Assembly (NCBI GenBank): GCA_963765205.1
Contig: CAVXVB010000009.1
Coordinates: 32,001-96,000, forward strand
Length of the DNA stretch: 64,000 nucleotides
Source: an uncultured Verrucomicrobiae bacterium
GTDB taxonomy: Bacteria; Verrucomicrobiota; Verrucomicrobiia; Opitutales; JABDGR01
Direction: 5' to 3'
The notes beneath the pieces were generated by a model that was not told where the DNA came from, ran no database searches, and saw only the letters and a program-made list of their open reading frames with translations. A program made the position numbers and the translations under genes. This document shows, one piece after another, positions 1 through 64,000 of this stretch; the stretch's first letter is position 1, and the number at the start of each line of letters is the position of its first letter.

Positions 1-2051
1 GTCGCGGGCGCAAAGAGTTTGGCGAAGCGGCCTTCATACATGGCGCGGAAGGTCTCGTAATCGGCCAGTTGGGCCTTGCGCACGAAATCCGGGAGGCTCG
101 TCGCCGCGCCGTAACGCGCACCAATGGCGTCCAGATAAAGCGGGGAGCCGCGGCCCCGGCCTTCCTGGGCGCCACGGGTGAGGTCGTGCTCGGCCCAATC
201 GTCGTTGTTCAGCGGCCACCAATCCTTTTCCGGCATCATGGCGTGGATGGATTCCAGCGTGGGGATGGAGACGCTGCCGAGTTCAGTCTTGAATGGCTCC
301 AACGCGCTATCGCGCCCGCTGCCGGAATAGAACAACTCAGGCGCACGCCAGGAATACGGGCCGCCGGAGCGCACGCCCGCGCCGTCATTCGAGTTTGGGT
401 GATAGAGCCGGTTGGGGTCGAGTTCCTTGAACATGGCGGCGAGGCCGTCGGCCAACTCCGGCGGCGACGGGTCGCCCTCGTTGCGCCCGCACCACAGCGC
501 GATGGACGGGTGGTTGCGGTAGCGCAGGACTTTTTCGCGCGCATTGGCGAGGTAGAGCGGGATGTCGTGGATGTCCTGGCTGCCGTCATTCGGGTTGGTG
601 CGCCCGCTGTCGCTCGGGTTGGGTTGGAAAAATTCGTCCCACAACATGATACCGTATTTGTCGCACAGGTCGTAGAAGTCCTCGCTCGTGCTCTGGCCGA
701 CCCAGTTGCGGATCATGGTGTAGTTGGCTTCCTGGTGGTAGCGGATTTGCGCCTCGAGCCGGTCGCGCGGCTCGCGCTTCATCGCCTCGTCCATGCCCCA
801 GTCGCCACCCTTGGCAAACACGGGCACGCCGTTGACGGAGAGCGCCAGATTGTCCGACCCCGGCAGCGCATAAGAAATCTGGCGGATGCCAACGTTGAGG
901 TCGCGCGCGTCCGACGGCGCGCCACCGAGGTCGAAACTCAAATGCAAGGGATACAAATAGGGGTCGCCGTAACCGTTCGGCCACCACAGGTGCGGATTTT
1001 GCAAATGCAGCGCTGGCGTGTTTTCCGGCGAGAGTTTGACGGTCTGCGTCTCTCTGGGCTGGAGCGTGAGCGGCGCGGTCTGGAAGGCGATGTCGCCCAA
1101 CTGGCCGTGCAGCACGCCGGTCTGCGGCGCGTTGGAGACATTTTGCACGGTGGCCTCAATGAATACATCGGCCGAGTCCGTGCGCGGCAGCGGCAGGCGC
1201 GAATACACATAGGGGTCTTGCAGCACGACGGGGCCGGAGGCGGTGAGCGTGACATTTTGCCAGATGCCCGTGTCGCGGTCGCGGATGACGGGAATCCAGT
1301 CCCAGCCCTGCGTGCAAATGAAAGTCGGGCCGTCTTTGGAGAGGATGCCGCCATTGCCGCCAGTGCCGGCCTGTACGGTTTTTTCCGCATGGTCGCTAGG
1401 GTCGGGCGGCGGATTGATTTTCACCGCGAGGGTGGCCATGGCGCCGGGTTTAACCAGCGCGGTCACGTTGAAAGTCCCGCGCGCAAACGCGCCCTTGATC
1501 TCGCCGGCCTTATGCCCGTTGACCCAGACTTCCGCCGTGTAATTGATGCCCGCGAAATTCAGCCAAATCTGCCGGCCCGTAAATTCGCGTGGCACCGCAA
1601 ATTGGGTGCGATACCAATAGGCCATGCGCGAGAGGTATTCCGGGATTTTGTCCGGCCGGTTGTTTTCACCGTAAAGCGGCTCGGGGTAAACACCGTCGTT
1701 GACCAGGCTGGTTAGCACCGTGCCAGGCACCGTGGCCTTATACCATTGGGTCGGCTCGTAGAAAGGGGAGGATATGATCTGGCCTCGATCCTCCGGCCTG
1801 ATGCCCACGTCCACTACTGTGTCGGAGTGGCTTGCCATGACGCCCGCCCCCGGCTGCTCGACGCGCGGCGCGTCCAGCAATTGCCAGCCAGTGGAAAGGC
1901 TGATGGAGCCTTGGGCAAAATTGACCGAGGGTGGAGCGGAGCTGAGGGAGGGGCCTTGGTTGACTGCGCAGCCGCTGAACAGCAGCAGGCCGAGCGCGCC
2001 AACCGCGGTGAAAACGAGGCGATGAAGACCGGGATATTGGGGGGGGATCAT
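1..2051 (-). CDS. Glycoside hydrolase family 2 (exo-beta-glucosaminidase/beta-mannosidase-like) lipoprotein, 3' end runs off the window
   Basis: Own translation from ATG 2051: MIPPQYPGLHRLVFTAVGALGLLLFSGC (lipobox), then ATVPGTVLTSLV, NGVPVFAKGGDWG, MIRNWVG, DFYDLCDKYGIMLWDEF, RHRPSIALWCGRNEG and DFVRKAQLAEYE. The frame is open to the window edge, so it is absent from the ORF track. Confidence 0.88.
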   Translation of the reverse strand, partial: MIPPQYPGLHRLVFTAVGALGLLLFSGCAVNQGPSLSSAPPSVNFAQGSISLSTGWQLLDAPRVEQPGAGVMASHSDTVVDVGIRPEDRGQIISSPFYEPTQWYKATVPGTVLTSLVNDGVYPEPLYGENNRPDKIPEYLSRMAYWYRTQFAVPREFTGRQIWLNFAGINYTAEVWVNGHKAGEIKGAFARGTFNVTALVKPGAMATLAVKINPPPDPSDHAEKTVQAGTGGNGGILSKDGPTFICTQGWDWIPVIRDRDTGIWQNVTLTASGPVVLQDPYVYSRLPLPRTDSADVFIEATVQNVSNAPQTGVLHGQLGDIAFQTAPLTLQPRETQTVKLSPENTPALHLQNPHLWWPNGYGDPYLYPLHLSFDLGGAPSDARDLNVGIRQISYALPGSDNLALSVNGVPVFAKGGDWGMDEAMKREPRDRLEAQIRYHQEANYTMIRNWVGQSTSEDFYDLCDKYGIMLWDEFFQPNPSDSGRTNPNDGSQDIHDIPLYLANAREKVLRYRNHPSIALWCGRNEGDPSPPELADGLAAMFKELDPNRLYHPNSNDGAGVRSGGPYSWRAPELFYSGSGRDSALEPFKTELGSVSIPTLESIHAMMPEKDWWPLNNDDWAEHDLTRGAQEGRGRGSPLYLDAIGARYGAATSLPDFVRKAQLADYETFRAMYEGRFAKLFAPA

Positions 2052-2142
2052 GGAGGGTGGTAACAGGCATTTAAGATGCAAGATTCGTCCTTCGAGAGCC
2101 AAGCCATAACGCTTGGATTGATTCCGAAAAATATTCAATTCA

Positions 2143-3070
2143 TTAATCCAAGGGAATTGCCTTGGAGGGCGTGGGCTGCCCAACGCAGGCACGAGTCATT
2201 AATTGTACTAGAGGTGCGGCGCGCAGGCCCTCCTCCAGCTGCTCGGTCAAAATGGGGATCAATCCAGGATGCGAGCCGAGAGGCTCGGTGAGGGCGATTT
2301 TCAGAGTGGAGTGGCGCGATTGGGCGGCGCGGCAAATTTGTTCGACATCGCCGCCGGGGCCGGCGTGGCGGCCGGGCAGCAAAAACAACCGCGCCACTAT
2401 CACTTCTCCCGACAAAAAATCATGGGTATCGAGGAGCGCGTTAAGCAACGGTTCGTTGAACGCAAATTCCGGGCCGGGCCGCCGCTCCATCGAGCAAGCT
2501 GCGACTGTGCGCGCGAAGTCGCCGAGCAGTTCACGCAGTTGCGCCGCGACCAATTCGCGCACGGCGTGGACCGCGTGTTGCGCCGTGCCGTGGTCCACCA
2601 CCGCGACCGCGGGTTTGGGGAAATTATTTTCCGCTGCTGCGGCGCGCACACGATCCGCAAGCAGCCCAGCTACGCGCTGGTCGCCGGGTTGCGCGGCGTC
2701 CACCAGGCAGGGGGCGAGGCGCACGCGCAAGCCGGGCCAGGACTGGCGCAAGTGGCGCACGCGTTCGGGCACATAATTGAGCAAGGCGGCGCTGGGGCCG
2801 ATAAACAGAGGCAGGATCACCACGTTGAATTGTCTGGCTCTGGCCAGTGCGCGCAACGCCGGTTCCAATATTTCCGCGGGCATTCCGCCGAGCAACGCGG
2901 GGGCGATGGCGCTGGAATGGAGCAGTGAAACCGGCCGCACCACACGCCCGGTTGCCTTGGCACACTGCGCGGCCAGCGTGCGCAAGGCAAGCGTCGCCGC
3001 CGGCCTCGAGCGAGCCATTGTCCAGGAGCAGCACGACGGGCGGCGGGATGGTGGACGGCAGGTGAGACAT
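2143..3070 (-). CDS. CbiX/SirB-family sirohydrochlorin chelatase, with an apparent 1-nt frameshift near 3004
   Basis: The N-terminus VVLLLDNGSLE (ORF 2624..3070) joins PAATLALRTLA (ORF 2143..3018) if one G is removed. Motifs SLLHSS, LPLFIGPS, VVDHGT and LFLLPGRHAG are present. Confidence 0.75.
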
Positions 3071-3096
3071 GATTAGGCTTGGCCCGGCGGGTGCTG

Positions 3097-3112
3097 TGGC
3101 ATAATAATTGCG
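3097..3112 (+). promoter_or_regulatory. Putative sigma54 (-24/-12) promoter for the OmpA/Pal gene
   Basis: TGGCATAATAATTGCG has GG-N10-GC spacing and lies 65 nt upstream of ATG 3177. Confidence 0.5.
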
Positions 3113-3176
3113 TGAAATTACTTGCGCGGCCCCGCCTTTTGAGGCTACTTAACCTCTTTATAAACACACTTTTCCC

Positions 3177-3908
3177 ATGCGCAAACCTTCCCATGTCTCC
3201 TTCGCCCTCCTTCTCACGCTTTCTTTGCTGACTGGCTGTGCCAGCAAGATGCAAGGCCCCGCCAAGCCGGATACGCTGACGCCCGTTGGCGCGGGCAACA
3301 ATACGCCGGCCTATCGCCCACCCTCCACTTTTTCGGACGTTAATAACAATGCCCCGACGGTTTCCGAACCGATTACCCCCGCCCTCAATGACTCGACCGG
3401 CCTCACCGAGCGGGCGGACAACCTGCCCAAAATTGACTGGGATCACCCGCCGGCGGAGTTGGTCATGGCTACTGTGTATTTTGGCTTTGACCAGTTTAAT
3501 CTCACCAGCAACGACCCGGTCACCCACGCCAACGACCAAGACTTGATGGCGACCGTGGCCAAAGCCCTTGCCGCCGCCCCGACCATGCACGTGGTCGCTG
3601 TCGGCCATTGCGACTGGTATGGTTCCGACCAATACAATCTTGCGCTTAGCGACCGGCGTTCGAACACGGCCAAGGGCTACCTCACGCAATCGGGTGCCGG
3701 AGCCGGGCAAACGGATATTCTCGCCCGCGGCAAATACGGCGCTACGCCCGATGTGAAAAAGAATTCGCCCGAGGCCATGCATGACCGCCGCGTGGACATT
3801 GTGAAAGTTCCCGCAGGGGCCACGCTTCCGCTGGGCGCGCCACCCGTGGCCGGCTCTGCTCCCGCCGCGGCCAGCTCGGCAGCCTCTGCTCCGGCGGCCA
3901 CGCCGTAA
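3177..3908 (+). CDS. OmpA-family peptidoglycan-associated lipoprotein (Pal-like)
   Basis: Lipobox LLTGC; TVYFGFDQF, VGHCDWYGSDQYNLALSDRR and DRRVDI motifs; Ala/Pro/Ser-rich tail. Confidence 0.88.
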   Translation: MRKPSHVSFALLLTLSLLTGCASKMQGPAKPDTLTPVGAGNNTPAYRPPSTFSDVNNNAPTVSEPITPALNDSTGLTERADNLPKIDWDHPPAELVMATVYFGFDQFNLTSNDPVTHANDQDLMATVAKALAAAPTMHVVAVGHCDWYGSDQYNLALSDRRSNTAKGYLTQSGAGAGQTDILARGKYGATPDVKKNSPEAMHDRRVDIVKVPAGATLPLGAPPVAGSAPAAASSAASAPAATP

Positions 3909-3916
3909 GCCCAAGG

Positions 3917-4786
3917 CTACGCCCGCCAAGCGAAGAAGAACCGGTCGCGGTTGGAGAGGTCGTGTGCGCTCTCCCTGCGCGGATACGCCGGTTTGCCATC
4001 CATCTGGGTTAATGCGGCGATGTTCCCCAACGCGGCATGATGGCCTGGCCCAGTCTCCAGCGCCAGCAAACCACCGGCAGCCAACCGGGTGGGAGCGCCT
4101 TCGAGAATGGCGCGCAAATCGGCCAACCCGCCTTCTGCGGAGACCAAGGCGGCGCGCGGCTCCCAATCGCGCACTTCCGGCGCGGCGGCGGCCCATTCCT
4201 CCTCGGATAGATAGGGCGGGTTGGCCACGATAAGGTCAAAATTTTCCAACCCTGCCGTAAAAACCGCCGGCCAGCCGGTGGGCAAGAACCGAATGCGTTC
4301 CGCCAGGCCCAGCGCGCCCGCATTGGCCTGCGCGAGGGCGAGGGCATCGTCGATGGCATCCATCGCTGTCACCCGGCACTCCGGCCAGCGCCGGGCCAGC
4401 GCAAGGGCCAGCACGCCGGTGCCCGTGCCTAAGTCCAGGGCGGAGGCAGGTGGGGCGGGCAAGCGCTGGAAGATTTGTTCGGCCAGCTCCTCGGTTTCCG
4501 GTCGGGGGATGAGGGCGCGGCGGTCGCAGGCGACCTCAAAATCCAGAAACCCCGCGCGCCCGGCGATGTATTGGAGGGGTTCGTGCCGGCCCCGGCGGGC
4601 GACCTGTTCGCGCAGGGGAGCCAATTGGACCTCGGCCAGGGGCTGGTCGAAGCGCAGATACAAATCCAGCCGCCGGCAGCCCAGTGCCTGGGCCAGCAAC
4701 AGCTCAGCCTCGAGCCGGGAGGAGGGGATTTCCTTGCGCGCCAGGAACTCGGCGGTTTTTTGCAGGACTTCGAGGACGATGGGCAT
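3917..4786 (-). CDS. prmC: Release factor N5-glutamine methyltransferase
   Basis: EPLQYI, ALIPRPETEEL, LDLGTGTG and IVANPPY motifs; start MPIVLEVL at 4786. Confidence 0.93.
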   Translation of the reverse strand: MPIVLEVLQKTAEFLARKEIPSSRLEAELLLAQALGCRRLDLYLRFDQPLAEVQLAPLREQVARRGRHEPLQYIAGRAGFLDFEVACDRRALIPRPETEELAEQIFQRLPAPPASALDLGTGTGVLALALARRWPECRVTAMDAIDDALALAQANAGALGLAERIRFLPTGWPAVFTAGLENFDLIVANPPYLSEEEWAAAAPEVRDWEPRAALVSAEGGLADLRAILEGAPTRLAAGGLLALETGPGHHAALGNIAALTQMDGKPAYPRRESAHDLSNRDRFFFAWRA

Positions 4787-4891
4787 GGCAAGAAAATAGG
4801 CTTTTCGTCGGGGCCTTTTTGCATCATATTCGTCCAACAAGCAACCTCCCAGCCCGATTTCGCCCGGCTGGGCCAACCCGGAGCCACACCC

Positions 4892-6061
4892 ATGAGCATG
4901 ATGACACCCGCGGCGACGGCGCCCGCCCTCGCCGGCAAAAACGCGCCGAAGAAATTATCATTCGCGGAGCGCCAGGCGCTCGCCCGGCAGAAAAAATACG
5001 AGCGGGATGCGCATCGCAAGCAGATCAAGTTGATGGAAATCACCGTCTTCACCCAGCAGTTGTCCTCGATGCTGGAAGCCGGCCTGCCCCTGGTCAGCGC
5101 GCTCGAGGCCCTGATGGAGCAGACGGAAAACCCGATCTTCAAGGTCATCATCCGGGAAGTGCGCAATGATATTTCCGGCGGCACGACCTTTTCCGGCGCG
5201 GTGCGCAAGTTCCCCAACGCGTTTCCAAACCTTTTCATCAGCATGGTGGAAGCCGGCGAGGCCTCGGGCGCGCTGGCCGACATCATGGGCAAGGTGGCCA
5301 TGTATTTTGAAAGCTCCCTCAAGCTCCAGAAAAAGGTCAAAAGCGCGATGACCTACCCCATTGCCGTCATCACCATGGCCTGTTTGCTCGTGTCCGTGCT
5401 GCTCATCAAGGTCATCCCGGTGTTCAAGGACATGTTTTCCAGCTTTGGCGCCAAGCTGCCCGCGCCGACCCAGTTCCTCATTGACTTGAGCGACTTCCTC
5501 GCCTCGTGGTGGTGGGCCATTCTGGGCGGGCTGTATATCACTTTCCAACTCTACAAGCGCTTCACTTCGACGCCGCGCGGGCGCGAGATCAAGCACCGCG
5601 TGTTTGCCCGGCTGCCCATCATCGGCAACCTGACGCGCAAGATCAACGTGTCGCGCTTCTGCCGCACCTACGCCATTCTGCTGAAGTCCGGCGTGCCCAT
5701 CCTGCGCTCCATCGAGATTTGCTCGAAGGCCTCGGACAACATCTTCATCGAGCAGGCCTGCGTCGCCATCAACCGCACGGTGTCCTCCGGCGGCCAGCTC
5801 TCGGAAGTCATCGCCACCCAGGTCTACTTCCCCAACACCGTGCGCCACATGATGAAGGCCGGCGAACAAACCGGCAACGTGGACGGCATGATGAACAAAG
5901 TCGCCGACTACTACGACAACGAGATCAACAACGTCGTCGCCTCGCTCACCTCACTGATGGAGCCGTTCCTGATTTGCTTCCTGGGCGTCGTCATCGGCGG
6001 CATCGTCATGGCGATGTTCATGCCCATCTTCCAGCTCTCCAACGTTGCGGGCGGGCCGTAA
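4892..6061 (+). CDS. pilC: Type IV pilus/T2SS inner-membrane platform protein (PilC/GspF family)
   Basis: FTQQLSSMLEAGLPL, MVEAGEASGAL, KVKSAMTYP, LLKSGVPIL, GEQTG and SLMEPFLI motifs. Confidence 0.9.
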   Translation: MSMMTPAATAPALAGKNAPKKLSFAERQALARQKKYERDAHRKQIKLMEITVFTQQLSSMLEAGLPLVSALEALMEQTENPIFKVIIREVRNDISGGTTFSGAVRKFPNAFPNLFISMVEAGEASGALADIMGKVAMYFESSLKLQKKVKSAMTYPIAVITMACLLVSVLLIKVIPVFKDMFSSFGAKLPAPTQFLIDLSDFLASWWWAILGGLYITFQLYKRFTSTPRGREIKHRVFARLPIIGNLTRKINVSRFCRTYAILLKSGVPILRSIEICSKASDNIFIEQACVAINRTVSSGGQLSEVIATQVYFPNTVRHMMKAGEQTGNVDGMMNKVADYYDNEINNVVASLTSLMEPFLICFLGVVIGGIVMAMFMPIFQLSNVAGGP

Positions 6062-6082
6062 ACGCGGGGCGGGCGCTGTGCT

Positions 6083-7489
6083 TTATTTCTTCAGCGCCTC
6101 CGCGCATTCCTCGAGCGGGTAGGTCCAGATTTCCGAGAGGGTGGGGTGATACCAGTGGGCGCGCAGGAGGTCGTATAGGGTGGCTTGGAGCGGGAGCGCG
6201 ACGGCGGGAGCGTGGATGAGTTCGGAGGCGTCGCGGCCCACGCACTCCGCGCCGAGCAGGCGACCATCGGGCCGGCGCGCGTAGATTTTCACGTAGCCGC
6301 GCTTGGCTTCCATCAGGATGGATTTGCCGTGGTCGTCGAAGGGGTAGGACGCCGTGACATAATCCACGCCTTGCGCGCGCAATTCCTTTTCGGAATAGCC
6401 CGCGGTGGCCACCTGCGGGTCGGTGAAGACGATTTTCACCAGATGCGCGAAATTGACGGGCGACGCGGGCTGGCCGAGCGCGTGGCGCGCGGCGATTTCA
6501 CCTTGAAGAATGGCGACGTGGACGATTTCGTGCGGCCCGGCGCAATCGCCGGCGGCGTAAATCGCCGGATTGCTCGTGCGTTGGAACTCGTCGGTGGCCA
6601 CATGGCCGCTGGGCTTGAGGGCAACGCCCGTGATGTCAAGGCCGAGGCCGCTCGTGGCGGGCTCGCGGCCGAGGGCGTTGAACAACGCGGCGGCCTCGCG
6701 GGTCACCGTTTTCCCCTCGTGCATGAAAGTCACCCGCGCGCCACCCTTGGCCAGGGGCGAAATTTCCTCGATGTGCGTGCCGGTGAAAACCTCCAGGCCT
6801 TCGTCGCGCAGCGCCTGCTCGACGACGGTGGCGGCCCCGGCGCTGTGTTCTTTAAGAATGTGCGGGCTGCGTTGAATGAGGGTCACTTGGCTGCCGATGC
6901 GTTGGAGAAATTGCGCGAGTTCGCACGCCACCACGCCGCCGCCGAGGACGATGACCGATTCCGGCCAGCGCTCCAAGCCGAGCACGTCGTCGCTGGTGAG
7001 CGCGTTGACTTGGTCGAGGCCGCGCAGCGGCGGGCGGCTGATGACCGAGCCGGTGGCGACCAGAAAATGCCCGCCGGCGAGCACCGTGCCATCGGCGAGC
7101 GTGAGTTCGCGTGGGCCAGTGAAGCGCGCGCGCTGGCGGAATAAATCAAAGCGGCCTGATTCGAGTTGCCGCACGCGGCAGTCGGCAAATTCGGCGATGA
7201 CGCGGCGTTTGCGGGCCTGCACGGCGGCGAAGTCCGCCTTTGCGGTTGGGATGTCGAGGCCGAAAAGTGCGCCGTGTTGGGCGAGGTGCAGCACCTCGGC
7301 GGAATAAATGAGCGTCTTCGATGGCATGCAGCCGCGCAGGATGCACAGGCCGCCCAGCTCGGCCGCGCCGTCCACGATGGCGACGCGCGCGCCGGCGTCG
7401 CGGGCGGTGCGCGCCCCGGCGTAACCGGCGCTGCCGCCGCCGACGACAATGAAATCATAATGCTGCGGCTTGTTTTCTTTTCTGTCCAT
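6083..7489 (-). CDS. Pyridine nucleotide-disulfide oxidoreductase (dihydrolipoyl dehydrogenase-like)
   Basis: GGGSAG FAD motif, GGLCILRGCMPSK redox disulfide, IYAAGD and a C-terminal HPTLSE; no MerA-type C-terminal Cys pair. Confidence 0.88.
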   Translation of the reverse strand: MDRKENKPQHYDFIVVGGGSAGYAGARTARDAGARVAIVDGAAELGGLCILRGCMPSKTLIYSAEVLHLAQHGALFGLDIPTAKADFAAVQARKRRVIAEFADCRVRQLESGRFDLFRQRARFTGPRELTLADGTVLAGGHFLVATGSVISRPPLRGLDQVNALTSDDVLGLERWPESVIVLGGGVVACELAQFLQRIGSQVTLIQRSPHILKEHSAGAATVVEQALRDEGLEVFTGTHIEEISPLAKGGARVTFMHEGKTVTREAAALFNALGREPATSGLGLDITGVALKPSGHVATDEFQRTSNPAIYAAGDCAGPHEIVHVAILQGEIAARHALGQPASPVNFAHLVKIVFTDPQVATAGYSEKELRAQGVDYVTASYPFDDHGKSILMEAKRGYVKIYARRPDGRLLGAECVGRDASELIHAPAVALPLQATLYDLLRAHWYHPTLSEIWTYPLEECAEALKK

Positions 7490-7533
7490 GGGTGGCGGAA
7501 AATGTTAGAAAATTCAACCTGAATCCCCCCAGC

Positions 7534-9144
7534 ATGAAGCCCGGCCTCAAAAACACAAGTGCGCGCAACCATCGTGCCAGGGGACTGCGCCTGTTTTTTT
7601 TTGGCGCAGCGTGGCTGGGGGTGGTGGCGCAAACCGCGGCGAATGCTCCTGCGGCCGCCGCCGGGGCGTTGCCACCCGCCGCCAAGTATGATTTTCGCAA
7701 TCCGCCCCAAGGCGTGTTCGACGATGAATGGGTCGAGATTTTCATGAGCGGCCAGAAGGTCGGCTACGGCCACCAGTTTTACAAGCGCACGGGCGACCTC
7801 ATTGAATGCGTGCAGCACCAGGAGTTTCACCTCCTGCGCCAGGAAAGCGCCATCACCATGACGGAGGACGAGACCAGCACGGAGACGCTCGACGGCCAGC
7901 CGCGCTCCTTCCATAGCTATGCCGATCTCGGCGACGCGCCGACCACCGTGGACGGCCATGGCGACGGCCACACCTTCACCATCTCGGTGCAGCAGGGCGC
8001 CTTCCGCCAGGAGCAGCAGGTGACCTTTCCCCAGGGCACGCTGATGACCTGGGGCATGGAGCGGCTCAGCCGCATCAAGGGCCTCGCGTCCGGCACCAAT
8101 TATGATTTCTTGTCCTATGATCCTTCGGCCGACGCCTTTGCGCCGCTGGCCGCGCACGCCGCCAACGGCGCGCGGGCGCCGGTGCCCATCCGCGGCCAGA
8201 CGGTCACCGCCACGCCGGTCAGCCTGCATCTGACCTCGCAGAACGGCCTCGGCAGCACCGACGCCGTGTCCTGGGTGGATGCCGACGACCGCACGGTGAA
8301 AACCTCGCTGCCCATGGGGGCGTTGTCCATGGACTTGGTGGCTGCAACGGAAGCGGAGGCGCGGGCGGATTACCTGCCGCACGATATTTTTACCGCCTCG
8401 CTGATCACCCTCGACCAGCCCCTCCCGACGGACGCCGGGACCATCACCGTGCGGCTGCGCCGCACGGATGGCCAGCCGCTGCCGCCGTTGCCCGAGTCGG
8501 CGATGGAGCGCGGCGCGGTGCTGGGCGACGGCAGCGTGCGCCTCACCCTCACGCGGCCCGAACTGGCCCGGCAACAGGCCGCCGCCGCGCCCGGCCCCGC
8601 GCTGGCCGACCCGGCGACTTACCTCGCGCGCAACTCCTGCCTCGATACCAGCGACCCGCTGGTGCGCCAGCTCGCCGCCCAGGCCGGCGGCCCGGTGGAC
8701 ACCCCGCCCAAGGTGCTCGCCGGGAAATTGCGTGATTTTGTGGCCAGCTACATTGACAAGAAGGACATGAGCGTGGGCTTCGGCACGGCGACGGAGACGG
8801 CCAAGAGCCGCGAGGGCGATTGCACGGAGCACGCCGTGCTGCTGGCCGCGCTGGCGCGGGTGCGCGGGTTGCCCGCGCGGGTGGCCAGCGGCCTGGTCTA
8901 TATGCCGCATTATGACGGGCAGGACAATGTCCTCGGCTTCCACATGTGGGCGCAATTTTATCTGGACGGGCACTGGGAGGATTACGACGCCGCGCTGACC
9001 GACGGAACGACGCCGTATTGGCGGCTGGGTTTCGTCGCCACCGACCTCAACGACGTTTCGATGTCCGATTTCACGATGCAATTGACGCGTTGGATGGCGG
9101 ATTTGAAGATTACGGTCGAGTCGAGCACGCCGGCGGGGAAGTGA
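7534..9144 (+). CDS. Secreted transglutaminase-like (papain-fold) protein
   Basis: Signal-like N-terminus; EGDCTEHAVLLAALAR..GLPARVASGL, FHMWAQFY and WEDYDA supply the Cys-His-Asp triad. Confidence 0.85.
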   Translation: MKPGLKNTSARNHRARGLRLFFFGAAWLGVVAQTAANAPAAAAGALPPAAKYDFRNPPQGVFDDEWVEIFMSGQKVGYGHQFYKRTGDLIECVQHQEFHLLRQESAITMTEDETSTETLDGQPRSFHSYADLGDAPTTVDGHGDGHTFTISVQQGAFRQEQQVTFPQGTLMTWGMERLSRIKGLASGTNYDFLSYDPSADAFAPLAAHAANGARAPVPIRGQTVTATPVSLHLTSQNGLGSTDAVSWVDADDRTVKTSLPMGALSMDLVAATEAEARADYLPHDIFTASLITLDQPLPTDAGTITVRLRRTDGQPLPPLPESAMERGAVLGDGSVRLTLTRPELARQQAAAAPGPALADPATYLARNSCLDTSDPLVRQLAAQAGGPVDTPPKVLAGKLRDFVASYIDKKDMSVGFGTATETAKSREGDCTEHAVLLAALARVRGLPARVASGLVYMPHYDGQDNVLGFHMWAQFYLDGHWEDYDAALTDGTTPYWRLGFVATDLNDVSMSDFTMQLTRWMADLKITVESSTPAGK

Positions 9145-9330
9145 GGGGGGAGGGGGGGAGGCAGAGGGGCAAAAGAGCGGAGGCGCAGGGACAGAGGGAC
9201 AAAGAGACAGAGGGAGGATTTCACCGCGAGGGTGAGGAGAATACAAAAAAGAAAACCACGGAGGGCACGGAGGACACGGAGGGCGGAGATTTATCGCGCA
9301 AAGGCGCAGGGGCGCGAAGGATGAATCGCG
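9145..9330. repeat. Intergenic cluster of 8- and 9-bp short tandem repeats
   Basis: ACAGAGGG-ACAAAGAG-ACAGAGGG, CACGGAGGG-CACGGAGGA-CACGGAGGG and CGCAAAGG-CGCAGGGG-CGCGAAGG lie between convergent genes. Confidence 0.7.
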
Positions 9331-9352
9331 GGGGGCGACGCAAGCAACGAGC

Positions 9353-10123
9353 TTACCCTGTCTGGCGCCAGCGGCCGGGGGCGGGGTGCTCGAGCAGGCC
9401 GGCGTCACGGAGGTTTTGCAATTGCTGGCGGATTTTGTCGCGAATGTGGCGATTGCCGGGGTGCAGTTTTTCGAACTGCGGCGCGAGGGCGTAGAGGTCC
9501 TGGTTGGAAAATTCGGGTTTGTGCAGGGAGCGAACCGCGGTAAGGACCTCCAGCGTCCAGCCGCGTTCAGCTACGGATAATTCCTTGAGGGGCAGAACCC
9601 GGCGATAATTTGTTCGCACCTCTTCTTCGGGAATAATGCGGCTTTCGTGGACAATCGCAATGCGCGCTTCAGCGGGAATTCGATTAAGGGCAATGTTGCA
9701 ACCGATCCAGCCGGCCCGGCGCGCGGTGGGTGATAGCGGTTTTCGTTCAATAATCGCGGAGGACGGAAAAGCAAAATGCGGAATGAGCAGCAAGTTTTTT
9801 ATGCTCCAGGCCGGAAGTTCATATTGGAGGAAATAAAAATTCGGGGTGCGGTCATGTGCGATGGAATCCATCATCGCCTGATAGGCTCCGTCGTTGACGT
9901 TATTTCCAAACCGGGACTTTTGACTTTTCAATTGATACCATGCACCACAAGCCGGACATTTGTAATCCATCGCTTTGGAATTATGCCGCAGCCGGTCCAA
10001 TTTTGGCGACGGGCAATTGGGACAATAGAGATTGTGCTCGCCCCACGATTCCGTGACCACCCGCGCTTGCTGCGCGCCGCTTTTATAATCGGCGGCAAGT
10101 TGGCTGGTCATCGACAGATTCAT
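9353..10123 (-). CDS. DpnI-like / Dam-replacing (DRP) family modification-dependent restriction endonuclease
   Basis: YKSGAQQARVVTESW, two CxxC motifs (CPNC, CPAC), D..QLKS catalytic motif, DGAYQAM, RKPLSPTARRAGWIGCNI, and the C-terminal winged-helix signature HPGNRHIRDKIRQQLQNLRDAG. Confidence 0.9.
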   Translation of the reverse strand: MNLSMTSQLAADYKSGAQQARVVTESWGEHNLYCPNCPSPKLDRLRHNSKAMDYKCPACGAWYQLKSQKSRFGNNVNDGAYQAMMDSIAHDRTPNFYFLQYELPAWSIKNLLLIPHFAFPSSAIIERKPLSPTARRAGWIGCNIALNRIPAEARIAIVHESRIIPEEEVRTNYRRVLPLKELSVAERGWTLEVLTAVRSLHKPEFSNQDLYALAPQFEKLHPGNRHIRDKIRQQLQNLRDAGLLEHPAPGRWRQTG

Positions 10124-10156
10124 CGGGGCTGAATAGATCAGCGCCCGATGATCGCA

Positions 10157-11467
10157 TCAACCTTGTTTTACCCGGAAAATTTCTGTTTCGCAGCGGATGA
10201 TATGGGTGGTTTCGCGTTTGCGACTGGTGGGGGCTTTGGCCCAGGCTTCGCAGATGCTGACGTCCACGGTGGTATGCACGACGCTGCCGGCGTTCACGTG
10301 GGCGCAACTGAGGAAGGCGAATTTCGTTTCGTGAAAGACGCGCTCGAAGTTTTGCGGTGGGCCGTTTTCCGCCATCGGGGATGAGGGATCGATCACTTCT
10401 GTAAGTAGATCAAGATCAATTTCTTTCAAAATTGTCACCTGCCAAGAGAGGCGGAAGGTTGGGCGTTCCGTCGTCACGCGAATCCAGGCCAAATCGAGAT
10501 AAATCGTTTCCATTTCCACGCCGACGCATTGGCGGCCAATCCGCACGGCCGCGAGGGCGGTGGTGCCGGAGCCGAGGAAGGGGTCGAGGACGAGGTCGCC
10601 GGGGTGGGTGGAGGTAAGGAGGCAGCGTTCGACGAGGGCGAGGGGTTTTTGGGTGGGATGCTTGCCGTGGGTTTTTTCGTCGCCGCCGGGGGCGGTGAAG
10701 CGCCAGACGGATTTCATTTGTTTGCCGCCGTTGATTTGGCGCATGTGGGCGTAGTTGAAGGTGTGTTTGCTTTTTTCGTTTTTGGCGGCCCAGATGACGG
10801 TTTCGGTGCTGTGGGTGAAGTAGCGGCAGGAGAGGTTGGGCGGGGGGTTGGGCTTTTCCCAGGTGATGTCGTTGAGGATTTTGAGGCCGAGCTGCTGCAT
10901 GGCGTAGCCGACGGAGTGGATGACGTGGTGGGTGCCGGTGACCCAGAGGGTGCCGTGGGGCTTGAGGGCGCGCTGGCAGCGTTCGAGCCAGGCGCGGTTG
11001 AACTCGTGGTTGACTTCGGGGCCGCGGGATTTGTCCCACGCGCCTTTGTCCACGCGCACCATGCGGCCGGCGTGGCAGGTGATGCCGCCGTTGGAGAGGA
11101 AGTAGGGCGGGTCGGCAAAGATGGCGTCGAAGCGGCCTTCCGGGTAGCGGAGGGCGAGGGCGTCGAGGACTTCGAGGCAATCGCCTTGGTAGAGCCAGAC
11201 GCCGGCGGTGTCGTCGCGATGGACAAGGCGGAGGGGCTGGAGGGCGCTTTCGTGGAGGGCGAGGCCGGTGAAGGGGTCGCCGGCGAGGGCGGCGGGCGTG
11301 TTCCAGCCGAGGAGTTCCTCGTCGCGCCGGGGATACCCTCCTTCGTCCCGCGCGGCGGGACTACGGAGGGCAGGGGTCTCCTGGTTCGCTTTTTTGAGTG
11401 GGCGCTTGGGGGTATTGACGCGGGCGGGCCGCGGGGCGGGATTGGGCGAGGGCGCGGGCCGTGGCAT
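10157..11467 (-). CDS. Beta-class N6-adenine DNA methyltransferase, DpnA/M2.DpnII-like, with N- and C-terminal extensions
   Basis: IFADPPYFLSNGGITCHAGRMVRVDKGAWDK, ILNDITWEKPNPPPNLSCRYFTHSTE, NGGKQMKSVW, EKTHGKHPTQKP and VLDPFLGSGTT, closely resembling DpnA-type enzymes. Confidence 0.88.
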   Translation of the reverse strand: MPRPAPSPNPAPRPARVNTPKRPLKKANQETPALRSPAARDEGGYPRRDEELLGWNTPAALAGDPFTGLALHESALQPLRLVHRDDTAGVWLYQGDCLEVLDALALRYPEGRFDAIFADPPYFLSNGGITCHAGRMVRVDKGAWDKSRGPEVNHEFNRAWLERCQRALKPHGTLWVTGTHHVIHSVGYAMQQLGLKILNDITWEKPNPPPNLSCRYFTHSTETVIWAAKNEKSKHTFNYAHMRQINGGKQMKSVWRFTAPGGDEKTHGKHPTQKPLALVERCLLTSTHPGDLVLDPFLGSGTTALAAVRIGRQCVGVEMETIYLDLAWIRVTTERPTFRLSWQVTILKEIDLDLLTEVIDPSSPMAENGPPQNFERVFHETKFAFLSCAHVNAGSVVHTTVDVSICEAWAKAPTSRKRETTHIIRCETEIFRVKQG

Positions 11468-11475
11468 GATGGGCT

Positions 11476-11488
11476 GATCGGATCGATC
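11476..11488. promoter_or_regulatory. Cluster of three GATC sites immediately upstream of the MTase start (possible methylation-sensitive control)
   Basis: GATCGGATCGATC, with GATC at 11476, 11481 and 11485, 9-21 nt from ATG 11467. Confidence 0.45.
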
Positions 11489-11551
11489 AGGCCGAAATTT
11501 GAGGCAAGACTTATTTGGGGGAAGACTTTCTCAATTCGGGCAGATGTTTAA

Positions 11552-11571
11552 AACGCTCAACGTTGAGCGTT
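11552..11571. repeat. Perfect 20-bp palindrome made of AACGCTC-type heptamers
   Basis: AACGCTCAAC|GTTGAGCGTT; the same unit family occurs at 54061-54182. Confidence 0.75.
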
Positions 11572-11608
11572 GAGGCAACTGCAGTTTTTAAGTTGCGGCG
11601 TAAAGACA

Positions 11609-13109
11609 CTATCTGGCCGCGGGCGTCGTCGGCGGGGTGGGTGCGGGGGCTGATTGGGAGAGGGGCGTGAGGGATTGCCCGGTGGCGCGGAGTTGTTTGA
11701 TGCGCCGGGCTGCGGTGGGGGCCGAACTCTTGTCTTCCTGGTCCACTTCCGACCAACGGGCGACGGAGAACAGGAGCAGCCAGAAGCCGAAAAACACGGC
11801 GGGCGAGGCGAGCGGGAAATCCACGAGGGTGAGCGCGGCGATGGCGGCGAGGCCGGCGGCGGGCGCGATGAGAAACGACGCGAGCCGGCGACGCCAGAGG
11901 ACCCGCGCGAGGAGCCACGCCGCAGGCAACCACCAGATGACGGTGCCGATAGTCCCGTGCTCGGCGAGACTTTGCCAAAAGTCCGACCGGGCGTAGGCGT
12001 AGTATTGGCCGGCCTGGCTCCGCGCCCTGGAAAAAGCTGTAAATCACGCGGAAGGAGCCGGGCCCCCAGCCGAACCACGGGCGGGCCTGCCACATGTTGC
12101 GGGTGTCTTCGAGGACGCGTTCGTGCATGGCGACGCCGCCGGAGTATTGAATCCAATCGTCCAGCGGGTAATGGATGGCAATTTGCGCGGCGAGGCCAAA
12201 GAGGGCCACGCCGGCCAGCGCCCAGGCCAAGAGGGATATGCCGGGGCCGGAGCGCTTGGTCCGGCGGCGTTCCTCGCGCGTCTGCCAGGCAATCGAGAGG
12301 CAGCCAAGGCCCGCCACGAGGGCGGCGAGGAGGCGGTAGGCCGGCTCGCCGACGACGGCGATGCTCCCGCCCAGCGCCAGGACCGCGCCGAGAAAGAGCC
12401 AGCCTTCGCCGGCGAGCCAGCGCCAGCCGCGCTGGCGCACCAGCCAGGCAATCATGCCCAGCGCCGCGCCCAGCCAGAGGAGCGCAAACGCGCACCACTG
12501 CGCGGGGTGCGGAAAGCTGGCAAAAAACTGCGGGTTGCCAATCGGGATGATCCACAGGATGGTGTCCGTGTTGCTGAAATATTGCAGCAGCCCCAGGGCC
12601 GCCAGCGCGCCGGCACCCAGGCAGAGGACGGCCCAAGTGCGCGCAAAGACCAGGCGGCTGCGGCACATGAGCCAGGCGTTCAGGCTGGTGGCAAAAACCC
12701 CGGCGACCAACAACGTTTCGACGCCCGCCACCTTGATTTGGCCCTCGACGGGCACCCAAACCGACGGCAGCGGCAATAATGCCCAGGCTTTATTTTCCCC
12801 CAGGCTGACGGTGTGGAAGGGGGGAAAGAAATGCCCGACGGCGAGCGTCGTTAGCACGAACCACACGGGCAGCATCCAGAGCAGGGCGCGCCAAAACAGC
12901 GCCCACTGGGTGCCGGCATAACTTTCGCGGTTGGCGATGAGGAGGGCGGTGCCGATGAGGCTCAAGGTCGCGACGGCGCCGGCAAAGATGGGCGCATTGC
13001 CGCCGCAGCCCACGGCGGCGATGAGGCCCAAGGCCACCCAGTGTACGCGAAAAGCCAGTTCCGATGGAGTCTCGGTCAGCGCGGGGCCGTGATGTTCGTC
13101 TTCAAACAC
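11609..13109 (-). CDS. O-antigen ligase/Wzy_C-family polytopic membrane protein, with an apparent 1-nt frameshift near 12018
   Basis: Many TM segments, MWQARPWFGWGPGSFRVIY; removing one base gives QGADQAGQYYAYARSDFWQSLAEHG and continues into LVDFPLASPA (ORF 11609..11929). GTG start at 13109 is assumed. Confidence 0.75.
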
Positions 13110-13132
13110 GTCAAAAGGTGGGGGGGAGCGCG

Positions 13133-13960
13133 TCAAGCCGTGGGCACGACCGAGGCCGGCGTGGGTGGCACTTGGGCGGGTCGCAGGCTGAGGCGGAATT
13201 GTTCGAGGGCATCCCAATAGCCCGCGGCGTCGGTCTCAAGTATATTATTGTGACCGGCGCCGGCGACCCAGAGGTGGCGTTTCGGCCCGGGGTGGGTCGC
13301 GAAGAGGATTTGCCCGTGGCGGAAGGGCACGGTGTGGTCGTTGGTCGCGTGAATGGCGAGGAGCGGGGCGCGCACGCGGCGGATTTTATCGAGGTTGTTG
13401 AAGCGGTCCCAGGGCAGGAGCTTGAAATGGGTGACGACGCGAAAGGCGGTGAGGAAAGCGCCTTCGATAATCAGGCCGCCGACGGATTCGCGGCTGGCGA
13501 GGTCAATCGCGGGGCCGGCGCCGAGGGAGAGGCCGTAGAGCACGATTTTGTCGGGCGGGTAACCCTTGATGGTCGTGAGGAAGGAATAGGCGGAGGCGAG
13601 CGCGGCGCAGCAGCCGGCTTCACTCGGCGTGCCGGTGCTGGTGCCATAGCCGGGATAATCGTAGGCAAAGACGGCCCAGCCGTTGTCGCAGTAAAGGCGC
13701 AGGCGTTCGTCGGCGGTGCCGAGGTCCTGGCGATTGCCATGGCTGAAGAGCAAGACGTGCGAGGCGGCCGGGTTGGGCAAAAAGACAGCGGTAATTTTCT
13801 GGCCGTCGGACGAGGGGAGTTTGGGCTGGTTGGGCGCGTCGAGATAACTGGCGGGCGGCACGGGAAAGATCATGGCATCCGCAACCAGCCACGCAAACAC
13901 GACCAGCCCGCAGTAGCCGGTCAACACGGCCGCCAGAATCGTAAAAAACGCGCTTTCCAT
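13133..13960 (-). CDS. Alpha/beta hydrolase (ABHD17/BEM46-like), membrane anchored
   Basis: LLFSHGN, YDYPGYGTS, GLSLG nucleophile elbow, IHATNDHTVP and GAGHNN. Confidence 0.88.
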   Translation of the reverse strand: MESAFFTILAAVLTGYCGLVVFAWLVADAMIFPVPPASYLDAPNQPKLPSSDGQKITAVFLPNPAASHVLLFSHGNRQDLGTADERLRLYCDNGWAVFAYDYPGYGTSTGTPSEAGCCAALASAYSFLTTIKGYPPDKIVLYGLSLGAGPAIDLASRESVGGLIIEGAFLTAFRVVTHFKLLPWDRFNNLDKIRRVRAPLLAIHATNDHTVPFRHGQILFATHPGPKRHLWVAGAGHNNILETDAAGYWDALEQFRLSLRPAQVPPTPASVVPTA

Positions 13961-14127
13961 GAGGGGGATTGAAACAGAAAAATGCCCGCAACCCAAAACA
14001 AATCCGGGCGGGACGTGGGCGGCGGCGAAACAAAGGCCGGCGGGATTGGTTATAAGGGAGTGGAAGCTTGCGGGCTGGCGGCGGGCCGCTGATGATGCCG
14101 GAGCAACCACCCGGTGGGGCCGCGCCC

Positions 14128-14790
14128 ATGATCGAAATCAGAAAAATCCATTATTTTTATGCCGTCGCGGTGGCGCTGGTTTTTTTGCTGGGCCTGATGT
14201 TGTTTGTGCGCCTGGCCAGCCAGGTGGCCAAATCCACCGCGCCGCCGCCCGCACCGGTGAAGGCCGCGCCCGCGCCGAACCCCGCGCTCGCCCGGCTGGT
14301 GGCGCAAACGCAAGCGGACTTGCAGCAACTGCCGGTGGACTACCAAATCGCGCCTTACGTCCAGGCGGCGGCGGATTTGCAGGCGCTGCCGCGCGCCGAG
14401 GCGGTGAATTTGCTCAAGCTTTTCGCGGTGACCAAGGACAGCGCGAAGACGAAATATCTTTGCCTGCTGCTCTTCGACGCAAAAAGCCTGCCCGACCTGG
14501 CCCCGCCCTTTGCCCGGCCGGTGTCGCTCATTTTTCAGGGCGACGTGCCGTTTATCCTGCAGCGGTTTGAGGAGAATGGCGCGGTCGTAAAAATCCCCGA
14601 TGGGCGGACTTTTTTGAATTTGTGCCTTACAAAAGGCGCGTGGAGCACGCGTCATTACGCGCCGGTGACGGCGGAGCAACTGCACCAGGCCGTTGACCAA
14701 TTGCTCGCCTTGAAAATCTGGGCCACGCCGTTGAGCGATGAGGACAAGGCGCATTTATATGAGCAGGCGGGGGTGACGGCGGGGGGGTGA
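14128..14790 (+). CDS. Hypothetical protein with an N-terminal TM helix
   Basis: Host-like codon usage and a hydrophobic N-terminal segment; fills the gap between the flanking genes. Confidence 0.65.
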   Translation: MIEIRKIHYFYAVAVALVFLLGLMLFVRLASQVAKSTAPPPAPVKAAPAPNPALARLVAQTQADLQQLPVDYQIAPYVQAAADLQALPRAEAVNLLKLFAVTKDSAKTKYLCLLLFDAKSLPDLAPPFARPVSLIFQGDVPFILQRFEENGAVVKIPDGRTFLNLCLTKGAWSTRHYAPVTAEQLHQAVDQLLALKIWATPLSDEDKAHLYEQAGVTAGG

Positions 14791-14793
14791 GTT

Positions 14794-15771
14794 TTAACCT
14801 TGGGTTGCGAGCGCTGCATCCAAGGCCAGCCAGGCTGCGAGTGGCAGTTCTTCCGGGCGGGCGCGGGCGTCGAGGCCGTGCGCGGGGAGAGTTTCCAGCC
14901 AAAGCGCCAAGCTGGTTTCGAGTTTTGGGTTTCGAGTTGCGGGTTGCGGATTAGAAGTTTCGAGTTTCGAGTTTCGGGTTTCGAGTTGACGATTTCCGGT
15001 CACCTCAGTCGCTTCAGTGGCTTCCGTCGCCTCCGTCGCCTTCCCAGCCTGGCGCACGAGGGCGCCGATTTGTTTGCGGCGGTGGGTGAAGAATTCGCGG
15101 ATGAGTTTTTTGGTGGCGGGGTGGAACGCGCGGGCGTCGGGCCGGCGGCGGAGGCCGAGCAGCACGGAGTCCACTTTCGGTTCGGGATAAAAACATTTGC
15201 GCGAAACCGAGTGACTATCGGCGCGGGCGAAGGCGGCTTCGGTGAAAATGGAAATCGCGCCGCGGTCGCCGGTGCCGGGCGCGGCGGTGAAGCGCGCGGC
15301 GGCTTCGCGCTGGAGCATGAGCACCATGCGCTCCGGCAGTGGGCCGGCCAGCAGCGCGTCCAGCCAGGGCGTGCTGACGGCGTAGGGGAGGTTGGCGACG
15401 ATTTTGTAAACGCCGGATGCCGCCGCTGGATGGTTTTCCGGCAGGGCCGCGCGCGGATGTGCGACGGCGTCGCCTTCGAGCAAATGGAATTTTTCGGGAA
15501 ATTGGGGCAGGAGCGTGGCGCGCAGATTCCGGTCGAGCTGGCGGTCCACCTCGATGGCGAAGACCTCCGCGCCCGCGGCCAGCAACGCCTCGGTGAGCGT
15601 GCCTAGGCCCGCGCCGATTTCGACCACGACATCGTTCGCCTTTATTCCCGCCAGGGCGAGGGACTTGCGCACGAGGTTGCCCTCGGTGAGGAAATTCTGC
15701 CCAAGGTTCTTGCGCGGCACGACGCCCAGGTGCGCGAGCACGGCGCGGGTCTGCGTAGACGTCAAGGGCAT
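14794..15771 (-). CDS. rsmA: 16S rRNA m6(2)A1518/1519 dimethyltransferase with a low-complexity in-frame insertion
   Basis: KNLGQNFL, VVEIGAGLGTLT, KIVANLPY, MVLMLQRE, FYPEPKVDS, FFTHRRKQI and ARPEEL. Confidence 0.93.
   Translation of the reverse strand: MPLTSTQTRAVLAHLGVVPRKNLGQNFLTEGNLVRKSLALAGIKANDVVVEIGAGLGTLTEALLAAGAEVFAIEVDRQLDRNLRATLLPQFPEKFHLLEGDAVAHPRAALPENHPAAASGVYKIVANLPYAVSTPWLDALLAGPLPERMVLMLQREAAARFTAAPGTGDRGAISIFTEAAFARADSHSVSRKCFYPEPKVDSVLLGLRRRPDARAFHPATKKLIREFFTHRRKQIGALVRQAGKATEATEATEATEVTGNRQLETRNSKLETSNPQPATRNPKLETSLALWLETLPAHGLDARARPEELPLAAWLALDAALATQG
14914..15045. repeat. Heptamer (TTTCGAG/TTGCGG-type) and 9-mer tandem repeats inside rsmA
   Basis: Encodes ATEATEATEATEVTGNRQLETRNSKLETSNPQPATRNPKLETS. 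Confidence 0.8.
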
Positions 15772-15780
15772 GGCGGGAAA

Positions 15781-16692
15781 CTATGCTACTAAGGAATTAT
15801 TCCTCTTGAACAGTTCGATGGTATCCTGGCCGATTGCTATGTCCAAAATCTTTACTACAGGTCGACGGATAACCAATTCTTCCTTTGCAAGATGATGTGC
15901 TGTGCGAACTTTGACAGATTCAACTCTAAAACCTGCTTTTTCTGCCAGATCGCGAATTTTTCCATTTTGATGATAAGTTACTAGCCATGCAGCTTCTGCT
16001 GTCGCCAACGCTGAAAATATGTCAGATGGCTCAACATCGCAGCATTTATAAAGCCTCTTTCCGGGGCCCTCTCCATTGATTATGTATGGAGGATCAATAA
16101 AAAGAGCTGCTCGACTATTGGTGCAATAGACGCGCAATTGTTTTAAGCCATCTCCTTCAATTACTTTTATTCGAGGGGATAATTTTTTTAATGCCTTAAT
16201 CCTGTCACATAATGTATCAACGTACCAACGTGAACTAATGCCCTTTTCGTCTTCGCCATCACGCAGTAGACCTGCACCAGGGGCCATAACTCCACCGTAT
16301 TGGAAGCGATTACGAACCAAACATCGAAATGCAAGGGCAACGTCGTTATCCGAATCCTTACAAAGAACAGCCTCTACTTTTTTCCGAGTTGGCGAAAAGC
16401 CTCTAATCATGCTCGTTAAATTAGATGCAGATGAGCTAAAGACCACCCGCCACAAGGCAGCTACTTCAGGATCTTTTTCTACCAATACTACTTGTTTTGC
16501 CACTTTGGCGTCAGCCACTGCCAAACCTACGCTAGCACCCCCGGCAAACGGCTCAACAAAAAAGGTGGGCTGTTTGGAGAGGGATTTAAGCCATTCGAGT
16601 ATGTAACTACGCATCGCTGTTTTCCCTCCCGGATATCGAAAGGGGCTTAGCGTCCGCAGGTTTTGCGAGTAGTTGGGGCTTAGAGCAGACAT
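15781..16692 (-). CDS. Dam-family (D12 class, alpha) DNA adenine methyltransferase
   Basis: SPFRYPGGK, FVEPFAGGASV and LFIDPPY. Confidence 0.9.
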   Translation of the reverse strand: MSALSPNYSQNLRTLSPFRYPGGKTAMRSYILEWLKSLSKQPTFFVEPFAGGASVGLAVADAKVAKQVVLVEKDPEVAALWRVVFSSSASNLTSMIRGFSPTRKKVEAVLCKDSDNDVALAFRCLVRNRFQYGGVMAPGAGLLRDGEDEKGISSRWYVDTLCDRIKALKKLSPRIKVIEGDGLKQLRVYCTNSRAALFIDPPYIINGEGPGKRLYKCCDVEPSDIFSALATAEAAWLVTYHQNGKIRDLAEKAGFRVESVKVRTAHHLAKEELVIRRPVVKILDIAIGQDTIELFKRNNSLVA

Positions 16693-16704
16693 TTATAGCA
16701 ACGC

Positions 16705-17700
16705 TTAAAGATCAAGTCCTTTGCTGGCACCTGCTGCTTTAGTCCAGCTTTGGCATCGTTTTAAGAGATCATCCGGAATTTTGTCGGCGTGTTGAATAAT
16801 TCGACAACGGTCAAAAAATACGCCTCCATCTGAAGCATGGTCGTAGCGGTCCGTTGATACTCGAGCTGCAGTAAAGAACAGCTTTATTGGGGTAACGGCA
16901 AATGATTCAGTAATGAATTTCTTACTAAACGAATATGGGTCTAGCTCCGATAACCCATCACTCCAATGTCGGCCAGTTTTACATTGTCCGAATGCGATCA
17001 ACTTTCCGGGATGGTTATCAAAAAATTTCCGCCAAACAACTACATCAACCTTAGCGTCTTTGGGACGAATTCTCGCCCCGACGCGCTTTGGCTTAAAATC
17101 GCCGCCCTCTCCGAGGGATTTGCATAAAGCGGAAACGTTTTGCGCAAAAGCACTCCGTGTGCAGCCCTCTGTGTTTTCCCAGTTGAGGGTTTGGCGTGCT
17201 GTGCCAAAGAGCATTGATCCAACTCTGATTTTATCAGGGCCGCCTAAGTAACGAATGGCAGCATGCAAACAAATCTCCTCAAAAAGCTGAGTGCCATCTA
17301 GGCGTGCTTGCTTCTTCTCTAGTCGCATATCAAGTCGAGATGTCAATAGAAGAAACCAATACAGGAACTGATACGATTGACCGCCCCATTTTTTTTTAAG
17401 AATTAACAAGTCGTTTTTCAAGGAATACGGGTAGTATTTGTTGCAATGCCCAAACTCCAAGCCGCGTTCTTCCAATTCAGAAATTGCTTCTTCAGCGGCA
17501 TTTTCTGATGTTCGGTCATTCGAAACGCCACCATAGGTTTGGGCATCTTCAGATTCGTCTTCGCCATCTCGCTGGGTAATTTCAATGTAGTCCTGCTCTG
17601 ACGATCCAAGTAGTGGATCGCGCAAAGCCAGCAATTCTAAATAGTCACCACGCTCTTCTCGTGGTGCATGGCTAGTCGGTGATATTGGAAAAGCCGGCAT
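16705..17700 (-). CDS. Putative PD-(D/E)XK restriction-endonuclease-fold protein
   Basis: KDAKVDVVVW...LIAFGQCKTG resembles an Mrr-type D..QxK active site; GVFFDRCRI. Confidence 0.6.
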   Translation of the reverse strand: MPAFPISPTSHAPREERGDYLELLALRDPLLGSSEQDYIEITQRDGEDESEDAQTYGGVSNDRTSENAAEEAISELEERGLEFGHCNKYYPYSLKNDLLILKKKWGGQSYQFLYWFLLLTSRLDMRLEKKQARLDGTQLFEEICLHAAIRYLGGPDKIRVGSMLFGTARQTLNWENTEGCTRSAFAQNVSALCKSLGEGGDFKPKRVGARIRPKDAKVDVVVWRKFFDNHPGKLIAFGQCKTGRHWSDGLSELDPYSFSKKFITESFAVTPIKLFFTAARVSTDRYDHASDGGVFFDRCRIIQHADKIPDDLLKRCQSWTKAAGASKGLDL

Positions 17701-17712
17701 AAATCCGCTGGA

Positions 17713-18864
17713 TTATTCGTGGTGAGATTTTTTCGTCAAATCCCGTTGCCGACGCTTCATTGACTCTTCCAAATCTGTCGCCATTTCCAGTATTTTTTCA
17801 GAAAGCTTTAAGTCGCCTTCGTTTCCATCATACCCACTTGTAACGCGGGCTTGGGCACTCATAAGACTCGCTTTGGTTTTTTGCAGTGCTTCACGAAACA
17901 CACGTTCGTCACCCTTGCTTGTCTCGAATGCGATACTTAGGGGTTCACCACGACGAAGACATGCAATCGAAGATTCATTTTTTAGGACTTGTTCAAGATT
18001 TCTCAAATCGGGATTTTGAGACTGTATAACTGGTTGAATGTTGCCTCTTTTGTCGCCCCAGAGCCACAGGCAAAGCTCACCAAGATTTTTAATATTTCCT
18101 ACAGGCTCACGTCGCTCTGCCGAGGCTTCCGCGATTTTGAGAAACTTCGCATAGCCGTCATAATCTAATGCGGTCATAAGGTGAGAAAAGGCAATCCGGC
18201 CACGAAAACTCCATTCGCGATTATAAGCGCCTGATTTTTCTGCTTGTTGCAATACCATCAAAGCTCGAAAAAGTCGCTGGACAGTTTTATTTCGATCGCC
18301 AATCTGGCGAGCAATTTCATCCAAAGGGGTTTTGTATTCATTATGTACCCTGGCAATGTATTCTGCTTTTGCAAAACTGCGCCATTTGGCGGGCCCATTT
18401 AAATGCTTAAAGCCAACATGTCGCCAGAGCACCTTTCGGTTGTCGAAAATGCAAACAGGTAACTTTTTAAGTGACTTGAGCACATTTGGCTCTACCCGAA
18501 CCAACTGTGATAACCCAAGGGCCTGAGCCAGCTTTGGCTTAAAAAATGCCTTAACAGCAGCTAAACGACGATTCCCTTCGACCACGACACACTGGCCTTT
18601 TTCCATAACAGCAAGAAGGGGCTCGTAATCCCAAAACCCATCAGTCGCAATGGACATGGCTACTTCATCGACAGCCATGTGCTGCCAAAGAAGTTTGATA
18701 TGTTCATCTTCAGATAGCTTAGCGATACCCTCAAACTCTGCCATACGTGGATTTTGCGGGTCTAGTCTTAAGTCGTTCACGTCCATAGCCTTAACAAGAT
18801 GCGCGGGCAATTCTTCAGCCTTATGCGGCAAATCGTCAGTGGCAACTTTATTTGAAATAGGCAT
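17713..18864 (-). CDS. ParB/Srx-like N-terminal domain protein with HTH
   Basis: LRLDPQNPRM, SIATDGF..EPL, VVVEGNRRLAA and the HTH-like segment LDEIARQIGDRNKTVQRL; start MPISNK at 18864 is assumed. Confidence 0.78.
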   Translation of the reverse strand: MPISNKVATDDLPHKAEELPAHLVKAMDVNDLRLDPQNPRMAEFEGIAKLSEDEHIKLLWQHMAVDEVAMSIATDGFWDYEPLLAVMEKGQCVVVEGNRRLAAVKAFFKPKLAQALGLSQLVRVEPNVLKSLKKLPVCIFDNRKVLWRHVGFKHLNGPAKWRSFAKAEYIARVHNEYKTPLDEIARQIGDRNKTVQRLFRALMVLQQAEKSGAYNREWSFRGRIAFSHLMTALDYDGYAKFLKIAEASAERREPVGNIKNLGELCLWLWGDKRGNIQPVIQSQNPDLRNLEQVLKNESSIACLRRGEPLSIAFETSKGDERVFREALQKTKASLMSAQARVTSGYDGNEGDLKLSEKILEMATDLEESMKRRQRDLTKKSHHE

Positions 18865-18988
18865 GGGGCCCTCTTCGGTGGAAGACGGTGAATTGAATTG
18901 TCTTCTTATTCTCACACATCAAATAGAAATGGCGCAAGTTCAATCCCCTCCATGGCCTGTTAGCAGGAACATGCTGAATAAGGCGATT

Positions 18989-19789
18989 TTACGCAGATAT
19001 TAGGGATTGTAACAATGCCTCCGGATCCTCTGCCTTCATCAGGGCTTCGCCGACGAGGATGGCCCTCGCCCCGGCGGCGCGGACGCGGGCGGCGTCCTCG
19101 GCGGTGTGGAGGCCGCTTTCGCTGATGGCTAGGGCGGGGTTGGGGATGAGGGGCAAAAGTTTTTCCGAGATGGCGAGGTTGGTTTTGAACTCGACGGTGG
19201 TGAGGTCGCGGTTGTTCACGCCGATGAGTTTGGCGCCGTGGTTCAGCGCACGGTCGAGTTCGCGTTCCTCGTGGATTTCGAAGAGGGCGTCAAGGCCGGC
19301 AATGGCGGCGGATTCGTGGAGGCGCTTGAGGGTGTCATCGTCAAGGGCGCGCACGATGAGGAGGATGGCGCGCGCGCCGGCTTCGGCGGCCTCGATAATC
19401 TGCACGGGGTGCAGCATGAAGTCTTTGCGCAGGCAGGGGACGTGGCGGTTGGTGGTGGTCTGGAACTCGACCACGTCCCACAGGTCGCGCAGCGTGCCGC
19501 CGAAATATTTCTCGTCGGTGAGGACGGAAATGGCGTCGGCCCCGGCGTTGGTGTAACGGCGGGCCTGCTCGACGGCGTCGGCCCCGGCCTTGATGGCGCC
19601 GGCGGAGGGCGAGCGGCGCTTGATTTCGGCGATGACGCCGAGGCGGCCCGGCTGGTCGAGGGCTTGCGCGAAAGTCGGCCCCGGACGCGGCGACTCGGCA
19701 AAGCGGGCGAGCTCGCGCTCGCGCACGGGGCGCAGGCGCGGCTCGATTTCGCGGCGCTTGTGCGCCATAATCTCGGCGAGTTTGTCCAT
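18989..19789 (-). CDS. trpC: Indole-3-glycerol phosphate synthase
   Basis: VIAEIKRRSPSAG, ISVLTDEKYFGG, LRKDF, IGVNNRDL, ISESG and ILVGEALM. Confidence 0.95.
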   Translation of the reverse strand: MDKLAEIMAHKRREIEPRLRPVRERELARFAESPRPGPTFAQALDQPGRLGVIAEIKRRSPSAGAIKAGADAVEQARRYTNAGADAISVLTDEKYFGGTLRDLWDVVEFQTTTNRHVPCLRKDFMLHPVQIIEAAEAGARAILLIVRALDDDTLKRLHESAAIAGLDALFEIHEERELDRALNHGAKLIGVNNRDLTTVEFKTNLAISEKLLPLIPNPALAISESGLHTAEDAARVRAAGARAILVGEALMKAEDPEALLQSLISA

Positions 19790-19790
19790 C

Positions 19791-19935
19791 GGAGGGATGA
19801 AGGATGAGGGATGAGGGAGGAAAAATAAAGGATGAAAGAAACTCGGAATGCTGATTTCTGAGTGCTGAATGCTGAGGCATTTCTACGCGGTGATGCTCGT
19901 TCGGCGATAATTTGCATTCAGCATTCAGCAATCAG
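19791..19935. repeat. Intergenic heptamer repeats with an inverted pair
   Basis: GGATGAA/GGATGAG tandem; TGCTGAATGCTGA (~19863) is inverted as TCAGCATTCAGCA (~19918). Confidence 0.7.
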
Positions 19936-20014
19936 AAATCCACCGCCCGGCGCATCTGTCCTTTTGCTTTGCATCAAATCCAAGGGTGGGATTGTATAGG
20001 GCGAACCTTTAACC

Positions 20015-20684
20015 ATGAGCGCGATTGATGATTTACGCGAGACGATGGCGCGGCTGCGCGGCCCGGGGGGTTGTCCGTGGGATTTGGAACAGACGCACCA
20101 GAGCATCTGCGACTGCCTGGTCGAGGAGGTCGCCGAATTGCTCGATGCGATTGACCGGAGCGATTTTCCGCACATGCGCGAGGAACTCGGCGATTTGCTC
20201 CTGCACGTCGTCATGCACGCGCAGATGGCGTCCGAGGCCGGCCACTTTAATTTCGAGGATGTGGCGCGCGAGATCAACGACAAGCTCATCCGCCGCCATC
20301 CGCACGTTTTTGGCGAGATGAACCTGCCCACAACCGAGGCCGTGCTCCATCAATGGGACGCGATCAAGGCCGCGGAAAAGAAAAACGGCCCCGCGCCCGA
20401 AGGCCTGTTCAAGCGTTTGCCGCCGCAGTTGTCCGCGCTGCTTTACGCGCGCGAGGTTTACAAGCAAATCGAAAAAAAGCGGCTGCCGGCCAGCGGGGTC
20501 GTGGACGACGCGGCCATCGCGGCCCTGGCGCAGGGGTTGGATGAAAAAACCGCGGGTCGGAAGCTTTTCGAACTGGCCGCCGCCTGCCGCCAGGCGGGGA
20601 TTGACCCCGAAATCCGCGCTGCGCCGCCACACGCAGACGGTGACGGACGCGGTCGAACATCCGCCCCATGCCCGCGCATCGTGA
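20015..20684 (+). CDS. mazG: MazG-family nucleoside triphosphate pyrophosphohydrolase, with an apparent 1-nt frameshift at 20610-20612
   Basis: LRGPGGCPWDLEQT, EELGDLLL and KLIRRHPHVF; removing one A gives the canonical IDPESALRRH and a stop at 20682-20684. Confidence 0.85.
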
Positions 20685-21420
20685 AGGCGACCTATTGGAG
20701 ATGCTGGCCGTCGAGACCTCCGACGGCCCGCTGCTGGTGCCGTGCGAGATCCGCCGTTCGCCGCGCCTGCGCCGCATCCGCCTGAGCCTGGGCGCGCGCA
20801 ACCAGGCGATTTTGCAAGTACCGCTGCGCGCCAGCGTTAGGGACGCGCTGGGTTTTTTGCGCAGCCAGGGCGACTGGCTGCAAAAACAACTGCAAAAGAC
20901 CCCGCCGCCGGTGGCGCTGGCCGCGCATTTGGCGAAGCACCCACGGTTGAGCGGCCATGGGCGCGAATTTGCGGTGACGCTCAATTTCACCGTCGCGCGG
21001 CCTTTTTTCGTGTATTCGGAGGCGGCCGGCGCGGCGGAGTTCCGCTATCCGGCGGGCGAGGGTGGGGAGCCTGCACTCGGCGAATTGTTGCGCGAGTTCG
21101 CGAGGAAGGTGCTGCCACCCCGGGTGCAGGAACTGGCGCAGCGGCATGGGCTGGGGGTGCGGCGGGTGAGCGTGCGCGACCAAGGCACGCGGTGGGGATC
21201 GTGTTCGGCGGGCCGCACGGTGTCGCTCAACTGGCGGCTGGTGCTGCTGCCGGCGGACTTGCATGATTATGTATTGCTGCATGAACTGGCGCATCTGACG
21301 GAAATGAACCACTCGTCGGCGTTCTGGGATTTGCTGCGCTCCTACGACCCGCGCACGGATCTGCATGACCGGGAGTTGACCCGCCGGTCGCGGGAATTGA
21401 TGCGGCTGGGGCGGGGGTGA
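20668..21420 (+). CDS. YgjP/DUF45-like zinc metallopeptidase-fold protein (M48/SprT-like)
   Basis: RDQGTRWGSCS, SLNWRL and YVLLHELAHLTEMNHSSAFW. Confidence 0.88.
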   Translation: MPAHREGDLLEMLAVETSDGPLLVPCEIRRSPRLRRIRLSLGARNQAILQVPLRASVRDALGFLRSQGDWLQKQLQKTPPPVALAAHLAKHPRLSGHGREFAVTLNFTVARPFFVYSEAAGAAEFRYPAGEGGEPALGELLREFARKVLPPRVQELAQRHGLGVRRVSVRDQGTRWGSCSAGRTVSLNWRLVLLPADLHDYVLLHELAHLTEMNHSSAFWDLLRSYDPRTDLHDRELTRRSRELMRLGRG

Positions 21421-21625
21421 AGTTTAGCATCTACTGAATAAAGCTGCATTTTAGAAAAGGTAATGGGAGGCATTATCCGGGCGGGGGGTGATTTTCCGAG
21501 GGGAAAGACAGTTATTCACAATTGCGGGGAAGGAACGGTGTAGAATCGGCGTTAAAGGTGCTTTTTGGTGTTGCGTTGCGGGGAGCATTTCTGATTTCTA
21601 CTCACGTTTAACCCGATATCTGCTC

Positions 21626-21826
21626 ATGGCTCGCGTTCGCATGAATCGTAAAGAATTTTTGACGGGATTAGGGGCGGCGGCCGCGGCTTGCGTCGCCCGC
21701 CCGGCGGCGGCCGCGACGGCGCGTGTCGGGGCGCCGGACAAAGTCCGCGTCCTCTCCGCCGCTGGCTTGCCGATGAAAACCCGCCCGGCGGCCCGCATCG
21801 TGGCAATGCGCAGCCTCGGCGCTTGA
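21626..21826 (+). CDS. Small protein with a Tat-like signal, upstream of the ACIII operon
   Basis: MNRKEFLTGLGAAAAAC.. resembles a twin-arginine-like leader; co-oriented and 48 nt before actA. Start is 21626 or 21641. Confidence 0.45.
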   Translation: MARVRMNRKEFLTGLGAAAAACVARPAAAATARVGAPDKVRVLSAAGLPMKTRPAARIVAMRSLGA

Positions 21827-21874
21827 TTTCCCACCTCGACCAATCCACGTCACCCGACATCGAGACCTTCTTTC

Positions 21875-22540
21875 ATGGCCAACGTATTTCCCAAATGGTC
21901 CAATACCGCTCCGATCAAGCTGGTGGTCGCGCTGTTTTTGACCGTCTCCGCCGCCACGGCCGGGGTCTGGTATTACTGTTCCCCGAATTACACGAAAGTC
22001 GGCTACATGCCGACGCAGCCGGTGCCCTACAGCCATGCCCTGCACGTCGGCCAGTTGGGCCTCGATTGCCGGATGTGCCATACGTTTGTGGACCGCTCGG
22101 CGCACGCCAACATCCCCGGGCCCAGCGTATGCATGAACTGCCACAGCCCCGATTTGGGCAACATCCTGGGCGACAGCAAGGCGCTGGCCCCCATTCGCGA
22201 CAGTTACGCCAGTGGCCAGCCGGTGCCGTGGATTAAAATCCACAATGAGCCGGACTATGTCTATTTCAACCACGCTGTCCACGTGAACCGCGGCGTGTCC
22301 TGCGTCGAGTGCCACGGCCAGATCAACGAGATGGACACGGTGGCCGAGGCCAAGCCGCTCGGCATGGCGTTCTGCCTGAATTGCCACCGCAACCCCGAGC
22401 AGGTCGTCCGCCCGCTGGACAAGGTGTTTGACCTTACTTGGAAGGCCGACAGCCCGGCGGCCCAGACCGACGACGGCACGAAATTTGTCCACGACTGGAA
22501 AATCCTCCCCCCGCAAAGCTGCTCGGGGTGCCACCGGTAG
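21875..22540 (+). CDS. actA: Alternative complex III pentaheme cytochrome c subunit
   Basis: Five CxxCH motifs (CRMCH, CMNCH, CVECH, CLNCH, CSGCH); QPVPYSHALH and PDYVYFNHAVH. Confidence 0.92.
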   Translation: MANVFPKWSNTAPIKLVVALFLTVSAATAGVWYYCSPNYTKVGYMPTQPVPYSHALHVGQLGLDCRMCHTFVDRSAHANIPGPSVCMNCHSPDLGNILGDSKALAPIRDSYASGQPVPWIKIHNEPDYVYFNHAVHVNRGVSCVECHGQINEMDTVAEAKPLGMAFCLNCHRNPEQVVRPLDKVFDLTWKADSPAAQTDDGTKFVHDWKILPPQSCSGCHR

Positions 22541-22544
22541 GAGC

Positions 22545-22660
22545 GAATTAAGAATTATGAATTAAGAAACAAAACACACCGCGCCCTTTGCTCATCCTCG
22601 CACTTTTGCATTTTTGCTTATTAACTAGAAACTAAGAACTAGAAAACTAAGCACCAGAAC
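22545..22660. repeat. AT-rich heptamer tandem repeats between actA and actB
   Basis: GAATTAA-GAATTAT-GAATTAA and AACTAGA-AACTAAG-AACTAGA. Confidence 0.7.
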
Positions 22661-22670
22661 ACTTTTCTTC

Positions 22671-25600
22671 ATGAAACTCAAATTCAACCATCCCGCGCCG
22701 AGCGCGCGTGAATTGTCCGGGCCGCGTTATTGGCGCAGCTTGGACGAATTGTCGGCGACGCCGGCATTCAAGGATTGGTTGGAGAAGGAGTTTCCCGCGG
22801 GCGCCTCGATATTGGAGAGCAACGAACGGCGCGGTTTCCTGAAGATCATGGCGGCATCGTTCGGTCTGGCCGGGTTGGGCATGGCGGGCTGCCGCCAGCA
22901 GACGCGGCACTTGCTGCCTTACTCGAAGCAACCCGACCGGGTGATTCCCGGCGTGCCGGTATTCTATACTTCCTCGCTGCCCGGCGCGGATGAACACCTC
23001 CCACTGATCGTCGAGACCCACGACGCGCGACCGACCAAAATCGAGGGTAACCCGAGTTATGCGGCTACCGGCGGGGCGACGAATGTCCACGCCCAATCGA
23101 GCATCCTTGACCTTTACGACCCCGACCGCGCCCAGCGCAGCAGCACTGCAGATGGTGTGCCGCTCTCCCCCGCACAAGTGTCGGATGTGCTGACCAAGCT
23201 TGCACGGGACTATGGCGCGAACGGCGGCGCGGGTTTGTATTTCCTGGCGGACCGGAGCAATTCGCCCACGCGCGCAGTGCTGGTGAAAAAGCTCCTCGCC
23301 CAATTCCCGAAGGCCACTTGGGCGGAATATGAGGCCATTGACCAGGCCAACCCCGAGCGCGCCGCCGAAGCGCTGACGGGCCGCCCCGCCCGCCCGATCT
23401 ACAACTTCGCGAAGGCCACCCGCGTGCTCGCGCTCGATAGTGATTTTCTCCACGGCGAACCCGGCCACCTCGCCAATGCCAAAGGATTCGCGAAAGCCCG
23501 TCGGATCCAGAACGGCACCGACGCCGATCCGGAGAAAATGATCCGGCTTTACTCGGTCGAAAGCAATTTCACCCTGACGGGCGCGAACGCCGACCACCGC
23601 CTGCGCCTGGCCACGGCCGCCATTCCGGCCTTGGCGGACTTGCTAACGGTGGAAATCCTCACCCAGATCAATGGCGGAACGAACCAGCAAGCCACAGATT
23701 TACTACAGAAGACCGGGGTAGACATGAAGTGGGTCACCGAATGCGTGAAAGACCTCGTCGCCCACGCCGGAAAAGCCATCGTCATAGCCGGGCCGCAAAT
23801 GCCGGTGGCGGTACACCAGGCGGCGTTGTTGATGAATGTGGCCTTGGGCGCAATTGGCACGACGGTTACGCTGGCGGAATTGCCCGAGCGCGGCGCGGTG
23901 GCTTCGCTGGCGGACGTCGCAAAGGCGCTGGACGCGCGCCAGGTCAAAACGCTTTTCATTCTCAACGGCAACCCCGCCTATAACGCGCCGGGCGACTTGG
24001 CGTTTGCGGACAAACTCGCCAAGTTCAAGGATGCAAAAGGCCAGATCATTCGCTACGGATATTATGGCCGGCAGGCTGACGAGACCTCTGCGCTAGCCAA
24101 CACTTTTATCGCCGGATTGCATTATTTGGAAAGCTGGGGCGACGGCCTGACATGGGACGGTTTCCATGTGCCCGTGCAGCCGATGATCATGCCGTTGTTT
24201 GAAGGCGTGAGTGAGATTGACCTGCTGGCCACGCTGGCGGGGGAGGCCAAGCCGGATGCCTACGGTTGTGTCCATGACACTTTCACGGCGATGCACCCGG
24301 GCAAGTCCTTCGAGGAATGGCTGGCGGTCGGTGTGGCTGGCATGGGCTTTGTAAAGATGAATTCCTCGGCGATCCCGGCCAGCCGGATCAATGATGTGAC
24401 CGCGGCGGCATTGCAAGCGACCTGGCCGGTGGTGGACGCGGACCACCTTGAGGTCCGTTTTGTGCCCGGCATCACCGGGGATGGCCGGTTTGCGAACAAC
24501 GGCTGGTTGCAGGAATGCCCGGACCCGATGTCAAAACTGACCTGGGACAATGCGATTTTTGTCAGTCCGAAACTGGCCAAGCAAAAATATCCCGAGTTGC
24601 TGCCCGGCGGCACGACGATGAGCAAAGGCCCCCTCGGCGTGCTTGCGCCCCAGGCGCGGAAGAACGACAACGACTTTGTGACTGGGCGGGAAATTGCGCG
24701 CGTGGCCGAAGTCACGGTCAACGGCCAGACCATCAAAGGCCCGGTCAGCATCCTGCCTGGCTTGGCCGACTATACGCTGGTGATTCATCTGGGTTATGGC
24801 CGCAAGCACGCGGGCAGCGTTGGTTCCTATGTCGGGTTCGACGCATTTCCGCTGGTCAGTTCGACGAGCCCGATGAGGTGCAGCGCGACGGGCGCCACGT
24901 TCAAATTAACGGATGACACCTATCGTCTCGCCAACGTGCAGGAACACTGGTCCATGGAAGGCCGCGCCATCATCCGCGAAGCCAGCGTGGACGACTACAA
25001 GGCGCACCCTGGATTTGTGACAGAGATGGAAGACTCGCCGCCCATTTACGGCAAGGACCAGAACCTGAGTCCGCAGGACAAGGCGACGAACAACCCGCGC
25101 GGCATGTCCATGTATGAGCCGCATCCGAACAGCGTGCCCGCGCCGAATGTGGCGGTGTGGAACACGCCGGAGGGCTTGAAGGATTTCCCGACGCCGCAGC
25201 AGTGGGGCATGAGCATTGACTTGAACACCTGCCTGGGCTGCACCGCCTGCCTGGTGGCCTGCCAGGCCGAGAACAACATCCCCATCGTCGGCAAAGACCA
25301 GGTGATGCGCGGCCGCGAGATGCACTGGATCCGCCTCGACCGTTATTTCTCGAGCGGTCCGGTCAAGGGCGCGAATGGCAAGGATGATTACACGGAAGCG
25401 AACGAGTTGCCGGAAGACCCGCAGGTCAATTTCCAAAGCGTCGCCTGCCAGCACTGCGAAATGGCTCCGTGCGAAAACGTGTGCCCCTTCATGGCCACCT
25501 TGCACGATGACTCGGGCCTCAACGTCATGGCCTACAACCGCTGCGTCGGCACCAAGTATTGCGCGAACAATTGCCCCTATAAGGTCCGCCGCTTCAACTT

Positions 25601-26132
25601 CTTTGATTGGAACAAGCGCGAGATCGGCGAATTTTACAAAGGCCCCCTCGGCCCGGACTATTACGACTCGGACGCGAGCCAGCTTACGCGGATGCAGAAG
25701 AATCCCGACGTGTCGGTGCGCATGCGCGGCGTCATGGAGAAATGCACTTATTGCGTGCAGCGCATTGAGGCGGCCAAGATCAGCGCGCGGGTCAAGGCGC
25801 GCGATTCGGGCGACACCAAGGTGGCCGACGGCGCGCTGGTGCCCGCCTGCGCGCAAGCCTGCCCGACGGACTCGATTGTCTTCGGCGATGTTTCCGACGC
25901 CAACAGCGCGGTGTCGAAAGCCAAGGCCTCCGACCGCAATTATGCGGTGCTCGGCTACCTGAACATCCGCCCGCGCACAACTTACCTCGCGAAGATCCGC
26001 AATCCCAACCCGGCCATCACCGGGCCGGGCGAGAGCGAGCAGCCGATGTCCCGCCAGGAATATGACGTGCGCTACGGACCAAAATCGGATGACGCTCCCA
26101 AGGCCGCCGCCAATGGCGCTACGAAGTCCTAA
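22671..26132 (+). CDS. actB: Alternative complex III subunit B (molybdopterin-oxidoreductase-like domain plus Fe-S domain)
   Basis: YWRSLDEL, Tat motif ERRGFLK with lipobox-like [55 protein letters not shown] and EKCTYC. Confidence 0.93.
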
Positions 26133-26167
26133 GCCCACCCCCGTCCCTGCTCCATTTTTCCACCCTC

Positions 26168-27649
26168 ATGTCGCACGCCGCCGATGATTCCACCCCAGGC
26201 CGCCCGGCCGTCCTCGCCAAGGTCAAACCCTTGACGTCGCCGTTGTTGTCGCGCAAGCCGCTGGTGTTGAATAACCGTGACTTCCACTGGATCACGGAGA
26301 AAATCTGCCGCATTGTGGAAGACCCCGCCCCGACATGGTGGTGGGTGTGCTTCCTCATCTCCGCTTCAATTGCGACGTTCCTCGGTTTCGGGCTGCTCTG
26401 GCTGGTTTCGACGGGCGTCGGCGTCTGGGGTCTGCGTTCGCCGGAATTCTGGGGCTGGGACATCGTGAACTTCGTCTGGTGGATCGGTATCGGCCACGCG
26501 GGCACGCTGATTTCCGCCATCTTGTGCCTGCTGCGGCAAAAGTGGCGCACGGCCATCAACCGTTCCGCCGAGGCGATGACGATTTTCGCCGTGATGTGCG
26601 CCGGCATCTTTCCGCTGTTCCACGTCGGGCGCGTGTGGCTGGCGTGGTGGCTGTTCCCGATTCCCAATTCGCAGGGCATGTGGCCGAATTTCCGCAGCCC
26701 ACTGGAATGGGACGTGTTCGCGGTCTCGACGTATTTCACGGTGTCGGTGCTGTTCTGGTATATGGGGATGGTGCCCGACCTCGGCACGCTGCGCGACCGC
26801 GCGGTGAAGACCTGGCGCCGGTATTTTTACGGCATCCTGGCGCTGGGCTGGCGCAACTCGACGCGCCACTGGCGCAATTACGAGATGGCCTACCTGATTC
26901 TCGCCGGGCTGTCCACGCCGCTGGTGCTGTCGGTGCACACCATCGTGTCGTTCGACTTCGCGGCGTCGCTGATTCCCGGCTGGCACACGACGATCTTCCC
27001 GCCCTATTTCGTGGCCGGCGCGATTTTCTCCGGCTTCGGCATGGTGCTGACGCTGGTGCTGCCCCTGCGCTCAATGTATAAGCTGCACGACCTCATCACG
27101 CAGCACCACATTGACTGCATGTGCAAGATCATCCTGGCGACGGGCAGCATGGTGGGCTACGCGTATGCGATGGAGTTCTTCATCGCCTGGTATGGCGGCA
27201 ACCTTTACGAAGGGTTCACGTTCATCAACCGCGCGTTCGGCCAATATGGCTGGGCTTACTTCATCATGGTCTCGTGCAATGTGATCACGCCGCAGTTGTT
27301 CTGGTTCCGCCGGGTGCGGGAGAACACCGCGCTGGTGTTCATCATCGTGCTCTTTGTCAACTGCGGCATGTGGTTCGAGCGCTTCGTCATCATTGTCACC
27401 TCGCTGGCCAACGACTTCCTGCCCTCGAGCTGGGGCTATTTCTCGCCCAGCATCGTGGACATCTTCACCTTCTTTGGCACGATGGGCTTCTTCAGCACGC
27501 TTTTTCTGCTGTTCGTCCGCTTTCTGCCGATGCTGCCCATCGGGGAAATCAAGCACGTTACGCCGGCGGCCGATCCCCATTATCATCCGGAGCCTGATGA
27601 GGCGCAGGCCCCGGTGGCGGCGCTGGCCGCGAAAGGAGGCCATTCATGA
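26168..27649 (+). CDS. actC: Alternative complex III NrfD/PsrC-type membrane subunit
   Basis: [40 protein letters not shown] and GMWFERFVI. Confidence 0.93.
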
Positions 27650-28179
27650 GCGAAGAAATTTTTGGCATCATGGCGGAGTTCAAATCCCCCCATGACATTT
27701 ATGAAGGCGCCGCCAAGCTGCGCGACGCGGGCTTCAAGCGTTGGGACACCTTCACGCCCTTCCCCGTGCATGGCCTGGACAAGCAGATGGGCCTCAGCCG
27801 CTCTCATGTGCCCTGGATCGTGCTGCTGGGCGGCATCACCGGTTTCACCACCGGCGTGCTCATCACTTGGTATATGAATGGATTCGATTATCCCTTGGTG
27901 GTGGGCGGCAAGCCCTACTGGAGCATGATTTACCCGTTTCCCGTCTTGTATGAGTTGACCATTCTCTTCTCCGCCTTCGGCGCGTTCTTCGGCCAGTTCC
28001 TGCTCAACCGCCTGCCGCAGCCCTACCATGCCGTGTTTAACAGCGAGCAATTCGAGCGGTGCTCCGACAATGCCTTTTTCGTCGTAATCGAGGCGGCCGA
28101 CCCGCTCTATGACGAAGCCAAGACCCGCGCGCTGCTGGCGCAGGTCGGCGCGTTCAACATTCACCTGGTGAACAAATAA
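27646..28179 (+). CDS. actD: Alternative complex III subunit D (DUF3341)
   Basis: [21 protein letters not shown] and ELTILF; ATGA overlap with actC. Confidence 0.9.
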
Positions 28180-28180
28180 C

Positions 28181-28840
28181 ATGCGTTACTTCCTCGCCAT
28201 ATTTGCGTTCGCCGTGGTGGCCGTCGTGTCGGTCTACGGTTTTCGCGGCAGCAAGTCCAGCCGCGATCCACTCTTCATATTCCCGGACATGGAGTGGCAG
28301 GTCAAATACGCCGCGCAGGGTGAAAACCAGTTTTTCCCCGACGATCGGGACGACCGTCCGTTTCCCCCGGGCACCGTGCAGCGCGGCTATGGCTGGGCGA
28401 TGGGCGAGACCTTTTCGCCCACTTACGCTTACGCGCCCGCGCAGAACCCGGCCCTCTATTCCGCCCGCGACGCCAAGGGCGACTTTTACAAGGGTTTCCC
28501 GGTCCATGTTACCGCCGACTTCATTGAGTTGGGCCACCAGAAGTTCAACATCTTTTGCATGGTCTGCCATGGCGCCACCGGCAACGGCAACGGTGTCACC
28601 AAGATGGGTTATAAAATGACCACCGTGCGCGACCTGACCGACGACTACACCCGCGCCAAGACCGAGGGTGAAATTTTCACCACCATCACCTACGGCCACG
28701 GCAAAATGGGCCCCTACGGCGACCGCCTCACCCCCATTGAGCGCTGGGCGGTCGTCTCCTACGTCCGCTCCCTCCAATTGGCCGGCAACGCCACTCCGGA
28801 CGAGGTGCCGGAGGCGGAACGCGCCAAACTCGGCCTATGA
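28181..28840 (+). CDS. actE: Alternative complex III monoheme cytochrome c subunit
   Basis: DMEWQVKY, PPGTVQRG, CMVCH and ERWAVVSYVRSLQ. Confidence 0.9.
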   Translation: MRYFLAIFAFAVVAVVSVYGFRGSKSSRDPLFIFPDMEWQVKYAAQGENQFFPDDRDDRPFPPGTVQRGYGWAMGETFSPTYAYAPAQNPALYSARDAKGDFYKGFPVHVTADFIELGHQKFNIFCMVCHGATGNGNGVTKMGYKMTTVRDLTDDYTRAKTEGEIFTTITYGHGKMGPYGDRLTPIERWAVVSYVRSLQLAGNATPDEVPEAERAKLGL

Positions 28841-30168
28841 ACTCTTCCACCGCCACTCCCTCCCTATCCAGCGCCGCCACCACCAGCAGCGCGGAGAATC
28901 CGCTTGCGACCCGTGCGCTCATCGTCGGTGTCATCGGGTTGGTCGTCGCCCTGATGGGCCTGTTCATGGGCGGCAGCGCCGCGGACCCCGCGCGCCCGTT
29001 CCTGGGCTACCTGCTCGGGTTTGGCTTCTGGCTCTCGATGTTCATCGGGATGCTGATGCTGGTCATCATGTTTTACCTCTTTGACGCCGGTTGGCCCATT
29101 GTGATCCGCCGCCAGTTGGAGCACGCGCTCGCGGTCATCCCCTGGCTCGCGCTTTGTTTTGTGCCGCTGCTGCTGCTGGCGCTCGGCCTGTTTCCCGGCC
29201 ACGCGCACGGCCTGCTCTGGCCATGGCTCGACCCGTCGCAACCGCTGATTGGCGAGCCAGGCAAGACCATCGGCGAGGATCCGCTCTTCATCCACAAGGC
29301 AGCATTCCTGAGCCTGCCGTTTTTCGTGTTGCGCCTGGCGGTCTATTTGACGGTGTTCTGGGGGCTGTCGCATGTATTTCGCAAGAATTCCTTTGCGATG
29401 GATCGCGACCCACGACCGGAATACGTCATCCGCTGCCGCAAATTCGCCGCCGTCGGCGTCTATTGCGTCGCGCTGTCGCTGACGTTTGCGGCCTTCGACC
29501 TGTTCATGAGCCTCGCCTACACCTGGTTCTCGACCATGTATGGGGTGTGGTTCTTTGCGACCTCGATGCGGTGCGGCATCGCCGGGACCATTCTGATCTG
29601 CTTTTATATGAGCGCGAAGCCCGGCCGCCCGCTCTACGGCATCTACAACCGCGCCCATCAATACCTGCTTGGTTGCCTGGCGCTGACGTTCACGGTCTTC
29701 TACGCCTACGTCACCTTTTGCCAATACTTCCTCATTTATAACGCCGACATTCCCGAGGAGACCTTCTGGTATAACCTGCGCGAGTTGACCGTGAATTGGA
29801 CGCTGAACTCCTGGTGGTGGGTCAGCCTGGCCATTATCTTTGGCTACTTCTTCCTCCCGTTCTTTTTCCTGCTCAATTACCACACCAAGGTTTCGCGCCG
29901 CGTGCTGCCGTGTGTCGCCGCGTGGGTGCTCTGCTTCCATATTGTGGATCTTTATTTCAACATTTTACCGGGCAAAATCGCCGATGACAGCCCGGGCAGC
30001 GTGCTGCATTACACGGTCCGCGAATTCCGCCCCGAGATTTGGGACCTCGCTTCACTGGTTGGCATTGGCGGCATTTGCGTCTGGGCCTTCCTGCGTTCGC
30101 AAACCAAGGCCGAAGCCATCCCCATCCACGACCCGCGCATCGAGGAGTCGCTGAATTATCATGAGTGA
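28837..30168 (+). CDS. actF: Alternative complex III membrane subunit F
   Basis: About 10 TM helices; WFSTMYG, YNADIPEETFWY and PIHDPRIEESL. Confidence 0.88.
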   Translation: MNSSTATPSLSSAATTSSAENPLATRALIVGVIGLVVALMGLFMGGSAADPARPFLGYLLGFGFWLSMFIGMLMLVIMFYLFDAGWPIVIRRQLEHALAVIPWLALCFVPLLLLALGLFPGHAHGLLWPWLDPSQPLIGEPGKTIGEDPLFIHKAAFLSLPFFVLRLAVYLTVFWGLSHVFRKNSFAMDRDPRPEYVIRCRKFAAVGVYCVALSLTFAAFDLFMSLAYTWFSTMYGVWFFATSMRCGIAGTILICFYMSAKPGRPLYGIYNRAHQYLLGCLALTFTVFYAYVTFCQYFLIYNADIPEETFWYNLRELTVNWTLNSWWWVSLAIIFGYFFLPFFFLLNYHTKVSRRVLPCVAAWVLCFHIVDLYFNILPGKIADDSPGSVLHYTVREFRPEIWDLASLVGIGGICVWAFLRSQTKAEAIPIHDPRIEESLNYHE

Positions 30169-30643
30169 CCACGACGAAACCCCTTCCAAGGTGACGCTGC
30201 CCCGCTGGTTCTTTTCCGCGGCGGGTGTTGTCGGCAGCATTGTCATCATCATGGTGGTGCTGGCCGTCGCTTATAATTTTTCCCGTCCGAAAGTGACGGT
30301 GGACGCCGACATCGCCGCCCAGCGCCTGAAAACGCTCGCCGATGTGAAGGCCGCCCAGGCGGACCTTTACGACAATTACTCGGTGGTGGATCTCAAGAAG
30401 GGCATCGTCCGCATCCCTGTGGCCGAAGCCGTGAAGATCGAGGCGGCCAAGCTCGACGCCGCCACGCGCGGCGAGCCGGAGCCGCCCGTCCGACTTTCCC
30501 TGGCCGCATCGCCTGCCGGGTTTACCCCGCCGGCGCCACTGCCGCCCCCGGCCCCCGCTCCCGCGGCGGGCACCGCACCCGCCCCGGCCGCCGGCACGGC
30601 TCCAACGCCGGCACCCGCCGCGTCGTCCGCGACCGTCCAGTAA
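30161..30643 (+). CDS. ACIII-associated small membrane protein (ActG-like) with a Pro/Ala tail
   Basis: One TM helix, YSVVDLKKGIVRIPVAEA, position after actF, and an APAPAAGT repeat. Confidence 0.7.
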   Translation: MSDHDETPSKVTLPRWFFSAAGVVGSIVIIMVVLAVAYNFSRPKVTVDADIAAQRLKTLADVKAAQADLYDNYSVVDLKKGIVRIPVAEAVKIEAAKLDAATRGEPEPPVRLSLAASPAGFTPPAPLPPPAPAPAAGTAPAPAAGTAPTPAPAASSATVQ

Positions 30644-30685
30644 CATTTTTCCATTCAATATTTTTGCACGCGTCTCCGCGTCCGC

Positions 30686-32167
30686 ATGTGCCCTTGCGAA
30701 TCACTGGTTAAGGAAATAGACCCGCGCCCCGATGCCACCCAATCGGAGCCGGTTCTGCTTGGCCAGATTGACGCTTCGCTGCGCGGTCCGGTCGTGCTGT
30801 TCTTCTGGAAGGCGCTCGGTTGGCTGCTGGTGGGCACGGTGCTGGGCCTCATTGCCGCGGTCAAGCTGGTGAATCCGGATTTTCTTGCCGGCAGTGAATA
30901 TTTAACCTACGGCCGGGTATTTCCCGCCGCGATCGACTCTTTGGTTTACGGTTGGGGTTGCCAGGCGGTGTTTGCGGTGGCGCTTTGGTTGATGGCACGC
31001 TTGTGCCGCACGCAGGTGAAGCACCTCGGCGTGCTTTATGTGGCCTGGGCGTTTTGGAATCTCGCCGTGTTTTGCGGCGTGGTGAGCATCTTGGTCGGGG
31101 GGGCGACGGGGATGCCCGCGCTGGACCTGCCCCCGCAAGTCACACCGTTGTTAGGCTTCAGCTATGTGATGATTGCGATGTGGGGCGTGCTGTGCTTTCA
31201 TTACCGCGCACCCGGCCCGGTGTATGTCTCGCAATGGTTCCTGCTGGCGGCTTTGTTATTGTTTCCCTGGATTGGTTTTACCGCCGAGATGATGATTTTC
31301 TACGCGCCCGCGCGCGGCGTGGTGCAATCGCTCGTCAACGCCTGGTATGTGAACGACCTGCTCTGGGTGTGGTTTGCGCCGGTGGCGCTGGCGGTGATTT
31401 ATTACTTGCTGCCCAAAGTCCTTGGCCGGTCGATTTTCAGCTATTATCTTTCGATTATCGCGTTTTGGACGCTGATCATGTTCGGCGGATGGGCCGGGCC
31501 GCATTACCTGGTTTACGGCCCCGTCCCCGTTTGGGTGCAGACGGTCGGCATCGTCGGCAATATCATGTTGATCGTGCCCGTGATCGTCGTGTCGCTAAAC
31601 CTGCTGGTCACCGCCGGGCAGGACCTGCCGGGTGTCTGGCGGAGCGCCGTTCTGCGCTTTGCCGTGTTTGGTGCGGTGGCTTTTATATGCGCCGGCTTCT
31701 TTGGCGCCTGGGCCTCGATGCGCAACATCAGCCTCGTCGTCAACCTCACGCAATTCACGCTCGGCCACGCCTTCAACCTGTTTTACGCGTGCTTCTCGAT
31801 GGCGATGTTTGCCGCGATGTATTACATCATCCCGCGCGTGCTCGGCCGGGAATGGCCGTCGGCGATCCTGATCAAAGCGCATTTTTGGTCGTCGGCGCTC
31901 GGCAGCGCGGCGCTGGTGCTGGGGCTTTATTTTTTGGGCTGGCGGCAGGGCGTGGACATCAACAACCCCGAGATTGACTTCATCGCGATTGTCAAGGAAG
32001 GCGGCTTGGTGAACGAAATGCGTGTCGCCGCGGTGGCGCTCCTGGCGGTGGGCCAGTTGGTGTTTCTGGTCAATTTTGGCTGGATGGCCGCCGGCGCGGC
32101 TTGCGAATGCGGCTGTGCGTTTTTGAAAAAACTGGGCCTGTTCCCGGTGGGATGGAGGCTCCCATGA
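30686..32167 (+). CDS. cbb3-type oxidase subunit I (CcoN)-like protein lacking most metal-binding histidines
   Basis: About 12 TM helices with LTYGRVFP, YYLLPK and WAGPHYLVYGPVP; canonical His ligands are replaced (see findings). Confidence 0.8.
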   Translation: MCPCESLVKEIDPRPDATQSEPVLLGQIDASLRGPVVLFFWKALGWLLVGTVLGLIAAVKLVNPDFLAGSEYLTYGRVFPAAIDSLVYGWGCQAVFAVALWLMARLCRTQVKHLGVLYVAWAFWNLAVFCGVVSILVGGATGMPALDLPPQVTPLLGFSYVMIAMWGVLCFHYRAPGPVYVSQWFLLAALLLFPWIGFTAEMMIFYAPARGVVQSLVNAWYVNDLLWVWFAPVALAVIYYLLPKVLGRSIFSYYLSIIAFWTLIMFGGWAGPHYLVYGPVPVWVQTVGIVGNIMLIVPVIVVSLNLLVTAGQDLPGVWRSAVLRFAVFGAVAFICAGFFGAWASMRNISLVVNLTQFTLGHAFNLFYACFSMAMFAAMYYIIPRVLGREWPSAILIKAHFWSSALGSAALVLGLYFLGWRQGVDINNPEIDFIAIVKEGGLVNEMRVAAVALLAVGQLVFLVNFGWMAAGAACECGCAFLKKLGLFPVGWRLP

Positions 32168-32859
32168 AGAATCTGCAACTGCTTTATTGCGGCATTCTCT
32201 TCGTGCTGGTCGCCCCCTGGTGCGGGCTGATCCTCGCCTCGAATGTGCAAATCGGCGGCCTTGAACCGGGCGCGACGGACGAAGGCGACCCGGTTTACCC
32301 CAAGGCGGCTGCCGGCATTGCCGAGCAGGGCCGCCAGGTTTACATCGAGATGGGCTGCGTCTATTGCCACACCCAGCAGCCCCGCCCCGTGAATGCCGAA
32401 GTCCTTCTCGACCAGACGGTCAAGACCAAGGACGGCTCGAAGGTCGAGCCGGTTTTCCTCAGTCCCGATATCGCGCGCAATTGGGCCAAGCGCGGTTCCG
32501 TGGCCCGCGATTACATCTACCAGTCGCGCCCGCAGCTCGGTTTTGTGCGCGTCGGCCCCGATTTGGCCGACGTGGGCGCCCATCCGATTGCCGCCTTGGA
32601 TTCGGACTGGCTCTACCTGCATCTCTACGATCCGCAAATCAAAAGCCCCGGCTCGATCATGCCGACGTTCCGCTTCCTCTTTACCCAGCAAAAAATCGGC
32701 GACCAGCCCTCGGCGGATGCGCTCAAGCTGCCGGACTCCGAGCCGATCCGGGCGCCGGCCGGATATGAAGTGGTCCCCACGGCGCGGGCCAAGGCATTGG
32801 TGGCCTACCTGCGCAGCTTGAACCTCGATTACGATCTGCCGGAAGCCCCCCTGCCGTAG
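32164..32859 (+). CDS. cbb3-type oxidase subunit II (CcoO)-like monoheme cytochrome c
   Basis: GRQVYIEMGCVYCHTQQ, RVGPDLADVG and HLYDPQ..PGSIMP. Confidence 0.85.
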   Translation: MKNLQLLYCGILFVLVAPWCGLILASNVQIGGLEPGATDEGDPVYPKAAAGIAEQGRQVYIEMGCVYCHTQQPRPVNAEVLLDQTVKTKDGSKVEPVFLSPDIARNWAKRGSVARDYIYQSRPQLGFVRVGPDLADVGAHPIAALDSDWLYLHLYDPQIKSPGSIMPTFRFLFTQQKIGDQPSADALKLPDSEPIRAPAGYEVVPTARAKALVAYLRSLNLDYDLPEAPLP

Positions 32860-32871
32860 GGCCCTAGCGCC

Positions 32872-33648
32872 ATGAGTGAAACCTCTCCCAGTTCCCCGCA
32901 TCCCTCCGGCTCGTCTTCCGCGCCGGGCGGCTTGGCCGGTGGCGCGGACAGCATGGGTGACCAGACGCTGCAAGCGATTCATGCCAGGCTCCTGCATGAG
33001 AAGGAGGAGCCGAGCGAGGGCTTTTCCCTCATCCCGATATTCCTCATCTTTCTCGGTTGCGTGCTGGTGTATACGAACGGCGTTTACCTTGCCACCCGCT
33101 CCGGCGCGTTTCATGGGGACGTATACAATGACCACTGGGTGCCTGGTGGCAACGGCCCGGCGGTGATTGACCCTTACAAACTGGGCGCCCGCGTCTTCAA
33201 GGACAATTGCGCGACCTGCCACCAGCCCGACGGCATGGGGAAGGAAGGCGCGTATCCGCCGCTGGCCGGCTCACCTTGGCCGGTCGGCAACCCCGCGCGC
33301 GCCATTAAAATTGTTCTCGCCGGCATGGGCGGGGCCATCACCGTCAACGGCCACAGCATTCCCAACGGCGCCATGCCGCCCGTGGGCGCGACATTGCCCG
33401 ACGCGCAGATTGCCGCCGTGTTGACCTACGTCCGCGCCACCTGGGGGAATAATGATTCCGCGGTGGATCCCGCGGTCGTGACGCAAACCCGAGCTGACAT
33501 GGGCAAGCGCGGCACATGGACACCGGATGAAATTCTCAAGGAGAATCCGTTGGGAGATTATCATCCTCCGGCGCCCGTCCCGGTGGATGCTTCCGCGCCC
33601 GCCGCTTCTGGTGCTCCCGCACCCGCCGCGGCGTCGGCGACAAATTAA
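32872..33648 (+). CDS. Membrane-anchored monoheme cytochrome c
   Basis: TM helix, CATCHQ, YPPLAGS, axial-Met motif GAMPP and VLTYVRATWGN. Confidence 0.88.
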   Translation: MSETSPSSPHPSGSSSAPGGLAGGADSMGDQTLQAIHARLLHEKEEPSEGFSLIPIFLIFLGCVLVYTNGVYLATRSGAFHGDVYNDHWVPGGNGPAVIDPYKLGARVFKDNCATCHQPDGMGKEGAYPPLAGSPWPVGNPARAIKIVLAGMGGAITVNGHSIPNGAMPPVGATLPDAQIAAVLTYVRATWGNNDSAVDPAVVTQTRADMGKRGTWTPDEILKENPLGDYHPPAPVPVDASAPAASGAPAPAAASATN

Positions 33649-33702
33649 TGTCCGCGCCGATTGCGAGTTTCGCGCTGGTCGAAGCCGCCCTGGCCGCGCG
33701 GA

Positions 33703-34638
33703 CTATTGCCTTTGCCATTGCCCGGCATTGGCCGCCGGGGTGGGGTGGGTGGGGGTGGTTTCACCGATGCCGTTGAGGCCTTGGCGGCGGAGGGAGACGA
33801 TGACTTGCAGGCGCTGGTCGTGCGCGCCTTTGTAGGTGCCGCGCATGGGCGCGACATCGTGGTAATCGCGCCCCACAGCCGTCACGACGTGCCGCTCGCC
33901 GGCAGCCTGGTTGTTGGTCGGGTCGAGTCCATACCATTCGCCGCCGGGCAAAAAGACTTCGATCCACGCATGGCTGGCCGCCGCGCCGACGAGCGCGGGG
34001 TCGGTTTTTTCCGGGTCGTAGTGTTCGATGTAGCCGCTGACGTAACGCGCGGGCAGGCCGGCGTTGCGCACAATCGCCAGCATCAAATGTGCGAAATCCT
34101 GGCAGACACCACTGCGTTGCTTGATGACTTGTTCCAGCGGCGTGCTGATGTCCGTCACGCCGGGTTTATACGCGAATTCGCGATAGATATAGGTGTTGAG
34201 TACCAGCAGTGATTCGCCCAGCGCCGCGCCCGGCTCGAAGAACCGCGGCTTGAGCGGGCGCAGGACTTCGCCCAGCGGCACGGTGTCGCTGGGCTGGAGA
34301 AAGTCGAACAGCCGGAACATCTGGCTGTGGACGATCTGGCGCGTTTCGGCGACGTTGACGCTGAGCGGCTCGCGCAAATCCGGCGGCGGAAAGGTTTCCA
34401 CTTCGGCGGTGGCCTCGACCGCGAGCCGCTGGTGGCGGAACGGGACGGAGAAAAATTCCACATGGTTGCCGAAATAGTCCACGTAGTTGTCCACCGGCAC
34501 GCGCGGTTCGATGGCGAGCTGGCGCTGGAGGACTTTTTGCGTCTCGGTGTCACGCGGCCACACGCGCAACTCCGCGAAGCACTCGGAGGCGGGCGCGACG
34601 TAGGCGTATTCAGTGCGATGGGTGACGCGGAAGCGCAT
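33703..34638 (-). CDS. Transglutaminase-family protein (Bact_transglu_N plus catalytic domain)
   Basis: FRVTHRTEYAY, DYFGN, GVCQDFAH, PARYVSGY, SHAWIE, LDPTN and GRDYHDVAP. Confidence 0.9.
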   Translation of the reverse strand: MRFRVTHRTEYAYVAPASECFAELRVWPRDTETQKVLQRQLAIEPRVPVDNYVDYFGNHVEFFSVPFRHQRLAVEATAEVETFPPPDLREPLSVNVAETRQIVHSQMFRLFDFLQPSDTVPLGEVLRPLKPRFFEPGAALGESLLVLNTYIYREFAYKPGVTDISTPLEQVIKQRSGVCQDFAHLMLAIVRNAGLPARYVSGYIEHYDPEKTDPALVGAAASHAWIEVFLPGGEWYGLDPTNNQAAGERHVVTAVGRDYHDVAPMRGTYKGAHDQRLQVIVSLRRQGLNGIGETTPTHPTPAANAGQWQRQ

Positions 34639-34662
34639 GGCGCGGGGCGGGTGGACGGGAGC

Positions 34663-37176
34663 TTAGCGAAATTCGAGCTTGGTTTGCTCGCCTTTGGCGA
34701 AGGCGTGCTGGTGGCTGAAGTAAGTGTCTTCGAGGCGCTGGTGCAAGGCTTCGATTTGGTGGCGCAAATCACCCAGCAAATCGCTGTGGTCGGTGGTGAG
34801 CACCTGGGCGGGGTCGAGGCGCTGGCAGGTTTCTTCCAGGACGGTCAGTTCGTCCAAGAGGGGATTGGCTGGGCCGAGGTCGCGGTGCGTTTGCAGGTTG
34901 GCGAGGGCCAGGCGCAAATGGGTGAGGCAATGCCCGGCGGAACTCGGGTTGCCGGCGTTCCCGATCATGAGCGCAATCACACGGCCCAGATACGCGCGCG
35001 AGCGGTAGGTGCGCCGGTAGGCGTCCAGCGAGCAAAGCAGGCGCAGCAGCGCGATGAGGTCGGTCTCCTGCTCGAGGCGGCCGAGCAACTGGCGGCCTTC
35101 CGGGCCGACGAGCGCTTGGAGGATGGCGAGCGTGTCAATGGCGCGCTCGAGCCAGCCGCCGATGCGGAAAAACTGCCAGGCCTCGTCGTGCAACATGGTG
35201 CGTTCAGCCGCGCCGCTGGCGCGCTGGGTTTCCTCGACCACGATTTGGCAGATCTCCCGCAGGCGCGCCCGCGAGGCGTTTTTGGGCCGCGCGCCGACCT
35301 CGAGTAATTTGAGACCGAGCTGGTTGAGCGCCTGCCACAACTCGGGCGTCACGATGTCGCGGATGCCCGAGGCGTTGCTGATGGCCGCGCGCACGCAGGC
35401 GTGGACGGAGGCCGGCAGGGCGCGGTCGAGCACGAGCGCGCGCGTCAAGTCCGGCAAGTCCGGCGGCGGCTCGATGTTGGTGCGCACCCATTGGTCGGCG
35501 GACACGGCCACGGCGCGCCACAAGGGCCAATAGAGGCGTTGTGCGTCGGTGCCCAGCGCGTCCCAGCGCAGCGCATCGAGGGTGTTGAGCTGGCGGGCGA
35601 TGTTTTCAGCGCGTTCGAGGTAGCGGCCCATCCAATACATGGTTTCGGCGACGCGGCTGCCGATGGAAAATTCCTCGCCGGCGGTCTCGGGCTCGGCGGC
35701 GGCGGCGGCGAAGGTCGGGGCGCCGCCGGAACTTTCGGCGGAGACCCAGGTGTCCTTGATGCCGCCGGTCATAATGGTCAGGCGCTGGCTTTCGTGGCGG
35801 CCGAGGGCCTGGCGCGTCAGTCCGCCGGGCAGCACCACGGGTGTTTCGCCGAGCAGCACAAACGCGCGCAAGAAGACACTGCGCGATACGAATTCGCCCT
35901 CGTGGAAACGGGGCGCGTGGCTGGGCGCGAGCACGGGCTGGGCCACGAGCAGGTCGGGATGCAGCTCGAGCGCCGGGCGCAGGTCGCGCGAGCCGGAGAG
36001 GTCGAGCTGCTTGCCGTAATACTTCTGCATCGTGTTCAAGTCGTGGATGGGCTTGAGCACCATGCTGGCGAGGTTGTGGCGGACGTGCGCGGCCTGGTCC
36101 ACGTCGCGGCAGGTGAAGGTTGGCACAGTCTTGAGCAGCGGTTTCTCGTGCAAATAATAGAGAATGATCTGGTCGGAGTAGCGGAGGATGGCGCGGTTGT
36201 CCGCCACGCCGCAGCCGATGGCGTTGACGATGGCGACCGCGCCTTTACGCACGCAGTTGACCAGCCCCGGCACGCCCTGGAAGCGCGACTTCCCAAAGGC
36301 AATCGGGTCAATCGAGGAGCTTTCGATGCGGCGGTAAATCACGTCCACCTGTTCAAGGCCGCGGATGGTCTTGAGGAACACGCGGCTTTCGCGCACGAGC
36401 AAATCGCCGGGCTGCACCATGGCAATGCCGAGGCTGCGCGCGAGGAAACTTTCCTCGAAGTAGGACTGGTTGTCCTCACCCCGGCACAGGAGGACGGCGT
36501 GCGGGTTGGGCAGCGGCGAGGAGGCCCGCAGCATTTCCGCCATTTGCGCCGCAAAGGGCGCGACCGGGGCCACGTCCACGGTGGCGAATAATTCGGGAAA
36601 GGCCTGGGCCAGCATCCGGCGCGATTGCAGCACGTAGGCGATGCCGAAGGGCGTGGAAAAATGGTTTTCGAGCACCTGCCACGCGCCGGCGGCGTCGCGC
36701 ACCAAATCCACGGCGACCAGGGGCGCGTAGAGGTTTTCGCGGATGGGCAGACCGATCAGTTGGCGGTGAAAGGCCGGGTCACTCAGCACAATTTCGTGAG
36801 GCACGGCGCGGTCGTGCAGAATGCGCTGCGGGCCGTAGATGTCGGCGATATAGGCATTGAAGGCGCGGGCACGCTGGATCAGGCCGTGTTCGAGCAAAGA
36901 CCACTCCGTTGTTGCGATGACGCGCGGGAGCAAGTCGAGGCGCCACTCATGGTCGTCAATTGGTTGGTCATCCACCACGGCAAAGTGCGCGCCCAACTCG
37001 CGCGCGGCGCGGGTCAGCCGCGCGCTGCGGGCCATCAACTCGCCGCGGCTGAAGCGGTCCAGCGCGGAAAACAGGCGGGCGACGTCGGGCCGGGGCTGGC
37101 CGGGCGACGACCACATTTCGTCGCGCAGCGGTTGGTAGCCGGCGAAGAGGTCGCGGGAGTTGTCGGGTCGGCGCAC
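34663..37176 (-). CDS. Circularly permuted type 2 ATP-grasp protein fused to an alpha-E domain
   Basis: LDLLPRVI, GLIQRARA, VDVIYRRI, PGGLTR and KDTWV, followed by alpha-E motifs WMGRYLERAEN and GWLERA. Confidence 0.9.
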   Translation of the reverse strand: MRRPDNSRDLFAGYQPLRDEMWSSPGQPRPDVARLFSALDRFSRGELMARSARLTRAARELGAHFAVVDDQPIDDHEWRLDLLPRVIATTEWSLLEHGLIQRARAFNAYIADIYGPQRILHDRAVPHEIVLSDPAFHRQLIGLPIRENLYAPLVAVDLVRDAAGAWQVLENHFSTPFGIAYVLQSRRMLAQAFPELFATVDVAPVAPFAAQMAEMLRASSPLPNPHAVLLCRGEDNQSYFEESFLARSLGIAMVQPGDLLVRESRVFLKTIRGLEQVDVIYRRIESSSIDPIAFGKSRFQGVPGLVNCVRKGAVAIVNAIGCGVADNRAILRYSDQIILYYLHEKPLLKTVPTFTCRDVDQAAHVRHNLASMVLKPIHDLNTMQKYYGKQLDLSGSRDLRPALELHPDLLVAQPVLAPSHAPRFHEGEFVSRSVFLRAFVLLGETPVVLPGGLTRQALGRHESQRLTIMTGGIKDTWVSAESSGGAPTFAAAAAEPETAGEEFSIGSRVAETMYWMGRYLERAENIARQLNTLDALRWDALGTDAQRLYWPLWRAVAVSADQWVRTNIEPPPDLPDLTRALVLDRALPASVHACVRAAISNASGIRDIVTPELWQALNQLGLKLLEVGARPKNASRARLREICQIVVEETQRASGAAERTMLHDEAWQFFRIGGWLERAIDTLAILQALVGPEGRQLLGRLEQETDLIALLRLLCSLDAYRRTYRSRAYLGRVIALMIGNAGNPSSAGHCLTHLRLALANLQTHRDLGPANPLLDELTVLEETCQRLDPAQVLTTDHSDLLGDLRHQIEALHQRLEDTYFSHQHAFAKGEQTKLEFR

Positions 37177-37184
37177 GGCGGCAA

Positions 37185-37973
37185 TCAGAGGGTCGGCACG
37201 GCGGCGATGAGCTGGCGCGTGTATTCGTGGCGCGGGTGGGCGTAAATTTCAGCGGCCGTCGCGGCCTCGACGATTTTGCCGCCGGTCATCACCAGCACGT
37301 CGTCGCTGACGTGCTCCACCACCGCGAGGTCGTGGGCGATGAACAGGTAAGTAAGTCCGAGCTGCTGCTGCAGGTCGAGCAGGAGGTTGACGATTTGCGC
37401 CTGCACGGACACGTCGAGCGCACTGACCGGCTCGTCGCAGACGATGAACTCCGGCTCGACCGCCAGGGCGCGGGCGATGCCGATGCGCTGGCGCTGGCCG
37501 CCGGAAAACTCATGCGGGTAGCGGTGCCGGTGGGCCGCTTCGAGGCCGACCAGGCGCAGGAGCTCGGCGACGCGCGATTCGCGCTCCGCCCGGGTCTTTT
37601 TGGGAAAGTGAATTTCGAGCGGTTCGGAGAGAATCTGGAAAACGGTCAGGCGCGGGTTCAATGAATTGAATGGGTCCTGGAAGATCATTTGAATCCGTTT
37701 GCGGTAGGGGAAGAATTCGTGCTCGGAACGGCCGGTCAATTCCGCGCCGTCATATTTGATGGAGCCGCTGGTGATGGGAGCGAGGCGGGTGAGCGCGCGG
37801 CCAATCGTGGTCTTGCCGCTGCCGCTTTCGCCGACCAGCCCGACGGTCGCGCCGCGCGGCACCTGGAACGAGACGCCGTCCACTGCGCGCACCACGTCGC
37901 GGCTGCGGCCGAACACCCCGCCGCGCAGCGGGTAGTGGACGCGCAAATCGGTGACTTCGAGGAGGGGGGACAT
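37185..37973 (-). CDS. Oligopeptide ABC transporter ATP-binding protein (OppF-like)
   Basis: [26 protein letters not shown] and HEYT. Confidence 0.92.
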
Positions 37974-37974
37974 G

Positions 37975-38101
37975 AGAATGGAAAATGGAAGATGGAAAAT
38001 GGAAAAAGAAGAATGAAGAGGAAGAAGCAGATAAAATTAAGAATCCATGATGGAAATAGGAAGCAAAAGAATCGGGTGGTTTGGTTTTTCCATTTTCCAT
38101 T
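37975..38101. repeat. AATGGAA heptamer tandem repeat with an inverted copy
   Basis: AATGGAA-AATGGAA-GATGGAA-AATGGAA ... TTTTCCATTTTCCATT. Confidence 0.75.
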
Positions 38102-38103
38102 CT

Positions 38104-38967
38104 TCACACCGCTTCCGCCGCCTCGATTTTCGCGTAATCAATCGTGGTCAGGCGTTCCTGGTGGTGGCCGAGGCGGGGGATGCAGGCGATGAGGGCCTGC
38201 GTGTAGGGGTGCTGGGGCGCGCGCAAGACCTGCGCCACCGGCCCGGCTTCGACGATTTTGCCGCGGAACATCACAATCACGTCGTCGGCAAAGTCGGAGA
38301 CGACGGCGAAATTGTGCGTGATGAGGATGATGGACATGCGGTGCCGGGCACGCACATCGCGCAGGAGGTCGAGGATTTGCTTCTGGATGGTGACGTCGAG
38401 CGCGGTGGTCGGCTCGTCGGCGACGAGAACGTGCGGCTCGCAGGCGAGGGCCATGGCGATCATGACGCGCTGCTGCATGCCGCCGCTGAGTTCGTGCGGG
38501 TAGGCGCGGGCGCGTTTTTCCGGGTCGCGGATGCCCACGTCGCGCAGGGCCGCGACCACTCGCCCGGGCACGTCTTTTACTTGGGGCAGGTGCAGCTTCA
38601 CCGCCTCCGCAATCTGCCAACCGACGGAAAACACCGGGTTGAGCGAGCTGCCTGGCTCCTGGAAAATGTAGGCGATTTCCTTGCCGCGGATTTTTTGCAA
38701 TTCTCCCGGCAGCGCGGCCAGCACGTCCCGCCCGCGGTAGAGCACCCGCCCGCTTAAGGTGCAGGCTGGTGGCGGGGGCAGCAAACGCGTCAGCGCAAGG
38801 GCGGTGACGGACTTACCGCTGCCGCTTTCGCCCACCACCGCGAGCGTCCGCCCCTCGTGCAGTTGGAACGAGATGCCATTGACGGCCTCGACGACCTGGT
38901 CGCGGCCATGGAAGCTGATGCGCAAGTTTTCGACTTGCAGGAGCGGGGAGGATGCGGAATCGGGCAC
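38104..38967 (-). CDS. Oligopeptide ABC transporter ATP-binding protein (OppD-like)
   Basis: GESGSGKS, LSGGMQQR, ADEPTTALD and HPYT; GTG start. Confidence 0.92.
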   Translation of the reverse strand: MPDSASSPLLQVENLRISFHGRDQVVEAVNGISFQLHEGRTLAVVGESGSGKSVTALALTRLLPPPPACTLSGRVLYRGRDVLAALPGELQKIRGKEIAYIFQEPGSSLNPVFSVGWQIAEAVKLHLPQVKDVPGRVVAALRDVGIRDPEKRARAYPHELSGGMQQRVMIAMALACEPHVLVADEPTTALDVTIQKQILDLLRDVRARHRMSIILITHNFAVVSDFADDVIVMFRGKIVEAGPVAQVLRAPQHPYTQALIACIPRLGHHQERLTTIDYAKIEAAEAV

Positions 38968-38975
38968 GACAATTA

Positions 38976-39125
38976 ATTTCGAGTTTCGGGTTGCGAGTTG
39001 CAGATTACACGTTGCAGGTTGGGGTTAGGGTTGGAGTTTTCGGAAGGGTTTTGGTTCGTTGGTGCGGGAGATTGATGGGCTTGTCCTCAGTCGCCTCAGG
39101 GATCTCAGTCGCCGGAGTGGCCTTT
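38976..39125. repeat. Intergenic heptamer and 9-mer repeats of the same families as the rsmA insertion
   Basis: TTTCGAG-TTTCGGG-TTGCGAG-TTGCAG and CTCAGTCGC-CTCAGGGAT-CTCAGTCGC. Confidence 0.65.
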
Positions 39126-39127
39126 GG

Positions 39128-41538
39128 TCAGCGCGTCTTCATTTTGGGGTCCACGATATCGCGGAGGGCGTCGCCCAGCAAATTAAATGACACGACGGTG
39201 ACAAAGATGGCGAGGCCGGGCAAGAGCATCCACCAGAAATTGAGCATCATAACTTTCATGTCCTGCGCCTGGGCCAGCATCAAGCCCCACGAGGCCGACG
39301 GCTCCTGGATGCCGAGGCCCAAAAAGGACAGCGCGGCCTCGCCGAGAATATACGCGGGGATGGACAAGGTGGCTGCGACCAGCAAATACCCGGCCAGATC
39401 GGCAAAAAATGTTTAAAGAGGATTTTGCCCGTGCTTTGGCCCAGGCATTCGGCGGCGGTGACAAACGGCCGCTCACGCAGTGACAGGCTCATGCCGCGCA
39501 AGACGCGCGCCATACCCGCCCAGCCAATCAGCGAAAGAATCACGATGATGACCAGATACATTTCCGACGAGCCGAAGTGCGGGGCCAGCGCCGCGCGCAG
39601 GGCCATCAGCAGATACAGCGTGGGCATTGCCATGAGGAATTCCACCGCGCGCATGGCGAAAAAGTCGAAGCTGCCCCCAAAATAACCGGCCAGCCCGCCG
39701 ACGAGGAAGCCCATCACGAGGGTGATGCCGATGCCGACCAGCCCGATGGTGAGGGAGATTCGCGCGCCATATAAGAGGCGGGAGAACAAATCGCGGCCCG
39801 TCGAATCGCTCCCCAACAAATAGAGCGGATAGTCGTTGGGGTCGGCGCTGGGGCCGAATTGGGCGGTGAGCGCAGCTTGGTCCACGACGATCAAGTGGCG
39901 ATCCATCTCGAACCACGCCAATATTTTTTCCGCCCAGCTATGCTCCCGCCGGGGTTGCGCCAGTTCCTGTTCTTCGTCGTCGCTGAGGAAATAGCCGAGC
40001 AAGTTATATCGAAAGCCGTGGCCAAAGATCTTCAGGGGCACTTGGGCGCCCGGTTTCTCCTCGTAATGCGCGGTTGGGGGATCCACGTTGGTGTAAACGG
40101 GAGTCCACCAGCGGCCATCATGCCAAGTGAGCCGACTGGGCGAATGGAAAGTGTTTTTGAGGTTAATCAGGCCAATCGGTTGCGTGGAAAGCGTTTCCGC
40201 AAAAAAAGCCGCGAAATAGAATAAGGCCAGAGTCGTTGCCGCAACCGCAATCAAGGGATGCCGGGGCAGGCTGGCCAAAAGCTTTTTGAGGGTGGGCAGG
40301 GAGAACCACAGGAACAGGCCGGCGGCCAGAATTAAAAACACCGCCCCGGCCATCTCCAGCCGGCTAAACACCACTCCTAATTTGTCGGCATCGTCCCAGG
40401 GCAGGGAATAGATGCCGAGACAGGCCATGAGTATTACAGCCACGGCGACGAGCAAGGCCAGATTGGCGCCGCGGTGCTTAGCCCCGGAGCCGGTGTGCAT
40501 TTTTTCCAGGCGGATACGAGGGTCGGACAGGGCGAGGAGAATGTCCGCCAAAAGATTGCCGAGGACGAGCATGACCGAGCCGACGAGCACCGAGGCCATC
40601 ACCACAAATTCATCGTGGCGCAAAAATGCGTCGTAGATCAACCGCCCCAGGCCGGGATAGCTCATCACGATTTCCACCAGCAGCGCGCCAGAGAGCAGGT
40701 TGCCGATGGCCAGGCCGAACGTGGTGATGAGGGGATTGATGGCGTTGCGCAGAACATGGACGAACATAATCCGGCCCTCCGGCACGCCTTTGGCGCGCGC
40801 GGTGGTGACGAATTCCGCGCGCAAATAATCCAACATGCTCATGCGCATGACACGCATCATGCTGGCCACGGTGCCTGCGCCCAAGATCAAGGTCGGCAGG
40901 ATCAAGTGCCAGCCAAAGTCCACCACCCGCGCGCCGGGTGAAAAAAAGTCGGCGTCGTAAGACGAACGGCCGCCGATAGGCAGCCAGCCGGACTTCGCGG
41001 CAGGGATGATGAGCAGCAAACCGAGAAAATATTCGGGAAAAGACAGGGCGCCGTAGGCCAGCATCGAGGTAAAGCGGTCAATGAAGGAATTCTGCCGGAT
41101 GGCGGCCAGCACGCCCAGCGGCACGGCCACGATCCACGCCAGCAGCAGCGAGGAAATTTCCAGCGCCACCGTGGCGGGCACGCGCTGCAGGAGCAGACTG
41201 GTCACCGGCACGCGGTATTCGAAGGATTCGCCCAGACTTGGCGCGCCGAATCTCAAATGCCAGGTGAACTCGCCTTTTTCGTCCACAAACTTCACCGGAG
41301 AGGTGGTGTTGACCCAGTGGAAATAGCGCACATAACCCGGATTGGGATTCCCGTTAAGGTCCTTATAGCCATATTCGCGTTCGAGTTGCGCAATGAGGGC
41401 GGGTGAAATGTCCTTGCGCGCCCGGTATTCGTCCAGCGCATCGCCTGGGGCCAGGCTCATGAGAAAAAACACCAGGATGCTGATCAGCACGAGCAGCGGG
41501 ATCATGGCGAGCAGGCGGCGAATTATAAAAATCAGCAT
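39128..41538 (-). CDS. Fused OppB-OppC ABC permease, with an apparent 1-nt frameshift near 39399
   Basis: An OppB half (MLIFIIRRLL, TARAKG, HVLRNA, LSDPRIR) continues in-frame into an OppC half (LGSDSTGRDLFSRLLYGARISL, KHFLP). The C-terminus (EAALSFLGLG..DIVDPK) is in ORF 39128..39385. Confidence 0.85.
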
Positions 41539-41540
41539 GG

Positions 41541-43424
41541 CTATTTTTGATTGGCCGGCTCTTCCCACAATTCCTCGAGGTTCCAAATGATGGAGCCGGA
41601 GGGCGGCACCCGCACATTTTGCCACTTGTTCTTGATGGCTTCATACTGGTTGGGCGCGACGATATACAACAGGGGACATTCATCGGCCAGGATCTCCTGA
41701 ATTTGCCAGAAATCCTTTTTGCGCTCGGTCTGGTCGAAGGTGCGTTCCGAGGCGTCCATCAGATCGTCAATCTGCTTTTCCCAAGGGGTGGCGGGGGTCG
41801 GTTCCTGAGGATACCACTCGTGATTTTCGCCATCGCTGCGCAAGAGCGATTTATTGCCCGACGGGTCCCCTTCACCCTGCGACGAACCCCAGCCAATCAG
41901 CGTCATCTCGTAGTCGAAACTGTTAGTTACTTTTTGCAGCAAGAGGGAAAAGTCCACGAAGGTCATCTTCAGATTGATACCGAGGTCCTGCAGGTTTTGT
42001 TTGAGGATGGTGGAAATGTCCTTGGGCCGGCGGCCGCCTTCCGCCAGCAGCAAATTGATTTCGACCTTGTGTCCGTCCTTGTCCACCAAGTCGCCTTGGT
42101 CATCGTGTTTGAAGCCGGCCTCGGTCAACAGCTCCTTGGCCTTGGCGGGGTCGTAGGGATATTGAGGCAGGTTGGGGGCATGCCAGTGCGGGTTGCCCTG
42201 GTTGATGAGCGAATCCGAAGGCTGGGCCATGTCGAAGTAAACCCCGTGGACAACGCCTTCACGGTTAAAGGCATACATGATGGCTTGGCGAAAGCGCTTA
42301 TCCGAAAACCAGGCGAGTTTATACGGTTCAACATAGGGCTTGCCGTTCTTGTCTTTGCCCGGGTTAAGGTTGAACCAGTAAAAGATGGCATCCGGCATGG
42401 GGCCCATGTCGTGGATGGTAAAATCGTAAATTTTCTGCGTTTTTTTGACCCAAGCCAGGTCGGTGCCGGGAATGCCGGGGTTCCATTCCGCCTCAGATTG
42501 CCCGGTGGCAAAATTCATGATCTCTTGTTCGGCGGTGGCCACTTTCTGAACGATGAAAAAATCCACATAGGGCAGGCGCTGGCCGGCGGAATCAGCGCGC
42601 CAGTAATACGGGTTGGGCGCATACACCACGCGCTCCGCCGGCTTGAAGGACTTGATGACAAACGGGCCGGTGCCCACCAGTTGCTCGGGGTGGTCAATGG
42701 CGGTTTGGGTGGACCATTGCTTGAGCAGCGAGCCATCCTTGAACGCCGTTTCCAGCTTGTGCTTCGGCAGGATGAGGATGTTGTTCATGTCATTGACGAA
42801 CGGCGAATAAACCACTGGCGTGATGATCTCGACCGTGTAGTCGTCTATTTTGCGGTATTGGGGAATTTCGCCGTTGAAGGTGAATTGGTCATACATCTCG
42901 TTCGGGTAGAGCGGTTCTTTTTCGCCGGTGGCGGAGTTGGCTTTCTGGGTGAAGACGCAGTCGAGGGTGAAAATCACGTCGTCGGCGTTGAACGGCACGC
43001 CGTCGCTCCATTTGACGCCCTTGCGCAGGTGGAAGGTATAGGTCTTTTTGTCGTCGCCAATGTTCCACGAGGTGGCCAGGGCGGGAATCATCGTGGCCGT
43101 CATCGGGTCATAGTTGACCAGCGGTGATTGGAAATACATCTCGGCGTTCTGCGAACTTTGGTCGCCCCCTGGAATGAGGAAATTGAACGTCTTCGGTTCG
43201 TCAATGTCCACTTCCACAAACGTGCCGCCGTATTTGCCGGGCGGGGTCTTGGAAATGTCCATCTCCTCGCCCGGCCCCGGGGGTGCGCCGTGGTTGGCGA
43301 CTGGTGGGGGCTTGCAACTGGTGAGCAAGGCAACCACCGGCACCAGCGCCGCCCAAAAGCCAATTTGGCCGCTTGGGTGGCGGCGGCGCGGGGTGGGTGG
43401 GCGGGTGCGGGAACGGCGGAACAT
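41541..43424 (-). CDS. Oligopeptide ABC transporter substrate-binding lipoprotein (family 5)
   Basis: Lipobox [32 protein letters not shown] and FRQAI. Confidence 0.92.
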
Positions 43425-43604
43425 GACGCGGGGACGGGCGGACTGTCGGACAAACGGGATTATATCGCGGATTCGCCGGAACTAATCAATCCCACAATAC
43501 CCGCCAGGTTGCGCGCTTGACGTTGTTTTCTTAAAGTTCCATCTATTAATCCTACGGCTAATAAACCCGTTTGCCTGCCGGAATATTGCCAACCTCATCG
43601 GCCC

Positions 43605-44723
43605 ATGTCTCTGTTGCGTCCGCGTTTGCGCTCCCTGGCTCCAACCCTTTGCGGCGTCGCCACGCTGGGGTTGCTGAGTGCGTTTACTATCGTGGCGGGC
43701 CAGGCCCAAACTCAACCGCCCGCGGCTTCGGCCTCTGCACCTGTGGCGTCCGTAGTTGCCCCGACTGTCGCCGCTTCATCATCGCCCGCTAGCACCATAC
43801 CACCCGCAGCTTCCGGCCTGCGTGCGCGCGGTGCCCGCGGGTCGGCCGCGCCCGCCGCGCCGGTGGCCACGATTCCGCGCGATGCGCTGCCGTTTGTGCC
43901 AAAGGATTTTACAGCGGTTAATCCGAAGCTCCCGACGCTCGTCATCGCGGGCGACTCGACCGCGCAGACCGGCGACAACGCCCATCGCGGCTGGGCGGCG
44001 TTGCTGAATGATTATTTCGACTCGACCAAAATCAATCTGGTCAACCCGTCCATTGGCGGACGCTCGTTCCGCACTTTTTATCACGAAGGCCGCTGGGACC
44101 AATTGGTCGCCGGCCTCAAGCCCGGCGATATTGTCATGATCCAATTCGGCCATAATGACGGCGGCAACGTCCACAATGCCAATGGCCGCCCCGATTTGCC
44201 GGGCATGGGGGACGAGACGGAATCGGTTACCCTCGCCAACGGCACGACCGAGGTCGTGCACACTCTTGGTTGGTATCTCAAGAAATTCATCGCCGACGTA
44301 CGGGCAAAAGGCGCGACGCCCGTGGTTATGGCCGCCACGCCCTATAATCACTGGCTCAACGGCGTCTTCCTCCACCAGCCCGGCGATTTGTCCGCCGTGC
44401 AAAAGCAGATCGCCGACGACGAAAAAGTTCTCTACCTCAACCACACTGACATTATCGGCGACCGTTACGATCAACTGGGCCAGGAGGTCGTGCAGCCATT
44501 GTTCGGTGACGGCATCCTGCACACGACCACCCTTGGCGCCATCGTCAACGCCGAGGCCTTCATCGCCGGGATCAAAGCGCTGCAAATTAAAACGCTAACG
44601 GACGCGCTCAATGACAAGGGCCAGGTCATCGCGGTGTATAAGCCGGTGCCAGCCAAGCCTGCGCTTGATTGGGTGCCAACAATCGTACCGGCATCGGCCG
44701 CGGCATCTGCTGCTGCAAAATAA
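43605..44723 (+). CDS. SGNH/GDSL esterase (rhamnogalacturonan acetylesterase-like), secreted
   Basis: IAGDST, GGRSFRTF, IQFGHND and DGILHTT. Confidence 0.85.
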   Translation: MSLLRPRLRSLAPTLCGVATLGLLSAFTIVAGQAQTQPPAASASAPVASVVAPTVAASSSPASTIPPAASGLRARGARGSAAPAAPVATIPRDALPFVPKDFTAVNPKLPTLVIAGDSTAQTGDNAHRGWAALLNDYFDSTKINLVNPSIGGRSFRTFYHEGRWDQLVAGLKPGDIVMIQFGHNDGGNVHNANGRPDLPGMGDETESVTLANGTTEVVHTLGWYLKKFIADVRAKGATPVVMAATPYNHWLNGVFLHQPGDLSAVQKQIADDEKVLYLNHTDIIGDRYDQLGQEVVQPLFGDGILHTTTLGAIVNAEAFIAGIKALQIKTLTDALNDKGQVIAVYKPVPAKPALDWVPTIVPASAAASAAAK

Positions 44724-44819
44724 GCTGAATTGCCTACCCGGCTGACGCGGATGGTGGGGGGGACGGTTTGCCCGCGTAATGTTGGGGTAACTATCAACCT
44801 GCTACGATTAACCTTCCCT

Positions 44820-46073
44820 ATGAAAACCCTATCTCGTTTGTCCTTCCCCCTCTTTACCGCTGCGTTGGCCCTGCCGGCCTTAACTGGTTTCGCCCAAACC
44901 GCACCCGCTGCCACGTCTGCCCCGGCGGCTGCGGACCAGCCCTACAAAGTTCTCGCCACCACCCAAATTCCCGCCTCGGGTGGGATTGACTATATCGCGG
45001 CGGACAGCCTCAACCGCCGCGTCTATTCCGCTTCCGGCAGCGTGGTCAGTGTGTTCGACCTCGACACCTACAAGTTGGTGGGCAGCCTGCCCAATGCGTC
45101 CGGCCATGGCGTGGCGCTCGACCCGGAAAACCACACGGGCCTCGTCTCCGGCACCAACGCGGTCTTTTTTAACACCCAGACCCTCCAGCCGATAAAAACG
45201 GTGCAGGCGCGCGGCGCGGACGGCTATCTCTTCGATCCTTTTACCCATCACTTCATTATTCTCAGCCACGGCGCGCCCAACCTTCACGTATTTGATTCCA
45301 AAGACGGTACCGATGTCGGCACCGTGGACGCAATTGGCAAGGACGGCAGCAACGCCGCGGTGGAGCAAGGCGCCACGGACGGCCAGGGCAATCTTTATTT
45401 TGACGTCGAAGACCAGGGCTGCATCGCCGTGGTGGACGCCAAGACCCTCAAAGTAACCGCGGAATACGACTTGGGCCCCAAAGGGGCCGGGAATGCGGGT
45501 TTGGCCATTGACGCCAAGAACCACATTCTTTTTGCGATGTGCCGTGGGGCGGGCGGTCGCGGAGCGCCGGCGGGTGGGGCGGCTTCCAGTGGGCCGACTT
45601 GTGTGATCCTAAGTGCCACCGATGGCAAAATCATCACCACGCTACCGCTCGCCGGTGGCAGCGACGGCGCGGTCTTCAACCCCAATACCATGGAAGCCAT
45701 TAGTTCTTCCGGCGGTGGCAATGGCACCCTGTCCATCATCAAGGAAAATAGTCCGACGGATTTTGTGGTGGAAGACACCGTGACGACCAAATCCGGCGCC
45801 AAATGCTGCACGCTGGACACCAAGACCAATCACATCATCGTGCATACCACAGAGAGGGCTCCGGCGCCCGCCGTTCCAGCGGCTTCGGCTGCCTCTGCGG
45901 TGGCTTCCGCTCCAGCGATGGCGGCGGCTGCAGCTTCGGCTTCCGCCGCCCCGGCCATGGCATCGGCTTCCGCATCGGCTCCGGCAGCGTCCGGCGGTCG
46001 GCGTGGTGGTCGCGGCCCCCAGGGCCCCCAGACGCTGGATATTATCTTTGTTGGTCGCGATAGCGCGAAATAG
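44820..46073 (+). CDS. Secreted YncE-like beta-propeller protein (paralog 1)
   Basis: Signal peptide; GGIDYI, HGVALD, GLAIDAKNHILF, DGAVFNP and TKSGAKCCTLD. Confidence 0.8.
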   Translation: MKTLSRLSFPLFTAALALPALTGFAQTAPAATSAPAAADQPYKVLATTQIPASGGIDYIAADSLNRRVYSASGSVVSVFDLDTYKLVGSLPNASGHGVALDPENHTGLVSGTNAVFFNTQTLQPIKTVQARGADGYLFDPFTHHFIILSHGAPNLHVFDSKDGTDVGTVDAIGKDGSNAAVEQGATDGQGNLYFDVEDQGCIAVVDAKTLKVTAEYDLGPKGAGNAGLAIDAKNHILFAMCRGAGGRGAPAGGAASSGPTCVILSATDGKIITTLPLAGGSDGAVFNPNTMEAISSSGGGNGTLSIIKENSPTDFVVEDTVTTKSGAKCCTLDTKTNHIIVHTTERAPAPAVPAASAASAVASAPAMAAAAASASAAPAMASASASAPAASGGRRGGRGPQGPQTLDIIFVGRDSAK

Positions 46074-46142
46074 TCCAATGCGGCAAGGATGCCCGGCATA
46101 ATGTTCCGGCAACCCTTAACCTGCTATTTTTAATCTCCTTCC

Positions 46143-47342
46143 ATGAAAACCCCGTCACGTTTTTTCTGCCTGCTCTTGGTTTCCGCGTTCGCCCCGTCGG
46201 CGTTTACCAGTATCGCCCAAACTGCTCCGGCCGCCGCTCCGGCGGCTACCGCCGCCAAGCCCTACTCCGTGCTCAAGACGGTGAAAATTGACCCCGCGCC
46301 GGGCGGCATTGATTATGTGTTCGCGGACGCGGATGGCCGCCGCCTCTATGTCCCCCGCGCCACGCGCGTCTCGGTCTTTGACCTCGACAGCCTCAAGCCC
46401 GTCGGCGAAATCGCCGGCGCCGCCGGCGTGCATGGGGCGGTGGTGGACCCGGAATACCACACCGGCTTTTGCAGCAGCAACCCCGTCGTGATGTGGAACA
46501 CGCAAACCCTGGCGCAGATCAAAACCATCCCCGTGCAAGGCCGGCCCGACGGAATTCTGTTCGACGCCCCGACCCATCACGTTTTCATCCTCAGCCACAG
46601 CCAGCCCAACTTGATCGTCCTTGACGCCAAGGACGGCACGATCGTCGGCACAGTGGACCATCTGGGCAAGGCGGATGCCAACGGCAATCCGGATTCCGTC
46701 GGCTCCGTCGAGCAAGGCGCGAGCGATGGCAACGGTCACCTTTATTTCGACCTTGAGGACCAGGATTGCCTCGCGGTCGTGGATGCCAAGACCCTGAAAG
46801 TCACCGGACACTACGATGTCAGCAGCAAGGCCGGCGGGCCGGGCGGCCTGGGGATTGACGCCAAGAATCACCTCCTCTTTGCCATGTGCCATGATCCGGC
46901 GACTTGCGTGGTGCTCAGCGCCGACGATGGCAAAATCCTCGCCGCCTTGCCCATTGGCGAGGACTCGGATGCCGGCACTTTCAATCCCAACACCTTGGAA
47001 GCCTTCAGCTCCAACAACGACGGCACCCTCAGCATCATCAAGGAAAACAGCCCGACCGAATTTTCGGCGTCAACGCTGGCCACCCGGCCAGGCGCCAAAA
47101 CCTGCACGCTTGATGCCAAGACGAATCAAATCATTTTGATCGCCACGGAAGCCGCGCCCCCGGCAGCGGCTGCGTCGGCCTCGGCTTCCGCAGCTCCGGC
47201 AGCGGCCTCCGCCTCGGCGGCAGGCTCGACCCCGGCGATGGCGGCGGCCCCGGCGGCGAGCGGCCAACGTGGTGGGAGGGGCGGTCGTGGTGGTCGTGGT
47301 GGCGGCCCGCAGATTCTGGACATCCTCGTTGTTGGCCGGTAA
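46143..47342 (+). CDS. Secreted YncE-like beta-propeller protein (paralog 2)
   Basis: Same motif order as the upstream paralog (GGIDYV, HGAVVD, GLGIDAKNHLLF, TRPGAKTCTLD). Confidence 0.8.
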   Translation: MKTPSRFFCLLLVSAFAPSAFTSIAQTAPAAAPAATAAKPYSVLKTVKIDPAPGGIDYVFADADGRRLYVPRATRVSVFDLDSLKPVGEIAGAAGVHGAVVDPEYHTGFCSSNPVVMWNTQTLAQIKTIPVQGRPDGILFDAPTHHVFILSHSQPNLIVLDAKDGTIVGTVDHLGKADANGNPDSVGSVEQGASDGNGHLYFDLEDQDCLAVVDAKTLKVTGHYDVSSKAGGPGGLGIDAKNHLLFAMCHDPATCVVLSADDGKILAALPIGEDSDAGTFNPNTLEAFSSNNDGTLSIIKENSPTEFSASTLATRPGAKTCTLDAKTNQIILIATEAAPPAAAASASASAAPAAASASAAGSTPAMAAAPAASGQRGGRGGRGGRGGGPQILDILVVGR

Positions 47343-47405
47343 AGCGCCGGCCCGTCTGGCGGGGTCCTCGCTCACAACCTCCGCTCGAACTTGGACTCAA
47401 GACCA

Positions 47406-48254
47406 CTACTGGATAGAGCTGAGGGCAACGCGGAAGCCGAGGGAGTGGCTGCGGCGGTCGGAAGCGAGGTCGCCGTGGCGGTCCGCCGAGCGGCAATCCA
47501 CGGCGGCGTTGCTCCAACTGCCGCCGCGATGAACGCGGTTGGTGCCCGAGGTGGGACCCGTGGGATCGGTTACCGAGCCGCCCGGATAGTCCCCATACCA
47601 GTCGAGGATCCATTCCCACACTTCGCCGTGCATGTCGAAAAGGCCCCAGGCATTCGGTTGCTTGGCACCCACCGGATGCGTGGTCTTGCTGCTGTTCTGG
47701 ACATACCAAGCCATTGTGTCGAGGTCGCCCGCATACGGCCCGGTGGTGCCCGCCCGGCAGGCATATTCCCATTGCGCTTCCGTCGGCAGTGTGAAAATAT
47801 AGCCATCCGGCAAACGCCCAGCGGCCCGCTCCCGTTCGGTCAGCTTTTGGCAAAAAGCCATGGCTTCATCCCAGGTGACGTTCTCCACCGGTGCGTCCGG
47901 CCCCGCCGCCTTGAAGTAGCTGGGATTCGTTCCCATCACCGCCTCATATTGTCCCTGGGTCACATCCGTTGCGCCGAGGTAAAAATCCTTGGTCAGGGTC
48001 ACGCGGGTCTGCGGCCCTTCGTTATTCGAGCGGCCCGCTTCGTCAGGGGGGCTGCCCATTAAAAATGTGCCAGCGGGAATTTGCACGAGTTTGATGCCGG
48101 TGTCGGCGGCGAATTGAGAACGCAGGGTGGTCAATTCAGCCGAAACGGACGAAGGCCCGGCGACCTGGCAGCCTGGGCCGGCCGCGAGCGCGAAAAAGAA
48201 AACGAGCACGACACTGGCGTGTAGTGGGCAAAGTTTACTTTCTTGGGCCGTCAT
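47406..48254 (-). CDS. FGE-sulfatase/SUMF1-domain (C-type lectin fold) protein, probably exported
   Basis: IPAGTFLMGS, PVENVTW, LPTEAQWEYACRAG, NAWGLFDMHGEVWEW, RGGSW and LGFRV. Confidence 0.9.
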   Translation of the reverse strand: MTAQESKLCPLHASVVLVFFFALAAGPGCQVAGPSSVSAELTTLRSQFAADTGIKLVQIPAGTFLMGSPPDEAGRSNNEGPQTRVTLTKDFYLGATDVTQGQYEAVMGTNPSYFKAAGPDAPVENVTWDEAMAFCQKLTERERAAGRLPDGYIFTLPTEAQWEYACRAGTTGPYAGDLDTMAWYVQNSSKTTHPVGAKQPNAWGLFDMHGEVWEWILDWYGDYPGGSVTDPTGPTSGTNRVHRGGSWSNAAVDCRSADRHGDLASDRRSHSLGFRVALSSIQ

Positions 48255-48313
48255 TGCGGGGATTGGAGGAATGGGAATTTTTGACCACTCGATGGGTATC
48301 CGTCGAGGTTCTT

Positions 48314-49171
48314 TTACGTTGTCTCGCGGTTCATTATCTGAATGACGAGCGCGGTCGTATTGTCACGGCCATCTTTCTCCAGCGAGGCGTCCACCAGGCG
48401 CTCTGCGAGGTTGGCGTTGGTTTCCGGGGAGGGTGGGGAGCGCAAAAGTTCAGCGAGCTGGCCGTCATAAAGCCCCTCATTCAGGCCGTCGGAGCAGAGC
48501 AAAAAGGTATCCCCGGCCTCATACGCTACCGCGCCGACTTGGGGGTCCACGAACTGGTTGCCGCCGCCCAGTGCTTTTTGCAGCACATTCCGTCGCGGGT
48601 GGGTGCGGGCTTCGCGTTCATTGAGCATCCCGCGCCGGAAGAGCCAGCCGACGTGCGTGTCATCGTGGCTGAGTTGCTTGATTTCGCCGGCTTGGGCGGG
48701 CAAATAGTAAATCCGGCTGTCGCCGACGTGGCCGAAGTGCATCCATTCCGGCGTAAACCAGCACAAGCTCAGGGTGGTTTCCATGCCCGCGCATTCCTCG
48801 TAACTTTCCCCGAGGTGGGCGAGGGCCTGGTGGATTTGGCCGAAAAGCTCCGTCAACACATCTTCAAAACTAGTGGCTAAGCCGACGGCCGAATGCCGGA
48901 ACTCGCGCGGCAGCAGGGTAGTGATTTTTTCCACGGCAATCCGGCTGGCTACTTCCCCGGCGCGCGCCCCACCCATGCCGTCGCACACCGCGAAAGCCAG
49001 GTCGGCATTGCGGGTCGAGGCTTCCCCGATTTTTCCCAGGCGGTGAATCTCCCGTCCGTCGAATTGCAGCCCGAGAAAAGCGTCTTCGTTGTTGGGGCGG
49101 ACCTTGCCGCGATCCGTCCGGCCGAACCATTGCAGGCGGGCGGAAGTGAGGGCTGGGCGGTGGGGTTCCAT
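48314..49171 (-). CDS. PP2C/PPM-family Ser/Thr protein phosphatase
   Basis: TDRGKVRPNNED, VCDGMGG, HVGDSRIY, LCSDGL and GRDNTT. Confidence 0.92.
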   Translation of the reverse strand: MEPHRPALTSARLQWFGRTDRGKVRPNNEDAFLGLQFDGREIHRLGKIGEASTRNADLAFAVCDGMGGARAGEVASRIAVEKITTLLPREFRHSAVGLATSFEDVLTELFGQIHQALAHLGESYEECAGMETTLSLCWFTPEWMHFGHVGDSRIYYLPAQAGEIKQLSHDDTHVGWLFRRGMLNEREARTHPRRNVLQKALGGGNQFVDPQVGAVAYEAGDTFLLCSDGLNEGLYDGQLAELLRSPPSPETNANLAERLVDASLEKDGRDNTTALVIQIMNRETT

Positions 49172-49183
49172 GGCGGCGGGCGG

Positions 49184-49567
49184 TTACTCGAAACCGGGCA
49201 GGATGGTGGATAGCTCGAAATCAATCACGCAAAATCGCCCGTCGCGGGGCCGGTAGGTCACGTTGCGCAGGTCCGCATCGTCGTGGCGCACGCCGTATTT
49301 TTCCAACTCGGCAAACAGTTCCTGGAGGCGCTCGGCATCCAGGTGTTCGACACGGTTGCCGCAGTTGGTGGTGACGATGCGTAGTTCCGTTGGGACGGCT
49401 TCAAGCAGGCGGGGGGTAAAGGGGCAACCCCGCGCCGCGAGATGGCGCAGCACCCGCACTTCGTTCTCAAAACGCTGCGCCGCATCGGGCCCGTGGTAAG
49501 CCTTATACACCCGTCCGTCATAAGACAGGCGGACAGTGGATCGAAGAGTGTCTTTGACCAGCTCCAT
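49184..49567 (-). CDS. Minimal protein-kinase-like (RIO/Kdo-like) protein, 127 aa
   Basis: VYK (Lys), FENE (alphaC Glu), RHDDADLRN catalytic loop and VIDFE; 12 nt upstream of the PP2C gene. Confidence 0.72.
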   Translation of the reverse strand: MELVKDTLRSTVRLSYDGRVYKAYHGPDAAQRFENEVRVLRHLAARGCPFTPRLLEAVPTELRIVTTNCGNRVEHLDAERLQELFAELEKYGVRHDDADLRNVTYRPRDGRFCVIDFELSTILPGFE

Positions 49568-49788
49568 GGAAGAAAACTGTAGCCTGCACGGGCGAGGCAG
49601 TAGTCACTATGGCTGGTTTCATTTATTTAGGGAAGCCGCATTGGCGGACTGCCCGTTGGGAATAAGGTTTGCTCCGCTGGGCAAAATAATCGCTGCGCCC
49701 TATCGTTTGAGCCAATTTGGCGGCCAAATATTTGAATTATATTCAAGAAGTAAACATTTGCATATATTTCGTGTTTATTTTGTTAAAA

Positions 49789-49804
49789 TGGCATCATAAT
49801 TGCT
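49789..49804 (+). promoter_or_regulatory. Putative sigma54 (-24/-12) promoter of glutamine synthetase
   Basis: TGGCATCATAATTGCT has GG-N10-GC spacing, follows an AT-rich tract and lies 100 nt upstream of the ATG. Confidence 0.7.
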
Positions 49805-49903
49805 TGAAATTCTCGTTCTTGGCGTCGTAATTTCAGTTGCCAAGAGGCGCTTTGCGAACTACCGACAAACCTCGGTTCCCTAAATCCATAATACAAACCT
49901 ACC

Positions 49904-50947
49904 ATGGCCAAATATAAACTCGAATACATCTGGTTGGACGGCTACGAGCCCGTCCCCAACCTGCGCGGCAAAACCCAAATCAAGGAATTCGGCAGCTTCC
50001 CGAAACTTGAGGATCTGCCCATGTGGGGCTTTGACGGAAGTTCCACCCGGCAAGCGGAAGGGAAAACCTCCGACTGCATGCTCAAGCCGGTGGCCTCCTT
50101 TCCGGATTCGACCAAAAAGAACGGGGTGCTCGTCATGTGCGAAGTGATGATGCCCGACGGGAAAACACCACACCCGTCCAACACCCGCGCGACCATTCTC
50201 GACGACCCGGGCGCCTGGTTTGGCTACGAGCAGGAATATTTCCTTTATAAGGACGGCGCGCCCCTCGGCTTCCCGCCGGGCGGCGGCTACCCGCCCCCGC
50301 AGGGCGAATACTACACCGGCGTCGGCTACAAAAACGTCGGCGACATCGCCCGCGAGATTGTGGACACCCATCTCGACCTGTGTCTGGACGCCGGCATCAA
50401 CCACGAAGGCATCAACGCCGAAGTGGCCAAGGGCCAGTGGGAATTCCAGATTTTCGGCAAAGGCTCGAAAAGCGCCGCCGACCAGATGTGGATGGCCCGC
50501 TATATTCTAATGCGCCTCTGCGAAAAATACAAAGTGGACGTCAACTGGCATTGCAAGCCGCTCGGCAAGGACGTGGACTGGAATGGCTCCGGCATGCACT
50601 CCAACTTCTCGACCAAGTATATGCGTGAAGTCGGCGGCAAAGATTACTTCGAGGCCCTCATGGCGGCGTTCGACAAATACAAGAACGAGCACATCGCCGT
50701 CTATGGCCCCGACAACCATCTGCGCCTGACCGGCCTGCATGAAACGCAGTCCATTGACAAATTCAACTACGGCGTCGGCAACCGCGGCGCGTCCGTGCGC
50801 GTCCCGCACAGCTTCGTCAACAACGGCTACAAAGGCTACTTGGAAGATCGCCGCCCGAACTCGCAGGGCGACCCGTATAAAATCGCCAGCCGCATTCTGC
50901 AGACCATCGCCACCGTCCCGACCCCTCCGGCCAAGAAAGGCAAATAG
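49904..50947 (+). CDS. glnII: Glutamine synthetase type II
   Basis: 347 aa; LEYIWLDG, WGFDGSST, GINAEVAKGQWEFQI, DWNGSGMH, RLTGLHET and GYLEDRRP. Confidence 0.92.
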   Translation: MAKYKLEYIWLDGYEPVPNLRGKTQIKEFGSFPKLEDLPMWGFDGSSTRQAEGKTSDCMLKPVASFPDSTKKNGVLVMCEVMMPDGKTPHPSNTRATILDDPGAWFGYEQEYFLYKDGAPLGFPPGGGYPPPQGEYYTGVGYKNVGDIAREIVDTHLDLCLDAGINHEGINAEVAKGQWEFQIFGKGSKSAADQMWMARYILMRLCEKYKVDVNWHCKPLGKDVDWNGSGMHSNFSTKYMREVGGKDYFEALMAAFDKYKNEHIAVYGPDNHLRLTGLHETQSIDKFNYGVGNRGASVRVPHSFVNNGYKGYLEDRRPNSQGDPYKIASRILQTIATVPTPPAKKGK

Positions 50948-50975
50948 CCTTTCGGTCGCACGCCGCCGCTTCGCC

Positions 50976-51020
50976 AACCGCCCCGGGAATCTTCCAGATT
51001 CCCGGGGCGGTTTTTTATTT
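50976..51020 (+). terminator. Rho-independent terminator after glnII
   Basis: 16-bp stem AACCGCCCCGGGAATC / GATTCCCGGGGCGGTT with a 5-nt loop, followed by a T-run. Confidence 0.88.
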
Positions 51021-51217
51021 CCGCAAGGATGCCCTGTATCATCGGATTGTTACGGTGCGGAAATAATTCCGTGACAACCGTGGCTTTTGCGTGACGCCAT
51101 GTAAAATTGTGGCTACGGAGCGGGCCGTTAGTTGACACGGCGGAGCGATGGATTACCTGTGAATTGTTGGCCAGCCAGATCCACGCTTCCCTCACTTTAT
51201 CCGTCCCGCGCCCCGCC

Positions 51218-52840
51218 ATGAACATCAGTCCATCCTTACGCCATTTCCTTTCATCCGGATGCCGCCAGGCGCGCGCGTCCCGCCATCCGTTCCTGCGGCG
51301 TCTGAAAATCTTGGGCGGCGCGGCGCTGTTGGCCGCCGCTACGCCGGCCCGGGCGCAATTCATCCAAGGGGATCTGGTGGTGAGCTCGAGGACTTATGAG
51401 GACATCGGCGCCGTCGCCAATCTTACTGTCGGGCAGACGCTGCCCGGCGGTGGCACCGCTGTTGACAATGGCACTTATCCCAATGTCTTTTTCAACGACA
51501 CCCCGGACAGCAGCTTTGGCGTGACTTCGCCCATCTTTCTCCTCCAATTCAGCACCACGGGCATTGCGGGTCCTACCATTCCGATTCCCACCAGCGAGCT
51601 GGTCACCAGTTTTTCGTCCAAATCCGAACTTGCGCTCAATTTGTCGCCAAATGGGGAATACCTGACTTTTATGGACTATGTGGCGCCCGTGGGCACGCTG
51701 GACGTGTCGAACGCGAACACGCCGGGCATCATTGAGCCGGGCAACCCCGTGACCACGATGCCGACCTACCGCGCCGTGGCGCAAATGGATGCCAATGGGG
51801 ATTTGGAAATCACCACAACCAACGCCTACCCAGGTAATAATGGCCGCGCCGCGATCTTGGCGAATGGCGTTTATTACACTGTGGGCAACGGCGGTAATGG
51901 CAACGGCTCCCCGCAGGTGACGAATGCCACGGGCGTGCAAATGGTTATTCCGGGCGTGAATGCCACCGCCAACACCACGAACCCAGGCACCAACCCCGTG
52001 GGTGCGTTCAACATTAACACCGTCATCAACCCGGCGACGGGCAATCTATATGCAGCCGACAAGCCGGCGAAAGACAACAATTTTCGCGGCGAAACAATCT
52101 ACGACAACACGCTCTACGTGACCAAAGGCAGCGGCAGCAACGGTATTGACACCGTTTACCAGGTGGGCAACACCGGCAGCCTGCCCAGCACCAACCCGGC
52201 CACCGCTGCCACGACGCCCATCACGGTGTTGCCGGGTTTCAACACCGTAGATGCCAAGGCGACCATCAGCCCGACGAACCCCGCGTCCAACCCTTTCGGC
52301 CTCTTCTTCGCCAATTCCAGCACGCTCTATGTGGCCGATGAGGGCGACGGCGTGCTCGCCGACCTCTCCAACGGCAACGATCCGAACTCCGGCCTGCAAA
52401 AATGGAGCCTGGTCAACGGCACCTGGAAACTCGATTATGTGCTGCAAAACGGCCTGAATCTGGGCTCGAACTACACCATCAGCAGCGGCAATTTAAGCTA
52501 TTTCCCGACGGCGACGGACGGCCTGCGCAACATCACTGGCACCGTGCTGGGTAATGGCACCGTGGACATTTATGGCATCACTTCGACGGTCAGCGGGTCG
52601 GGCGACCAGGGCGCCGACCCGAATGAGTTGGTGGAAATTAGCGACAACCTGACGGACACCACATCTGCCGGCAATGAAACCTTTGATGTCTTGGACACGG
52701 CGACCTACGGGCAAGTGCTGCGCGGGGTGTCGTTTGCGCCCACGGCCATCCCGGTGCCCGAGCCGTCCACCTACGCGTTGTTGTTCGGCGCGGCGGGACT
52801 GCTCCTGGCTTGGCGGCGGAAGCGCCGCGCACAGGCGTAA
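51218..52840 (+). CDS. PEP-CTERM exosortase-target surface protein
   Basis: Signal peptide, Asn/Thr/Gly-rich body, and C-terminal VPEPSTYALLFGAAGLLLAWRRKRR. Confidence 0.9.
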   Translation: MNISPSLRHFLSSGCRQARASRHPFLRRLKILGGAALLAAATPARAQFIQGDLVVSSRTYEDIGAVANLTVGQTLPGGGTAVDNGTYPNVFFNDTPDSSFGVTSPIFLLQFSTTGIAGPTIPIPTSELVTSFSSKSELALNLSPNGEYLTFMDYVAPVGTLDVSNANTPGIIEPGNPVTTMPTYRAVAQMDANGDLEITTTNAYPGNNGRAAILANGVYYTVGNGGNGNGSPQVTNATGVQMVIPGVNATANTTNPGTNPVGAFNINTVINPATGNLYAADKPAKDNNFRGETIYDNTLYVTKGSGSNGIDTVYQVGNTGSLPSTNPATAATTPITVLPGFNTVDAKATISPTNPASNPFGLFFANSSTLYVADEGDGVLADLSNGNDPNSGLQKWSLVNGTWKLDYVLQNGLNLGSNYTISSGNLSYFPTATDGLRNITGTVLGNGTVDIYGITSTVSGSGDQGADPNELVEISDNLTDTTSAGNETFDVLDTATYGQVLRGVSFAPTAIPVPEPSTYALLFGAAGLLLAWRRKRRAQA

Positions 52841-53095
52841 TACTTCCGGAGCCAATTATACCACTCGCATCTCCAGGCAACCGTATCCTCCATGCGTGGG
52901 GCGGGAACCGATCTTTTTTTGGCCAGGAATGTTAAATATAAATGGCTTTTACGTGACAATGTGTCGTAGGCGTAACGTTTTGGAAAACAGGGCGCTAGAC
53001 GCTTGCAAACCACCCACTCTTGAACGAATAACGACCTTGCTGGTCGAAAATTTCGCTCCAATCAAATTTCTCCACCACTTCTCCAATCCATCTCC

Positions 53096-54031
53096 ATGAA
53101 GTCACTACGCCTCTCCTCCTTGGTTATTCTCACTGCGGCTTGCGCGGTTTTGACTGCGCCGGCCACCCGCGCGCAATCCATTTTCACGCAGTGGAATTTC
53201 AACCTCGATGGCAACGGCACCGTGGCTGCCCCCGACAACTCCCCCGCGCCGAATATTGGCAACGGCACCGCCAACAGTCTCGGGATGACGAATAGCTATA
53301 CCTACATCAAGGGCAACACCACCGGGACTGGTTCGGTGACCTCGGACGATATTCTCCCCACCGCCGGCACGGGCAACGCGAGTTTTAGCGAGTCCCTCTG
53401 GCGCATCCGCGGAGCCTCCAGCAACACTTCCACGGGCACTACGGGCGACATCAACGGCTGGAACCTTTCCGCGCCGGAATACACGCAGGGTGTGGAATTC
53501 GACGTGAGTACCTTCGACTACACCAATATTACGGTGGGTTTCGACTGGTATAGCACCACGCAGGGCGTGCGCGATCTACAGGAACAATACAACTTGAACA
53601 TCTCGAACACCTCGGGCTGGATCAACATCAACCCGCTCCAGGTTGCCACCGCGAATGACTACGAGGGCGGCGCCAGTGTGTCTTCTCCGACGAACACCAT
53701 TTCCTTTGCCAACATTACCGGCGTCAACAACGATCCCACCTTCGGCATTCGCCTCGTCTCTGCGTATGACCCGCAATATACCGGCACGGGCTCGCCGACC
53801 TACACCGCGGCGAATCTGACGAACGGTACGACCGGCTCCCCCGTCATCTACAACGACAATTCCGGCAACTGGCGCTTTGGCAATATTACTTTCTCAGGCA
53901 CCCCGGACGTGGTTTCGGTTCCTGAACCGGGCATGACGGCCCTGCTGGCGGGAGCGATGGCGCTGGGGGTCGTGTTGGAGCATCGGCGCCGCCAGGCCAA
54001 GGGCACCCCACCAGCACCGAATCAAGCGTAA
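53096..54031 (+). CDS. PEP-CTERM exosortase-target surface protein
   Basis: Signal peptide and C-terminal VPEPGMTALLAGAMALGVVLEHRRRQ. Confidence 0.87.
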   Translation: MKSLRLSSLVILTAACAVLTAPATRAQSIFTQWNFNLDGNGTVAAPDNSPAPNIGNGTANSLGMTNSYTYIKGNTTGTGSVTSDDILPTAGTGNASFSESLWRIRGASSNTSTGTTGDINGWNLSAPEYTQGVEFDVSTFDYTNITVGFDWYSTTQGVRDLQEQYNLNISNTSGWININPLQVATANDYEGGASVSSPTNTISFANITGVNNDPTFGIRLVSAYDPQYTGTGSPTYTAANLTNGTTGSPVIYNDNSGNWRFGNITFSGTPDVVSVPEPGMTALLAGAMALGVVLEHRRRQAKGTPPAPNQA

Positions 54032-54057
54032 ATAGCCCATGGTTGGATTGCGCCAAC

Positions 54058-54185
54058 TCAAACGCTCAACATTTAACGTTTAACGCTCAACGTTCAAGTT
54101 TTGGACGATAGCCAGGATTTTCAACGAGCCACCTTCCACGAGGGGTTTTCAGAATTGAGCGTTAAACGTTGATCGTTTAATGTCT
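54058..54185. repeat. AACGCTC/AACGTTT heptamer tandem array with an inverted copy between convergent genes
   Basis: AACGCTC-AACATTT-AACGTTT-AACGCTC-AACGTTC ... TTGAGCGTTAAACGTTGATCGTTT. Confidence 0.75.
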
Positions 54186-54205
54186 CTTCCCAAGCCGAAA
54201 ATGTT

Positions 54206-55282
54206 CTAATGCCCGCCGTCAAGGTCGCCGGGTTTGAGTAGCGGGGCGAAGACGGATTTGTTCGCGCCTTTCATGTAGGCTTCCTTCGGCTCGATGACGC
54301 CCTCTTTCACGCGGGCCATCAGGCTGCCGTCCATCGAGATCATCCCGTCGGCGAAGCCGCTCTCAATGATGTTGCGGATGTTGGCGATCTGGCCGAGGCG
54401 GATGGTGTTGGGCAGCGCCTCGTGCGCGAGCAGGATTTCGTGGACGGCGCAGCGGCCCTTGGGCTTGCGCTTGCACAGCAGTTGCGCGACCACGCCGGCC
54501 AAGCAGCCGGAGAGCATCACGCGCACCTGGTTCTGCTCGTCGGCGGGAAAGGTGTTGATAATGCGGTCCACCGTCTTCGGCGCATTGTTGGTGTGCAGCG
54601 TGCCGAAGACCAGCATGCCCATCGAGGCGCACCCGAGCGCGAGCTTGATCGTCTCCAACTCGCGCATTTCGCCCAGCAGCAGGATGTCCGGGTCGTGGCG
54701 CATGGCGCCTTTGAGCGCCGCGGCGAAGGACTGCGTGTGCTCGCCGACCTCGCGGTGGACGATGATGGACTTCTTGACCGGGTGGACGAACTCGATGGGG
54801 TCCTCGATGGTGATGATATGCTTGGATAGATTGGTGTTGATATAATCTATCATCGCGGCCAGGGTGGTGGACTTGCCGCTGCCGGTCGGCCCGGTGACGA
54901 CGACCAGGCCTTGTTCCAGGTGGCAGAGTTTTTTGAGCGCCTCGGGCAGTTTCAGGTCCTCGAAGGACATGATTTTCGCGGGAATCTGCCGGAAGACGGC
55001 CGCCTGGCCCCAGTGGTTGTAAAGGTAGTTGCCGCGGAACCGCGCCAGGCCCGGCACTTCGTGCGCGAGGTCGAGGTCGTGGCGTTCGAGATAGTCGTTC
55101 CAGCGGCGCTCGGGAACAATCTCCTTGAGCAGCGTCTCCATCGTCGCCGCGTCAATCGGCTGATCGGCGATGGCCTGAAGCGAGCCGGACGCGCGCGCCT
55201 TCGGCGGCAGCCCGACGGTGAGGTGCAGGTCGGAGCCGCCCTTTTCGAGCAGCGTGCGCAGCAGTTGGTCAATGGCGGGCAT
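54206..55282 (-). CDS. pilT: Type IV pilus retraction ATPase (PilT family)
   Basis: GSDLHL, VTGPTGSGKSTTLAAMI, ITIEDPIEF, DPDILLLGEMR and GTLHTN. Confidence 0.9.
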   Translation of the reverse strand: MPAIDQLLRTLLEKGGSDLHLTVGLPPKARASGSLQAIADQPIDAATMETLLKEIVPERRWNDYLERHDLDLAHEVPGLARFRGNYLYNHWGQAAVFRQIPAKIMSFEDLKLPEALKKLCHLEQGLVVVTGPTGSGKSTTLAAMIDYINTNLSKHIITIEDPIEFVHPVKKSIIVHREVGEHTQSFAAALKGAMRHDPDILLLGEMRELETIKLALGCASMGMLVFGTLHTNNAPKTVDRIINTFPADEQNQVRVMLSGCLAGVVAQLLCKRKPKGRCAVHEILLAHEALPNTIRLGQIANIRNIIESGFADGMISMDGSLMARVKEGVIEPKEAYMKGANKSVFAPLLKPGDLDGGH

Positions 55283-55289
55283 GGGGGTC

Positions 55290-55538
55290 TTATCCAGCGG
55301 AGACGGCTACTTCGCGTTCGGAGGCCGGCCACGCGGCGTAGGTCAGTGCGGCGTCGATGTCCTCCGGCTCCAAGTAGGGGAAATCGCGCAGAATCTCTTC
55401 GCGCGGCACGCCTGCGCCGATCAGGCCGACGACCATCCCCGCCGTCACCCGCAGGCCGCGGATGCGGGCCTTGCCGCCCATCACGGCCGGGTCGTGCGTG
55501 ATGCGTTTCAACAAGGCTTCTTCATGTCCGGCGGTCAT
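55290..55538 (-). CDS. DUF433-family protein (antitoxin-like), orphan
   Basis: RITHDPAVMGGKARIRGLRVT..EEILRDFPYLEPEDIDAALTYAA. Confidence 0.88.
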   Translation of the reverse strand: MTAGHEEALLKRITHDPAVMGGKARIRGLRVTAGMVVGLIGAGVPREEILRDFPYLEPEDIDAALTYAAWPASEREVAVSAG

Positions 55539-55621
55539 GGGATGATTCTAGCTTTAGGATATGGAACCGCAAGTTCTTTTCGAGCGGCGTGTGCCACATT
55601 TGGTCAAGGACGGAATACTAT

Positions 55622-55879
55622 TTATTTGGCTGGAGCGGTGTCGTTTAAATGTAGAAGCAACGTAATTTCAAAAATAACACACATGATAACCACAAGCCAT
55701 TGAAGGATGACAGCGAACCAAAACATGAACGGCTCTTTGCGCCGGTCAAATTTGCGGCGCGAGTAAAACTGAGGGATAATGCCCGATTTGATGGCCCTCA
55801 ACGTATACAACGAGAGCACCCAACCGACAAAAGGGAAAACTGCAGCCAAATATAAATTTGTGTAGTATGTATAGTTCAC
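55622..55879 (-). CDS. Small AT-rich two-TM membrane protein (hypothetical)
   Basis: GTG start overlaps the upstream pilT stop (GTGA); two hydrophobic segments flank RRKFDRRKEPFMFW. Confidence 0.55.
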   Translation of the reverse strand: MNYTYYTNLYLAAVFPFVGWVLSLYTLRAIKSGIIPQFYSRRKFDRRKEPFMFWFAVILQWLVVIMCVIFEITLLLHLNDTAPAK

Positions 55880-57291
55880 GCAATTTTTTCGCGCAAAACG
55901 CGGTTGGTGATGTTGCTGAGGGCGACTTCGGAGGTGATTTTGCGTTCCTGCCAGAGGCCGAAGACGACGTTGTCCATCAGGCACATGCCTTCGCGCGTGC
56001 CGGTTTCCATGGTGTTGCGCAGGCCGGAGGACTTGTTTTCCTTGATCATGGCCTGGATGGCGGTGTTGCTGACGAGGATTTCGCAGGCGAGCACCAGGCC
56101 GCCCTCGCGGCTGGGCAGCAGGCGCTGGCAGACGATGCCGCGCAGGCTTTCGGCCACGCTGGAGCGGATCTGCGTCTGCTGCGCGGGCGCGAACACGTCG
56201 AGCAGGCGGTTGAGCGTGGTGGTGGCGTCGCTGGTGTGCATGGTGCCGATGACGAGGTGGCCGGTCTCCGAGGCGCTGATGGCCATCTCGATGGTTTCCA
56301 AATCGCGCAGCTCACCGATGATGATGATGTCCGGGTCTTCGCGCAGGGCGCCTTTGAGCGCGCTGAAAAACGTCTTGGTGTGGGTGCCGACTTCGCGCTG
56401 CGAGACGTTGCAGCCCTTCGCAGATTGGACGACCTCAATCGGGTCCTCGACGGTGATGATGTGGTCGGTGCGGCTCTCGTTGAGGTAGGCGACAATCGAG
56501 GCGAGCGTCGTCGTCTTGCCCGAGCCGACGGGGCCGGTGATGAGGATGAGGCCGTTGTGGTAGGACAGCATCTTCATCAGCGTCGGCAGATGCTCGGTGT
56601 AGCCGAGGTCGGCGAGCGAGCGTGTTTCAGCGGGTATCATGCGGTAGGCGCCGGCCGCGCCGTTCTTGTGGAACATCAGGTTCACGCGGTAACGGTCGGA
56701 GCCGCCGAGCGAAAGGGCGTAGTCGAGGTCCTTGCGTTCGAGATAGTTTTTTTTCTGCTCTTCGGTCAGCAGCGCGGTGTTCAGGCGCAGCGTGTCTTCC
56801 GGCGTGAGCGTGTGGGGGGAAATAAAGGCGAGCGCTCGGTTTTTGCGGATGAAGGGGCGCGAGCCGGTGGAGAGGTGCAGGTCGCTGGCCCCGTGGCGGG
56901 CGGTGGCGCGGAGCAACTCGCGCAACGCGGCGGCCAGCGAGGGGTCGTCCATCATGGCCACTTGGTCGAAGGGGAATTTCGGCGCGGGGCCGGACCCGGC
57001 GGCGGGTTTGGCTGCGCCTTGGCCGGCGGGTGGGGGAGTCTCCTCCGCTTCTTCCTCCGCATCGAAGGGATTGCTCAGGGGCGGCCCTTTTTCGGCCTTG
57101 GCCATGGCGAGGTCGGCCAGCTTCTCCAGCAACTCGACGTTGTCGGTGATGCCATCATCAAGTAGTTTTTGCGCGAAGACAATCAGCTCGGCATTGTCGC
57201 CGACGGCGGCGCGGACAGCAGCCGCCTGCGGGCGGGTGAAGAGGGCCTGGTCCAGGCCGAGTTTGACGAGCCAGAGGATGGCGGGTTGCAT
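55876..57291 (-). CDS. PilT/PilU-family ATPase with an N-terminal extension
   Basis: ASDLHL, ITGPVGSGKTTT, ITVEDPIE, ALREDPDIIIIGELRD and ETGHLVIGTMHT; about 110-aa extra N-terminal region from MQPAILW. Confidence 0.88.
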   Translation of the reverse strand: MQPAILWLVKLGLDQALFTRPQAAAVRAAVGDNAELIVFAQKLLDDGITDNVELLEKLADLAMAKAEKGPPLSNPFDAEEEAEETPPPAGQGAAKPAAGSGPAPKFPFDQVAMMDDPSLAAALRELLRATARHGASDLHLSTGSRPFIRKNRALAFISPHTLTPEDTLRLNTALLTEEQKKNYLERKDLDYALSLGGSDRYRVNLMFHKNGAAGAYRMIPAETRSLADLGYTEHLPTLMKMLSYHNGLILITGPVGSGKTTTLASIVAYLNESRTDHIITVEDPIEVVQSAKGCNVSQREVGTHTKTFFSALKGALREDPDIIIIGELRDLETIEMAISASETGHLVIGTMHTSDATTTLNRLLDVFAPAQQTQIRSSVAESLRGIVCQRLLPSREGGLVLACEILVSNTAIQAMIKENKSSGLRNTMETGTREGMCLMDNVVFGLWQERKITSEVALSNITNRVLREKIA

Positions 57292-57514
57292 GGGAGCGGC
57301 GGATGAGCGCCGCCATTCTAGCAGAAAATCGCTCCCTGCCAAGCGCGAAGGCTGTTTTCGATGCTTGGCCCCGTTTTGTCCAATGCACCGCCGGACCTGG
57401 CACTGCGCGCACCACCCAACGACACCAAAACGGCACAAATATATCTTGCGGATGACGTATCGGTTTCTTAAAATACCCAAAGGACTACCTTCATTGTGAT
57501 ACCGCTCCTGTCCG

Positions 57515-60500
57515 ATGAAAATCATCGCGCTCGCCCGTGTTGTTTTTTTGGCCCTGCCCGCCTTGCTCGCTTTGCCCGCCAGCGGGCAAGTGACCGTTCC
57601 CAGCCTGGACCTCACCGCCGGACAATTAAGTGGTCCCGGCAGCGAACAGGTGCTGGGCAATTTTACCTGGGAGCCGGGTGCGAGCATTACGAATGCCCTC
57701 GTGCTGACGCTCAACGGCACGAGCACGGTGGGCGATGTGATTGTCAACGGCTACGAAAACCTCACTGCCACGGTGGACAACTTCGGCAATGCTACGTTGG
57801 TGGCGCCGCTGGGCATCGGTTATGGTCTCTATGACAATAACAGCGGCACGGCGGTGTGGGACAACCAGGCCGGCAGTTCCTTTACGGTGGTGGATGCGGC
57901 CTCCATTATTGGCAGTTCTTCTTCGCAGTTTATCAACGAAACGGGGGTGACTTTTACCAAAACGGGCGCCAATACCAGCGTGGTAAATTGGGATTTCACC
58001 AACAATGGCACGATCTCCGTCCAGCAGGGCACGCTGGAGTTTTCGGGTCTCACCTTCAACGGCACTGGCGCGGCCAACACCGCCTCCGGTGCCACGCTGC
58101 AATTCAACAGCGTGACCTTGGGCAACGGCACCGCGCTCACCGGCAACGCCAACGTCCTCTTGATGGGCGCCACCATGCTGGGCGGGGCGGCGCAGGTGTC
58201 GAACGCCACGCTGCAAGGCGAGCTAACCGGTTCGGGCAACCTCACGGTATTGGGCACTTTGACGTGGATGCCGGGGGCGAACATCACGAACACGAGCGGA
58301 CTGACGCTCAATGGCAATGTCACGTTGGGCGGCGTGAACTCCACCGGCTATGAAAACATCACCGCAGCCACCGTGGACTACGCCGGCAATGCCACCTTGT
58401 CCTCCACCCCCGGCATCGCGTATGGCCTGGAAGACAACAACAGCGGCACGGCAGTGTGGGACGATAAGGCTGGCAGTTCCTTCATCGTGGTGGATGCCGC
58501 CTCCATTATTGGCAGTTCTGCCTCACAGTTCATCAACGAAGCCGGGGCCACCTTCACCAAGACCGGCGCTAACACCAGCGCGGTGGATTGGGATTTCACC
58601 AACAATGGGACTGTTTCCGTCCAGCAGGGCACGCTGGAGTTTGATGGCCTCACTTACAATGGCTCGGGGTCGGCTTCCATCGCCGCGAACGCCACGCTAG
58701 AACTCAGCGGCTTGACGCTGTCCAGCAACCTGGCCGTGACAGGCAACGCCGCCGGGGCCACGTTGCAATTCAACAGCGTGATGCTGGACAATGGGACCGT
58801 GGTGACGGGCAACGCCACTCTCTTGCTGACGGGTGCCACCACGCTGGGCGGGACGGCGCAGGTGCCGAATGCCACGCTGCAAGGCACCCTCACCGCCCCG
58901 CCGCAAGGCAACCTCACCGGCACCGGCAGCCTCACGGTGCTGGGCACGTTGACGTGGATGCCGGGGGGCGCCATCGCGAGCATCAGCCCGCTGACGCTCA
59001 ATGGCACGGTCGCGCTGGGCGGCGTGAATACCAGCGGCTATGAAAACATCACCGCAACCACGGTGGACTACACCGGCAACGCCACGTTGTCCTCCACCCC
59101 CGGCATCGCGTATGGCCTCTATGACAACAACAGCGGCACGGCGGTGTGGGACAATAAGGCGGGCAGTTCCTTCACCGTGGTGGACGCGGCCTCCATCATC
59201 GGTAGTTCCACTTCGCAGTTCATCAACGAAGCCGGGGCGACTTTCATCAAGACGGGAGCGAACACCAGCTCTGTAGATTGGGATTTCACCAACAACGGAA
59301 CCGTTTCCGTCCAGCAGGGCACGCTGGAGTTTAACGGCCTCACCTATAACGGCACGGGGTCCGCCACCATCGCTGCGAACGCCACTCTGGAACTCAACGC
59401 CTTGACGTTGACCAGCAACCTGGCCGTGACTGGCAACGCGGCGGCGGGGGCCACGCTGCAATTCAACAGCGTGACGCTGGACAATGGGACCGTGGTGACG
59501 GGCAACACCCCGCTTTTGCTGACGGGCGCCACCACGCTGGGCGGGGCCGCGCAGGTGTCGAATGCCACGCTGCAAGGCACCCTCACCGCCCCATTACAAG
59601 GCAACGTCACCGGCACCGGCAGCCTGAAGGTGTTGGGCACGTTGACGTGGGCGCCGGGGGGTGCCATTGCGAACATCAGCCCGCTGACGCTCAATGGCAC
59701 GGTCGCGCTGGGCGGGGTGAACACCATTGATTATGAAAACATCACCGTGGCCACGGTGGACTACACCGGCAACGCCACGTTGTCCTCCACCCCCGGCATT
59801 GCGTATGGCCTGGAGGACAACAACAGCGGCACGGTGGTGTGGGACAACAAGTCCGGCAGTTCCTTCACCGTAGTGGACGCCGCCTCCATCATTGGCAGTT
59901 CCGCTTCGCAGTTCATCAACGAAGCCGGGGCGACGTTCACCAAGACGGGCGCCAACACCAGCTATGAGGAATGGGATTTCACCAATAACGGCACGGTCGA
60001 GGTGGCTGGCGGCACCCTGAATTTCCAGGGTTCCGTCACCCAAATTACGGGCACCAACCTCACTGGCGGCACCTGGCAGGTTGACGCCGGCGCGACGCTG
60101 GACTTTCCGTCCGGCACCAACCTCACCAATAATTATGGCACGATCATCCTCAATGGCGCCGGCGCTTCGATTCCAGCCCTCAATAATCTGGCGGAGAACG
60201 ACGGTTCGTTCCAAGTCCTGAACGGCGGTTCCTTCACCACGGCGGGAAATTTTACGAACAACGGCACGCTGGTGCTCGGCGGCGGCACTTTCAATCCGCC
60301 CGGTGCGGGCGCGGCCTTCCTCAATCAAACGGGGGCCAGCCTGGTGGACACGGGCAACAACACCAACGTGCTGTCCTGGAATTTCACCAACAACGGAACG
60401 ATTTCCGTCCAGGCGGGCACGTTGGAGTTGCAGGGGATTACCTTTAACGGCCACGGCTCGGCCAACACTTCATCCGGTGCCACTTTGCAATTTGACAGCG

Positions 60501-63500
60501 TGACGCTGGCCGGCAACCCGGCGGTATCGGGCAATGGCGTGACCCTGTTCACGGGCACGGACACGTTAAGCGCCGGCGTGCAGGTGCAAAGTGCCGCGCT
60601 CCAGGGCTACTTGGTCGGTTCCGGCAGCCTCACGGTGCTGGGCAATTTCACCTGGGCCGCGAATGAGGCCATCGAGACCACCGGCGGGGTGACGCTCCAC
60701 GGCCCGACCACGATTGGCGACGTGGTTAGCAATGCCTACGAATACCTCGAAGCCGGCGCGGGTAATCTGGCCACGATCTACAACTACGGCAATGCGACGG
60801 TGTTCGCGATCCCAGGCCAGCAATTGGGCCTGTATGACAGCAACACCGGCACGGCGGTCTGGGACAACAAGGCGGGCAGTTCTTTCACCTTAAGTGACTC
60901 GGCTTCCATTATCAGCAGTTCCACTTCGCAGTTCATCAACGAAGCCGGGGCCGGTTTCACCAAGACGGGTGCCAACACGAGTTTGGTGAATTGGGGTTTT
61001 ACCAACAACGGCACGATTGCCGTCCAAGGGGGCACGCTTGAGTTTTCGGGCCAAACCTACAACGGCAATGGTTCGGCGAATGTCACTGCTGGGGCCATGG
61101 TGCAATTTAACAGTGTGACCTTGGCCAGCAACCCGGCGGTGTCGGGCAATGGCGTGACCCTGTTCACGGGCACGGACACGTTAAGCGCCGGCGTGCAGGT
61201 GCAAAGTGCCGCGCTGCAAGGCTACCTGACCGGGTCCGGCAGCCTGACGGTGTCGGGTAATTTCACCTGGGCTGCGGAGGAGGCCATCGAGAACACCGGC
61301 GGGGTGACGCTCCACGGCCCGACCACGATTGGCGACGTGGTTAGCAACGCCTACGAATACCTCGAAACCGGCGCGGGCAATCTGGCCACGATCTACAACT
61401 ACGGCAATGCGACGGTGCTGGCGATCCCAGGCCAGCAATTGGGCTTGTATGACAGCAATACCGGCACTGCGGTCTGGGACAATAAAGCGGGCAGTTCCTT
61501 CACGCTGGCGGACTCGGCCTCCATTATCAGCAGTTCCGCTTCGCAGTTCATCAACGAAGCCGGGGCGAACTTCACCAAGACTGGCGGCAACACCAGTTTG
61601 GTGAATTGGGGGTTCACCAACAACGGGACGATATCCGTCCAGGGAGGCACGCTCGAGTTTTCGGGCCAAACCTACAACGGCAATGGTTTGGCGAATGTCA
61701 CTGCTGGGGCCATGGTGCAATTTAACAGTGTGACCTTGGCCAGCAACCCGGCGGTGTCGGGTAATGGCGTGACCTTGTTCACGGGCACGGACACCCTGGG
61801 CGCCGCAGCGCAGGCGCAGAATGCCGCGCTGCAAGGCTACATGGCTGGTTCCGGCAGCCTGACGGTGTCGGGTAATTTCACCTGGGCCGCGGAGGAGGCC
61901 ATCGAGAACACCGGCGGGGTGACGCTCCACGGCCCAACCACGATTGGCGACGTGGTTAGCAACGCCTACGAATACCTCGAAGCCGGCGCGGGCAATCTGG
62001 CCACGATCTACAACTACGGCAATGCGACGGTGCTGGCGATCCCGGGCCAGCAATTGGGCTTGTATGACAGCAATACCGGCACTGCGGTCTGGGACAACAA
62101 AGCGGGCAGTTCCTTCACGCTGGCGGACTCGGCCTCCATTATCAGCAGTTCCGCTTCGCAGTTTATCAACGAAGCCGGGGCGAACTTTACCAAAACCGGC
62201 GGCAATACCAGCCTGGTGGAATGGAACCTCAACAACAACGGCACCGTCGAGGTGGCCGGCGGCACGTTGAATCTCCAAAGTTCCGTGACCCAGATTTCGG
62301 GATCGGATCTCTCCGGCGGCGCCTGGCAGGTGGACGCCGGGGCGACGCTAGAATTTCCGTCCGGCGCCAATTTCACGACCAATCATGGCACGGTCATCCT
62401 CAACGGTATCGGTTCGGTGTTTACGCCCATCAATGCCCTCGTCGAAAACGACGGCTCCTTCCAAATCCTGAACGGACGTTCCTTCACCACGGTGGGAAAT
62501 TTTACGAACAACGGCACCTTGGTGGTCGGCAGCGGCAATTTCACCCCGCCCAGCGTCGGCGCGGATTTTATCAATGAGGCCGGCGCCACTTTCATCAAGA
62601 CGGGCGGCAACACCAGTCTCGCGCAATGGGATTTCATCAATGACGGCTCCGTCTCGGTGCAGAACGGCACGCTCGATTTTTCGGGTATCACCTACAACGG
62701 TGCAAGTTCGACGAGCGTCGCTTCCGGGGCTACGCTCCAGTTTAACAGCGTCATGTTGAGCAACGGCACGGTGGTGACCGGTGCGGGCGAAACTTTATTG
62801 ACTGGCACCACCACGTTAAACGGGTCGGCGCAGTTGGCGAACAGCTCGTGGCAGGGAACCGTGACCGGCGGCGGCAACTTAACCCTCACCCTGGAAGGCA
62901 CCACCACGCTGGGCGCCGTCAATAGCAGCACTTACGAATACTTGTATGCCAATTCTGGCAACCTGGCCACGGTGGACAACTTCGGCGCAGCCACCCTGCT
63001 GGCACCCCTCGGCACCGAATATGGCCTCTTTGACAACAACACCGGCACGGCGTTGTGGGACAACAAGGCCGGCAGTTCCTTCACCGTCAATGACGCCGCC
63101 TCCCTCCGCGGCAATTCCGCTTCGCAGTTCATCAATGAAGCCGGGGCAACCTTCATCAAGACGGGCGCCAACACCAGTCTGGAACAGTGGGACTTTACCA
63201 ACAATGGGAACATCTCCGCCCAAGGGGGCACGCTCGAATTTTCCAGTATAACTTTCAGTGGCAATGGCTCGGCCAATGCCGCGGCGGGCGCCACGATCCA
63301 ATTCAACAACGTGACGGTGGGCAATGGCACCGTGGTGACCGGCAACGCCATCCTCTTGCTGACGAGCACGACCACGCTGAATGGGTCGGCGCAGTTGACG
63401 AACAGTTCGTGGCAGGGGGGAGCGGTGACCGGCAATCTCACCCTCACGTTGGAAGGCACCACCACGTTGGGAACGTCGCCCGGCAGCTACTATGAATTGC

Positions 63501-64000
63501 TCTATGCAAACTCCGGCAACGTCGCCACGGTGGACAATTACGGCCCGGCCGCGGTGTCGGCGACTTTGGGAACGCAATATGGCCTGTTTGACGACAACAG
63601 CGGCACGGTGGTGTGGGACAACAAGCCGGGCAGTTCCTTCACCGTCAACGATGCTGCCTCCATTCAGGGCAGCTCGGCATCGGAGTTTATCAACGAAAGC
63701 GGCGCGACCTTCACCAAGACGGGCGCCAACACCAGTGTGGAGGGGTGGGAATTCACCAACAACGGAAACATTTCCATCCAAGGCGGCACCCTCGACTTTC
63801 GGGACATCACGTTTAACGGCGTCGGTTCGGCCAACACCGCTGCGGGGGCGACGCTACAATTGGAGGGCGTGACGCTGGGCAATGGCACCGTGGTGGCTGG
63901 CAACGCCTCGGTTCTGCTTACCAGCACGACGACGCTGGCCGGCTCCGCGCAATTGCCCAACCTCGTTTGGCAGGGCACCGTGACCGGCAACGGCAGCCTT
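57515..64000 (+). CDS. Giant secreted repetitive beta-strand-rich surface protein (adhesin/autotransporter-passenger-like), 3' end runs off the window
   Basis: Own translation: signal MKIIALARVVFLALPALLALPASG-Q. The frame is still in register at 64000 (..LVWQGTVTGNGSL), giving >2100 aa, with a recurring GTAVWDNKAGSSFT..FINEAGATFTKTG..WDFTNNGT..GTLEF unit. Confidence 0.85.
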   Translation, partial: MKIIALARVVFLALPALLALPASGQVTVPSLDLTAGQLSGPGSEQVLGNFTWEPGASITNALVLTLNGTSTVGDVIVNGYENLTATVDNFGNATLVAPLGIGYGLYDNNSGTAVWDNQAGSSFTVVDAASIIGSSSSQFINETGVTFTKTGANTSVVNWDFTNNGTISVQQGTLEFSGLTFNGTGAANTASGATLQFNSVTLGNGTALTGNANVLLMGATMLGGAAQVSNATLQGELTGSGNLTVLGTLTWMPGANITNTSGLTLNGNVTLGGVNSTGYENITAATVDYAGNATLSSTPGIAYGLEDNNSGTAVWDDKAGSSFIVVDAASIIGSSASQFINEAGATFTKTGANTSAVDWDFTNNGTVSVQQGTLEFDGLTYNGSGSASIAANATLELSGLTLSSNLAVTGNAAGATLQFNSVMLDNGTVVTGNATLLLTGATTLGGTAQVPNATLQGTLTAPPQGNLTGTGSLTVLGTLTWMPGGAIASISPLTLNGTVALGGVNTSGYENITATTVDYTGNATLSSTPGIAYGLYDNNSGTAVWDNKAGSSFTVVDAASIIGSSTSQFINEAGATFIKTGANTSSVDWDFTNNGTVSVQQGTLEFNGLTYNGTGSATIAANATLELNALTLTSNLAVTGNAAAGATLQFNSVTLDNGTVVTGNTPLLLTGATTLGGAAQVSNATLQGTLTAPLQGNVTGTGSLKVLGTLTWAPGGAIANISPLTLNGTVALGGVNTIDYENITVATVDYTGNATLSSTPGIAYGLEDNNSGTVVWDNKSGSSFTVVDAASIIGSSASQFINEAGATFTKTGANTSYEEWDFTNNGTVEVAGGTLNFQGSVTQITGTNLTGGTWQVDAGATLDFPSGTNLTNNYGTIILNGAGASIPALNNLAENDGSFQVLNGGSFTTAGNFTNNGTLVLGGGTFNPPGAGAAFLNQTGASLVDTGNNTNVLSWNFTNNGTISVQAGTLELQGITFNGHGSANTSSGATLQFDSVTLAGNPAVSGNGVTLFTGTDTLSAGVQVQSAALQGYLVGSGSLTVLGNFTWAANEAIETTGGVTLHGPTTIGDVVSNAYEYLEAGAGNLATIYNYGNATVFAIPGQQLGLYDSNTGTAVWDNKAGSSFTLSDSASIISSSTSQFINEAGAGFTKTGANTSLVNWGFTNNGTIAVQGGTLEFSGQTYNGNGSANVTAGAMVQFNSVTLASNPAVSGNGVTLFTGTDTLSAGVQVQSAALQGYLTGSGSLTVSGNFTWAAEEAIENTGGVTLHGPTTIGDVVSNAYEYLETGAGNLATIYNYGNATVLAIPGQQLGLYDSNTGTAVWDNKAGSSFTLADSASIISSSASQFINEAGANFTKTGGNTSLVNWGFTNNGTISVQGGTLEFSGQTYNGNGLANVTAGAMVQFNSVTLASNPAVSGNGVTLFTGTDTLGAAAQAQNAALQGYMAGSGSLTVSGNFTWAAEEAIENTGGVTLHGPTTIGDVVSNAYEYLEAGAGNLATIYNYGNATVLAIPGQQLGLYDSNTGTAVWDNKAGSSFTLADSASIISSSASQFINEAGANFTKTGGNTSLVEWNLNNNGTVEVAGGTLNLQSSVTQISGSDLSGGAWQVDAGATLEFPSGANFTTNHGTVILNGIGSVFTPINALVENDGSFQILNGRSFTTVGNFTNNGTLVVGSGNFTPPSVGADFINEAGATFIKTGGNTSLAQWDFINDGSVSVQNGTLDFSGITYNGASSTSVASGATLQFNSVMLSNGTVVTGAGETLLTGTTTLNGSAQLANSSWQGTVTGGGNLTLTLEGTTTLGAVNSSTYEYLYANSGNLATVDNFGAATLLAPLGTEYGLFDNNTGTALWDNKAGSSFTVNDAASLRGNSASQFINEAGATFIKTGANTSLEQWDFTNNGNISAQGGTLEFSSITFSGNGSANAAAGATIQFNNVTVGNGTVVTGNAILLLTSTTTLNGSAQLTNSSWQGGAVTGNLTLTLEGTTTLGTSPGSYYELLYANSGNVATVDNYGPAAVSATLGTQYGLFDDNSGTVVWDNKPGSSFTVNDAASIQGSSASEFINESGATFTKTGANTSVEGWEFTNNGNISIQGGTLDFRDITFNGVGSANTAAGATLQLEGVTLGNGTVVAGNASVLLTSTTTLAGSAQLPNLVWQGTVTGNGSL
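57600..64000 (+). repeat. Long intragenic tandem repeats (about 555-695 bp units)
   Basis: Nine WD(N/D) cores near 57856, 58455, 59145, 59838, 60858, 61473, 62088, 63055 and 63611; near-identical periods of 690/693 bp and 615/615 bp. Confidence 0.85.

Follow-up and report, generated by a model that had tools for sequence, protein, structure and literature searches.

The window analysed here, 64,000 nucleotides from an uncultured Verrucomicrobiae bacterium, contains a cassette of 2.2 kb made of two intact open reading frames on the minus strand. A DpnA-family methylase fused to a domain that we call X (10157 to 11467, 436 aa, with the core at about 10466 to 11200) is followed, after a gap of 33 nt, by a DpnI-family nuclease (9353 to 10123, 256 aa). 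The first-pass annotation had described two adjacent same-strand genes 33 nt apart, which the ORF positions confirm, and had recognized a DpnA-like beta-class methylase beside a DpnI-like nuclease, an assignment borne out by matches to Pfam and to the R.DpnI structure 4esj. It had also reported no DpnM or DpnII gene nearby; indeed, neither is present in the locus, and the genome (92% complete) gave no DpnII match. The paradox of a predicted writer and a predicted cutter of the same mark at one locus is real.

The methylase matches PF01555 with 188 bits over residues 114 to 327 and carries a DPPY motif, as found by profile search. The core shares 52.5% identity with the second methylase in a three-gene restriction operon of plasmid pSRQ700, presumably LlaDCHI, a DpnII-type GATC system. 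The beta-class core is thus common to our protein and to DpnA, the second methylase of DpnII-type operons (dpnM-dpnA-dpnB; pSRQ700), whereas the fused X and the lack of a DpnM or DpnII partner in the genome set the cassette apart from these operons. The core evolves under constraint (dN/dS of about 0.09 to 0.22 in three pairwise comparisons) and was modelled confidently by AlphaFold, while X and the basic, variable N-terminal arm had low confidence in the model of the whole fusion. The reading frame ends in a conserved C-terminal extension of about 100 aa; a frameshift or read-through origin of this extension was rejected, as its conservation, its continuous frame, and the purifying selection on it all speak against one. 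The only Dam-family match of the genome is a PD-Lambda-5-like gene inside the window, and local tblastn with the queries tried gave no Dam-, MutH-, BglII-, or PDDEXK_11-like match. In other genomes, close homologs of the methylase adjoin MutH-family or PDDEXK_11 nucleases, as in ordinary restriction-modification (RM) pairs. The MutH-family partner of a close homolog, together with the GATC arrays described below, indirectly supports GATC as the methylase target.

The nuclease scored above the cutoff for both PF06044 (DpnI, 206 bits) and PF17726 (DpnI_C, 76 bits), was called mREase_II by PADLOC (E 8e-74), and aligned with 4esj over residues 2 to 254 (219 bits) with the four Zn cysteines present. 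It has the Zn-binding PD-(D/E)XK domain and the C-terminal winged helix that the DpnI family requires, and where dS was unsaturated its dN/dS was about 0.08 to 0.10. All residues that read Gm6ATC, as listed in PMC4117772 and PMC3424567, are retained (R126; L129, R135, W138, and G140 in the methyl pocket; K229, R231, Q232, and Q235 in the winged helix), and the protein differs from R.DpnI at S17A and E228D. The catalytic triad D53-E64-K66 of DpnI is incomplete: D53 and K66 are present, and E64 is replaced by glutamine. This QLK in place of ELK, already noticed in the first-pass annotation, was verified against 4esj and defines a clade, with Q64 in 30 of 30 members and E in 8 of 8 tree rows outside it, a contrast drawn from 38 rows of the tree, 80 metagenome loci, and 120 listed proteins picked for their resemblance to the Q clade. 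E25, D53, and K66 are conserved in all 30 clade rows, and the pocket and winged-helix residues are kept in every clade row that covers them. In R.DpnI, E64 ligates the catalytic metal (PMC4117772) and E64A abolishes activity (PMC3424567); the E64Q nuclease could therefore be dead. R.DpnI of S. pneumoniae and the neisserial Drg (type IIM, Gm6ATC) share with our nuclease the domain order, the Zn site, E25/D53/K66, the methyl pocket, and the winged helix. Unlike these enzymes, it carries E64Q and has an intact methylase as its neighbour, 33 nt upstream, whereas the DpnI type stands alone. In N. gonorrhoeae, a DpnA-like gene interrupted by an internal stop follows an E-type Drg, and both X and GATC arrays are absent there (PMC4269198). 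The 6mA/4mC methylases seen next to PD-(D/E)XK-winged-helix genes were frameshifted according to PMC11037411. A Neisseria-like scenario of a methylase destroyed by an invading nuclease does not match our locus.

Domain X (10157 to 10375, minus strand) forms the C terminus of the methylase and comprises about 72 aa counted from a conserved internal methionine, Met365, which is invariant in 6 of 6 aligned sequences. Its predicted fold is beta-beta-alpha-beta (pLDDT 87), and its dN/dS was 0.13 to 0.23. X matched nothing in Pfam, NCBIfam, or PDB sequences and had no usable Atlas match, which does not establish a new fold. The best Foldseek E value against viral structures was 0.16, and the best VIA Z score was 3.9; phi29 p6 (Z 3.6, rmsd 5.8, 65 residues aligned) and T7 Gp2 (Z 2.7, rmsd 4.1, 51 aligned) serve as leads only. 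By hhalign, X is related to a divergent homolog from a second lineage (91%, E 9e-7), which gave an Atlas score of 0.81 to PF16857, again only a lead. X occurs in 307 clusters of longer proteins, with PF01555 in 119 of the 120 among those listed, and also in 90 short clusters, some of which are contig-end pieces. It is intact in two genomes without a DpnI match (G451 and G453), and at several loci from which the methylase has disappeared, X still lies beside the nuclease, as a full-length remnant or as a tail. Expression of X as a free protein from the element preceding its methionine is also likely.

Nine of the 10 GATC sites between 9000 and 12000 fall in three clusters on the minus strand, P1, P2, and P3, all at gene starts. 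P1 (11476 to 11507) is promoter-like: a -35-like TTGCCT (11507 to 11502) is followed by GATC at 11485, 11481, and 11476, ending 8 nt 5' of the methylase ATG. It is the sole place in the 4.0-Mb genome with three GATC in 15 bp, and all 36 related loci that had enough room contained at least three GATC in 45 nt, compared to 1.4% of random 800-nt stretches. P2 (10387 to 10419), an array of four GATC within the methylase reading frame, lies 11 nt 5' of the internal methionine of X; only three places in the genome have four GATC in 35 bp, and all 40 loci had at least three sites against a background of 0.2%. Aspartate codons preceding a C at P2 are GAT in 86 cases and GAC in 2, compared to GAT:GAC ratios of 12:124 in the methylase core and 1489:6370 in the ORFs of the genome. 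P3 (10132 to 10160), promoter-like as well, has TTGATG overlapping the methylase stop, followed after 17 nt by TG-A-TCTATT, a predicted extended -10, and then by 8 nt to the nuclease ATG; one GATC (10136) lies inside the extended -10-like box and a second one at 10150. A GATC within 25 nt of the nuclease start was present in 66 of 77 metagenome loci, and TGATCTAAT in 58 of the 77. The P3 site was kept in 20 of 22 loci with an intact methylase and in 13 of 21 without, counts that come from hand-picked lists of nonindependent kin. The coding bodies are depleted, with observed/expected ratios for GATC of 0.19 in the methylase core, 0.10 in X, and 0.35 in the nuclease, compared to 0.73 in the flanks. 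GATC is thus selected at the DNA level at gene starts and avoided in coding bodies. The pSRQ700 stretch differs from our locus in this respect, with three scattered GATC in 5.4 kb and no array at the methylase start.

A second lineage repeats the three-element layout, with a clear TTGACA-17-AACGAT at P1, and at two loci (L046 and L048) a P3-like element precedes a BglII-family gene instead of the nuclease. A sigma-70 consensus scan called none of P1 to P3 and found a single, unrelated site. Domain X and the GATC arrays, which the first-pass annotation had overlooked, point to control at promoters.

The cassette carriers are soil bacteria in which the methylase, domain X, and a DpnI relative are kept together. 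The pairing is conserved across genomes: it was found in 5 of 61 relatives, and an unbroken methylase-X directly precedes the nuclease in 14 of 50 X loci. In an evenly drawn sample of the class, an intact methylase-X lay upstream of 2 of 15 Q-type nucleases, and the full cassette is therefore in the minority there. Intact nucleases often stand alone where the methylase has been lost; an intact nuclease without a close methylase was found in 11 of 13 genomes, mostly incomplete metagenome-assembled genomes, although one (G116/G558) is a single contig. Two records labelled Acidobacteria by NCBI (L052 and L053) fell among Verrucomicrobiae in class and order searches, and such labels were not trusted alone. 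Carriage by phages or plasmids was rejected, as a pattern-based search for close relatives of X or the nuclease found none in viral contigs and the sole matches of the plasmid search were two chromosome-sized Neisseria records. No carrier was listed among RNA data, and contigs of four DNA runs added nothing further. No description of the cassette was found in a literature search that covered mostly open-access papers.

We propose, with about even confidence, that the cassette is a self-silencing epigenetic switch in which GATC methylation keeps the nuclease gene off. The methylase would place m6A on GATC sites of duplex DNA. With P3 and P2 marked, neither the nuclease nor free X would be transcribed, and marking of P1 would tune expression of the methylase itself. 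Methylation could cease by switch-off, inhibition, or gene loss, and replication would then leave the cell's own sites hemimethylated and later unmethylated, that is, poor substrates or none, so that the nuclease could come on without killing. Such a cell would cut incoming phage or plasmid DNA that carries methylated GATC, and one locus would supply both a marked and a mark-cutting state. Common solitary nucleases would be expected if exit by methylase loss is survivable, and E64Q might, speculatively, weaken the nuclease enough to make switching survivable.

The silencing reading has a precedent in PcaII, a methyl-dependent nuclease that is silenced by a single methylation site in the extended -10 (PMC8989522). 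In Pectobacterium carotovorum, the genome contains, with PcaI and PcaII, both a methylase and a nuclease directed against its mark, as here, and the silencing site of PcaII may have its counterpart in the GATC of our predicted TG-n-hexamer, 17 nt from a TTGA box. There, however, the genes are separate, the mark is m5C, the nuclease is of the HNH type, and the methylase has a cognate restriction enzyme, whereas in our cassette writer and cutter are co-inherited, a cognate enzyme for unmethylated sites is missing, and three GATC elements and X are present; silencing was demonstrated for PcaII, while for the cassette we infer it. Own target sites in promoters, with several GATC per control region, are also seen in the RM systems CfrBI, AhdI, and LlaDII and in the Dam switch opvAB. 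agn43 and pap are likewise Dam-dependent switches. The RM systems control a nuclease for unmarked DNA, whereas ours is a predicted mark-cutter, and the Dam switches use a separate regulator to control surface genes rather than a methylase and a mark-cutting nuclease.

A stronger version of the switch, which we regard as possible but doubtful, is a bistable, heritable toggle: the nuclease and free X would be silent in the marked state, and in the unmarked state free X, expressed from a methylation-sensing promoter within the methylase gene, would keep the methylase off while the nuclease cuts methylated GATC. If marks repress P1, the unmarked state would be unstable without an extra blocker, and the role of X in blocking the methylase or P1 is speculative.

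Other readings turn the sign of the control around or change the activity of the proteins. The resting cell could be unmarked and the cassette quiet until the Dam-type methylase of an incoming phage or plasmid marks the GATC arrays and so turns on P1, in a positive feedback, and P3, whereupon host and invader DNA would both be marked and cut in an abortive infection. P1 to P3 are built alike and might all respond in one direction, the -10 of P3 is off-consensus, with a C at a position that is normally A in sigma-70 promoters, so that P3 may be weak unless methylated, and the P3 GATC remains in 13 of the 21 loci whose methylase is missing or disrupted. The P3-like element before the BglII-family gene would also be easier to explain by activation, provided that this enzyme cleaves unmarked sites, and many phages carry Dam homologs (PMC12707154). 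However, some methylase homologs bear the P1 array in RM-like pairs, in which the methylase should be on, and promoter methylation represses in CfrBI, AhdI, LlaDII, and PcaII (PMC12707154 and PMC8989522); we hold this activation to be rather unlikely. We consider it less probable still that the Q64 protein cuts poorly and instead binds marked arrays to repress the operon, closing a feedback loop between writer and reader. The clade-wide loss of a metal ligand whose alanine mutant is inactive speaks for such a repressor, and the pairing of GATC sites would match a protein with two domains that bind GATC, but invariant E25, D53, and K66 are unexpected for a dead site, solitary Q-type genes stay intact without a methylase, and a benefit to the host is not evident. 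Moreover, QxK is found in active Mrr/MspJI-type nucleases.

The first-pass annotation had offered a conditional suicide or addiction module, of which the conditional, regulated part fits. The addiction form, in which the nuclease is expressed in a cell with marked DNA and is inhibited by X, in both its fused and its free form, until X is lost under phage stress, appears improbable to us: X directly precedes the nuclease with its own start and persists at several loci after methylase loss, but it is also intact where no DpnI match exists, and the P3 GATC would be left unexplained. Marking of single strands for destruction, which it had also suggested, is disfavoured and was rejected as the main reading, since the product would be a hemimethylated duplex, a poor DpnI substrate (PMC12707154), and since the selected arrays lie in chromosomal promoter-like sites. 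Nor do the residues support its third suggestion, a changed specificity of one partner. An ordinary type II RM system free of conflict, in which unmethylated GATC has become the target of the nuclease, or in which the methylase acts on a different site or on single strands only, is the reading that we find hardest to credit. The gene order and methylation-coupled promoters are typical of RM systems, and DpnA acts on single-stranded DNA (PMC3812788). Against this, the methyl-reading residues are all kept, the arrays consist of GATC, and the intact nucleases that lack a close methylase would be lethal if they cut unmarked GATC.

To our knowledge, methyl-directed nucleases have been taken as stand-alone enzymes that exclude the methylase of their mark. 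Here, a methylase and a predicted mark-cutter are kept under purifying selection in related cassettes that number in the hundreds, and are wired together through GATC at every gene start and a domain of unknown family. If the self-silencing switch is real, an immune system would read its own epigenetic mark and choose between two opposite restriction states, and the natural E64Q DpnI and the predicted compact methylation-sensing promoters may become useful tools. Should the toggle also hold, phage from marked siblings would be cut in unmarked ones, and the pneumococcal DpnI/DpnII polymorphism would be rebuilt within one clone without mutation. The old idea of a complementary DpnI/DpnII defence at the population level would become testable with one 2.2-kb cassette.

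Both minus-strand reading frames of the cassette are intact: the methylase (10157-11467, 436 aa) is followed after 33 nt by the nuclease (9353-10123, 256 aa), in agreement with the co-oriented neighbouring pair described in the first-pass annotation. The DpnI-type assignment of the nuclease was confirmed by full-length agreement with Pfam DpnI and DpnI_C and with the R.DpnI structure 4esj. The methylase core matches PF01555, as do eight sequences in this genome in all, and its top PDB match is CcrM. The top plasmid-database matches were to a neisserial gene (56.7%) and, in the operon of pSRQ700, to the second methylase (52.5%), which we take to be the DpnA homolog of LlaDCHI. The DpnII-type restriction enzyme reported as absent nearby had no match in the entire assembly (4.0 Mb, completeness 92%), and the locus is not a DpnII system. 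The single Dam-family match of the genome is weak and lies in an island neighbouring the cassette. The island at 15781-18915 (minus strand), beside ksgA, has low GC (about 0.46) and three genes: one PD-Lambda-5_A-like, one of 331 aa that gave no match in Pfam or PADLOC, and a PD-Lambda-5_B-like D12 methylase. On the other side, between the nuclease and a convergent transglutaminase-like gene, several contigs terminate in a purine-skewed spacer with short repeated words (9145-9352).

Of the 256 tetramers, GATC ranks fifth in avoidance in this genome (observed/expected, 0.69); GTAC avoidance is very strong (0.23), and GTCGAC, CACGTG, CAGCTG, and GAGCTC are likewise avoided. Within the cassette, GATC is avoided in the coding bodies (0.19, 0.10, and 0.35; flanks, 0.73), and 9 of the 10 sites between 9000 and 12000 fall in three clusters. 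P1, the sole genomic cluster of three sites in 15 bp, stops 8 nt short of the methylase ATG. P2, one of three genomic clusters of four sites in 35 bp, is located inside the methylase reading frame, 11 nt upstream of Met365, the internal methionine of the C-terminal domain X. P3 (TTGATG, 17 nt, TCTATT preceded by TG-n) lies 8 nt from the nuclease ATG. P1 arrays were found in all 36 related loci with room for one, versus 1.4% of random stretches, and P2 arrays in 40/40, versus 0.2%; because the loci are kin, these counts reflect conservation, not independent origins. Aspartate codons preceding a C at P2 are GAT in 86 cases and GAC in 2; the corresponding ratios are 12:124 for the methylase core and 1489:6370 over 1025 ORFs of the genome. 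The choice of GATC at P2 therefore acts at the DNA level.

We then scanned metagenomes by nuclease alignment, retaining the best 80 of 568 matches. Among 77 of these loci, P3 held a GATC in 66 and TGATCTAAT in 58. Where the upstream sequence extended to 1.5 kb or more, a methylase or X was present in 34 of 43 loci. A second lineage, to which many of the loci belong, has a divergent X (hhalign, 91%; E = 9e-7) and a P1 of the form TTGACA-17-AACGAT, its -10 flanked by a GATC on each side. Two source names place this lineage in Acidobacteriota, a weak assignment given that two other records so labelled grouped with Verrucomicrobiae, but class and order searches of 301 and 251 Verrucomicrobiae genomes gave no match above 60% identity to the lineage. 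The GATC elements resemble sigma-70 promoters serving near-leaderless genes, a predicted role; none was detected by a strict sigma-70 scan, and at -11 P3 does not have the customary A. The P3 GATC was retained in 20/22 loci with an intact methylase and in 13/21 without (Fisher P = 0.034, a value overstated by kinship among hand-picked loci).

Used as a query, the C-terminal extension of the methylase retrieved 307 clusters from 320 candidates, and 119 of the 120 listed clusters bearing it were methylases. Among 50 GTDB loci with X, a methylase lies directly upstream in 40 and, over the part seen, is unbroken and in frame with X in 36, not counting the frameshifted L066. The nuclease lies within 120 nt in 15 loci, 14 of them with an unbroken methylase-X; in 17 more, nuclease sequence occurs farther downstream, past inserted genes. 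The reading frame into X is kept despite insertions of many lengths. In many methylase-X proteins (P0011 to P0121), insertions that vary but stay in frame occur at two or three fixed positions and resemble translated repeat elements. Pairwise dN/dS against three relatives was 0.09 to 0.22 for the core, 0.13 to 0.23 for X, and 0.08 to 0.10 for the nuclease, for which one of the three comparisons was saturated.

X itself (72 aa) is predicted to form three strands and one helix, with a pLDDT of 87 when modelled alone and low confidence inside the full-length protein. It matched no family, and its fold leads (eL20, phi29 p6, and T7 Gp2) were all weak. One locus (L053) has X and P2 with no methylase in the 4 kb upstream, and 90 clusters are short X sequences, some being contig-end pieces. 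We infer that free X would be expressed from P2.

Conservation of the pair, raised in the first-pass annotation, held only in part. Among 61 related genomes, labelled Verrucomicrobiota/Opitutales, the nuclease was matched in 8 and the same pair occurred in 5; a phylum sample gave DpnI matches in 14/401. In an evenly drawn class sample, however, 18 of 301 genomes had the nuclease (15 Q-type, with Q64, and 3 E-type, with E64), and only 2 of the 15 Q-type genes had an intact methylase-X upstream. Seven retained traces (tails of X, the beginning of a methylase, or clustered GATC sites), and six had nothing in the fetched upstream stretch, several of these being short contigs. A genome-wide search of the other 13 Q-type genomes, mostly incomplete assemblies, found no close methylase in 11; the remaining two had one with an internal stop and one partial. 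Conversely, methylase homologs lacking X adjoin genes of the MutH family, PDDEXK_11, or DUF6996/6997, and homologs that bear X adjoin BglII-family genes. The cassette is therefore ancestral to the clade yet frequently decays in both directions.

Several other arrangements were seen. Two methylases from the same genus as the bearer of this cassette (L010 and L011, in G001 and G002) lack X: one has lost the P1 array and is followed by a MutH-family nuclease, and the other keeps P1, followed by a PDDEXK_11 gene and the remnant of a DpnI C terminus. Across L037 to L081, the X-nuclease junction is a hotspot for inserted defence genes (AIPR, KAP NTPase, DndB-like, GmrSD_N, TIR, DUF4357, BglII-family, and Dam plus DUF6996/6997), and some insertions are flanked by copies of the X 3' tail (L086 and L203). 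In three loci (L041:4213-4962, L063:3825-4586, and L069:1329-2096), a protein of about 250 aa takes the place of the nuclease after X; it gave no Pfam match in the two scanned (L041 and L063), and its N terminus resembles a winged-helix reader, a similar stretch being fused to the methylase in L100.

We compared the nuclease with the catalytic and methyl-reading residues of R.DpnI, whose E64A variant is inactive, as described in the accessible parts of PMC3424567 and PMC4117772. In a tree of 38 rows (duplicates L002 to L005 and partial L029 and L031 excluded), 30 form a single 100/100 clade, all with Q64; the other 8, which stand alone, have E64. One member of the Q64 clade, L006, comes from a genome in which no close methylase was matched. 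All 38 rows have E25, D53, and K66 unchanged, and R126, L129, R135, W138, G140, K229, R231, Q232, and Q235 are kept wherever rows cover them; some sub-clades vary at N48 and D78. Strict conservation of the glutamine within an invariant site suggests an altered yet functional catalytic centre, predicted from sequence. The QxK motif is found in active Mrr/MspJI enzymes. By fold and reading residues the nuclease thus belongs to the DpnI family, but it deviates from it in catalytic triad and in stand-alone status.

A writer and a cutter of the same mark can only coexist if kept apart in time or by cell, and GATC at every gene start points to transcriptional coupling. PcaII is silenced via a methylation site in an extended -10 (accessible part of PMC8989522), and autorepression at the promoter is described for the CfrBI, AhdI, and LlaDII methylases (PMC12707154, in the portion available). 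Because the tested precedent is repression, we favour by analogy, at about even chances, a reading in which methylation of the cassette's own sites would turn the nuclease off. Since loss of methylation would be passive and DpnI cuts hemimethylated GATC poorly (same portion of PMC12707154), the nuclease would switch on while its self-targets disappear, and the many solitary intact Q-type genes fit this timing. The weak step is how the unmarked state would persist beside an intact methylase; free X is a candidate for maintaining it.

The opposite sign, a suicide amplifier triggered by methylation, draws support from the odd -10 of P3 and from the reuse of P3 before BglII-family genes (L046 and L048); we consider it the next most likely reading, well behind silencing. 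The nuclease acting as a reader-repressor is more doubtful, and X serving as an antidote somewhat more so; that the two genes form an ordinary restriction-modification pair seems the least probable. The proposed silencing resembles the PcaI/PcaII truce, except that here writer and cutter form one co-evolved cassette.

In the accessible part of a survey of winged-helix fusion nucleases, 6mA/4mC methylases adjacent to PD-(D/E)XK-wH genes are reported as frameshifted (PMC11037411). In N. gonorrhoeae (L209:1500-3220), the E-type drg gene precedes a DpnA-like gene interrupted by a stop (PMC4269198, as far as available); unlike the cassette, this locus has the opposite gene order and neither X nor GATC arrays. 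No published description of the cassette was found in the literature searched (main texts). Overall, the cassette is real and conserved, a variant assembled from known parts, and the mechanism given here is a proposed one.
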